This document shows positions 1 through 64,000 of a DNA stretch of 64,000 nucleotides, in pieces; position 1 is the first letter of the stretch, and each line of letters begins with the position of its first letter. Position numbers and translations under genes: made by a program. The DNA is taken from assembly GCA_964016885.1 (NCBI GenBank), contig OZ024745.1:49786001-49850000 (forward strand). The letters run 5' to 3'. The notes beneath the pieces were generated by a model, which was not told the DNA's origin, made no database searches, and saw only the letters and a program-made list of their open reading frames with translations. The stretch comes from Eledone cirrhosa (taxonomy: Eukaryota).

Positions 1-1745
1 TGCCCTGCAGTGCTTCAGTCGACTCCAAGGAAGTGGTTAAAGTGGTTAAAGGGGTTATCTGCCGGGGGGGGGGGGGGGGGAGGCTATAATCAATATCTGG
101 AAAAATGACAGTGCCCATGACCACCCGGAGTACATAAGTAACCTATGTCTTAAGTTTGGTGAAAATACTGTAGAAATGCATAAGATTTATACATACGCGC
201 GTGCGTTTGTGTGTGTTTGTGTGTGTGTGTGCGTGGGGGGGGGGGTATGTATTTGTGTGTGCGTATGTATGTGTGTGTGTGGGGGGGGGTTGTATTTGTG
301 TGTGCGTATGTATGTGTATGTCCGTCGGGGCATACGTATGTACTGGCCTAAATCTTCACTATTTACTTTTACTATTTAATAACCTCTGTCATTTTCGTTT
401 TCAATTTTATTTACATTATTCTTAAACTCCGGGGCTGGAAATCATTCTGTTATTTTAAATAGAATATTAGTCTAACGACTCCATTTATACCATAAACTTG
501 GTCTTGTCTTTGCATGAAATTGTTCTTTCCGTTCCACATAACGACGTATTATCCTCGCTTTTTTTCCGTTCATTGCCAGGGAACGTCTTCACGAACCAAA
601 ATATCGTCTTCCTGTTTTCGTTGGGTTGCAAGGTTTCTCGAAATATTTACTTCTGCGTTCACAGATTACTCTCAGTTCAATTTGAATGGGAAATTCCTGT
701 TTCATCGATTTTCTCCGTAACCATAGAAGCTTATAGTAGCCAAAAGTTTATTAACAGCAAAATAACGTTGTCTTTGATATGTTATTTTAAATAAGACAAT
801 GATTTGAAAAAATACTACTTACTGTTAGTGGTGGTTAACATGTATTAGAAATAAAATGAAAATGATATCTGAAAAAACGTACTTGAGAACATGACTCCCT
901 TCTTCGCAATTTAAGGGTTTTATTTCTTTTGATGGAAAACAGTGACTGTTTTCGGTTTGGCATTTCGTAAAATGATACTGCAGAATTGATTTCATAAAAC
1001 GGTACTGTATGATAGTTTACACTTTGATTGCCCTGGTCAGCAAGAAGGGCCTCTATATATTAGATATTTATTAGAAGAGGGGGAAATAACTAACCCCAGT
1101 ATTAGAACAGGAGGTTCGCAATGTAAGGGTTTTATTTCTTTTGTTAGAAAACAGTTACCTTTTTCGTTTTGGCATTTCGTAAAATTCTACTGCAGAATCG
1201 ATTTCATAAAACAGTGCGGTATGATCGTTATAGAATTATTTAAATTTAATATAGAGCAATTGTATTTTAAAAATGAAAATGAAACGTACTGTAGTAGCCA
1301 AAAGTTTATTAACAGCGAAATAACGTTGTCTTTGATATGTTATTTTAAATAAGACAATGAATCGAAAAATACTACTTACTGTTAGTGGTGGTTAACATGT
1401 ACTTGAGAACATGACTCCCTTCTTCGCATTTTAAGGGTTTTATATCTTTTGATGGAAAACAGTGATCGTATGTTAACAACGAAAGAAAGCTGCGAAAGAA
1501 CGCAGCGAAATAAATTGATGAGTTAGTATTAGAACAGGGGGAAATAACTCACCGAACGCGATAGTTTTGGGGCCCCAGGGACCACATTTTTTAAGTTAGA
1601 GATTTGAAACCTCGTCTATTTGTTTCCTTGGCACTTTTTACATAGGTGTGTAAATTTCCATGTCCGTCCGACCACGTCTACTACCATTTAACCGTGCACA
1701 TCTGAATTTCAACCACCGCCCATTTCACAAATCTATATTATATAT
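1..1745 (-). mobile_element. Non-autonomous Helitron-family element (3' part runs off the window start), with internal duplications
   Basis: 1-527 is colinear with 58432-59026 apart from a SINE present only in the latter. Carries the GGGAAATAACT motif (about 1081 and 1538) also found at about 57932 and 59087. Internal duplications 726-845/1290-1400 and 880-945/1400-1465. Confidence 0.65.
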
Positions 1746-2239
1746 CGTCTTTTTTTTTAATGTATCATGGATTACGTTACTGATTACATAAGACAGTGTA
1801 ACATAGACTTCGTTCAATTTCTGTGTATATTGTCAATTACGATTTTATTTGATGTATCATATCTACATGTATATATATTTGTGTATAATATCAATATATA
1901 CACTACACATGCTAGCAAAAAACCACTGCTAGTAATAATAATAATCGATCACTATAGACAATAGTTACGAAAATCGGGCCAAGTACTCCTGGAAGTGAAC
2001 CAAAGCGCCAGCAAGGAATTAAACTCGGCATCTCGGAAGCTGGGCACGTACGTTAACATCAACGTTAAAGAGCCACTGGTCACTTATTCTGTCAACATTA
2101 AGCCTGTAGTTAGAAGTGTAATCAACGGTTTACTTATGAAGTATATATATATGTATATACATGCCTGTCTGTTTGTTTGTCTGTCCATATGTCTGTCTCT
2201 CTGTTTGCCTGTTTGTCTTTCTGTCTGTCAATCTGTCTG

Positions 2240-2557
2240 TCTGTCTGTATGTATGTATGTATGTATGTATGTATGTATGTATGTATGTATGTATGTATGT
2301 ATGTATGTATGTATGTATGTATGCATGTGTATATATATTTGTATATGTGTGTGTGTGTCTGTCTGTATGTATGTATGTATGTATGTATGTATGTATGTAT
2401 GTATGTATGTATGTATGTATGTATGTATGTATGTATGTATGTCTGTATGTATGTATGTATGTATGCATGTGTATATATATTTGTATATGTGTGTGTGTGT
2501 ATGTATGTATGTATGTATGTATGTATGTATGTATGTATGTATGTATGTATGTATGTA
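2240..2557 (+). repeat. (ATGT)n microsatellite array
   Basis: Direct inspection; similar arrays at 3171-3315 and 4083-4200. Confidence 0.95.
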
Positions 2558-2559
2558 GA

Positions 2560-3170
2560 TATGTCAGGTCACCCGTTGGTGCTACTGGTAACATGTATCC
2601 CAGTACAACCTGTCCCATGGTCGGGTCGTTGGCGACTAAACTGGCAACCCCACCAAGTTTTCTTGGTGAGGTGGGTGACTTTGGACATCCTGCAGGACTA
2701 AAAACAAAACCTGTCAAAGGGCAAAGGACCTCTTAAGAGTCAATGGCCATCCAAAATCACCGGGAGAGATGACCCCTTAGCCTTTGTCAAGGCAGAATTC
2801 TAGGAGAAGGAAAACTCTGATATAACACCTGCAACCCTGATGGTATCCAATGATGTTGACTTGTTCTTCTTTTTGGTAAATATCATCTTGGTTAAGAGAG
2901 TGGGACTGGTTTTGTGCAGTGCCTTTGCTCACTATAAAAGCTTCACGGCACAGGCATTACTTTATATCTGGAGATCTCTCTGCACTTGTCGTCACATGGT
3001 ACCATGGGCCCAGCACGATGTGTCAATAATTGTCACAAGTGTAGTGTTTGTACCAGAGTTTTCAAGTCGCTGGCTGGACTAAAAAGTCACACATATTCAG
3101 CGCATCGGTGGGGGTTCTCCTACATGGATATAAAGTAGTGGCCGTACTCGAAAACGAGTTGGCAGCCACC
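2560..3170 (+). mobile_element. Internally deleted (bipartite) RTE-clade non-LTR element: 5' UTR plus extreme 3' end
   Basis: About 3031-3090 translates to CHKCSVCTRVFKSLAGLKSH (C2H2-type finger, matching 3670-3710). 3' stem-loop GGCCGTACTCG-AAAA-CGAG followed by an (ATGT)n tail. Structured 5' region. Clade assignment is from recall of RTE C-termini. Confidence 0.55.
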
Positions 3171-3316
3171 ATGTATGTATGTATGTATGTATGTATGTAT
3201 GTATGTATGTATGTATGTATGTATGTATGTATTTGTATATGTGTGTGTGTGTGTCTGTCTGTCTGTATGTATGTATGTATGTATGTATGTATGTATGTAT
3301 GTATGTATGTATGTAT

Positions 3317-3730
3317 ATGAGGGAAAAGTTGCCTTTGAGGCATCTCGAATCGCACACGAGAAAATAAAGCGGGATGTGAGGAAGGGCATTGCTGTTGCAC
3401 TTCCAGACGGCGAGGGTCCTCCTATGGTGCTGACATGCAGTGTCTGTGCGAGACTCTGCCTAAGCAAAGCTGAACTCGAAAGTCATCTTCGCAGTCATAA
3501 AGTAAGACCAGTGGTTGACTACCAGGCTGCTGTTGGAGATGCTACTCATCATGCTTGCCAAATATGTGGTAGAGAATGTAAATCAGCAGGCATGCAAAAG
3601 TACACGAACTCCAACCACAGCCGACTATTCCCAGTAAATGTTTTGGTTGCCGACTCTGTGCAAGACATTTTAGATCATTGGCTGGGCTAAAAAGCCACAT
3701 TCGATCGCAGCACTGTTAGTTGCTATCGTG
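3317..3730 (+). mobile_element. 5'-truncated RTE-like LINE 3' end with C2H2 zinc fingers
   Basis: CSVCARLCLSKAELESHLRSH, CQICGRECKSAG and FRSLAGLKSHIRSQH. A matching 3' stem-loop tail lies at 4050-4085. Confidence 0.6.
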
Positions 3731-3834
3731 TGTGTGTGTGTGTGTGTGTAGATATGCTTATGTGCGTGCGTGTGTGTGTATATATATATGAATATGTATA
3801 TTATTATTGTTGTTGTCGTTATTATTATTATTGC

Positions 3835-3874
<40 letters not shown>

Positions 3875-5602
3875 GTTATTAATGTATGTGTGTGTATATG
3901 TGTGTGTGTATGTGTATGTGTGTGTATGTGTATGTATGTGTGTATGTATATATATATATATATATATATTTCTTTTTTTTATTTTTTTATTTATTTATTT
4001 ATTTATTTATTATTATTATTATTATTATTTTTTTTTTTCTTCTCGTGCAATGGCCATACTCGATAACGAGGGGGCAGCCATCATGTATGTATGTATGTAT
4101 GTATGTATGTATGTATGTATGTATGTATGTATGTATGTATGTATGTATGTATGTATGTATGTATGTATGTATGTTTGTATGTATGTATGTATGTATGTAT
4201 CAATATTAGTTCCTAGGTCTTAAAACAAATGATATTGACATCTCCGACAAATTGTTACTTTTAGATAATACAGATGTGAGAAACAGGGATGACTCTTGGC
4301 TATGTAACGCCCCCTACAATGTGTGCCACTTCTCTTAGTTAGACACCAAATAAAATAATTTCAAACTTAGAATTGGGCAAGCTTACAAACCTAGTTTTTG
4401 ACACTTCTTGCTATCAGTTGCGACCAGTAGATAGTATCAGCAATGGAAAGCCTAATGGAAACATTGTTTCCTTGGTCCGATTTGACGAGGTCCACCCCAC
4501 TCGGCAAGCGAATGAGGTCTGGGGTCTTGTCAATCGATTAGAACGAGCGATCTCTGACCAAACTAAGAAAAACATTAAGCCTGCATTTTCTAATACACGG
4601 TCCACACTCACCCACGGTAAATCTCATGACAGGTTATAACACCATATGAGCCTCTGCACAACTTTTGGATATTTCCACAATGCTGTGACGCAACAAAGAT
4701 GTTTAGTGATTTATTTATTGATCGCAAGAAATTATTATATATTTAAGTTAACTTTACAAATTTGTAAAAAAAAAAAAAAAAAATTTCGTAACAGTTGTCT
4801 AGTTGGCCTAATGGTAATGGTGGTCTTGGGTCGAAGGAACTGTTTAGAATAATTGAGTTGATTTATAGTACAAAATGAAAATATAAATAAATACAATTAA
4901 TATACAAAGCATATAAATAAATTTACAGTAGAATAACATAACAAATATGTTTTTAATATATACATGAATAACACTACAAATGCTTAAATAACATTATGAA
5001 TTGCTCGCGATTCTTTCAGAAGGATATATTCCTTTAATGTTGCAATATTAAAGAAAATATAATAAAGGAAGGGGTGAACAACCGAGCCAAACACCAGAGC
5101 AAAAGACAGCAGCATTGCGTGGAGTACTGGGCAACCTCTCTAATAATTTTAGAATAGAATGTGACACACCCGAGACGATAAAGAGGGTAAAGCGACTGAT
5201 TGTAAAAGACTCACTCATCAACACAACAGCTAGTGCAACCTTTTCACTATGAAGGATCTCTTTTATTTGAACGAATGTTCTTGCTGATCCCCAACTTTTG
5301 TAATGACCCCTCGCCAAAATTGTTATATAGTGAGGATAGCAATCGAAAACGTGAAAGGTTTATACTTAGAGAATAAAGGATACCTAACACCATATTTTGT
5401 AGAGATACATTTTCGAAGAGGTAGATTAGATTTGTTTATAAAAACAAATTATCATTTTCCCTCACAAAAGTATCGGAAGTAGTTTGTGATGTTAAAAAAA
5501 AAGACTACCTCTTGAGAAATATGGTCATCAAAAGGTATAAAAGCTTTTAGCGAGAGGGATAACAAGATATAGATAGAAAGACATATATATATATATATAT
5601 AT

Positions 5603-7258
5603 ATGGATGTTGTGTCCCTGTATCCATCTATTGACGTGGATTTTGCTGTGGAGAAATGCGTCGAAATGATCAGCGAGAGCAAGGTTGAGTTCCGTGGGAT
5701 TGATACCAGTGAGCTGGGACTTCTACTTAAGCTTACCCATAGTATTAGTTACCTAGACACTTATGACCTTAGCAACCTGTGCCCTACAAGACCAGCAAGA
5801 GGCAGACCACCTACCATTACCTCAATAGCCAAGAAAACCCACACAGATAGATGGAACGGGTGGACCAGAGCCATACGGACACCCGAAAACCACGATGAAC
5901 TGAAGAAAATGATTGCACATGCGGTAGGGGCCAGCATAAAATTAACCCTTAAGGAACATATGTTCAAATTTAATGGTAAAACATATGCCCAAGAGGAAGG
6001 AGCAGCCATTGGTGTTAGCATTGCAGGCGACATAGCTAACTTGTTCATGGTATGGTGGGACAGTAGACTTAAACAAAAACTTAAAGAACAATTAGAAGAC
6101 AGCTTAACCCTGATAATGTACTCCCGCTACGTAGATGATATAAACATCGTAGTTAAGACACCCCCACTAAAGAACAGTCAGGAACCAGAGAAAAACACAA
6201 TGGAAAGCAACCAGCAAATAGCAAACTCCATCCACCAGAGCATTAGAGTTACTATAGACTACCCAAGTAGACACCCCAACCATCGATTACCTGTACTAGA
6301 CACAGAGCTCTGGTTAGATACTATTAACAACCAAAAACAAATCCTCCATTCCCATTATGCCAAACCCATGACTTCCAAACATCTGATCCACCGAAACTCG
6401 GCCATTTCGGACCATACCAAAATCAACATACTGATTGCGGATTTGATACGGGTGATGAGAAATGTGTCCCGCATGTGCAACCCCGAAGAACTAGAGAGAC
6501 ACATACAACACTTCATCCACCGTATGCAGTTCTCTGGCTACAATCAGAGAGATAGAATCAGAGTGTATAAAGGAGCCAGAACCAAATGGGAAAAAATGGT
6601 AAATAATGACATAAATGGGACCTGCCCCTTGTATAGGAGCAAATTTTGGAATAGAATAGAAAGAACTAAGAACAAGGCCAATAGAATAAACTCATGGTAT
6701 GATAGCAATAAATACCAGAGTGTAATGTTCATCAATACAACCCCTAGAGGCGAACTAGCCTACAAATTTAGAAGGGCCCTAAAGAAACATAATCTCAATA
6801 TTAAGATAGTAGAAAGACCTGGTACCTCCGTAAAAACACTTATTAGCAAGACATACCCGTTCCAAAGACCCTCATGTATAGATAAGAAATGTATAACCTG
6901 TAAAATAAGCCCCCATATTAACTGTAAAACTAGAAATGTAGTATATAGCATAAGATGTACTGAAGGACAATGTAGAAACAAAAATATAGTGTACATAGGT
7001 GAGACAGCTCGTAGTATAGGGGAACGAATAAATGAACACTGGCGAGACCTCCAAGATAGTAAAGAATCATCTGTGCTCTACCAACATGCTAAGATAGAAC
7101 ACAGGGGTAAATTAGAGAGCATAGAAATAAAAATAGAATCCACACACAAGAAAGACGCAATGTTTAGGCAAATTACAGAGGCAGTAAGCATAAAAGAATT
7201 AAAACCAAAATTAAATAGAAAATATGAGTGGAACAGCAACATCACAACTTACAATTAA
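5603..7258 (+). CDS. Penelope-like element ORF (5'-truncated RT plus GIY-YIG endonuclease), probably Naiad clade
   Basis: 551-aa uninterrupted ORF with RT motifs DVVSLYPSI, GAAIG and YSRYVDD. Cys-rich linker CxxxxCxxC, then VVYSIRCTEGQC..YIGETARS GIY-YIG motif. Confidence 0.9.
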   Translation: MDVVSLYPSIDVDFAVEKCVEMISESKVEFRGIDTSELGLLLKLTHSISYLDTYDLSNLCPTRPARGRPPTITSIAKKTHTDRWNGWTRAIRTPENHDELKKMIAHAVGASIKLTLKEHMFKFNGKTYAQEEGAAIGVSIAGDIANLFMVWWDSRLKQKLKEQLEDSLTLIMYSRYVDDINIVVKTPPLKNSQEPEKNTMESNQQIANSIHQSIRVTIDYPSRHPNHRLPVLDTELWLDTINNQKQILHSHYAKPMTSKHLIHRNSAISDHTKINILIADLIRVMRNVSRMCNPEELERHIQHFIHRMQFSGYNQRDRIRVYKGARTKWEKMVNNDINGTCPLYRSKFWNRIERTKNKANRINSWYDSNKYQSVMFINTTPRGELAYKFRRALKKHNLNIKIVERPGTSVKTLISKTYPFQRPSCIDKKCITCKISPHINCKTRNVVYSIRCTEGQCRNKNIVYIGETARSIGERINEHWRDLQDSKESSVLYQHAKIEHRGKLESIEIKIESTHKKDAMFRQITEAVSIKELKPKLNRKYEWNSNITTYN

Positions 7259-7751
7259 GGACAAAATGAAAACACACACACACATAGAACAAACAACTTA
7301 CAATTGAAAACACACACAAAATGAAAACACACACAAGACAAAATGAAAACACACACACACATAGAACAAACAACCAACCAACAATAAATAAATAAATAAA
7401 CAAACAAATATAAATAGAAAAATAGAAAAATGAACACAAACACACACAGACACCCGGATGTGGCGCATGCGCAAACTGAGCACGCAACCCACACACAAAC
7501 AAAATGGCGTAGGATAGAAGAAAGGAAAGGCACAGAAACGAAGAAAGAAATCCCCAGTCACTGAAGAGGTCACAGAGTGTGTGACGAAAGAACTATGACT
7601 ATATATATATAAACAACTATCTGGTTGTGGAACCAACCAACCAACCAGAAATTTATAAATTTGTAAATTTATAAATATATATTAAATTAAATTGAAGTGA
7701 AAGCAACTGGTGCGTGTGTTTCTTATTGGCAACATGACCCTCCCAAAGTAT

Positions 7752-7756
<5 letters not shown>
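7259..7756 (+). mobile_element. 3' UTR / pseudo-LTR of the Penelope-like element
   Basis: Contains a hammerhead motif. Ends ATGACCCTCCCAAAGTATAAC like the pLTRs at about 18980 and 46500, followed by (TA)n. Confidence 0.8.
7556..7600 (+). ncRNA. Minimal type I hammerhead ribozyme
   Basis: AGTCA-CTGAAGA-G-GTCACA/GAGTG/TGTGAC-GAAA-GAAC-TA-TGACT: stems I and II pair perfectly and the core is intact. Confidence 0.8.
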
Positions 7757-7845
<89 letters not shown>

Positions 7846-8199
7846 TCTGAGCTTAGCTGTGATCTGAACATATTGCTGATGATGAAGGTGAGAACATGAT
7901 GTCCTCAACAAATGTCAATAGTATTGAGAAGATGCCAATGTAATGTCTGTCTTTATGTTAATCAACTTGTCTGAATTAATGTAGTTGCTGGCGGATATTG
8001 GCTGACATTATTTCGCTTCCACCTACCTGTCATTTTTTAAACAAATGAAAGACCCTTTCCTCACGGGAATATAGTTAAATGTCAACTAAAACGGAGACAA
8101 ACAACGAATGATAACGAGAAGCTGCTTTCTGAAATAAATCTTATGTTTAACCCTTGTTATCTGTCTCTACAATATATTGTTGCTGTTGTAAGTGGACGC

Positions 8200-8560
8200 T
8201 GCATTGCCAAACGGTTAACAAGTTCGTTTCTCAATCATTAGGTTCCTCGTTCGATGCTACTACGTGGTATGTTGGACAAGTGTCATTTACCGCAGTCTCG
8301 GATCTCCCCATGCCTTCTGTGTGAAATTGGACAGACGGAAACTATTTGGAAGCTCTTCGGTTGGACTCTACCTGTAATTCAAAGGGTCAGCCTTGTCGCA
8401 CACTGAGTCCCGCTGAATCTCCCTGAGAATTTACGTTAAAGGCACAAGTGTCTGTAGAATGCTCCGTCGTTAATTTCACGTTAATTCCACGAGCAGGCTG
8501 TTTCATTAATAGAACAATTGGAATGATCATTGTCGAAACCAATGGAGATCCTTCCACTAT
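8200..8560 (+). mobile_element. Degenerate tRNA-type SINE cluster
   Basis: B-box-like GTTCGATGC; similar segments at 37900-38200 (-), 41070-41230 (-) and 41690-41820 (+). Confidence 0.45.
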
Positions 8561-9200
8561 ATTTGGAACTTCATCGGTTACGACTAAAAGTGTTCTACTA
8601 GTGAGCCGAGCACACTAACCACGAAGTGACACGTTTTCACAAAAATAATTATAATACTGAATAACTTTTTAGTGAAATTTGATTGACGAAACTGTAGAGG
8701 GGCGGAGGCGTCGGAGAAGTGGTAGGGAAATTAAATCTGTCACCCAGTCTAACATAACAACCTGGCCAGCTACAGTCATACTTTGTATTCATTAGTGTGG
8801 TTTTTGATAGCCTGGAGAAGATTATAGGACATGATTGGTTAAGGGTGATTAGAGTTTGGGCTCTTGTTTGTAAGGTCAGGAATTCGATCCCGCACCGAGC
8901 AGCGCGTTGTGTCTTTGAACAAAACATATACTAGAGCGCACTCTACTGCGAGTTATAGGATCAGGCCCCCGGTCTTAGAATGTCTCTTCATTTCTCATTT
9001 CTCCGACCAGCCACAGTTTCACTGAAATGGGTGATGGATATTGCCCTTTCTACTCTAACAAAAAACAAAAAACTCGATCAGCTATAAGTAGCCATCACAT
9101 TTCCCTCAAATTATACTCACTGTATATACAAAAGACGATATTATCTATCTATATATCCTCTTCCTCTCTTTCTCCCCCTCTCTCTCTACATACATACATA

Positions 9201-12200
9201 CAATAGTCAGTCAACGCGATCAGTCGCATATTTTGGTGTAGGAGACTATTCATTAAATTTAAGATGAATACTATCTCCGACAGTAATGCCACAACTACCA
9301 GTCATATTGAATAACTGGATATTCTTCTAACTCTATCTACTGAAGACACCTTTTATTCGAATTCGTAGAGATATCCGACTAAATACATAATTCATTTTAC
9401 AAGGTTTTGCTACAAACTGCATGGCTGAACACAACATCAACAACAACAACATCAGTCGAAAGAAAAACGAGAAAGGTAAACAAAATTTATTCAGTTGTAG
9501 CTACAGAAGTAACCGAAATTATAAATCGCATTTCTCTTGGAGTTGTACCATCTAAGTCTACCTCGAATGCACTATCAATAATAATAATAATCGAAGAAAT
9601 TTGACACCACGTGTACCATCCGAGTCTACCTCGATTATTGTGGAAAATACTATCGATAATGATAATAATCAAAAGTATAAACAATTGAAAATTTCCCTTA
9701 ACGAAATCTTCCAGAGAGAAATTAATTCATCTATAAACATTTCTCTTGCTGAACGTATTAAAACAACAATATTTAATAAAAAGCCAAATAATGAAATATT
9801 ACGTGTTATTGGTGAAATAGGGGATGAATATTTACGACGGATAAAAACCCCAACATTTTGGAAAATCAACGCCTGTTTATATGCCTTAGCAACGACAGTG
9901 AAGCATTATCTTGGTGATAGCAGAGATATTAACAAGAACAAACCACCAAAAATACCATCATATATAACTAAAATAGAAAAAATGATTGCTGACCTACGAA
10001 AAACCATAGGATATGTGACAATGCTCCTTACATATAAACAAACACAAACAAACTTCACCCCTCACCAACAAAGAGTGAAAAATAAAATAGAGACGATGTT
10101 TAGTAACAGTAGAATCAGAACTCTTCAATATAAGCTTATCACTCTCAAACAAGAATTGAGAGCTGTTAGCGAAAAACGCCGATACCTGAAGAAGGTAGAT
10201 GAAAGAAAAGTGCTTAATAAAAGATTCAGACGAAACCAAACATCAGTCTATAGAGATATGAAGGGCAAAATAATAAGTGTCACTGAGGCCCCATCCCAGA
10301 AAGACAGATTCCTTTTGGAGAAAAATATGGGGTGAAAAGAAGAATTTCAACCAAGATGCAGTGTGGCTAAAAGAAATCCAAAAGAACTATTGCTCCTACA
10401 CTACAACAAAAACATACGAAATAAGTGAGGGTACCCTTGAGACTGTGATAGGAAAACTCAAAGATAAGAAAACACCAAGAAGAGACATGATTGTCGGCTA
10501 CTGGTACAAAAAACTGATATTCTATCGGAGGTATCTTACCGACCTCTACCAACAAGTTCTTAAGGGAGATACACTTATACCAGAATGGTTGGCATTAGCA
10601 CAAATATTACTGGTCCCCGAGAACAAAGATACCCACTTGGCAAAAAACTACCGACCCATTGCATGCCAGAACCTGATGTATACGATGTATACAGCCTGCC
10701 TAAACCTATTCCTCCAAGATCACTGTGAAAATAATAACATCATCACAGATGAACAAGTAGCTGGAAAGAAAGGGGTTTGGGGATGTGCTGAACAACTCCT
10801 AATCAACAAAACTGCGATGTCGAAGGTGCGACAACTTAGGAAGAATATGGCTACAGTCTGGCTGGACCACAGGAAAGCTTTCGATTCTGTTCCCAACTCT
10901 TGGATGATAGAGGCCCTCCAACTTGCTCAAGTCCCAGACATTATTGTCAGAGCCATAGAGAAGCTGTCTTCTTCTTGGGCTACTATCCTAAAGTTAAAGA
11001 CAGAGAAGGAGGACTCTATTTTCTATAAAATAAAATATTGCAGGAGTATATTTCAGGGAGACAGTCTCTCTGTGATATTATTCATCCTGTCATTAAACCC
11101 CTTGTCTTTTCTGCTCAAGGAATGTGAGGGATACATCATTGGCTCACAGGAGGAGAGAAATATGAACCTAACCCATAATTTCTTTGTGGATGATCTGAAA
11201 CTCTATGCCAAGAACATGGATGGGATGAAGAAAAATCTTGACCTGGTTACAACATTCTCAAAGGATATAGGAATGGAGTTTGGTCAAGATAAATGCTCAT
11301 ATATGACTGTAAAGCGGGGAAAAACAACAACCCAATCTAGCAACTTTGTCATCAATGGCCTAACTGTTTCACCGATATCTGATGAGGACTGCTACAGAAA
11401 CCTGGGGATAGATGAGAACATATCCTATAATGGTAACTGTAATAAGGAACGTGTAACCAGGGAATACTACACCCGATTAAGAAAAATATGGTCATCGGAA
11501 CTCTCTGTGGCTCACAATGTGTTTGCTGTGCCTGTCCTAACACCAACGTTTGGAATACTCAATTGGACGATAGACGAAATCCGAGCAATTGATGTTGGAA
11601 CTCGAAAAATACTAAACAACACCGGAAACTTCCACATCAACAGTGACATAGACCGCCTTTACTTGAAACATAAGTAGGGAGGCAGAGGCCTAACATCAGT
11701 CCAGGCAGCTTTTGAATGTCGCATCATATCCCTCCGACAACATCTACGAACCTCGAAGCGTAGGAGCCCGTCTCTCGAGCAAGTCTATCTGCATGAAACA
11801 GATAAGATCATGGGAGTTGGGAAGGAACTCCTCGAGAGATATTTCCTATGTGATAATCAAAAACTCACACACAGGCAAGTCGCTCAGCAGTATCGCAGTG
11901 AATCCATGGATGAAAAACTGCATGCTTATCAGCAAAAAAATCATGCATGGATATGTTGCCAGGAAGCTCCAGAGTGAGAGTAATATAGATAAAGAAAGTA
12001 GTCTATCTTGGACCAACAACCGCTATATTGGCTCCCACTTTGAAGGATACGCTTTTGCAATCCAAGAACAGAAAATCAACACGAAATACCTGATTCACAA
12101 GATAGGGATGCAGGCAAAAACCTAGATGTGATAACACGTGCAGACTCTGCAGAATTAACATCGAAGATGTCACCCATGTCATAAGCAGCTGCCCAAAGAT

Positions 12201-12957
12201 GTCATCGCGGTACTATCTACCGATGAGGCATGATGTAGTGGCCAAAACACTGTACAATGCAATCCGTAGAAAAGATAGCCTCGATAATAAACACATTAAA
12301 AGCTACAGCAATGTGGAAGACATACATATACATAATATGAAAGAGTACTGGTGGAATGTTCCAGTAAAAACCCCAATAAAATGCAGGCATAACAGACCAG
12401 ATATTATGATATGGGACAGAGAAAAGAAGACATGCATGTGGAAGTTAGCTGCCCAGCAGATGCCAATATAATATCAAAGATTAGCGAAAAGGAGAATATT
12501 TATGCAGAACTGATGAGAAATCTGTAGATACTCCACTCTGATTATACCTTCAGATTTATGCCTGTGATTATTGGGGCACTGGGATATGTTAATAACTGCC
12601 TCAATACAAATCTTGAGAAGCTGGGCTTCACAGGAACAGAAAGAACACACCCTAGTTAGGAAATTACAAGTACAATCCATTAATGGAACAGTAAAAATAT
12701 GTAAAACATTCCAAAGATTTTGCATCTAATAACTGCATATACACATGTACAGATACAAAGCATATACACATGCACACATACAACTCAAAACACCCACATC
12801 CACACATACAATAACATCCATATCTACACATGCATGCATACATACATATCTACCTAGTCGATGTTGTGTAAATTCCAATGAGAGAGCCTTGTGTCTATGT
12901 TAGAAACCGACTCTCTCTCTATGGGCAAAAATTTGTGAAATTATAAAACCAGAAGAA
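9201..12957 (+). mobile_element. Near full-length R4/Dong-clade non-LTR retrotransposon (RT plus restriction-like endonuclease), frameshifted
   Basis: ORF pieces 9601-10335, 10277-11677 (NYRPIAC, KAFDSVP, IFQGDSLS, FVDDLKLY) and 12130-12725 (CRLC..HVISSC CCHC, RHD, RPDI..VEVSCP). Flanked by (CATA)n on both sides. Confidence 0.88.
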
Positions 12958-12986
12958 CATACATACATACACACACACGCGCACGC

Positions 12987-13770
<784 letters not shown>

Positions 13771-13929
13771 TATATTTTATCTAATGATTCTTTGGACTTA
13801 CATTTTTATATATAGCTCTGATTAATAAGTATTTAATTAATTCTTCATTGAGCCACACCGTGAATGGTTGCCAAACTCATATATGTATCTGTGACATTGT
13901 CTAATTATATATATATACCCTTTGAATTT

Positions 13930-14006
<77 letters not shown>

Positions 14007-14029
14007 AATGCAATGCAGTTAAAGACCAG

Positions 14030-14605
14030 TTAAATCAGTGGCTGACGGAATTCTTTGCATCATGTGCCTTTCTAAGCGATAGCAGACGGTAATCGCAAAT
14101 GATGGCGATTATTTTGACTTGTAAAATTATTCTAATATTAAAACTCTCTTAAGCAAACGGATAGAGCCAGATTCACCCAATTTGATATTATGGACTTTTA
14201 CCCGTCGATATCCACCGAGTTACTCGATAAAGACCTGAACTTCGGCCGATAGATTTAATGATATCCATAACTTAGACCAACCGGTCATATTGCATTGCCG
14301 TAAAACCCCTTCTTCAACAAGTGGAATGCCTTGATAAAGAAATTCGCGACAAACGACTTTTTTGAGATGTCCCTATGGAGTAGTTTGACAACGCGGACAT
14401 TTGCGATTTGGTGGAGTTCTTTATTCTGGATACTTTAGACACCAAATTCCCTGATTTCCAGACGGGGTTATATCGTGACGATTATCTGGTCCTTCCAAGC
14501 CATAAAAATGGCCATAACCTCGACACTTTTAAGAAAGATTTAATCACCACATTTAGTGACTGAAAAATCACTGTATACACCAACCTCACTAATGTTAACT
14601 TTTAA
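14030..14605 (+). pseudogene. Degraded Penelope-like RT fragment (GLYRDD type)
   Basis: FTQFDIMDFYPSIS, DVPM..CDLVE and GLYRDD motifs, interrupted by stops and frameshifts. Confidence 0.75.
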
Positions 14606-14614
14606 ATCAAGGAG

Positions 14615-14683
<69 letters not shown>

Positions 14684-14689
<6 letters not shown>

Positions 14690-16243
14690 ACAGGAGCGAA
14701 GCTGAACCGGGACAAGTTCATCGGTTTGCAACTCCGATCGTGGAGAGGCAAACCGATGCCTTCCGATGGCGTCGTCGGACGCTGGACGGAAGGACCGGTA
14801 AAGCTGCTCGGGGTCTGGTTTGGTCCGGACATCCAGGTGGAGAAGAACTGGAACGAGGTGACGGCCAAGATGTTTGCACTCACCCAGAAGTGGGCCGAGT
14901 GCAAACTATCTTTGAAAGATCGAGCGGAGGTGGCGAACACTTTTATAGCGTCCGCCATCTACTACCGCTTGACCGTCGTGCCTTGTCCAGCCAAAATGCT
15001 CGCCAAAATGGAGCGCGCGCTCTTCCAATTCCTTTGGAAGAGGCGGGCTCCTTTGGTGAGAAGATCCATCTGCTGCCAACACCCTTCTAACGGAGGGCTG
15101 GGGATGCCGTGGTTGACGATGCGCAAACACGCGCTCAGGCTGCGGCATCTCTACGTATTCCTCACCGGACAACCGGTGTGGGCCCCGTTCGTGAGGCGAA
15201 CCTTCCCACGACTCGTCTCGCTGACCGAGCTGCAGTCCTGGGTCAAGCAAAGACCGAGGAAAATGGGCGACTGGCACATCGAATGTGCTCAGGCGCTCAC
15301 AGCCCTCTGGCAGGCGGACCCGGCGATCAGTGGAGACTCCACTTCGTCATTCTATAGAGGGTTGATCCGCAGCAAGTGCGACGACGCGCTCGGTGAAACT
15401 CTAGGCGTAGAGGAAGATGAACTGGCCAGTCTGTTCGGTAGGACCTTCCGCCCGGGACCGATGGACAACTTCCAAAAGTCCCTGGCCTGGCAGTGCTACC
15501 GAGGAGCTCTACCAGGTCGAGACAAGCTCTACAGACATGGGCGCCCGGGCAGGGACCCTGCAAAAAAGATCTGTCCGAGGTGCGTGCGTAACGAAGAAAC
15601 CATCGCGCACGCATTCATACACTGCCCGGGCGTCACTGACCTGTGGGGCTATGTAAAACGACTATTGTCGCGAGTGAGACCAATCCGGTTTACCACCGAG
15701 TCCATTGTCATGATCAAACCGCCACCCTCCTTCAAAAACGAAGGAGAGGCGGTTTTCCTTTGTGTGATAGCTATGGCGAAAGAGGTTGTATGGTGGACAA
15801 GGTTGAAAGGGCTGAGGTCAGACACCTTTCTCTCCGGCCAACAACTGATTCTTTTTTTCAAATACCACTTTGGAAGAAGAATCAGGATGGAGAGAGAGGT
15901 GCTGTACCCCAGCAAGTTTTATGAAAGGTGGGTGAAAGTGGCGAGAATGGCCCGAGTGAATGGGCCTTCTCTCTATATCAACCTGCAGGTTGAGGAAAAG
16001 GAGGAGGAGAGGAAAGGAGGAGAGGAAAGGAGGAGAGGAAAGGAGTACGTACTCCTGGAGATGAGGGTTGCACATTTATTCGGGGGTATGTGTTACCCAT
16101 ATGAACTGTCTCCCCCTATTGGGGAAAATCGACTAATTTTTTAAATTGCATTTGTGATAACATTTTACACGTTTTTATTGTATGTAAACTTCCCCCTTTG
16201 TATTTGTCCCCTTCTTTTGTGCCCCTGTGACTAATAAAGAAAC
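14684..16243 (+). mobile_element. 5'-truncated Tx1/L1-clade LINE (post-RT region and CCHC zinc knuckle)
   Basis: ORF 14726-16144 with KLLGVWFG, GGLGMP and CPRC..ETIAHAFIHC. AATAAA at the 3' end. (CTAT)n on both flanks. Confidence 0.85.
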
Positions 16244-16307
16244 ATATCTATCTACCATATCTTCCTATCTATCTATTTATCTATCTAACCTAAACCCTAA
16301 ATCTCAC

Positions 16308-16770
16308 CCACCTTTTACTTCTGCTGGAATCTGCTAGGAGGAACTATGTCGTCAGTTTCCAAATTCACAGCTGAAGGTTTTTGAAATGTTTATTCGTAAA
16401 CCTATGGCATATCGCTAGATATACTTATTACTCATACTTATATGTATACAGCTATGTTAGAGCGAACATCTTAATTATATTTTTCGGCCGAGCCAGCCGA
16501 TAGCTGTACATAGGCGGATTTGCCTCATTTGCATATAATGCAAATGAGGCAAATCAGCCTATGTACATGTGTCAAAACTATGTTTTCAACTATGTTGAGT
16601 TCCCGCAGAGAGCAGGGTAAGGGAGCATTGACTTGATAAGGACCAGAGTCAGAAACACGTCGGCCGTCAGTTAACCACCCTTTGCTTATGCTGGAATCCG
16701 CTAGATGGAGCTACGTCATCAGTTTCCAAATTCATCGCTGAAGGCTTTCAAAATGTTTATCTGAACACCT
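16308..16770 (+). mobile_element. Small non-coding element with about 90-bp terminal direct repeats, an internal hairpin and a degenerate hammerhead (pLTR-like)
   Basis: 16308-16400 resembles 16675-16768; 30-bp-arm palindrome at 16505-16567; hammerhead-like motif at 16627-16671. Confidence 0.55.
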
Positions 16771-16887
16771 TAATTATATATATAGAGAGAGAGATGGGGG
16801 GAGGGTGGGGGTCATATGTTTGTATACATATACACATGTATGTATATATACAAACATATGTTTCCCTTCTCATTACATGCATACATT

Positions 16888-16931
<44 letters not shown>

Positions 16932-17089
16932 CAATCGGGGGTAACCACAGTAAGTAGGGTACTCAATACATAGCAGAGTATAAGTATTTAATATAGAAAA
17001 GGCTTCTACATGATTAGAACTGTTTCCTGATGAATTCTCCCGAATTAAACAGTTCTAATCCAGCAGAAGCCTTTTCTATATATATTATA

Positions 17090-19027
17090 CAAAGCTATAC
17101 GGACCCCCCCCCCCAACAATGATCAGGTAAGAAAAATGGTCGCACATGCAATAGGGGCTAGTATCAAAACTACCCTAAAGGGCCACATATTTAAGTTCAA
17201 CGAGAAAATCTACACCCAAAATGAGGGAGCAGCCATCGGCGTTAGCATAGCTGGTGATGTTGCCAACCTTTTCATGGTATGGTGGGAAAGGAGACTTAAA
17301 GATCTCCTTAATGAAAGCGCCATAGACCTCATCATGTACTCTCGTTATGTAGACGATATCAATATAGTTATAAGAACACCCCCACTAGAGAGCACTAACA
17401 AGTTTGAATTAGAACGTAGCACGATGGAAAGCATCCAGCAGATAGCTAATTCCATACACCAGAGTATAACTGTAACTATCGACTTCCCTTCCAAACACCC
17501 TAACAATAGACTACCTGTATTAGACACAGAACTCTGGATTAACACTATAGACGAGAGAGCCCAAATTCTCCACTCACACTATGCTAAACCCATGGCCTCC
17601 AAATACCTGATACTCAAAAACTCAGCAATGTCCAGTAGTGCTAAGTTTAATATTCTGATCGCAGATTTGGTATGAGTGATGAAGAATGTGTCCCGCATGT
17701 GCGACCCAACAGAAATGGAAAGGCACATCCAACACTTCATCAACCGCATGCAGTTCTCTGGCTACAACCAAAGAGACAGAGTCAGAGTATACGAAGGAGC
17801 CATGAAAAAGTATAAGACCCTCATAGAACTGGACATGAAAGGAATTTTCCCATTATACAGGAGCAAATCATGGAATAGCTTAGATAGGGCCTGACATAAG
17901 ATAGGGAAAGCCACCTCATGGTACGACAACCAGAGATACCAGAGTGTCATGTTTGTGGACGCCACCCCTGGAGGGAAATTAGCTAACCAGTGTAGAAAGG
18001 CCCTGAGAAAGACCCACTTAAAAATAAAGGTGGTAGAAAAGCCAGGAACCACCATAAAATCCCTGATCAGCAAAACTTACCCTTTTAAGAAAACCCACTG
18101 TACCAATAGGAAATGTATCATATGTAAGGTGAACCCCCGGATAAACTGTAAAACTAGAAACGTAGTCTATAGCATAAGATGTACAGAGGGTACTTGCAGA
18201 AACATGACAACAACATACATAGGTGAGACAGCTCGTAGCATAGGTGAAAGGATAGACCAACACTGGGGGGAACTAAAAGGACGAAAAAACGGGTCAGTAC
18301 TATACGAACATGCTAGACAACAACATGACGGTAACATAGACAACATAGAAATTAGAATAATATCTAAACATAGAAATGACCCAGCAGATAGGCAAATCAG
18401 AGAGGCCAGTGAAATAGAAATTAGAAGACCAAAGCTAAACAGAAAGAATGAATGGAATAACAACAACACCCAAACAAACAACACTGACCTAAGAGAAGTA
18501 TAAATAAGTAAATAAAATAAGATAAATAAATAAATAAATACATACACAAGCACAATAACAACAAGCACATAAACACACACTAGTCACCCATCACACAGCA
18601 AACATAACACTATACACACACGCAAACGCATGCGCAAAGAAGACGAAATAAAATAAACAACCAAGCAAATAAATAAATAAATATATAGACAGACTGAATA
18701 AAATGGCGTAGACATACAACACAACAGGAGGAAAATATAACACCACTGACGATGTTGCAGATGTGCAACGAAAGATTTATGATAAACTATATATATGTGT
18801 TTGTGTCTATATTCTAGCTGTACTATTTTTGACCGTCGGTCAGTCAATGGCAACATTGAGGACCGAGTAAGTTAGATTACCGATATAAAAGATAGCGAGA
18901 AGCGAAAACCAACCAAACAGTGAGTGTGTTCTGTTATTAATTCTGGCAATATTACACAAATATGACCCTCCCCAAGTATAACAATATTTGTTTCGACACA
19001 CGATTTCATATAAAAAACCTCGCAAAA

Positions 19028-19032
<5 letters not shown>
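17090..19032 (+). mobile_element. 5'-truncated Naiad-like Penelope element (second subfamily), two nonsense mutations, with pLTR
   Basis: ORF pieces 17136-18503 carry RT YSRYVDD and GIY-YIG. Near-identical inverted copy at 43850-45805. Confidence 0.9.
18741..18784 (+). ncRNA. Minimal hammerhead ribozyme motif
   Basis: CTGACGA-T-GTTGCA/GATG/TGCAAC-GAAA-GATT-TA; stem I is weak. Confidence 0.65.
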
Positions 19033-19099
<67 letters not shown>

Positions 19100-19164
19100 A
19101 TATATATAAATATATATATATATATTAGAATATAAATATTAATAAAATAGATGTTCTTTTGATC

Positions 19165-22100
19165 AATTACATTTTATTATACATGTTTCGGATGTACAAC
19201 AGTACGTCCTCATCAGACAAAATATAATGATACATGACATACCCTAAGATGTTAAATGGTTAAGATTTAATCAAGGTAGTGATTAACCTAAGAGAAAATT
19301 TAACATGTATACCCTAATAATGAGAAAATGCGAAAAACGTAATAAATTCAATAGAGAATGTGTGAGTAAGAAAAACGTTGCTTAATGTACCAGTTATCGA
19401 GATTTTAATATGTATGATACTACAATTTATCTAGGAAAGCATTTCATGAATTATAACAGTCAGTGAGAGAGAGGGAAAGATGAGGGGGGTAATGTATGCA
19501 GAAGGAGATTTTTTTCCGAAAGTTAAATGGTTAAGTTTGGAAATATTTAATTTATGTTATCTTAGGGTGAAGAATCAAGATTTTATTTTTTTTTTTTAAA
19601 TTGGTGGTTATTTATATATTAGTTTTGTAAATTTTATAAGTGTGTTAACATTTCTAAGCTTCTGAATTTTTTTAGGATAACATTTAAAGGATTTAGCTGT
19701 CCATTAATAAGGAAAGTTTACACTGTTGAATATTTTCCTAAATGTAATCTTTAATGAAGTTAATCATTGTCAACGTTTTAGGTATGTAAAGCTTTTGAAG
19801 TACTTATTGTTAGAAATATTCAAATAACGGTTATGTATATAGATATATATTAATTAATGAGCCAGTATATTTTTAGGTAAATGATAATGAAAATAAAAAT
19901 AAAATAATAGATTGAGGCATGTTAAAGTTAAATATATACCCATATATAACCGTGTGTAAATGTATTAATTATTCCTAGCTCAAAGTAAAAACAATCCAAA
20001 AATTTAGAAGTTAACTGAAAATTATGTATAGAAAGATACAGGGAGTTATATATGGATATATCTTATATTAGGTATTAGTGATACAGTATACATTAGGTAA
20101 ATGATAACGGTTATAATTTTATATAATAAAGTTCTACGTGTTAAAGTTAAATACATATATATATAAGAAAAACAATAATAAATGCATGGATAATTCATAG
20201 TTCAAAATAATGTTTATAATAATTTGTAATTTGGATATTTGCTCTATATTTGAATCATGGATATAATAATGCGGTAGGTATATTTAAAAACATAGAAATA
20301 TAATTACATACATATTATAAATAAGAGATCAGAAACGCATGAAGAATTCACTGTTAGAAAAATAAGTTCAGTAAAGATGTAAGGGTTGGATATATAACTC
20401 AGATTTAAAACTTAAGTTGGAAGATAAGGATAGAGAAATAAAGAAATAATGGTATGGATCAAAGTTAACAGAATAATGTTATGTGTATCAATGTTCCGGC
20501 ATGTTATTGAACAAGTGTCTTTCATTCGAGCGTTATTTCTTCTATAGATAGTTATAAGATAATGCAATATTATAGGCCACTAAAGTTTTCCCCTGTTGAT
20601 TATATACGTCTGACAACCAGGTTTTTAATGGTTTAATGTTTCTCTCTTTTTTTCTCGTTTTGTGGGAGGCTAAGAATGTGGACGTAGCTTTATGGAGGCA
20701 ACTAGAGAATAATTCACTTTTTTTGTTAATTAGGGTTCGTAGTTATTAATAATCAACAGGGTCTCCATTGTACAGAGTGCGCAGTTATTTGATATACTAG
20801 AGTTGTGGTAAAGTCCACAGTTCCGAAGTTTTGTCCAAAGAATGGAGTATTTTAAAATTCTTCTCTTTTAATGACCATATGAGCTGTGATAAAGACGTGG
20901 ATGATTTCCTCTTTGAGTTCGAGAATGAGCATTTATGGTTCGCAAACCTGGCTTTAAAGGTGGAAGAAGTCGATCCTATGTAGTTGTATGTGTTGTGATC
21001 AGTTTTTTACGGTGCATTTATAAACCAAATTACTATCTAGACAATTATTTTGCAGAGGGCAATCAGTTTTATTTCTACAATTACATTTAGGTTTAGTATC
21101 ATTTATGTAAACTCTATTATTAATATCATTATGCTGGTTTTGTTTTAGGATTTTAGTGTTTAATTTGGCGATGTTTGGGCCATGTTACTGGTTGTAGAAT
21201 ACGAGAATTTAATGGTATGTCTATTAAAAATGGAATGGTATTTATGTTGAGTAGGGAAAGAGGTGTCAAGGGCTTTAAAGAATAATTTTGCGATTGGTGT
21301 TTTAACTGCGACAGAAGCAGGGGGGGGGGAACCATATGACTGGTTTAGTTCTAGTTCTTATCCTCGATTTATTTGGCGTATGGGTGTTTGAATTATAATT
21401 AATAGAGTTTCTCTTATATATGTTATTATTCTTTATTAAGATTAATACTTGGATTATTATTATCTACATATTCTATGTTATTCGTATATCCTGCTCTTTT
21501 TAACGCGTTGTTGTAGTATTCAGCGTTTTCATCGAATATATGTTTATTGGCTGATATTTTATTAATTCGTTTTTGCACACTATTTACTATAGTTTTTTTT
21601 TTTACAGATTTAGGGTGATTGGAATGGTTACTAACATAGTTTAAGTTTTCATTGGGCTTATGAAGGGGTAATAGAAGCCAGTGTTTAAGGTAAAGGTAAC
21701 GTCTAGGAAATTAACTATTTTGGTACCATTTTCTACTTCTAATTTAAGGTTGTACATTTTAAGAATTCTATTATACTTTTCTTTACTCTATTTAGTTCTA
21801 TATTGTTGTGTTTAACCACCGTAAATAAAATGTCGTCCCTATATAAACCACCGGTAATCACTGGCAGTTTTCTATTTATCCTATTTAATATGAAAATTCC
21901 CAGATCTGATTTGCGCGGAATCGGATGCCTCCATAGTGATATCAAAGTTTTTATCTCTATCTGAGCGGGTCCAATATTCGTTGTTGAAGTTAATAAGAGT
22001 TCTTCTGGCTGTTAGTATTATATCTATTTCATCCGTGGTTATATCAGTATGCTTATAAGCATATGAAAGAGCCTTATTTAGAAGGTTAGGTGTTATGGAA

Positions 22101-22630
22101 GAATAGTAGCTAGTAATGTCCATCTGGATGAATTTATGGTTTTTCTTATCTTCTATATTTTTGTACCATTCTATGACTTCGTTTGTATCTTTCCATAAGC
22201 TCAACTTAGATCTCAATTTAAGAGTGGGTAATATTCTATCTATGATGTTTTTACTGATTACTCCAATATCATATTTCGATGGAGCAATCAGTCTAACTGG
22301 CATCTCTTCCTCAAAGTTTCTTTTATGATCCTTCAAGTTAATCCTCGGCTGCCTAGGTAAGAATGGCTCAGTTCTTCCTTCTATTCCTAAATTGGTAATT
22401 AATTTGTCGGCTTCTTCATTAATTTCAGTAAGATCCTCAGCCGGGGCTTTTTTGTAATTTTTCCTAAGTTCCTTTAAAATCAACTTGTTATATTCATCTT
22501 TGCTTATCCCATATAAATTATTAGTTTTGTCCGAAAAATTATTAGTTTTGTCCGGAAAATATTAATAACTCCGGAAAATTATTTCTTTCGTAGAGTGCTT
22601 CCAATCTACTGTAAAACTCATTCTTTGATA
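19165..22630 (-). mobile_element. Penelope-like element of GLYRDD type (possibly Nematis-like): RT, GIY-YIG and long 3' UTR, disrupted
   Basis: KFIQMDITSYYSSI, FDITM and GGLYRDD (21739-22483). CNCRNKTDCPLQNNC..LVYKC..YIGST at about 20900-21090. Confidence 0.85.
19166..19228 (-). ncRNA. Type I hammerhead ribozyme at the 3' end of the Penelope-like element
   Basis: ATTATATTTTGT-CTGATGA-GGACGTAC/TGTT/GTACATCC-GAAA-CATG-TA-(TA)-ATAAAATGTAAT: palindromic stem III (ACATGT) and 12-bp stem I offset by two nucleotides. Confidence 0.75.
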
Positions 22631-23096
22631 TACTCATTTGAATTTTGTTTAACTCTTCAATATATATATCTCTATATATATATATATATATACTCTTTTA
22701 CTCTTTTATCTGTTCCAGCCATCTGGCTGAGGCCATACTTATATTATATATGTATATGTATATATATATAAATATATTTGCACACACACGCACACACACA
22801 CACATACACACACACATACATATATATATATGTGTATGTGTGTATAATTATGAACAGTTTTTAGGAACAGAAGCAATCCGCTATTAAATAGGGTACTCAA
22901 TATACATTATTGTATTTAGAAATGACTTCAACTAGACTAGAATTAATTCATTCGTTTGGAATCATTAGGAGTATTCACATACATAAATACACACACGCAC
23001 ACACATATATACATACATATACATATGTGTGTGTATGTATGTATATATATATATATATAACTGTTTCTACTTTTGGCACAAGGCCAGCAATTACCC

Positions 23097-23296
23097 NNNN
23101 NNNNNNNNNNNNNNNNNNNNNNNNNNNNNNNNNNNNNNNNNNNNNNNNNNNNNNNNNNNNNNNNNNNNNNNNNNNNNNNNNNNNNNNNNNNNNNNNNNNN
23201 NNNNNNNNNNNNNNNNNNNNNNNNNNNNNNNNNNNNNNNNNNNNNNNNNNNNNNNNNNNNNNNNNNNNNNNNNNNNNNNNNNNNNNNNNNNNNNNN
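23097..23296. other. Assembly gap (200 N)
   Basis: Run of N. Confidence 1.
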
Positions 23297-23408
23297 ATAT
23301 ATATATACATATATATACATACATATATATATATATATATAAATATATATACATACATATATATATATATATATATACATATATACATATATATATATAC
23401 ATATATAC

Positions 23409-23569
<161 letters not shown>

Positions 23570-23610
23570 CATATATATATAAATACATATATATATATAT
23601 ATATACATAT

Positions 23611-25575
23611 ATAACTTTGAAATGTTTTGGCCAGTATTGGCCCAGGCCATGTCTAACTTAATAGCACCACCTGGCGAAGTCTTTCAATTCAGGATTTGGG
23701 CACCATGGCCCATTCGAGAAGAGAATTACTGTTTGCGGAGACATATCCGGGTGTGGGTGGTTTGTCCGGGATTACTTGGAGGAATTTGTCCGGGATTACT
23801 TGGAGGAATTTGTCCAAAGACTTCTTGAATTTTGTGTGGTCAGTTTCTGTTTTGACGTGTCCTGGTGTGATGTTGAAGAGAGCAGGGCCGATTGAGGTGA
23901 AATAATTGTGCCGTATTGTTGTTATGAGTTGCGATTTAGATTTTTGTATGGGACGGATAGCACGGGGCCCAAGCCTTGGGTGTATCTTGAAGGCGATGCC
24001 AACATCATTTGGGCAGTGATGATGGAACATTTTCCACATCATGCAGATAATATAACGCTCACGGCGACGTTGAGTGAGTAAAGTTTCAGCTTTTCTAGTC
24101 GACCCCAGTAGTCAAGGTCTGACATGTCATCTATCTTTTTCGTGATTTCCCTTTGAGGAGCTTCAAGTTTCATGATACTTTGTTTCGTGTGGGGAGACCA
24201 CAGTGGACAACAGTATTCAAGGTGTGATCGGGCAAAAGTAGAGAAGAGAAGGATAATGGTGTGGGAATCTCTCGACTGGAAGGTTCTGAGGATCCAGGAA
24301 CACATTCTGCGGGCCATGTCAACTTTGCTGCTTATATGCGTGGCCCAGCTTATGTTGCTGTCCACGGTTACTCCCAAGTCTCTGATGTTGTTAGATGCCA
24401 CGAGAGTTTCCCCGGGGGAAGGGAGTACGGGAGTTTCAGAGCATCCTCTTTTCCAAAGTCGATCAGTTCGAATTTGTCTTCGTTCAGTAACATGTTGTTC
24501 TTTTCCGCCCATTGGGTAACAGCCAGTAGGTCTGACTGAAGGCTTATCGGTCATCCACGCCATTGATGACCTTTTAGAGCTTGGAATCATCAGCGAAAAT
24601 TTTAATGTTGCTGTGTTTGATGATGTCAGTGATGTCATTAATATAGATGATGAAGAGAAGTGGGCCCAACACAGTGCCTTGTGGGACCCCACTACTGACT
24701 TTGGCTGGGCTGGATTTGACTCCTTCAACTACAACATGTTGGGTTCTGTTTGACAGGAAGCTCTTGATCCACTGCAGCAGCTTTCCAGTGACACCAATAT
24801 TGGACAGCTTTCTCAGTAGAATGTTATGATCAACCCTGTCAAAGGCCTTGCTGAAATCGAGGTAGATAACATCAGTGTTGGAACCCTCTCCCAAGGCTCT
24901 CAAAATGTCATCAAAGTGATGCAGTAGCTGCGTCAGGCAATCCCTTCCATTACGGATTCCATGCTGGTTGGAGTTCAGCATATTGTTACTCTCAAGGAAG
25001 TGGGTCATTCGCGATCTCACCACTCTCTCAAATACCTTAATGATATGAGAGGTGAGTGAGATTGGACGGTAATTCACGGCAAGGGATTTGTTTCCTTTTT
25101 TGAAAACTGGGACGACAGACTGGATAGAAGGTTTTCTGGCAGATATCCAGCATCCAGTGAGTTCCGCCACAGATTGGCAAGAGGAGATGCAAGTTGGTGT
25201 TGACACGCCTTCAAGACACAAGCAGGGAACCTATCGGGACCTACTGCTGAATTATGCTTGATTTCCTTTATTGCCGCTAAGACATCAGGGGCGCCAAACG
25301 TTATGTCCGATAAGGTGTAATGGGGAGTAACATCGCCGATACAGCCCAGATCGGCCATATCAGGATTGCTGAAAACAGAGCAGTATTGTTTCTGCAGTAT
25401 CTCACCCATGGTTTTAGCATTGTCTTGAAGAGTGCCATTTTCATCAATTAGAGGGCCAACAGTAGAGCCAGTGATTTTGTGTTTGTTTGCAAATGAAAAG
25501 AACACTTTGGGATTGAGTTTGATCTTCTCAATGGCCCAGGCCTCTTCAGCTCTTCTCTGATTGTTGATGAGGGAC
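23611..25575 (-). mobile_element. 5'-truncated CR1-like LINE (RT), frameshifted
   Basis: NYRPISLTS, YLDFSKAFD, GVPQGTVLGP, FADDSKL and LEYCCPLWSP. 27-bp tandem duplication near 23763-23816. Embedded in TA-rich repeats. Confidence 0.9.
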
Positions 25576-25576
25576 A

Positions 25577-25645
25577 TTATATATATATATATATGTATAT
25601 ATGTATATATATATGTATATATGTATATATGTATATGTATATATG

Positions 25646-25720
<75 letters not shown>

Positions 25721-26238
25721 GTATATTTATATATGTATATATTTTATATACATATATGTATATATATATATGTATATATTTTATATACAAATATGTATAT
25801 ATATATGTATATATTTTATATACATATATGTATATCTATATATATGTATATATTTTATATACATATATGTATATATATGTATATATTTTATATACATATA
25901 TGTATATATATATATGTATATATTTTATATACATATATGTATATATATATGTATATATTTTATATACATATATGTATATATATATACGTATATATTTTAT
26001 ATACATATATGTATATATATATATGTATATATTTTATATACATATATGTATATATATATATATGTATATATTTTATATACATATATGTATATATATATAT
26101 ATGTATATATTTTATATACATATATGTATATATATATGTATATATTTTATATACATATATGTATATATATATATGTATATATTTTATATACATATATGTA
26201 TATATATATCTATATATATACATATATATATATATATA

Positions 26239-26287
<49 letters not shown>

Positions 26288-26288
26288 C

Positions 26289-26335
<47 letters not shown>

Positions 26336-26374
26336 CTATATATATACATATATATATATATACATATATGTATA

Positions 26375-26406
<32 letters not shown>

Positions 26407-26472
26407 CATATACATATATGTATATATCTATATCTATATATATACATATATGTATATATATATATCTATATA
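25577..26472. repeat. TA-rich micro/minisatellite (about 30-34-bp units containing TATATTTTATATACATATATG)
   Basis: Direct inspection. Confidence 0.9.
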
Positions 26473-26852
26473 TAACTTTGAATAACTTTGAAATGTTTTG
26501 GCCAGTATTGGCCCAGGCCATGTCTAACTTAATAGCACCACCTGGCGAAGTCTTTCAATTCAGGATTTGGGCACCATGGCCCATTCGAGAAGAGAATTAC
26601 CGTTTGCGGAGACATATCCGGGTGTGGGTGGTTTGTCCGGGATTACTTGGAGGAATTTGTCCAAAGACTTCTTGAATTTTGTGTGGTCAGTTTCTGTTTT
26701 GACGTGTCCTGGTGTGATGTTGAAGAGAGCAGGGCCGATTGAGGTGAAATAATTGTGCCGTATTGTTGTTATGAGTTGCGATTTAGATTTTTGAATGGGA
26801 CGGATAGCACGGGGCCCAAGCCTTGGGTGTATCTTGAAGGCGATGCCAACAT
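26473..26852 (-). mobile_element. Second, short copy of the CR1-like LINE 3' end
   Basis: Nearly identical to 23611-24006 but lacking the 27-bp duplication; tail (TTCAAAGTTA)x2. Confidence 0.9.
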
Positions 26853-26931
26853 CCGATAGCATCGGATATCTAGAGCACCTGACTCTTTGGGAGAGGAAAT
26901 GGTATATATTCTATAGACATGTTTTATGATG

Positions 26932-26984
<53 letters not shown>

Positions 26985-27395
26985 GTATATATATATATCT
27001 CTATATATATACATATATATATATATGTATATATATCTCTATATATATACATATATATATATACATATATGTATATATATATATATATATATACATATAT
27101 ATAGGTACATATATGTATATATATATATATATATCTATATATATACATATATATATACATATATGTATATATCTATATCTATATATATATACATATATAT
27201 ATATATGTATATATATCTCTATATATATACATATATATATATACATATATGTATATATATCTCTATATATATACATATATATATATACATATATGTATAT
27301 ATATCTCTATATATATACATATATATATAGGTACATATATGTATATATATATCTATCTATATATATACATATATATATTTATACATATATGTATA

Positions 27396-27429
<34 letters not shown>

Positions 27430-27443
27430 CATATATGTATATA

Positions 27444-27477
<34 letters not shown>

Positions 27478-27479
27478 CA

Positions 27480-27527
<48 letters not shown>

Positions 27528-27528
27528 C

Positions 27529-27978
27529 ATCATAAAACATGTCTATAGAATATATACCATTTCCTCTCCCAAAGAGTCAGGTGCTCTAGATATCCGATGC
27601 TATCGGATATCTTAAAATGCGGACGAAACCATGGTAGAGGTTACTAAATATGTTCACTTTTCCCCTAGTTTATTTTACACCTAATTCTGTTTAGTTGACT
27701 ATATATCTGAGCGATTCATACACGCTGTCGAAATACTCAATAAATATTCCGTCGCAACCGACGCGAAGGGCTGCTTTCGGTTATTTGTCGGAGATTTCTT
27801 CATAGAAGCCTTTATTCTTATAGCTTGGTCTAATCGATTTTTTATATGGTTAATTATGCTATTTGGGAGAGGAAATGGTATATATTTTATCTGGTGATTC
27901 TATAGACATGTTTTATGACATATAGCTCTAATTATTTAATTTATTAACTCTTCATTGAGCCACAAAGTGACCCATTGC

Positions 27979-27980
<2 letters not shown>
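27529..27980 (+). mobile_element. Penelope pLTR-like remnant with a broken hammerhead; part is duplicated in inverted orientation at 26851-26932
   Basis: GGAC-GAAA-CCATGG-TA-GAG at 27621-27639. 3' end resembles 13810-13872. Confidence 0.5.
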
Positions 27981-28033
<53 letters not shown>

Positions 28034-28089
28034 GTAAACCTTTATATATATATATATAAATATATATATATATATTTATATATATATAT

Positions 28090-28134
<45 letters not shown>

Positions 28135-28152
28135 CACGCACACACACATATA

Positions 28153-28196
<44 letters not shown>

Positions 28197-28202
28197 TAAT
28201 AG

Positions 28203-28426
28203 AAACTTCCAGCACTGGAGAAATGTATGGAACAGGGAATGTTTCCGGCGATGTAGAGCAGAATTAGGCCCACATATCAGCATTGCTTGTGAAAATGACA
28301 TCTACAAGATCGGAAACAAACGACCTCCACGTCTCCAACGCATCAAACGCCGGAGTCGCAATATTACAGTAGATACTAATGACATCAGGAAACCCTTCAA
28401 CCGACATCATTTAAGACTCAACACAC
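28203..28426 (+). CDS. Internal coding exon of a dILP7/relaxin-type insulin-like peptide (B chain and start of C peptide)
   Basis: After TAG|, reads (x)[75 protein letters not shown]-x-x-x-W..RC-x11-C..DIY is the ILP7 B-chain pattern. Canonical GTAAGT donor at 28427, phase 1. An alternative acceptor at 28212 is possible. Confidence 0.9.
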
Positions 28427-28656
28427 GTAAGTCATATTTGAACATTCTTTCTTTTTTGATAAAGTACTAACATCCGAAACGTCGATGACATTCCTTTATT
28501 TTCCTTTCATTTAAGCGCTTGACTAATAACTTTCATCGTAATTTATCCTCATGTCTCTTTTTGTTGTTTTTGGCTGTTGTTGATCTTGCACTATACATAC
28601 ATACGCACTCACACGCGCACACACACGCACGCACGCACACAGACATGCATACATAA

Positions 28657-28850
28657 TTGTTTCTACTTTTGGCACAAGGCCAGCAATTACCCAGTGTACT
28701 ACTGGTACTTTATTTTATCGACCCCGTAAGGATGAAAGGCAAAGTTAACCTTGGCGGGAATTGAACTCAGAATGGCAAGAGCCTTAACTATATGCGTCAA
28801 AGCATGGCGTCCGACCTTCTACCGATACTGCCAATCCACTGCCCTTAACA
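28657..28850 (-). mobile_element. SINE with Nin-like core (GCCTTTCATCCTTACGGGGTCGATAAA)
   Basis: Dispersed copies at about 29140-29240, 36915-37070, 38520-38840, 40200-40345, 46812-46955, 47135-47250, 47605-47675, 58752-58871 and 59271-59390. Confidence 0.8.
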
Positions 28851-29570
28851 GACATGCATACATAATGGCTACATCTCAGGTTCGAGAAGATCCACCCCTT
28901 GTCCCTTTCTCATATATGGGTGGCTCGAAAATAACTTTTTAGCCCCCTCAACGGCTTAGATACCTTTGCTGCAGCGAAAAAAGAAAAAGAAAAAAAAGCC
29001 ATGCTTATGCAACACGAGTGAAGGTTGTTTAGATTAAGTGGTGCCCATGCTTGAAGCTTTTTAAGAGAAGAAAGGCCTTACACTGAGTCAATCTCTTGGA
29101 AGAGTCGTTAGAACATAAGATAGAATGTTTATAGCATTCATATTGGCTCTCTGTTCGTTAAGTTCAAATCCTGCCGATGTCAGCTTTGCATTCCATCCTT
29201 TTGAGCTCGATAACTAAAATACCAGTTCAGTAATGAGGTCGATTCTTTTTTAATATCTCCTTTTCCCATTTTCTCTCTCACTCTCTTCATTTTTCGGGAA
29301 TAAATAGGATGTGTTCAGACCTGGAGAGGTATGGCCTCCGTCTGGTTAAAATGACCAACATGGTGCCTCTACGGGAGTTACTGACACAATCACCATCGTC
29401 ACTGAAACACGGGAGAGAGCCCACTAGTCAAGTCGAATCAGAATACCCACATTTCTGCTAATCCGTCATGCATTTTATATTTCCCAGTGGGTTACCGAAA
29501 TTCCCTTATTACAATAAATATTAAGAAAAGCATTGATAAAAAAATGTATTTGCTTCTCTCCTCCTTATAG

Positions 29571-29791
29571 GTCATCGACGCTCGCTCAGGTTTCCATTTT
29601 TACTGCAAGAATCTGAAGCTTTTAGTTATCTCAAACGGAGTCACACAATGATAAAACGGAGTGAAGGACGTGGAATTATGGAAGAATGCTGTTATACGAA
29701 AGGTTGTACATGGGAAGAGTACGCAGAATTTTGTCATTCTCATTCTCGATATCGAAGCTCAGGTGAGAATGGTAACTGTCCGGCTATTTAA
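29571..29791 (+). CDS. Terminal coding exon of the dILP7/relaxin-type peptide (end of C peptide and A chain)
   Basis: Strong acceptor TTGCTTCTCTCCTCCTTATAG|, phase 1 (C+GT = Arg). Reads HRRSLRFPFLLQESEAFSYLKRSHTMIKRSEGRGIMEECCYTKGCTWEEYAEFCHSHSRYRSSGENGNCPAI*. AATAAA at about 29920. Confidence 0.93.
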
Positions 29792-30289
29792 TTTATTTAT
29801 TGGTGACAGTAGCCTGTACGACGATATATCATTTTCAGAATTTCAAAATTTTACCTTTTTTTTCTTTTTCATTTTTTTTTTTTATTTCTCGATTAATCAT
29901 TATTTTTGCTATGAATTTAAATAAATAAATAAATGGAGTACGCAACAAATGTTTGAATATTGAATTGATTTCTACTTTCAGAGGAGAAGGAAAGGGTCTC
30001 CAAGGACGTAACAGATGTAAGCAAATTAAACACACATAAATATATATATTAATACATTAATACCCCTTTCAAAACTTCTTACTTAAACATCTCTCTACGT
30101 AGTAGATAGTATAGGTGAATATATTATTTACTCACTCCAATCTATATTTTTTTACTCACCTCAATCTAAATTCTCACTTGAAAATTTTTTAATTTTTAAT
30201 TCCTAATTTCTAATTTTTAATATTTGATTTTCAATTTTTAATTTTTAGTTCTAATTTCCAACTCTCTGTGGTTAGAAAAAGCTATCTCA

Positions 30290-33200
30290 CTTACCGCTGT
30301 TCATAGGCGCCGCTAAATCCCATGGCTGGTTTCTCCTCTTCCACGTGCGTCCAACTCATTAACACCCGGGAGCTTCCAAACTCGCGTCTACACCGTTTCT
30401 GGTCATCACTAGAGAGAGACCGATCTGCTGGCCCTTCCGGTCGAGCACCCTTCCGGCCAAGCACCCTTCCGGTCAAGCACGCTTCCGGTCGAGCACTCCC
30501 CAGCTTCCGGCCACCGCACACCACACCATACCCACACTCCCCTCTGATCTCAAGGATCAATTTCCCCCTCGTCCTTCTGCATATGAAAGTCTGCTGTCCA
30601 GGTTGGTGGTTTGCGACTTCTTTGCGATCTCCGCAGTGTTAGGGTGGCACTTTGAGTTTCCTCTTCCTCGGAGTCCGTTGACACAGTGATTCTACGGACA
30701 TCCATGACATGACGTGGTACTCCGTCCACGGACACATTGTTCTGGGAATTTACGGCCGTCACCGTTCCCCTTCCCCATTGAGATGTGCAACGTGCATCTG
30801 GGGGCTTAACCCAGACTTCTTCGCCCACCTGCACGAATGCACTCTCTCTCCCCACTGGCCGTTGTGGTGGCGTGCACGAGTGCCGCCACTCGTATCTGAA
30901 TACTGCTCTGTGTGGCACCGATTCCTCAACCTGTCCCACCCGAGGGGACATGTTGTACCAGAACACTGCCTCCATTAGTGAGATATGGCCCCGCTCCGCC
31001 AATGCCTTGATCATCCGGTGGTGTCGCTCCACAATTCCATTCCCGCTCGGCCTGTGCGCTGCTCTGAAGAAACGGTCCACCTTCCATCCATCGAGCATCT
31101 CCCTCAGCGCCTCCGAGCGGAACGCTGCGCTGTTGTCCATCAGCAGTTCGTCCACAGGTCCCCGCTCCAAGAACACCTCTCTCAACGTCCGCATGATTTC
31201 CTCGGCGGTTCCAGTCTTCATCTCCCTCCATATCACCATCCGTCCTAGTCCACAGTCGACCATCGAGAGGTACGTTCCCTGCCGGTAGTGCGTCACATCC
31301 ACCGCCAATCGCTTCCAGTCGCGATCCACCGGGAGGCTTCCCGTTTCGTGCACACCCGGGGCGGGATCAATGGACTGACATCGGACGCAGCCTCTAACAA
31401 CCCTTTGAACACTGTGTCTGTTAACGTCCGAGTCGATTCTCCTGGCTAGGAACAGGGTCCTATCCACTCCCATGTGGTGCATGTCATGCAACTCTTTCAG
31501 ATCCGACTCGGTCAGCCGACACACGGCAGCTATTTCATCTTCTACCTCCTGCGGCGCTTCCATCCAGGCTTTCTTCACCCTGGTTAAGACGTCCGCCCTA
31601 TTTTTCTCTGAGGGCACGAAAACTACGCTCAGCTTCAGGTCGAACTCGGTAGCCAGCTCTCCTAAAGTTCCCAGGCGGCGCTTTATCAGCATCTCTGCCG
31701 CCCCTCTCGTTCGCACTCTCTTCTCACTGGTGAGCACTGATCTCACCCATCCGAGTACAGTAGCCGAGTCGGTGCGTATCTCGATGGTGCGCAGTCCCCA
31801 CCCCAGGGCGAAGTTCACTCCTCTCAACACTGCGTCCAGTTCGGCCACATTGATGTGGTTGCAGTCGTCCTTCTTCCCAAGCCAGGCTGCATCCTCGACC
31901 TCAACACCTCCTATCTCCAACGTGACACCCAGCGCTATGCTGCTGGCATCGCACCATACGGTCCCGCTCTGCGATTTGGGAACATACCAGCGTCCCCGCA
32001 CTGGGTCGTCGGCCTTCACCCTCCCCACGATCTCCTGCATCATGGCCACCGTCCTCTCTCCCACTCTGTCACTCCAAGTCACCCCTCCCGCTCGTCTCTT
32101 GACATAACTGCATGCCGTCCGGAGCCACCCAGCAATCGGGTAGTGACCCACACACCGAGAAAAGCTCCCGCCTACTCATACTTGGGCCCAGTTCTGGAAC
32201 TTCATTTCCCCTCTGGAATAACAAGACGCCCGTCCTGTCTCGCCGTAGCCTAAGTCCCAACGCGGCTCCTCCCTCCAACGCTTCTGACGGCTTCGCAGCC
32301 AGTCCATACCCTGTAAATGGCTCGTCACCTCCGCCGCCGACACTACAGACTCGTCCACTAGGATGTCGTCATTGTAGGAGTTAGTAGCCCTCTCTTCATC
32401 TTGTCGGCCTTTCCCAGAATGGTCTTGAGGACCGCCGCCATGATCTTCGGTGCGGAGCTCAGCCCGAAACCGAGCCTGGTCAGGCAATATGTCCGGCCCT
32501 TATACCTGACCAGCTGATACTGTCAGAGCTTCTCATCTATATGCAATTGCAAGTATGCCGACTTTAGATCTACGATTGATGAACCCCCCCCCCCCGCGTC
32601 ATGCGTCTCCACTCACGCAGGGTTTCCCCACAGACATCTGTGACCTCGCCACCCGTGTGGCATGACACGTGCTCGTTCAGCTCCCGAAAGTCCAGCACCG
32701 GCCTCACCTTGTTCTTCGTGGGTTGCGCCACCGCCATTAACGGCAATATTCCGCACTTCACCTCCTCTTTCCAGGGAAGCAGTAGGCCCTCCTCAATCCA
32801 TCTCTCTACCTCTCGCTCGAACTTGCTCCTAATGTCTCCCTTCAATGTGTGTTGATAGCAGCCCACTTTGGTCTTCAGTGTTGGTAGTTCTCCCTTCCAG
32901 TACCACTCAACAACCCATCGAACACGGCCTTGAAGTCTTTGTCCTGCACAGTGTAAGCGGGGTATTTCTCCTCGTGGGCCTTCTGGTTCTCCTGTCGCGT
33001 ACTCACAGCGCATACCGATGCAGCGCCGCCAAACGACACACCGACGTTGTTCACTGTGACGCCTCCTAGACGGCCAATTGCGTGCATGCCCATAACCACG
33101 CCGATCCCATCCACCACGTTGTCAACTACGATGGCAGAAAGCCTTATTTTCTTCCCCGTACCGCCATCTCCACCTCGCTGCGACCTCGGCATTCAATTTT

Positions 33201-33776
33201 CCTGCCGTCGACTGCCCTTACGCTGCTCTTCCCTCTCCACCTCTGCGCTACCCCCGCGGTCACCAGTGTCGTCGTACAGCCAGTGTCCACGAGAGCTCGC
33301 TGTGGCTTTCCCCTCACGAAGACAGCGCCTCTACTCGTAAAGGGCAACTACCGGCGCAGTAGTTCCCCTTGGATCGTTTCCCTGGTCGCAGTTATTAGCG
33401 ATGTGGCCTGGTCGCTTACACCGGTAGCATATTATTTCCGGCCTTGACTCTCTACAGTCTCTCGCCTTGTGCGGGCCCTGGCACCTAAAACAGCGACCTC
33501 TAAACGTTCGCGGGCGATCGTGTGCCCTGGTTGCCTCCCTTTCACCATTTCGCTGCCAGCTGTCTTGAGCCTCTGTAGTTGCTATCGCCGCGACACTCTT
33601 CTTGGCATCTTCAGCTATGATACGGGCTTGTTCCACCAGTGAACACATCTCCATTTCTTTGTAACCCGGGATTTGCTGCAGTTTCACTGCAATGTCATCT
33701 GGAAATCCATTTATGAACGCCAACCGCACCGTGCGTTCGCATTCCACCTGATATCCAGCCAACATGGCCAATCGCC

Positions 33777-33778
<2 letters not shown>
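30290..33778 (-). mobile_element. LTR retrotransposon with gag-PR-RT-RH-IN order, 5'-truncated and frameshifted
   Basis: Two CCHC knuckles, ALVDTG protease, RT (DLKSAY, LGFGLSSAP, SYNDD), RNase H (WCDAS, HINVAEL, TDS), integrase HHCC plus DDE. PPT AGAGGGGAG followed by TG at 30536. Distal LTR boundary uncertain. Confidence 0.9.
30433..30512. repeat. 16-bp tandem repeat (CACCCTTCCGGTCGAG, about 5 copies) inside the putative 3' LTR
   Basis: Direct inspection. Confidence 0.85.
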
Positions 33779-33816
<38 letters not shown>

Positions 33817-34769
33817 AGTGTCCACTGAAACAGTGCTAGTCCCGTAGCATTTTTTTCCATGTGAATCAAATATGTAACTTCTCTACTAAAGAATTGAGTA
33901 CATTGGATAACTCAAAAAGTGGGGCAACTCTAAACTCTTTTGAAATTCTCAAGCGAAATTCTCAAGCGCTATTATTTTAATATCAACAAAATATTCTTAA
34001 TTTAATTGTAATTGAATTTATTCTAAATACATTAGAATTAATTATGCCACACTTAAAACAGAACAAGTTTTGATTTGATATAGCAAATATTTGTTACCGA
34101 TTCTTTTTTCTCTTTTGATATAATCAGCTTCCTTTTGATTGTTTGTTGAGGGTAACAGTTTCAAATAACATTTTGTTTTTCCTAGAAATCCGTTTGATCT
34201 CGGGAGGTTATAATAGACGGTGTTTCTTTTGGAAAGAAAGAGCTGCAAGTAACTTGAAATAATGGTTTCAAATTTAGGCATAATGATATCAATGTAGAGG
34301 GCGGATAAATTCAGTTGTATTGAACATAACTGGTGCTTTATTTTATCAACGAAACGTTTTTAGTTTCTGTATATATGCTGTTTCATGTGAAACGTCTAAA
34401 AACAAACCCAAACCAGAAGCGATTATATACAATTAGAATCGTTCTTACTGAATATATTTAACTGAAGATATAGAATTCAATAATTGAAGAAATGTTGATG
34501 GTTGTTAAATTTCAGTATTCCTGTATCAGCCTATATAATGGCTGCGCTTTAATGGCAGCGTGTACACAGAAAAAGAAACCAAAGTACCTTTCGTTGTTTT
34601 TTTTGTTTCAGGTTTTGATTTTCTGTATTGGAATTTTACATTCACTTTACTAGTACTCGCAAATAGTACATAACCTCTACTTCTACTTCTTCATTATACC
34701 TATTTAAAATTTAAAGCCAAGGTGAACTGAACTATCGATAGATACACCGAATCCTCCAAATGAGAATGC

Positions 34770-35165
34770 GAATTACGAGGTCAAGATGTCTGAAAGAGTA
34801 GCTCTTGAAAGATCGTCATCCAACTCAGCCATTAATGAATGATGATGATGATGATGAAATCTTCAAGTCAGCACCACAAATGCAAAGAATCTTGGTCATG
34901 ATGTGTTTGAACACTCGATTTCCTCCTCAACTGTTTATTGAGCAAGAATTAGTCACCGTGAGAAGCTGGCTCAGGAAATCGAGTTATCCGCTTTCCCACC
35001 TGAAGACAGATCATAGCTAGTCCACCATTGGGATGGAAAATTATTACTATCAGCTTTCCGATCCAACATACTTGAAGATCGGATTGCAGTTTTAGTTACA
35101 GGAAAAGGAAAGAGAGAGCTCTTAGTTGTTCCGATTGCAAGAGATGGAACAAATCGCATAACAAA
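34770..35165 (+). pseudogene. hATm-like transposase remnant (absent from the ORF track)
   Basis: Frame reads NLGHDVFEHSISSSTVY*ARISHREKLAQEI..LVHHWDGKLL..EDRIAVLVTGKGKRELLVVPIARDGT. HWDGK at 35026-35040. Family assigned from recall of this motif. Confidence 0.7.
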
Positions 35166-35549
35166 CATGAGATGATTGGCAAATAGTTTGCAAAATGGAA
35201 CACCCTTAATAAAAAACAAAAACAAATCAACAAAAGAGAGGAAAAGGAGGGAAAGGGCAAGAATTGTTGAGCAACGAAAGAAAAAAAGGGGGGGGGGTGA
35301 CACACTCTACCCCTAAGTCGAAGTGCTGTTTCCGTATATATATTATGCAATAAATGTAGTATAGGTTAAAAACGTAAGAAAACGCCGAAAATTAAATAGA
35401 ATACATATAAACAAAGTAAGGCATCTACACATAAAGGAATGAGAAATTGTCACGTATGGAGAACCATGACACCCATAACTTCAATCCTTTTCTACTTCAG
35501 ACAATCTTTGCTATCTTCTTCCTATTGCAACTTACAAGCAGGATTCACA

Positions 35550-36912
35550 CGCATCTTGAGCAGGTCCGTATGACCGTACTTCCATGCCTGTAGAGTTTAT
35601 TTCAAACCGACAGTATCCCTAGGTAGCACTTCCAAGCCAGGGATTTCTGGAAGTTTTCCATACTCCCCGACTCGAAAGTTCTCCGGAACAGACTTGTCAG
35701 TTCGATTTCATCGATGTCCAGAGACTCCTCGAAAACGTCGTCTCACTTGCACACCACTACTCTTCAGTAGAACGCTAGAGGACAATTTCCACTGACTGCA
35801 TTGCCGGACTGGTGAAGGACAGTGAGCGCCTGACAACATTCCAAATGTCAGGTGCCCGTTCTCGGTCTTCGCTTGACCCACGACTGCAACTCAGTTAATG
35901 AGACAAGCTACGGAAAGACATCTCACAAACGGCGACTACACATGTTCACCGTTTAGCAATAACTCGAGATGCTGAGTCTCAGCGCATGTTTGCGCATCAT
36001 CACAATGCCCAACCCTCGCATAGGGGGTGCTGGCAGCAGATGGACAGCCTCAGCTATGTAACCCATCTCTTCCACAAGAAGTTGAAGTGTTGACGTTTCA
36101 GTTTGGCGAGGCATGAACGGGGGCAAAGAACGATAGTCTGGTGGTAATAGACGACGGACGAGATAGTTTTCTCTTGGTCCATTTCTGAGTGAGTGTGGCC
36201 ACACTGCGCGTTACCTCGTCTCAGTTCTTATCCACTTGGTGGTCTGGTCCAAACCAGACCCCGAGCGACTTCACCGGTCCGTCCAGCATCCTACGCCGCT
36301 GTTAAACAGCATGGGTTTGTCTTTCCAGGCGTGGAGCTGCAAACCCACCGACTTTTACGGATTAATCTTTGTTTCCGTCAACCTTTCATATTCATTTAAG
36401 AAGTTGCCGACCACCTCGATTTCCGAGGTATTCGACACCGTCACGATGACGTCGTCTGCGTATGCTGACGAAGCCATTCCACATTCCGGCTCGAGCGTAA
36501 TGCCCTGCAACAGCTCCAACTTCCGCAGTTATGTTTCGAGATTCATAACGTACAGAAATGAGGAGAGAGGGCATCCTTGACGGACCGAGTGTGTGATGTT
36601 GAACGGTCCCGATAGATGACCGCTGTGCATTGCAGCGATCCAGCTTCTGAAGACGGGACGGAAGCCGGATGCTTTGAGGAAAGCGTTTACGTATCGATGG
36701 TCGACTTTATCAAAAGTTTTACATTGATCCAAATTGATCAGAGTCCCACCAAAGCCAGATTTGCTCCCTACTCTCCTTATGATGTATCGCATAAAGTGGA
36801 GGTTGTCGTGTATGGATCTAGTCGGGATTGCCGACGATAAATGTCAGCCTTGTTGCTAGCATCTTAATCGAAATCTTAAATTCTGTATTTAGTTTAGCAG
36901 AGTTATTGGCCT
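35550..36912 (-). pseudogene. Degraded Tx1-like LINE related to 14684-16243, including RT motifs
   Basis: LINLDQCKTFDKVDH, SVRQGCPLS, SAYADD; MRKHALRL is shared with ORF 14726. Confidence 0.8.
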
Positions 36913-39846
36913 GACGGCCTTTTACGTTCTGATTTCAAATCCCGCCCAGGTTAGCTTTGCCTTTCATCCTTACGGGCGTCGATAAAATAAAGCAACAGTA
37001 ATGCACTGGGGTATATTTAATCGATTTTCCTCTCCCCAAAAATTGTTAGCCTTGTGCCCATTATTGAAACCATTATTATTATTATTATTATTATTATTTC
37101 TTTATCAGCCATAAGTGTTAGTACATATAATACAATAAACATTATACACAACGGGGTTATATTACATGTGGGGCCGGACAAACAAAATTATATAAAACGA
37201 GTGTAGCGTGAAGGACGTTATGGAAGACACGGATATAACAGGAAATAAGTATAAAATTATTATAAAACACAATAATTAATACATAACATAATATAAAATA
37301 GGAAAAAAATAATTGTTTCTGCTTTTGGCACATAACGTGAAAACGGATAAGAAGTTGTGTAGATATGAACCAAACACGGTATGTCATTGCTCAACGACCT
37401 GGCATTAATCATGGGTCATGTCTATTTAGACTGGCAAGGAAATCAAGGACTGTATAGGTCAACTTTGACTTTCATCCTTTTGGGATCGATATATGAAGTA
37501 GTAGTCAATCGCCTGGGTCGATCTTTACACCCCTCTCATTCTCTGAATCCGAGCATACACATTGTGGCCCCAATGATCCTTTCATCGCCAAGTTCACATT
37601 TAGTCTTAAAGACAGCCCACATTCTACGCAAGAAACGTCCAGTTCAATAGAACAAGTGAAGCGGTTCATTCTCTGCTCACAACATACTTTTATTCTATTA
37701 TTAGCTTCAGCCGGACTAATTTTTACGATTGATTTCAAGTTTGTTCCACCTAACGTGGTATTTTTTCCTCCACGAGGAACCCGTATAAATTTAGCTCTAT
37801 ACATTCAACATCCAATGAAATAGTGCAACCATATCCTATATAATAACCACCGAATAAATAACACACTTCCCACAGCAAATACTCAACAGATGTCGTTGAT
37901 TTCGACGATAAGTGTTCCTGTTGATACTATCAATGGAACTGCCTGCTCATGGAATTAACGTGCCGGTGCCCAAGCAATCCAAAGACACGAACACCCTTAA
38001 CGTAATTATCAAGGAGACTCAGCGTGACACAGTGTGTGACACGATGGTCCTTTGAATTGCATGCAGAACTATTTTATTCCGTCTGAATTGGATTAGAGCA
38101 GCATGAAATAAAGTGTCTTGCTCAAGCACAAAACACAAAACTGGGAATCGAAATCACGACCTCACGATCGGAAGCTAAACAGCCTAACCACTAAGCCACA
38201 TGTGTTCACTCATATACAATAAGCGCTCAATAAATAACACATTTCACATAGCACTCAGTAGACTCACTAACAATACAATACAATCCATACAAACATTCTA
38301 TGCAATCACAATCCAATGAAATAGTACAACACATACTTCTACATAATCGATACTTGATTCTATATAATTAATATAGCACAGCACGCATCCTACTCAATCA
38401 CCACCAGAAACTAAACTAAAACCATAATACTCTTTATATAGAAAATAGAAAACACAATCATCACCCAACATAATAACACAATCCACACTACACATACTCT
38501 TGGGTAAAGGAACAGTCGATTATTGGCGCCAGTTCTTCCTTTTATCGACCACAGAAAGATGGAGATACAGTGGACTTCTGCAGAATTTGAACTCAGAACG
38601 TAAAGAGCCGGAATAAATATAGGAAGGCATTTTGTCCAAGATTATAAAATAATAATGCTTTGTTTTTTTCACATTTAGGCACAAAACTAACAATTTAGTG
38701 GTGGCGAAAATCATTTATACCGACTAGTAATTTATTTTATCGACTCCAGAAGAATGAAAGGCAAAGTTAACCTCGGCGAAATTTGAACTCGGAACGTAAA
38801 GAGCCGGAACAAATATAGCAAGGCATTTTATTCGAGGTTCTAAAATGATATAATATTAATCCTGATTTCTTCTACAATCGATTTTTTTTGGCACCAATAT
38901 TGCCTTAGTATCCATGTTAAGAGAAGTAGAGGGATTGCAAAGACTAATGTGTATTTGAAACCATAATCATAATGGATGAAATTGTATCACACCCTCCCGC
39001 TCTTGTACACCTACGAATACCTTCTAAGATTCACACAACAACATTAAAAGCATTAAAATATCCAGAATATACCTCCCGCTTAGAAGGAGGAAACTGGTAT
39101 TTTACAGTTCTCCATGTTGAATTAATTCTTCCTATTTAAAAGCTGCAGTAGTTGATGCCACGCATTATGTATGTATGAATCAGCTTACATACATGACTAT
39201 CAAACTAAGAGGCAGCCAATTGTATTCTTCAATCTATATATTTTAGCCATGTCACAGCTGAATACATATCTACATTGCTATATTGGATGTCTAACAGAGC
39301 AAATATATTGTCGAAACATTTTAGTATTTACAGTTTTGATGGCATCAACTAAATGAAGCTTTTATTGTTTATTAAAGTAAGGAAGTGCAATTGGAATTAT
39401 AACCTGTTTCAAAATCAATATATTTGATTGTCGGAGATAGAAAGAAACAGCTGTAAAGCGGTGAACACCTTCTAAATTTGATAACATTGTCTGAATGAAG
39501 AGAACACTAGGGTAAATCTATCTAGCCTGGGAATTCAGTAAGCAAAATGCATCAGAGCACGGCAAAGTATACATCTATTGATATTGTCGAGATTTTTAAT
39601 GCTAACTGTTCCACTAGCTTTAAGTGATATAAAAATATTCACACATTACAGACGTATAGAAGTGCTACAGTTTTGTTAACCGTTTTTGTACAAATTGCAT
39701 TTGTTTGATTAGGCCCGTTGATTGCCTAAAGCGGAAGTGATGCTATTATCTAGGAAATAACAGTACATTCGACGGAAGCAAGAAAATTAAATTCTTTATT
39801 GTTGTAGTGTTATGAGCCCCCACCACCCATCTCTCTCTCTCTCTCC

Positions 39847-39894
<48 letters not shown>

Positions 39895-40451
39895 AATTAT
39901 CTCTATCTCTCACTATCGAAGAAATCGGTGGTGTTACGACTTGTAGAGGGATGGGCACCGCCAGGTTTAAAACGCTCTTACGACTCCATTAGAATTAAGG
40001 TCCCCTTTACTTCACTTACCGTGTGAGTAAAGAGAGGGGGGAAGAAGAAGACGAAGACATACTAAGTTACCGTGCAATATAGAATATCGAGGTTTTGTCC
40101 TTTCTATAAAGCACTATATATTGGCGATGAATGAAGCACAGAATAATCGAAGTCAGTTTATACATCGAACTATCCAGTAATTATATACATAGTCGGGCGC
40201 CATGCTTTGCAGCAAAGAGTTACGGCCCTTTATGGTCTGAGTTCAAATCCCGCCGAGGTTAACTTTGCCTTTCATCCTTACGGGGTCGATAAAATAAAGT
40301 ATCAGTAACACACTGGGATAATTGCTGGCCTTGTGCCAAAAGTAAAATCAATTATATACATAGTAAACATTAACCCTTTTGATACCAAACCTTCTGAAAC
40401 TGCCCCTGGTTCTATGATACTAAGCTGTTTGTTTTTAAGTGTTTATATTTA

Positions 40452-40646
40452 CAGACCTGTCAACTCTCCCCGTCCGACGGGGAGATCTTCAACTCGCTTT
40501 GGGGTGGGTGAGAGATGTCTTCGCTTGTGAAAATGGGTATAGCTATCATTATATAAAATCTCCCAATTTTGCCTAATTTCTCCTGGTTTTGGGGCTCTTT
40601 TTTTCATGGAACTTCCCGTTTGGGCTTTTAGAGGTTGGCAGATCTG
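40452..40646 (+). mobile_element. MITE (about 195 bp), TIR CAGACCTGTCAAC, 6-bp TSD TATTTA
   Basis: TIRs and TSD (40446-40451 / 40647-40652) read directly. Nested in a TTAA-CCC piggyBac-like MITE starting near 40370. Confidence 0.85.
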
Positions 40647-40869
40647 TATTTATCTTCTCTCGTAATTTTATGTAAGAACCCTTTGTTAAGTTATGTTCCC
40701 AAAACCATATAAATAGTGAGAAAATTATATTTGAAAATCGGTTCAAACGATGAATGTTCCAATCTATTCATCATCATCATCATCATCATCGATTAATGCC
40801 AAATGGAAATTCTTGCTTATGAAATTAACATTGAAGTAGCTGAATTTTCTCATAGACACGTGCACATTG

Positions 40870-41047
40870 CAGATCTGTTAACCTCTAAAAACCCAAACGG
40901 GGAGTACCAGGCAAAAAAAATTGCCCCCCAACGGGGAGAAATGAGGGGAAATGGGGAGATTTTACATAATGAAAGAGAAGACGTCTCTCAACCACTTTGG
41001 GGTGGGTGAGAGATCTCCCTGTATGACGGGGAGAGTTGACAGGTCTA
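40870..41047 (-). mobile_element. Second copy of the MITE, opposite orientation, 6-bp TSD ACATTG
   Basis: TSD at 40864-40869 / 41048-41053; partial third copy at 46616-46785. Confidence 0.85.
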
Positions 41048-41825
41048 ACATTGAACGTAATTCTGAGGGAAATTCAGCGTGACATAGTGTGTGACAAAGT
41101 TGACACTTTGAATTTCAGGTAAAGTCACTTACATGACCCGAGATTTTGGTAAATAACACTTGCCCAAGATACCATGCAGTGGGATCGAATCTGAAACCTT
41201 AAGATTGGGAAATGAACTTCTTAACCATTCACCAATGCTTCGTCTACAATCTAACCATATCTCACTAATTAAATAACCTTCTATCACAGTTAATGCTGCT
41301 TGACGTTACTAACTGTAATGATGGAATCTGGATATACTGACCACTACTACCTCTAGAGCTCAAATTTCTCGGACATTCTCCCAAAACAATATCTGCTTAG
41401 AATTGACTTCTGTCGAAAATCTCCCTGTAGAGGCATGTAATCAGAAACTAGACGGCAAATCAAATGCCAACAACACGACAGCAACAACAAAAAACAAACA
41501 AACTATCTACGCATCAGAATCATCATCACCATCACAACCACCACCATCTTCATCATTATCACCATCAGTAGTAGTAGTAGTAGTAGTTTGACAATACATT
41601 ACTTCTGTTGATTTGAGGAATGTAATCGATGTTAGTTAATTGTGTTAGATGTTGTGTGTGACAGAATAAAAGATCTGTAAGATACAGGTGGCTATCTGGT
41701 TAAGAAATTCACTTCGCAACCATGTCGTTTTACATTCCTTTCTACTGCTTGACACATTGCACAAGTGTTTTCTACTCGTCGGCGAAATTTGGTTGGTGAC
41801 GAAAATTGCGTGGAAGCGTGTAGAG

Positions 41826-43598
41826 TAGAGGTTCTCAAAGTGGATGCTACCGGTCCCAAGGGGGCGTTGAGAAGGTCTAGGGGGCGCTAGAGACGATATA
41901 ATAGTATATTCAATATCAAATGATACATATGTATAAATATAGTAAAATAAAAGATATATAATATTTATTTATACATAGTATATATATATATATTTACTAT
42001 ATATATTTATACATAGTATATATATATATATTTACTATATATATTTATACATAGTATATATATATATATTTACTATATATAAATTAACGATTATTTATTA
42101 CTAGCAGTCGTACCCGGCGTTGCACGGGACAAGGTATTTTGGAACGCGGGCCGCCAACAGACCTACTGCATGCCTCGAAAATAAACCGAATACTCTGATG
42201 GCTAGATAATCTTTAAGATTTTCCTCGATGAAGCAGGAAAAATGCAGGTTTTCACCCTAGGGGGTCAAGAATGAATTTTTTTATGTGCATAATATGCCTT
42301 GAAATTTCGGAAAAATCGGTTAGACATAACGCCTCAAAAAAGCCCTAAAGGCCATAAAAAAGTTGGATTTTCTTTGCTCACGGTATGAAGAAGAGACTGA
42401 CTAATACATAGTTACAATTTCAAGGAAATCAGTCTGACGTTATGCCTCAAAAACCCCTAAAAACCTGAAAAATTGAGTTTTTCACCTAATGCGGGCCCTA
42501 GGGGATGAAAAAGTTGAATTTGTTATGTGCATAACACTCCCTGAAACATAAGTAATACACATGTAAAGTTTGAAAAAAGTCGGTTGGGAACTTCTCAAGT
42601 TTTAGAGATTCAAACTCACACACACACACAGACAGACATCCTCAGGGAAGTGACGTAATGCAGACAGTCAGACATACAGACAGATATTATAAGGGCGCGA
42701 CGTTATATGTACGTATCTATCTAAAAAGAGAAAGACTAAGAATTATAGAGAGAGATCGCTAAATCGCCTAATGCGATCCCTAGGGCATTGAAAATTTGAA
42801 ATTTATTTTGCTCAGAACACTCCCTGAAACATAAGTATTACATGTGTAAAGTTTGAAAACAGTCGGTTGGGTGGTTCTCGAGTTTTAGGGATTCAAACTC
42901 ACTCACACACACAGACATCCTCAGTTTTATATATATAGACTAGCAGAAAACCACCCGCGGCGGTTTTCTGCTAGTCTATATATCTAAAACAGAGAATGTC
43001 TGTCTGTCTGTCAGCTCACTAAAACTTGAGAACCATCCAACCGATTGTTTTCAAACTTTAGACATGTAATACTTATGGTCCTGAGAGTGTTTTGAGCAAA
43101 AATTATTTCAAATTTTCAATGCCCTAGGGACCGCATTAGGCGATTTAGCGTTCTCTCTATATAATTCTTAGTCTTTCTTTTTAGATAGATACATAGATAT
43201 AACGTTGCGCCCTTATAATATCTGTCTGTATGTCTGACTGCCTGCATTACGTCATTCTGACGCGCTCAGCGCGATTCCCTCGGCCTCAGTGACCAAAGTC
43301 AGTGGAGAGGGGAAGGTAATGTTTCTGTAGCACGTGTTTTAGCGTCTAATCATCTCTCTCTCTCCCTCTCTCCCTCCCGCTATCCCCCTCTCGTAGTCTG
43401 TCTCTTTCTTTCACTCTCACTCTCTCTCTACGCACGTGTTTCCACTGTCGGACAGACAGACAGAGAAATTGCTGGTTATATATATAAGTAGATGTATTAT
43501 TTACAATTTGCGTGTAAGCAGGTGAAATAGAGGTGGGAGGCTGAGGGTATTACATAGCTGTGAGGGGGCGGTGGCCCCAAAAGGTTTGAGAACCTCTT
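41826..43598 (+). mobile_element. hAT (Charlie/Buster-like) MITE interrupted by a Helitron block
   Basis: TIRs AGAGGTTCTCAAA / TTTGAGAACCTCT; 8-bp TSD GTGTAGAG / CTGTAGAG. Confidence 0.8.
42101..43492 (-). mobile_element. Composite non-autonomous Helitron block with internal fold-back
   Basis: 3' hairpin plus CTAG at 42101; TC 5' ends at 42939 (-), 42975 (+) and 43492 (-); inserted at A^T; inverted arms 42651-42952 / 42962-43254. Confidence 0.8.
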
Positions 43599-43781
43599 CT
43601 GTAGAGTATCTATCTACCCTCTCTCTCACTCTCTGCCCACTTTTCCACTTCTTTCCGTCTCTAGCGGCTTATATCCCCAACTTAGACTATTTTTCATAGT
43701 TAAAAACATGCGTTGAGGCTTTTAACTTAAATTAAATTCAATAAAAATGCAAACGCACTTAACGGTTCTAAAAATAGATCG

Positions 43782-43840
<59 letters not shown>

Positions 43841-43849
43841 CGGCGATGA

Positions 43850-46506
43850 ATTAGTTTTGCGAGGTTTTTTATATGAAATCGTGTGTCGAAACAAATATTG
43901 TTATACTTGGGGAGGGTCATATTTGTGTAATATTGCCAGAATTAATAACAGAACACACTCACTGTTTGGTTGGTTTTCGCTTCTCGCTGTCTTTTATATC
44001 GGTAATCTAACTTACTCGGTCCTCAATGTTGCCATTGACTGACCGACGGTCAAAAATAATACAGATACAATATAGACACAAACACATATATATAGTTTAT
44101 CATAAATCTTTCGTTGCACATCTGTAACATCGTCAGTGGTGTTATATTTTCCTCCTGTTGTGTTGTATGTCTACGCCATTTTTATTCAGTCTGTCTATAT
44201 ATTTATTTATTTATTTGCTTGTTTGTTTATTTTATTTTGTCTTCTTTGCGCATGCGTTTGCGTGTGTGTATAGTGTTTTGTTTGCTGTGTGATGGGTGAC
44301 TAGTGTGTGTTTATGTGCTTGTTGTTATTGTGCTTGTGTATGTATTTATTTATTTATTTATTTTATTTTATTTACTTATTTATACTTCTCTTAGGTCAGT
44401 GTTGTTTGTTTGGGTGTTGTTGTTATTCCATTCATTCTTTCTGTTTAGCCTTGGTCTTCTAATTTCTATTTCACCGGCCTCTCTGATTTGCCTATCTGCT
44501 GGGTCATTTCTATGTTTAGATATTATTCTAATTTCTATGTTGTCTATGTTACCGTCATGTTGTTGTCTAGCATGTTCGTATAGTACTGACCCGTTTTTTT
44601 TTTCGTTTTTTTTTTTCGTCCTTTTAGTTCCCCCCAGTGTTGGTCTATCCTTTCACCTATGCTACGAGCTGTCTCACCTATGTATGTTGTTGTCATGTTT
44701 CTGCAAGTACCCTCTGTACATCTTATGCTATAGACTACGTTTCTAGTTTTACAGTTTATCCGGCGGTTCACCTTACATATGATACATTTCCTATTGGTAC
44801 AGTGGGTTTTCTTAAAAGGGTAGGTTTTGCTGATCAGGGATTTTATGGTGGTTCCTGGCTTTTCTACCACCTTTATTTTTAAGTGGGTCTTTCTCAGGGC
44901 CTTTCTACACTGGTTAGCTAATTTCCCTCCAGGGGTGGCGTCCACAAACATGACACTCTAGTATCTCTGGTCGTACCATGAGGTGGCTTTCCCTATCTTA
45001 TGTCTAGCCCTATCTAAGCTATTCCATGATTTGCTCCTGTATAATGGGAAAATTCCTTTCATGTCCAGTTCTATGAGGGTCTTATACTTTTCCATGGCTC
45101 TTTCGTATACTCTGACTCTGTCTATTTGGTTGTAGCCAGAGAACTGCATGCCGTTGATGAAGTGTTGGATGTGTCTTTCCATTTCTGTTGGGTCGCACAT
45201 GCGGGACACATTCTTCATCACTCGTACCAAATCTGCGATCAGAATATTAAACTTAGCACTACTGGACATTGCTGAGTTTTTGAGTATCAGGTATTTGGAG
45301 GCCATGGGTTTAGCATAGTGTGAGTGGAGAATTTGGGCGCTCTCGTCTATAGTGTTAATCCAGAGTTCTGTGTCTAATACAGGTAGTCTATTGTTAGGGT
45401 GTTTGGAAGGGAAGTCGATAGTTACAGTTATACTCTGGTGTATGGAATTAGCTATCTGCTGGATGCTTTCCATCGTGCTACGTTCTAAATCAAACTTGTT
45501 AGTGCTCTCTAGTGGGGGTGTTCTTATAACTATATTGATATCGTCTACATAACGAGAGTACATGATGAGGTCTATGGAGCTCTCATTAAGGAGATCTTTA
45601 AGTCTCCTTTCCCACCATACCATGAAAAGGTTGGCAACATCACCAGCTATGCTGACGCCGATGGCTGCTCCCTCATTTTGGGTGTAGATCTTCTCGTTGA
45701 ACTTAAATATGTGGCCCTTTAGGGTAGCTTTGATACTAGCCCCTATTGCATGTGCGACCATTTTTCTTACCTGATCATTGTTTTGGGGGGGTCCGTATAG
45801 CTTTGGTCCACCCAATCCACCTTCCCATGGGAGTCTTTTTGCCATTGAGGTTATGGTGGGGGGTCTACTTCTTATAGGTCTACTAGGGCAGAAACATCTA
45901 AGGTCATGGCTGTCTAGGTAGTCAGTGTCGTAGGTAAGTCTAAGTAGGAGGCCCAGTTCGTCTGTGTCGACGTCGCAGAACTCCACCTCACTCTCAATGA
46001 TCATCTCCACACATCTTTTCACAGCAAAATCAATGTTAATGGATGGGTACAGTGACACCACATCCATGCTGCCTATTATGCAGTTGGATAGGCTCCTGTT
46101 TTTGTTGCACTCACTGATTCTGCTGAGGAGGTCCTCTGTACTGTCACATACATCTGGGGACATCTTGATTATGGGGCGTATAACCATTGAGAGGAAGTAG
46201 GAGATCCTGTAGTTGCTAGCTATATTAGCTCCGCATACGGGTCTTGTTGGTGGTCCTGTAGTCGGGTCGTCGACGATGTTGCAGATGTGCAACGAAAGAT
46301 TTATGATAAACTATATATATGTGTTTGTGTCTATATTGTATCTGTATTATTTTTGACCGTCGGTCAGTCAATGGCAACATTGAGGACCGAGTAAGTTAGA
46401 TTACCGATATAAAAGACAGCGAGAAGCGAAAACCAACCAAACAGTGAGTGTGTTCTGTTATTAATTCTGGCAATATTACACAAATATGACCCTCCCCAAG
46501 TATAAC
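43850..46506 (-). mobile_element. Naiad-like Penelope element, 5'-truncated, with an inverted partial pLTR (46272-46506) at its 5' end
   Basis: RT ORF 44958-46292, GIY-YIG 44544-44951 (frameshifted), hammerhead motif at 44099-44143, (TA)n on both flanks. Confidence 0.9.
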
Positions 46507-46520
46507 TATATATATATAAA

Positions 46521-46617
<97 letters not shown>

Positions 46618-47683
46618 AACCTGCCAACCTTTGAAAACCCAAACGGGGAGTACCATGAAAAAAAGTGCCCCAAAACGGGGAGAAATGAGGCAAAATGGGG
46701 CGATTTTACATAATGAAAGCTATACCCATTTTCACAAGAGAAGATAACTCTCACTCAATCCAAAGTGAGTGGGAGACGACCCGACAACAGGACCACAAAC
46801 AAGACCATTATTTGCAGCATAGAGTTACGGCTCTTTACGGTCTGAATTAAAATCCCGCCGAGGTTAACTTTGCCTTTCATCTTTACGGGGTCGATAAAAT
46901 AAGGTACCAGTAATGCACTGGGTAATTGCTGGCCTTGTGCCAAAAGTAGAGACAATTATTATTATTATTTACCTACTTTTTTTTTTTTAATAAATAAAGA
47001 AACCATTATTATTTGCCGACTTATTTCTGGGAGGGTCGTTGGGGTAGAATCCTCAAGCAGGCTTTCCAGCGGGTCTTGTCAGAGATAGTTATTATTTTTT
47101 TCTCGGCTCTAAACATGTTCTGATTTCAAATTCTGCTGGGGATAGCTTTGCCTTTCATCCTTCCCCTGTTTATAAAATAATCTACTAGTGAAGTAATGGA
47201 GTTGACATAATCACCTTTCCCTTTCGCAACAAATTGCTGGCCTTGTGTCGTAATGAGAAGCCAGTGTCGGACGCCTATTTTGCTTATAACATCAGTAACA
47301 GCAAGTATACTAGACATTATAGAACTATCTGAAATATGCCATGTAAAGTAAAACTCCTAGATATATCCCTTTTCATATGGATAATATTGAAAGAGAGTTG
47401 CTTTAGTAAGCCCAGTATTAACTATAAGACGTAGTTATGTCATAAAGGGTAAAAGACCCTTAAACCCTAATGTAGTCATAAGGGCATCGTCATGGCACAC
47501 GATGCGTCATTTTAAACGTGGTGGAGTCAATCCTTCTCCGGTTCTGAACACAGCCGATTTCACTCAGAGAGAAAGAGAGAGATAGTTATAAAAAGAAAGA
47601 AACAAACATAGTATTTTATTTATTGACCTCGAAAGGATGGATGGCAAAATTGACACCAGCGGGATTTGAACGTAGAACCCATC

Positions 47684-47730
<47 letters not shown>

Positions 47731-48144
47731 ATTTTACCCGCCCTAGATATATATTACTATGCTTAAACCTGTGAGTCATCAACCAGCCAAATTACATTAC
47801 ATTTTAAAGAAATAGCAATATGAGCCACGTTTTCGTATAAAACAGAAAGAATTTTCGAACTCCAATTAAATGCGAGACAAACCACAACAGAAACACCAAC
47901 CCACCATCTCAATTTTACTTTTGAAAATCATAAGAACTGTGAAACCAGTAAAGTAAATAAATATTCTAAAAGTCTCCAGTTGCAATTTCAATTTCTTTTC
48001 CTTATATTTTTACCCGTGCGGGACATTTCCAAAAACCTTACTTTCTTATATATGTATGGAATTTACATAGCCCACATACTACATGGAAAATTTAATAATC
48101 TACAGGGGGGGGGGGTGCAATTGAAGAATTTTTGTACCCGAGAG

Positions 48145-48994
48145 ATGCCCATTGAAGAATAAATGCCTGGAGTCCAACATTGTTTATCAACGCACTGTCG
48201 AATCAAACGACCAGAAATGGTATTACGTCGGGTCTACCACTACCTCCTTTAGATCACGCTGGTATCGTCATCGATTTCGATTAAACATCTTGAACACCGT
48301 TATGTAACTACACTCGCTAATAAGACCTGGCAACTCCGTGAATACAACCAGAAGTTCACCTTAAAATGGGATAAATTATCCAACGCTAGTGCATATCGGA
48401 GTGGATTAAAATACTGCAGATTATGCAACGAACTCTTTTTATGTCTTGAAATCTAAAAGCAATATACTAAATGACAGAATCGAACGATCGTTATACTGCA
48501 ACCACAAACTGAAGGTTAAATTTTCTCACTATAAAAGTAACTTAACATAATTTGAACCCGAGACTACTACACCACTTTCTCGCTAACTAATTTCACTCAA
48601 TACTTACTTCTTAACTATACCCCCCCCCTCTCCCTCCACACACACTACTAGCCAGTACCTTGCTTATCGTAATAAATGGATAATTAAGTACGACCAGCAA
48701 ACTACAACTATCAACTCGGTGTATATCGCCTTTCCTTCCCCTTCTCTTAACTTGTTTATACCCCCCCCCCTCTCTCGTCCTCTGTCTATCTCCCTCCTTC
48801 TCCACATCTATTAACCTGTTCTCTGAGGCAATAAATAATTCCAAACTTGACAATATCAACACAATGCCTAAGCTGTCACGTTGAGAGTAAGCAGTATAAT
48901 AAAACCACTTCTTAGACCCCTATCACAACATTTAGATTAAGCTATCTGTATTCTTCAAACCATTCTCTCCCATTTCTCCTACCCTACATATCTC

Positions 48995-49031
<37 letters not shown>

Positions 49032-49260
49032 TCCTTTTCTACTCTATCTTCCCCAATTACTCCCCTTAAGAAATACAAGGAAATTACAATCTAGCCATTC
49101 GCTCTGAAGAATTGGTGATACGAACAACATTTGAAAATTGAGTATCTGCAAATAAATAACTACCAATTTGCATATAGCATGACTAGACTGTGTAACTACT
49201 AAAGAAACATTTGTAAACACTCGGAATAAATTACCTTTTTATGATGTCTACCTATTTTAT
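48145..49260 (+). pseudogene. Penelope GIY-YIG remnant and 3' UTR
   Basis: CPLKNKCLESNIVYQ...YYVGSTTTSFRSRWYRH, similar to the 20.9-kb endonuclease. Confidence 0.7.
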
Positions 49261-49268
49261 TAATCATT

Positions 49269-49334
<66 letters not shown>

Positions 49335-49722
49335 TTACTCTTCTTAAGTCAGATGGTTCATTTGGCCGGTGCTAATCCCGGTTTCATGGCGTGAAGTTTG
49401 TTTATTTCTTTCTTTTTATTTGTTACACTTTTTTTTAAAGATATTTTTTGAAAGCAAAGCATTGATTGGCCCCTAAAATACTACAGTGAGCCTCTGCAAT
49501 GCTACCGTGGGCCCACTTGCCATTGGGCAACCTAGCCAGTCTGTGACTGCACTTGCACACACACACACACACACTAATATTTGAGGTTATACTGAGTTAG
49601 TTCACTATTTTGATTGGTAAGATAAGTTAAACTCAATGCCTCTTTTACCCCTCTTTCTTTAGAAGTGAATAATTATAGTAGCAGAGCAATTATAATTCAA
49701 AATTCAGTGAGACCAATAATTA

Positions 49723-51455
49723 CACCGTGTAACAAAAACATTTTTTTTCACTGTTCCTGGCTTGTAATCACTTTTTTGTGTTGCTTAGGTCCCAAATAAA
49801 TATAAAAAAAGTGCTATTAAACAGTTAAAAGTTTTGGTTTGTAAAAATTCTAAGCTATTCACTAGAATTATTTGTATGCTGGATTTTACGTTGTATGTAA
49901 CTTTAATTTGCTTATGTTAAATGATTTTTTTTATATATGTTTCAGGTTAAATTAAAATTATAAAATAAAGAGTAATACCTAAAGAAAATTATAAAAGTGC
50001 AATAAAGTATAAAATTGTTAAAAAGTGGATTTAAGAGATTTATTGATACTGGATTTTCGCACCCTGAATAAAGGGTAAGTTGTGTTTTAAGCATTCGTCT
50101 CCAAGATGAAGCAGTGGAACTTGGTCAAGGAGGAAGTGCAGGTGACAAGTCAGAGAAGTCGACACGAACCTTTTTCTCAGGCTTTTACACTCTTAGGGAT
50201 TGCTTCTGCCATGACGTGCCTGGACTGTTTGACGTTATTGGGTGCCGTTTGTGCCCAAGGAGTGGCGGCTATTTATAGACAGCTCCACCACAAGTTTGAA
50301 GGCTGTCCCCCTCCACAATGAAAACAAGCTCCCGATACTGCCCCTAACTCATTCAGTCTGCCTGAAAGAAGATTACTACAGTGTGAAAGTCCTCTTGGAA
50401 GCTCTGCAATACAACCAGTACAATTGGGAAATCATTGGAGACTTCAAGATGGTGACTTTCCTGCTTGGACTCCAAGGAGGCTTTATCAAATTCCAATGCT
50501 TCCTCTGCCTTTGGGACAGCAGAGCCACCTCTGACCACTACAAAAGAAAGAACTGGGAGCAGCGAACAGAATTTGTAGTTGGGACCCGGAACGTCATGTG
50601 GGAGCCACTGGTTGATCCCAGGATTGTGCTCATGCCGCCACTGCACATTAAGTTGGGGTTGATGAAGCAGTTTGTGAAGGCTCTCGACCAAGAATCAGTC
50701 GCTTTTAAGTACCGTCTTGAGTTCTTCCCCAAGTTATCTGAGGCCAAAATCAAAGGTGGAATTTTTGTTGGACCTCAGATAAAGAAGGTGTTTGAGTCTA
50801 CCGAGTTCGCCAATAAGCTCAATAGGATTGAGAGAACAGCATGGAACTGTTTCAAGGCAGTTGTTAAGGGCTTCCTGGGCAACTACAGAGCTGAAAACTA
50901 CCAGCAACTGGTGCAGGATCTGATAAAGGCTTTTGGCACCATGGGATGCAGGATGTCGCTTAAACTCCATATGCTGGACGCTCACCTGGAAAAATCCAAG
51001 GACAATATGGACGCCTACTCAGAAGAACAAGGCGAATGATTCCACCAAGATGTGAAAGAATAGAGCGGAGGTACCAGGGCCACTACAATGAAAAAATGAT
51101 GGGGGACTATATCTGGGGGATAGTGCGGGAATGCGACCTGGACTACAACCGCAAATCCAGGAAATCCAGTCATTTCTGACGTGTATAAGTTGCTTTATAA
51201 GTGTTATTTGTTTTTACTTGTTTGCTTTTGATAAGCTTGTGTAATAAAATAAATATATACTCTGTTGATTTAATTATATGAACTGATAAATTTTAAAAAA
51301 ATGTGTTTTTTCTTGAAAAATATGAAAATTTCGAAATATCAAACTCCTGACCCAAACTTCTGATTAAATAATAGTGTTTTTTTTAATAATAATGGGATAT
51401 AACAAACCATGAAATGACACTTAGGACCGGGGAACAAAAAATATGTTACACGGTG
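49723..51455 (+). mobile_element. Chapaev3 DNA transposon (deleted and disabled)
   Basis: TIR CACCGTGTAACA at both ends, 3-bp TSD TTA. ORF 50242-51039 with WRLFIDSS, GDFKMV, CFLCLWDSRA, PPLHIKLGLMKQFVKAL and SEEQGE*FHQD. Confidence 0.88.
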
Positions 51456-51531
51456 TTATTGTTGTTTATTTACACATTTACGAACGTTTCAATGCAGCCA
51501 ATATATATATATAAATATTTAAATATATATA

Positions 51532-54500
51532 CTAGCAGAAGTACACGGCATTGCCCGGGTTGAAAAATACGTTTTCTAGGATATATTTGAAACTTCTAAT
51601 ATAGCTGTTTCTTGTATGTAACATATATTGTAGTTGCAATATAATTTCATACTTTGTTTCTTTATTCCTTTCATATCTTGTCTGTGTTTGGGATTTCATA
51701 TAACTGATGAAATACAGTTGTAAATATTTTGTTTCTTCTTCTAAAAGTGGCTGAAGTGGTCAAATTCTGTGGTACACTTGCCCTTGAATCTTGAAAGTAG
51801 GCATGAAACCACCTTCACGGATGACATATACACCAAATGGTGACATTTGGAATGCATTGTACTTTTGAATATTTTGAAGAAAGTGCCTTGATTCAGTAGT
51901 TGTACCTACCTATCAGCAGTCCTCTCAAGGATTTTGGTGGGTTAGGTAATAGTTTAAACTTAATCTTTCCATTTAAACAGCACTATTCAATTGACTCACC
52001 ATTTCATTTTTAGCTCCATAATTTGAACCAAACATTGCCGTTTTGAACCAAAAAAAAAACCCTATAAAACCTCACGGTATACAATATTCTTTGTTTCTCC
52101 GTTTGGAGCAAAAGCAAAGAGGTTGCTCCGGCTGCCAACTCGAGAACATCCAACGTAGAATTGTCCATGTGAAAAACATGGCTCCTCCAGGTGAAGTCCT
52201 GCTACAGATAAAGTCTGACCCTGGGACTTGTTGATGGACATAGCAAAGGCAGCACGAAGGGGAAATTGTGTTCTTTTAAAAGAATAGGGTGCATCCACTC
52301 CTGATGTAGTAAGCGTTACTATAGGTATTAAAACATCTCCTTTTCCACATCCCGACATAATCGTAGCATAAATAATGTGCTGTGACATCCTATTGACAAC
52401 AAGGCGTGTACCATTGCAAAGCTTGGGAGGGGTTATATTCCTGAGAAGTATAACTGGACATCCTTCCTTGAGAGACAAAATATGTTGAGGTAGACCGGGA
52501 ATATCCAATGAATTGAGGAATTCAATGGGATAATTGACCGCATCATGTGCATCAACATTGGTATTAATAGACTTAAAAGACTTATCATTTCCAGGAAGAC
52601 TTTCAAGCATTTGGCGATTAATGGCGGAGACAGTGACATTTGTAGGAGCTAATATAACCATCTCACACAGCCATGTACGATTGCGGTAATTATCTGCCAA
52701 GTTGGGAAAAACGGCTGCCTTGAGATCTTCGACAGTGTTAAACAGACAGCATATATTGTCGAGTGCAATGTCTCCATGCACATCTGAAAGTACTTTGCCG
52801 TCGCCAAGAATGAGAAGGTCTTCAGCAAATTTTTCTGACACAGTATCGCCATGCAGTTGAACACGCATGTTAGTGGTCAGACGAAGTGTTGTTACCTGTT
52901 GCCACAATGGAGAAGACTTCAGGCAGGCCCGAACTTGATCCGCTCTGGTGCCCTTTGTAATAACCGGCAAAGTTTGTCGAAAGTCCCCTGAAAGCAAAAG
53001 AGTTACACCCCCCATGGTCTCCTGACGGTCTCTAATGTCTTTCAGTGTTCTATCTAAGGCTTCAATAGTTCCTTTGTGAGCCATGGTGTATTCATCCCAC
53101 ACAATCAATTGGCACCGTCGTAGCAGTTCTGCTCTTGGACTATCCTTGGTGATGTCACAGAGAGGTGTTTCAGCTGATACCAAGTTAACCGGAAGCTTAA
53201 AGGTAGAGTGTGCTGTCCTGCCGCCAGGAAGTAGTGTTGCTGCAATACCGGATGATGCAATGGCTATTGCAATAACTTCATTCTGTCTAACTTTGGCAAG
53301 AAGAAGTTTAGTAACAAAGGTTTTTCCAGTGCCTCCAGGGGCATCAAGAAAGAAGATACCACTCCATCGATGAAATACATAGTCGGTGATAGCGTTGTAT
53401 GCAAATTGCTGATCAGGAAGTAGTTTTGGTTCCATTTCAAACACATATCTAGCTAGAGTGTCGACATCATAAGATGTTTCTTGGATGATGACAGTTGCAA
53501 TTTTATTAGAATCAGTACGGTGGGTTTGTGGCAGACCGTATGCTGGCAAGGCATTCCCACCCATAAGGAAAATCCTGTCCTCTATGTCTATAAGCCCTTT
53601 ATTGTATAAATCATCAATGAAATCTACTTCTATGTCAGGAAGTACTAGTTGAGCCTGGTGTAGGAAGTCCTCAGACAGTTGGTTCCGAAACTTCAACCAT
53701 AATGTGTAGGGATCACAAATGTCACATAAGTGAAGAAGCTTTGCAAAGAGCTCTCGTAGGCTTCCAAGTGAGTGTGATGAAGCGATCTCCGCCAAGGTTG
53801 CATCCCATCGTGTGTCATCTTCAAGCATTCCACGAACTAAACAGGCATCTCTGTATGTAGACCAAACACGATTACCGTAAGTTCTGAGGTCCTTTGACTT
53901 CATGCAGTAGCATTCGAAGATAGAAGCACTCGTGTTGATTTGGAGGAATCGTATACACTCGCCCCAAGCAATTAGTGAATTTGATCCCGGGAACTCCAAT
54001 AACTGGTTGGCCAGTCTTTCTGCGACTCCATGTTTTTTTATTCCATGTGTAGTATGATGACACCTGAGGATACAGCAATGATTTTACGAAGTCATCGTAT
54101 TCGCACAGTTTGAAAAATCCAGTTAAAGTTGTCTCCCTTGGGGGTCTGTGCCAATTCAGCAGCATTTTTGTTGGTATAGTTCATCCGTTGACCGTGTTCT
54201 AGGTGTACATCTAATTTTACAATTGAAGGGTGCCTATTATGTATTGGAAAACCGAAGATTCGCCAAAAGGCCTCGCTACTACTTACGTAGCGCCCTACTT
54301 GGAATTGCGTTACTTCGTCTCTATTGTTTTCGTTGAGTATACCGAACGAAGCAGCGTCAGAACCCTTATTAACATACTTACATATGTATTTGATGCACTT
54401 GACGGAGCTGCAGAATTCAACATTAATGTGTGCGTTGAAAGTACTGAGCAGGAGTGAGCAATAGGGAATGATCCATCGGTTGTCAACCTCGCCATTCTTA

Positions 54501-57500
54501 ATCCTTGCCGTAAAACCTCCCTCGCGTCGCCTACGTCTATATAATGGATAGCCATCATTGCCAGTCTGAGTATCGCGAATAAATTGACGGGGAAATTTTT
54601 TCGTGCATCTTTTATTGCCTGTAACGCATGGTAAATCAGTTCTAAAGCCAGGCCCACATGGACCATGCACCATATGTGCCCTAACTTTCATGTACAAGTC
54701 CTTGTCAGTGGAAGGATCGGGTAATTCTGCAGAGATGATCCTGTCAATATCGTTGGGACTAACCTTTATTGTCAGCCAAATAAGAATATGAGCATGGGGG
54801 AGGTCCCTTTTTTGTCATTCGATTGTGTACATGTCACATTGAACTGGTCCGAAAACCTCACCTATTTTGATAAGATCCATAAGCTTAAGTAACTTAAGAC
54901 GGAATACTCTAGCCGCGAGATCATGTCGGCGTGTGGCGTTCTGACCAAGAAGGAGTTCGCCCTCAATCTCCTTCCAATTGGGCTTACAAGTAAAAGTTAT
55001 AAATAAGTCTGGCCTGCCGTAATGTCGTACAATAGTCATGGCGTCCTGAGTCCTTTCATGCATATATCGAGGGCTTCCCGTGAAGGTAGATGGCAGAATG
55101 CATACTTTTCCAAGACTCTCAGGATCCGCATCATTGTTCATTCCATCACGAAGGTGTATGTAACTGTCACAACGCAACTTTTTTTGATTGAGTTTGATAA
55201 AACACAATCTCTCAGATTCCATTTTTGCACACATGTCAGTTGCATATTGGTTGAAAAGGTCATTAGAGCGATGTCATCTCGGATCATGAATCGGAATGCA
55301 TAGAAATCCTTGCATGAAACTGTTTTGGTAGAATGAACATCTCAATTGGTAGATTTACATTGTGGAATGCCAAAATGGTATCCGTCCTCTCCATATACAA
55401 AAAGCAGCGGGTATTGGAGTGTGTCGTATGATCTGTGTGTTTCACTGATCCGTTGAAGTCCGTGATCGCGATGCTTGATAACAATGTCACGTTTGTTGTG
55501 CTGATCTCCAGTGAGAAGTATTGCAACCTCATTGAAAGAAGGTGAATTATAGCGGCCTGCATGTTCTCCAGATGGCCGCTTGTCAGCATCAATGGCGACT
55601 TATTAATTATCCACAGCAGCTGTTTCTAACGCGTATTTGAAGCTCTGAACGTAGCTGTTATGACTATGAAGCATGTCCTGAAGTTCAAAAAGGAGCTCCA
55701 GTCTAGTGTCAGAAGCAATTGAGTATTTCCTTGTTGCTTGTGGACAGTCAATTGAGTTTTGAGTTTTTCTTTTGGGAAGGCAAATGTATTTCGCCTTGTA
55801 GCTCGTTCAAGACAGCTGGGCATGAAGTAGACCTGAAGAAATTGGGGCTCTTTATTATCTACAGGCTCAAGTGATCCAATAAGATGATAAACCTGACCTT
55901 GAACTTTGAAAGTGGGCATAAATCCACCTTCACACTCATAACTCGATCCAAAGATGTCATTTGGAAGGCACAATTGTAATGTCGAATATCTTGAAGGAAA
56001 CCTCTTGAGAGTGAATGGGTGCCTGTAAGAAGAAGCCTCAATGGCTGTGGTGGATCCCTAGGAGGGTGCAAGTTGACCTTACCATTAGAGCAGCACATTC
56101 CGGCTGGTTCACTCGGCCACCTTTTGGCTTTGCAAAACTGGCAAATTTCAGACATGCCGCCGATTTGAATGAGGGTGTGTAGCATAATTATTAACGGGGA
56201 CATAATTGAAAGCCTTCAATGACCATTGTGATTTCGCAGCCCTCGAAATACCCCGCTTATTGGGTTTATACTGACCCCCCCCCCCCCCCCCCCCCCCCCC
56301 CCAGTCGAATAGTTCGGATAGCTGCTGCCTCCGCTTCTCGCGCAGCTGCAGTAGCTGCCGCGTCTCTGGTCTGACGAAGATCACGTTCAATATCATTTTC
56401 TGCAGCTCACGCAGCTGCCGTAGCGTCTCTGCTCTGACGAAGTTTTCGTTGAACATCATTCGCTGCATCTCGTGCAGCTGCTTTTGCCTTTGCATTTCTT
56501 GCAAGCCGAGTTTGACGTTCCTCGTTATTCACTGCAGCATGTAAGGATGCAGTTGAAGAAGCATTTCTGGTGTAAACACTCGTCATCATTCTCAGTTGCA
56601 TGTGAAGATACAATGGAAGCAGAATTTCTGGCCCGTCGACTCAAGCAATGTTCATCGATAGACAGAGCTGTCGCATTTCACTGAACACCCCACAATTTGA
56701 GGCTGTCTAATGTTCGACGACGCCTCAGTCAGCCTCCTTCTTTTCGTTATCTGAGACCGCGTCAGTCCTAATAAGGGCATCAAGGTGGTGAGCACGATAT
56801 GACAAAGGAATCTGACAAATGTATCTTAAATATAAAACAATGCGAAAAAATAAGTTTTGCGAATAATTCAATTTTGCAAATCAATTCGTCTAATGAGAAA
56901 TGCACCCAAAACCCAAGAAAATGTCATAGATGCATTATTTACAAAGTCATCTTTACATGAACATGCAGTGTAACCAATAATGTTGGCACTGCCGTTCTTT
57001 AATTTTGTTATAATTCAGTGATAACAGTGATTCAAAGGAAATTTAAACTTTTTAGAGAAATCAAAATTGCACATAAAGCATAACATCTATATATTAATAA
57101 AATCGGTTATGGTAATCAGGAGTTACTTGAAGCCGAACATTAAAAACATGGCAGCTTAAAAAATTGCTCCATTTCTTTTTATGTAACTTTTTATCAGATT
57201 TTGAGTGCATTTCTTAACCGATTATAATTTTACTGAAAAAAATGGATGCGAAATAGTTACGGCTACGGTAAAAAATGTCTAAGTGTGAAAATCACTTGCA
57301 TGGATACCGAGCTAAGGCTGATTAAAGAGCCAGTAAGGGTTTTTAGGTCGCTCTGTATGTCGAGCCCCAGTGCACAAAAATGGGGCATGGTGGAAATAAT
57401 CTGACTTCTTATTTGCATTGAAATTACTCAGATTGACTTTAATTTGCTGTTTTAGTTTGAGCAAAACTTTTGTGCTGGCCAAGCGTCAATAGTAATTAAC

Positions 57501-58178
57501 TGCATACCTACTTTTGCACCCCCAACCCCGGTGTATACATGAATCCTAATACAAACAATCCGTCCATATTTCCTTCAAGATAAAAGGAAATTAAAGTAAA
57601 TTTAGCCTTATAAGATCGCAAAATTAATTTAAGTAGAAGGCCTAATTGCCAACGCCATAGCAAAATGAAACCACAATTGAAAACTGAAAATAATCCAAAC
57701 GTTTAATAGGGAAGGTTTAACTTACCAAGTAATGAGGTCGCTGACTTTTTAACGCTTTGTAGCATACAAAGGTAGTACAGTTAAAATGAAGCTACTAAAC
57801 AAATCGAACCAACAATTGAAATTCAATTTGAATGGCATCTACGTGTAGCATCTACTTATTCTGACAAGAATCTAAATATCTAATCGTCTGCAAGTGGTGC
57901 GAATTTTTTTATCGTCTGCGCGTTCCATAAAAGGGAAATAACTCGTCTCTCATCTCTATTTATACATTTGTACTGAAAAATCAATACATTACAAATTCAA
58001 TTTTTACACTTGGCGTGGGTCGATTTGAAAATTTTTTTGACCGATGACTCTGCCGGACCTTCATCTATAAGTGTAGCAATTTCACCGAAATTTGAACGTA
58101 CGGTTTATGAGGAAATGTGTGCCGCAGGTTTTAGTAGACAGACAGACAGACAGACAACCTCAGTTTTATATATATAGA
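51532..58178 (-). mobile_element. Full-length Helitron with disrupted RepHel
   Basis: 5' TCTATATATATAAAAC at 58178; 3' hairpin plus CTAG|T at 51532. HUH motif (LPHAHIL), KYICKY tyrosines, PIF1 helicase motifs DAPGGTGKT, GDFRQ and NKSQGQT. Confidence 0.92.
52062..56760 (-). pseudogene. Helitron RepHel (zinc finger, Rep, PIF1 helicase) in several frameshifted pieces
   Basis: ORF pieces 52062-53999, 53872-54165, 54092-54697, 54815-55234, 55626-55973 and 55859-56203. Confidence 0.9.
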
Positions 58179-58621
58179 CTAGCAGAGGTACCCGGCGTTG
58201 CTCGGGTATTAAATAGCAGTTATGTATACCATTTATGTCAATACTTCAGTGCTGCTTCGAAAACTATACTTTTACAAAATCATCGGCTTTTTCCAAAATG
58301 GGTTCCTGCCCCCAGAGGTCCCCTACCCAATATGTGCCAATTCTTAGAGTTCACATTCATCTGTAGAACAAACGTATCCCATGTGTCAAGTTTTGTGAAA
58401 ATCGGTTGCAGAAGTTATGACGTTTTGTTGCATTGCACTGCAAATGCTTCAGTCGACTCTAAGGAAGTGGTTAAGGGGGGTTATCTGCCGGGAGGCCCTA
58501 TAATCAATATCTGGAAAAATGTAAGTGCCCATGACGCTTCGGAGTACATAAGTAACATATGTCTTAAGTTTGGTGAAAATACTGTAGAAATGCATAAAGT
58601 TTAAAGACACATTGCGCGCGC

Positions 58622-58653
<32 letters not shown>

Positions 58654-59950
58654 ATGTATTTGTGTGTGCGTATGTATGTGTATGTATTTGTGTATGCCCG
58701 TCGGCGCATACGTATGTACTGGCCTAAATCTTCACTATTTACTTTTACTATGTTAAGGCAAAGTTAAAATCCCGTCGAGGTTAACTTTGCCTTTTATCCT
58801 TGCGAGATCGATAAAATAAAGTACCAGTAATGTACTGAGTATTTGCTGGCCTTGTGCCAAAAGTAGAAACAACTATTTTAATAACCTGTCATTTTCGTTT
58901 ACAATTTTATTTACATCATTCTTAAACTCCGGGGCTGGAAATCATTCGGTTATTTTAAATAGAATATTAGTCTAACGACTCCATTTACACCATAAACTTG
59001 GTCTTGTCTTTGCATGAAATTGTTCTTCTCAGTCCACCGCGTCGTTTATACGTAACATAAATAGATAAACAAATGACGCCATAAAAGGGAAATAACTCGT
59101 CTCTCATCTCTATTTATACATTTGAACTGAAAAATCAATATATTACAAGTTTATGGTGTAAATGGAGTCAGACTAATATTCTATTTAAAATAACCGAATG
59201 ATTTCCAGCCCCAGAGTTTAAGAATAATGTAAATAAAATTGTAAACGAAAATGACAGGTTATTAAAATAGTTGTTTCTACTTTTGGCACAAGGCCAGCAA
59301 ATACTCAGTACATTACTGGTACTTTATTTTATCGACCCCGTAAGGATGAAAGGAAAAGTTAACCGCGACGGGATTTTAACTTTGCCTTAACATAGTAAAA
59401 GTAAATAGTGAAGATTTAGGCCAGTACATACGTATGCGCCGACGAACATACACATACATACGCACACACAAATACACACACACACACACACACGTGCGCT
59501 CGCGCGCAATGTGTCTGTAAATCTTATGCATTTCTACAGTATTTTCACCAAGCTTAAGACATAGGTTACTTATGTACTCCGGATGGTCATGGGCATTTTC
59601 ATTTTTCCAGATATTGATTATAGGGCCTCCTGGCAGATAACCCCCTTTAACCACTTCCTTGGAGTCGACTGAAGAACTGCAGTGCAATGCAACAAAACGT
59701 CATAACTTCTGGAGTTCGCAACCGATTTTCACAAAACTTGACACATGGGCTACGTTTGTTCTACAGATGAATGTGAACTCTCAGAATTGGCACATATTGA
59801 GTAGGGGACCCCTGGGGACAGGAACACCCTTTTGGAAAAAAGCCGATGATTTTGTAAAAGTATAGTTTTCGAAGCAGCACTGAAGTATTGACATAAATGG
59901 TATACATAACTGCTATTTAATACCCGAGCAACGCCGGGTACCTCTGCTAG
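58179..59950. mobile_element. Palindromic Helitron derivative with two outward-facing 3' ends
   Basis: Arms about 58179-58999 and 59147-59950 are reverse complements, each ending in the ACCCGAGCAACGCCGGGT hairpin plus CTAG. Confidence 0.88.
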
Positions 59951-60524
59951 TTAAAAATAAAACAAATTAAGCAACATTTGAAGACATCACTTAATGTTTA
60001 CAAAATCCACAACACAAAGTATTTTAAGGCTATTTTCTCGCTAAAGCAGGGGTTAACCTTGACATGTGGTTCTTTTTATCCTTCTGTTTTACAGACATAT
60101 GCCCTTCTTCATATCAATACTTTTGGCCCTTCTTACAACATACAAAACCACAAAATGCTCACAAAATGAAATAGAAAGAATAACTTGTAAAGAATTGTCT
60201 TTAAAAATATAGCAGATTTTATTGAAAAAGAGAAAAAAAAAATCAATTATACATTTAAAAGTTGACCTTCAAATTTTAGCTTGGCTCCAAAATTGCTGGA
60301 GAATGTTTTTTTTATCATATCTTAAATTCAGGATTGTCAATTTCTGTGAAAAGTGCACAATTAACAAATATGTACATGTAGGAAATAGAATACAATGAAA
60401 ACAAGTTATTATACATAAAAGACATTTAGATGATAAAAGATGACAATATGAAGACAATTATGATGGTTCCTCTGTCAGTTACGATGATGAGCATTCAGAT
60501 TGATGAAGTTTGAACATCTATGAT

Positions 60525-60770
60525 TGCTGTTGTTGTTACAGCCCACATCTTTGTAAGTTTAGCTTACCTCCCATGAAATTGCATTCAATAGATTTCTTGG
60601 ATGTTTCAATGATAGGGGCTCCAGTCCTATCATGTTGTTGTTGCTACAGTTCACACCTATGTAGGTTTAGCAGGCCTCCTACGAGGTTGTATCTCATAGG
60701 AGAATTCTTGGGTATTTTCTTGATAGGGGTCTCTGTCTTATCATGTTGTCATAGCTCACCTGTGAAGGTT
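60525..60770. repeat. Degenerate tandem repeat of about 105-110 bp (about 2.3 units)
   Basis: TGTTGT..ACAG..CAC..TGTA..TTCTTGG..TGATAGGGG..TATCA recurs. Confidence 0.6.
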
Positions 60771-61334
60771 TTGCTGACCTTATGATGTTGCATTTCACAG
60801 GAGGTCTATGTTGTATTATTTTATAAATGGATGAGTATTCCATAAACGTGTGTAACCCTTAATGTAATTCACAAGCCAAACCACCATGATAGAATATATG
60901 AAAAGGCTAGACCCTTGAATTACAGGAACAGTCTATCTGATGAGTTTCCAAACAGTTTCTGTTTACACAATTTCACTCACATATGCCATGCAGTGGATTG
61001 AATCTTAACCATTCAGCCATGCCTGAATAATAGATGACAATAATTAGAAGACAAATAAATGGCAAAAATTGAATAACAAATAGATGACACTAATCAGATG
61101 ATAAATAGATGATGAATGACAAAAATCAACAACTTAAAAAGTGCATTTTCAAACAATATAAAATTTATTTTAAAAGAATTCTGTAAATAAATATAAGACC
61201 GAAAAATGTAGCTAAAGAATGGGTTGGGACAATATATTATATATATATATATATATTTAAATATGTACACCTAGGGTTTGTTACTAATACACTTCTACAC
61301 TGCTATTTCTATTAACTCCCAACTTTGTTCCTGT

Positions 61335-61554
61335 TTAATCCTTTTGATACAAAACTGAAATTGCTCCTAATTCAAAATATAAAACTCTTTGTTTTAAAGT
61401 GTCTATGTTTATCTAAAAAGCTCCTATCATAATTTTATTTAAGAACCTTTGTTATGTTCCAAACACCAACTTACTAACAAAGTCTTTATTTTCTAGATTT
61501 CTTGAAAACTGTTGGCAGTCTCTTTCCTTAGAATTGTGGTAATGAAAAGGTTAA
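61335..61554 (+). mobile_element. Degenerate piggyBac-like (TTAA) MITE
   Basis: TTAATCCTTTTGATAC...AATGAAAAGGTTAA; similar to 40370-40440 plus 40650-40760 and about 63650-63730. Confidence 0.5.
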
Positions 61555-62504
61555 TGTGCTAATATTACAAAAAAAAAACAAGCATCTCAAGCTAGATGAT
61601 ATGTTTGTGTGTTGTAATTTCTACTTTTAGAAGTAAGTTGACCATGGAAACAAATTATAAACCTGAACTATGATAATATTAATGAAAAATAAGGTCCAGA
61701 AAGTAGGTTTCATCAGTTATTGCCCTTAAATACTTTATTATCCGAAGTTATTTCCCTTTGTAAACAAGCCTCGCAAGTGCTGGAGAAAGTGGATGTATTG
61801 AAAAAATGCAAACACTCACACATACACTCAATATATATATAGGACGAAAGAAAGAAAAAAAACAGCATCAACAACGAAAAAAACAAAGCATATTACCGGG
61901 CAACTTACTTTTTCGTCACCATCTTACAGTCCACTTTGCATTGTTTAGCCTTATATCACTTTCCACATTATATATCATATACAATGTTTCAAGCAAATTA
62001 CAACATTTTATTAATATATATATAAGATGTATATTATATATGCATGAAACATGTAGATATAATATTAAGTATGTATCAGATGTTATTTGCATATAACTAT
62101 GTTCCTAGTATGATAGATCTTTGAATAGAGATGAAGAAGATTTTAATGGCTACTGTCACTATAATACCAGGGTTGTTTGTGAAAAGGATACGAGGACTTT
62201 AAACAGTTTATGTTATATGGACGAATAAATGTGTCATTATTTTATGTGCCACAAATTATCGTAGGTAATATAAATAATCCCTCCTAACACTTTTAACATA
62301 AAGACAATTTATATAATAAACATGATTTATAAAAGAAAAAAATCAATAGAAATTAACCAGGGTAAAAAGAAAAGGGAGGAGAACAATAGGAGGCATGCAT
62401 ACTCAATTACACTCTAGACCAGGGAATGTAGGTGTTTCCCTCTAAATATATTTGAGGCAAGCCAAGACACTCACAATATTATTGCAAGTGATGACAAGGC
62501 TAAG

Positions 62505-62710
62505 GCGTTGGAATAGCCAAAAACATTTATCAGGAACATCAACTAATACTTCAGTAAGACTAGATGATAATGAGGCTGGAATAGCACCAGGACCACCGCA
62601 TGATACTTCAGAAAAGCTGGATGATAGCAGGGATAAGGCACTGGAATAGCCAAGCACCTTTACCAGGACCACCACCTGATACTTCAGAAAAGCTGCATGA
62701 TAGCATAGGG
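62505..62710. repeat. Tandem repeat of about 65-70 bp (3 units)
   Basis: TGGAATAGC..CAGGA..AC..ATACTTCAG..A..ATGATA recurs. Confidence 0.7.
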
Positions 62711-62805
62711 CCCCTGGCTGAAAAATTCACCTGGGCCTTTGTATATTATTTAAGGTATCAAATAAATTGGTTTGTACTTTTTGATTACCTTAACCTACTG
62801 CTGAC

Positions 62806-63025
62806 TATAGTACAGTACAGTATAGTATAATACAGTACAACAGAGTACAGAATAGTACGGTACAATACAGTACAGCATAGTATAATACAGTATAGTAGAG
62901 TACAGTACAATAGAGTACAGAATAGTACAGTATAGTACAGTACAATACAGTACAGAATATTACAGTATAGTACAATACAGTAAAGTAAAATGCAGTACAG
63001 TAGAGTACAATACAATACAATACAC
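62806..63025. repeat. (TACAG/TATAG)n pentanucleotide satellite
   Basis: Direct inspection. Confidence 0.9.
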
Positions 63026-64000
63026 TACATCATATTATAATACACCACAGCCAAGTTCAGATTAAGCTTGCATGGTGCCCTTCACTGAAAATTTCATCAG
63101 GGCTTTTGAATATCATTTATTTCAGAAGAAAAACAAAATTAAGAGTCCTTTAAATAGTGTGAAGTATCTGGCTATAGCCCAGTTAATGCTCCTGCTCCCT
63201 TAATCTGCCATTAGAGGGTCATTGGAAGGCAAGGAGTAATGAGGAAGGAAAGGAGCAAAGAATATAAATTAGTAGATGCATCTAAAACTGTCAGCCTTAG
63301 CTATTCAATCAATGTTCAAATAAAACAAAATAATTATTAATATTTAATTTTCAATGTATGATTTTCATATAAAATATATTGGATGAGAAGGTGGTTGGTT
63401 ATGTGGGATATTGATAAAATATATTCTCCAAAGTGTGCGTGTGTGTGTGTGTGCATTTGGGGTGGTGTTGTCCAAAATAAATTTGGAAAAATTCTGATCT
63501 AGAGGAAAAATCTCAAGAAAAAACCCCATCATAGAGTTATTCAGACAACCCACCAACATATACTAATGGTGGTAACTACTAAAATTTTGTTCCATATTCC
63601 AACAAAGGTTATGAAAATTTTCTATCCATGGTCCCTGATTCCTGATGGAATTATAAGGTGAGCACAGATTTGAAATGATGATGATAAGCACTTTAAAACA
63701 AGAAGTTCTGTAGGTTGGTATCAAAAGAGTTTCACATCAATTTCAAAGTGAATGATAGTTATCCACAAAAGGGTTCCTCAAAAACTAACAACTTTCCAAT
63801 ATATTGGTATCTCAAAAAATATATAAGCTCATGCTGGTTGTTTATTGCAAGACTCCAAGAAATTTGATTTCTAGATGTAAAACGCATTACTTACAATCAC
63901 AATATAACAAGCACATGCTAAATCATGAGGGCCTTTTTGAAGTAATGTTTTATAGCCGGATACCCTTCAGTGGTGCTAACCCCTTCAGTGCCAACCCTTT

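Follow-up and report, generated by a model that had tools for sequence, protein, structure and literature searches.

Two short exons on the plus strand of the Eledone cirrhosa contig OZ024745.1, at positions 28203 to 29791 of the 64,000-nucleotide stretch that was analysed (the window; positions 49,786,001 to 49,850,000 of the contig), encode the B- and A-chain portions of an insulin-like peptide. On the strength of their homology, they represent the second and third coding exons of an insulin-like peptide 7 (ILP7) orthologue. The features of the locus, in window coordinates, are:

28201..28202, plus strand: splice acceptor AG of a phase-2 intron, read from the sequence and preceded by a TA microsatellite
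28203..28426, plus strand: coding exon 2, with the end of the F-domain, the B chain, the first KR site and the start of the C-peptide
28427..29570, plus strand: phase-1 intron of 1,144 bp, GTAAGT..TAG, read from the sequence, with its donor at 28427
29571..29791, plus strand: coding exon 3, with the remainder of the C-peptide, KR sites, the A chain, the C-terminal tail and the stop TAA
29920..29933, plus strand: AATAAA cluster about 130 nt past the stop, a putative polyadenylation signal recognised by sequence only

The exon pair had been proposed, together with its phase-1 intron, in an initial annotation, and it proved to be real: both splice sites are present and the reading frame is preserved across the phase-1 junction. 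Within the intron there is a SINE-like repeat of very high copy number (~28650-28845, by repeat depth), and the 3' end is a pyrimidine-rich tract followed by TAG. The motifs that had been described were likewise all in place, i.e., a B chain of the form C-x11-C followed by ENDIY, an A chain of the form CC-x4-C-x8-C with WEEYAEFC, dibasic sites (KR/KR/RR/KR/KR) and two extra cysteines. The canonical cysteine codons of exon 2 begin at 28252 and 28288 and those of the A chain in exon 3 at 29687, 29690, 29705 and 29732, while the extra codons are at 28240, in exon 2, and at 29777, in the tail encoded by exon 3. What had been overlooked was that the gene has one more coding exon, which the window does not contain.

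Exon 3 is single copy in a search of the whole genome (2,996 Mb in 1,796 contigs). Both window exons were matched, with no letter differences, by contigs of three public runs, all from one sample that is possibly the source of the assembly itself. The intron was evenly covered in these runs and no 28426^29571 joint was present among the rows listed, and the runs therefore behave as DNA.

A Probable First Coding Exon on an Unplaced Contig

A search of the E. cirrhosa genome with the ILP7 of Octopus bimaculoides, XP_014782891.1, gave matches at three places. Two were the window exons, and the third, for residues 1-46, was a segment on the minus strand of C1534, an unplaced contig of 32,824 bp. 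Two features are to be added to those above:

C1534:16788-16658, minus strand: signal-peptide exon (coding exon 1), from protein and DNA searches
23097..23296 of the window, no strand: assembly gap, a run of 200 N within the predicted first coding intron

With its 131 nt, the C1534 exon stops in phase 2 at a GTAATT donor. Joined to base 28203, its end makes a complete Arg codon, and the translation over the junction agrees with the O. bimaculoides protein. By DNA search of the genome, coding exon 1 is present solely on C1534. The acceptor lying 5 nt before its ATG implies a further, putative 5' untranslated exon. Neither a signal-peptide exon nor a second copy of C1534 was found in the 264 kb round the locus, in which the sole N run is the gap at 23097-23296, 4.9 kb upstream of exon 2. 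It is likely that C1534 fills this gap in reverse orientation, a placement that we infer with no bridging read; the contig ends gave no bridge either, being microsatellite or SINE sequence on each side. With C1534 in the gap, the first coding intron would be at least 21.6 kb long. The possibility that C1534 is a haplotig was considered and rejected, since, apart from three repeat matches, nothing long and near-identical to it was found in the 264-kb region. At its start, C1534 carries two tandem copies (85-87% identity) of a repeat that is also found at window positions 2142-3687, next to a frame that weakly matches the C2H2 zinc finger.

The division of the gene between two contigs raises the alternative that the window exons are a 5'-truncated relic and that the C1534 exon comes from another copy, a reading in keeping with the 128 kb upstream on the locus's contig (C5) that are without a signal-peptide exon. 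However, every exon occurs once in the genome, the intron phases are compatible, the model is free of stops and frameshifts, and conservation is higher in the mature chains than in the C-peptide. Furthermore, the gap lies exactly within the expected intron, the O. bimaculoides ILP7 gene itself extends over 67 kb (PMC11863921 supplement), and run X1 contains all three exons at a similar low depth (3.8-4.9, with coding exon 1 at 3.8). At the C1534 exon nothing aligned from runs X2 and X3, an absence of a kind that can be false. A relic is extremely improbable on this evidence, and an intact gene of three coding exons is the reading that we carry forward.

The Precursor and Its Predicted Processing

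The three-exon model is 576 nt long and encodes 191 aa with a single terminal stop, and it is 78.5% identical to XP_014782891.1 over 191 aa. By region, identity was 32/34 in the B chain, 34/41 in the A chain, 50/69 in the C-peptide and 34/44 in the leader. The two octopus genes differ in that the C-peptide of E. cirrhosa is 6 residues longer and its first coding exon sits on an unplaced contig. A hydrophobic stretch at residues ~9-29 in the hydropathy profile supports a signal peptide, and KR sites are found at residues 83, 92, 140 and 147.

The locus is predicted to be an intact octopus-type ILP7 gene, whose 191-residue precursor would be secreted via its signal peptide, the cut probably falling near residue 31. 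A convertase would excise the C-peptide at KR83 and KR147, with further sites available inside the C-peptide, and the product would be a two-chain peptide of the insulin fold, which family knowledge suggests is released from neuroendocrine cells. By homology with six-cysteine ILP7s, its three standard bridges should be C61-C159, C73-C173 and C158-C164. A ninth cysteine, at residue 27 of both octopus precursors, would be lost only if the signal cut follows it. For dilp7 types in general, processing is described as known from sequence alone (PMC8286064).

Assignment to the dilp7-Type Family

The initial annotation had described a dILP7/relaxin-type peptide. The ILP7 half of that description was borne out by the best match, the Atlas cluster and the intron phases; the relaxin half was not, as dilp7 types stand beside the relaxin/dilp8 type as its sister group and are not relaxins proper (PMC11863921), 'relaxin-type' being an older name for ILP7 (PMC7357564). 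The best match was of the ILP7 class, as had been anticipated: exon 3 matched XP_014782891.1 with E 2.7e-36 and 85% identity, the only match among 8 candidates, exon 2 matched residues 43-112 of the same protein with 78% identity, and further homologue searches returned that protein alone. It is annotated as probable insulin-like peptide 7 (LOC106878236), is listed as ILP7 in supplementary file 1 of PMC11863921, and has the same nine precursor cysteines and the same motifs as the E. cirrhosa model; an O. bimaculoides ILP-7 had been named earlier, with its function unknown (PMC9221753). Its top Atlas cluster is 'putative Insulin-like peptide 7' (score 0.92, 202/256 features).

The insulin-family profile that had been suggested as a check gave a mixed answer, in that Pfam Insulin matches exon 3 (E 0.00079), yet its 20.8 bits are below the cut-off of 23. 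A scan for the strict pattern CC-x3/4-C-x8-C gave one match in the window and two unrelated ones in the 200 kb flanks, and a looser cysteine pattern gave three window matches, one of which was inspected, where 30 shuffles averaged 0.17. The cysteine motif alone is weak, and the proof is the homology to O. bimaculoides ILP7. A sequence search of the PDB returned no solved ILP7, its best insulin-family row being the A chain of DILP1 (E 1.1).

The structure of the gene points the same way. In dilp7-type genes a phase-2 intron lying between the exon of the signal peptide and that of the B chain accompanies the shared phase-1 intron, and it is this phase-2 intron that separates them from relaxin/Dilp8-type genes (PMC11863921). 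Both introns are present in E. cirrhosa, the phase-2 join being one inferred across contigs, and the relaxin/Dilp8-type layout, in which the B chain follows the signal peptide directly and there is no phase-2 intron, was not found. The F-domain that is conserved before the B chain of dilp7 types (PMC8286064) is also present, with W-x-x-x-W before the first cysteine like that of the ILP7s in the supplement (compared by eye), as is the strongly conserved A chain of the form CC-x4/5-C-x8-C with the WEE(Y/F)AE motif. These characters (F-domain, B and A motifs, DIY, WEE and introns) are shared by the dilp7 types, including Drosophila Dilp7, 'arthropod relaxin', oyster MILP7 and the ambulacrarian orthologues, and oyster cgMILP7 has been treated as a dilp7 orthologue (PMC8149454). 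The E. cirrhosa gene adds a member to a family already known, and its orthologue in O. bimaculoides is annotated in RefSeq.

Genomic Surroundings and Other Insulin-Family Genes

The locus had been called the only host gene in 64 kb of transposons. A scan of 26 of 79 frames (>=110 aa) agreed with this to the extent that nine of ten Pfam matches were of transposon type, the tenth being a weak C2H2 finger; 16 of the 26 frames had no Pfam match, and reverse transcriptase domains were present in six. Frames of LTR type (RNase H/integrase, gag zinc knuckle) occupy 30553-33882 on the minus strand, starting ~760 bp past the ILP7 stop, and a Helitron-like element, with a PIF1 helicase and a Helitron N-terminal domain spread over several frames, lies at 52065-55273, also on the minus strand.

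A linked insulin cluster of the IGF-gonadulin-dilp7 type was not found, there being no second insulin-like gene within 100 kb on each side. Elsewhere in the genome there are two other Pfam Insulin matches, on contigs C4 and C296. The first, at C4:33982564-33982662 on the minus strand, is a MIP-type insulin A-chain exon (CxCC-x3-C-x8-C), and the second, at C296:39067-39312 on the plus strand, is a 125-residue ATG frame with a signal-like start, a B-like cysteine pair and an A chain of CECC type. The C296 gene is apparently intronless and of MIP type, with an A chain resembling the C4 exon, and it is possibly a retrocopy.

The Extra Cysteine Pair

The initial annotation had raised the possibility of a fourth disulfide, and a test set beforehand was whether the two extra cysteines are conserved in other molluscs. 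They are, in O. bimaculoides and Crassostrea virginica, and in Owenia fusiformis too, so that with E. cirrhosa both are present in all four lophotrochozoan ILP7s seen. Neither is present in the 22 distinct ILP7s from arthropods and ambulacrarians (supplement sequences, compared by eye), namely those of Drosophila, Saccoglossus, two starfish, two crinoids (2 dilp7 rows among 3 rows listed of 6) and 16 further arthropods (among 17 of 22 places viewed, one repeating Drosophila). Mature cysteines number six in the arthropod and ambulacrarian dilp7 types seen, whereas octopus, oyster and Owenia have eight. The extra B-chain cysteine is at the same position in all four proteins, [ED]-C-x-R-x-C, four residues before the first canonical one, and that of the A-chain tail comes 13 residues past the last canonical A-chain cysteine in oyster and Owenia and 14 past it in the octopuses. 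Judged from published sequences, the pair is a trait common to lophotrochozoans and no novelty of this locus.

Such joint occurrence, in 4/4 lophotrochozoans and 0/22 others, makes it probable that the two extra cysteines form a fourth disulfide with one another. Since the six canonical cysteines keep their spacing, the simplest pairing would be C57-C188 plus the three standard bridges, a connectivity arrived at by exclusion and co-occurrence that would tie the F-domain and the start of the B chain to the A-chain tail. The cysteines of secreted peptides are usually in oxidised pairs (PMC7357564). Two of the four sequences are from octopuses, and a single ancestral gain probably accounts for all four, which makes the co-occurrence one event. 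Structure prediction produced nothing usable: AlphaFold2 run without an alignment on XP_014782891.1 had a mean pLDDT of 37 and a pTM of 0.24, and a prediction of the B-chain and A-chain complex scored 0.02.

The extra cysteines might instead not be paired with each other, and serve in intermolecular dimers, in binding to a carrier, or in a reshuffle, e.g., C57-C61 with C159-C188. That an unpaired cysteine can persist in the ILP7 family follows from the odd seventh cysteine kept in decapod ILP7s (PMC7357564), although the prawn EcILP was described with six (PMC9556898), and both octopuses retain the ninth cysteine, that of residue 27. This reading is nevertheless unlikely, given a pair that is jointly present in 4/4 sequences and jointly absent from 22/22, and canonical cysteines that retain the spacing of six-cysteine ILP7s. 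A different product would result if the RR at residues 59-60, located after the extra B-chain cysteine and before the first canonical one, were cut, for the F-domain would then be a third chain attached by the fourth bridge alone. Owenia likewise has RR there, but the oyster has RV, spiders carry RR at this position without any extra cysteine, and convertase cuts are hindered by nearby disulfides (PMC8286064), all of which leaves three chains a very unlikely outcome. The explanation that we prefer as a whole, i.e., an intact ILP7 of two chains with the three usual disulfides and a fourth, has a probability of roughly 0.8.

Eight cysteines and four predicted bridges are also a feature of MIP-type insulins (Lymnaea MIPs, scallop Py-ISNL, Sepiella SjILP, Mulinia mlILP). 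Their pattern is CxCC-x3-C-x8-C in the A chain and C-x(9-14)-C-x11-C in the B chain (PMC5996578), and their fourth bridge uses the cysteine of the A-chain CxCC (PMC5996578, PMC13198591, PMC9221753). E. cirrhosa ILP7 has a different pattern, CC-x4-C-x8-C-x14-C in the A chain and C-x3-C-x11-C in the B chain. The extra cysteines of MIPs are thus at the start of the A chain and 9-14 residues before the first canonical B-chain cysteine, while those of ILP7 are in the A-chain tail and 4 residues before it, and from these different positions the fourth bridge of ILP7 would be a gain separate from that of the MIPs. Echinoderm octinsulins and the four-bridge multinsulins similarly have an extra cysteine pair and a predicted fourth bridge; multinsulins derive from dilp7-like genes, but both groups are gene lineages other than ILP7, and multinsulins are described as having no F-domain (PMC8286064).

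No description of an extra disulfide in lophotrochozoan ILP7s was found in the literature seen, and one may be stated in Cherif-Feildel et al. 2019, on oyster insulins, in the FASTA supplements of PMC11863921 or in Supplementary Table 1 of PMC8149454 ('predicted chain structure'). It is a tentative proposal, with the odds somewhat against it, that lophotrochozoan ILP7s, those of molluscs and annelids, gained once, and independently of MIPs, a fourth disulfide from the receptor-determining F-domain and B-chain start to an extended A-chain tail, whose connectivity is unpublished for this family.

The Candidate Receptor

By analogy with other ILP7s, the peptide may act on an LGR4-type GPCR, an assignment that we favour by a modest degree. 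ILP7 and LGR4 co-occur across genomes (PMC11863921, PMC7357564), with oyster, Owenia and Lineus each having both (PMC11863921 supplement), in the fly a single escape circuit employs both Ilp7 and Lgr4 (10.1101/2020.09.22.307033), and in ambulacrarians dilp7 orthologues are highest in nervous tissue (PMC8286064). In Owenia, Lineus and Crassostrea gigas the two genes share a scaffold or chromosome, at a distance of 0.55 Mb in Owenia and 0.7 Mb in Lineus (PMC11863921).

It is also conceivable that ILP7 signals via the insulin receptor tyrosine kinase, alone or additionally, and that LGR4 has been lost or has diverged in octopuses. There is no O. bimaculoides entry among the 15 'LGR4' rows of the receptor table of PMC11863921, the fly evidence for ligand and receptor is indirect, and in the E. 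cirrhosa genome no LGR4 was recognised among 12 isolated LDLa matches inspected of 150 scored, a loose search, or by one exact pattern, in an assembly that is fragmented. Two of the LDLa matches are on C5, the contig of ILP7, and are unlike LGR4. Four others, at 304.96-321.43 Mb of C4, have identical scores and frame lengths (E 2.1e-6, 42 aa), which suggests a recent multi-copy duplication. Against the insulin receptor there are, besides the looseness of those searches and the fragmentation of the genome, the co-occurrence reported across genomes, including oyster, Owenia and Lineus, and the conservation in E. cirrhosa ILP7 of the F-domain, which has been linked to LGR binding (PMC8286064). 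We regard this route as rather unlikely and an LGR4-type receptor as the better candidate.

Significance

The ILP7 locus of E. cirrhosa reveals no new system, and its likely fourth disulfide is a lineage-wide feature. It does yield the full gene model of a conserved neurohormone, in a cephalopod assembly whose automatic annotation would likely truncate the gene, and it suggests a place for the unplaced 33-kb contig C1534. Given the likely bridge, a synthetic molluscan ILP7, whether for a receptor search or for testing whether it takes part in the growth, reproduction or optic-gland signalling of octopuses, would need eight correctly paired cysteines.
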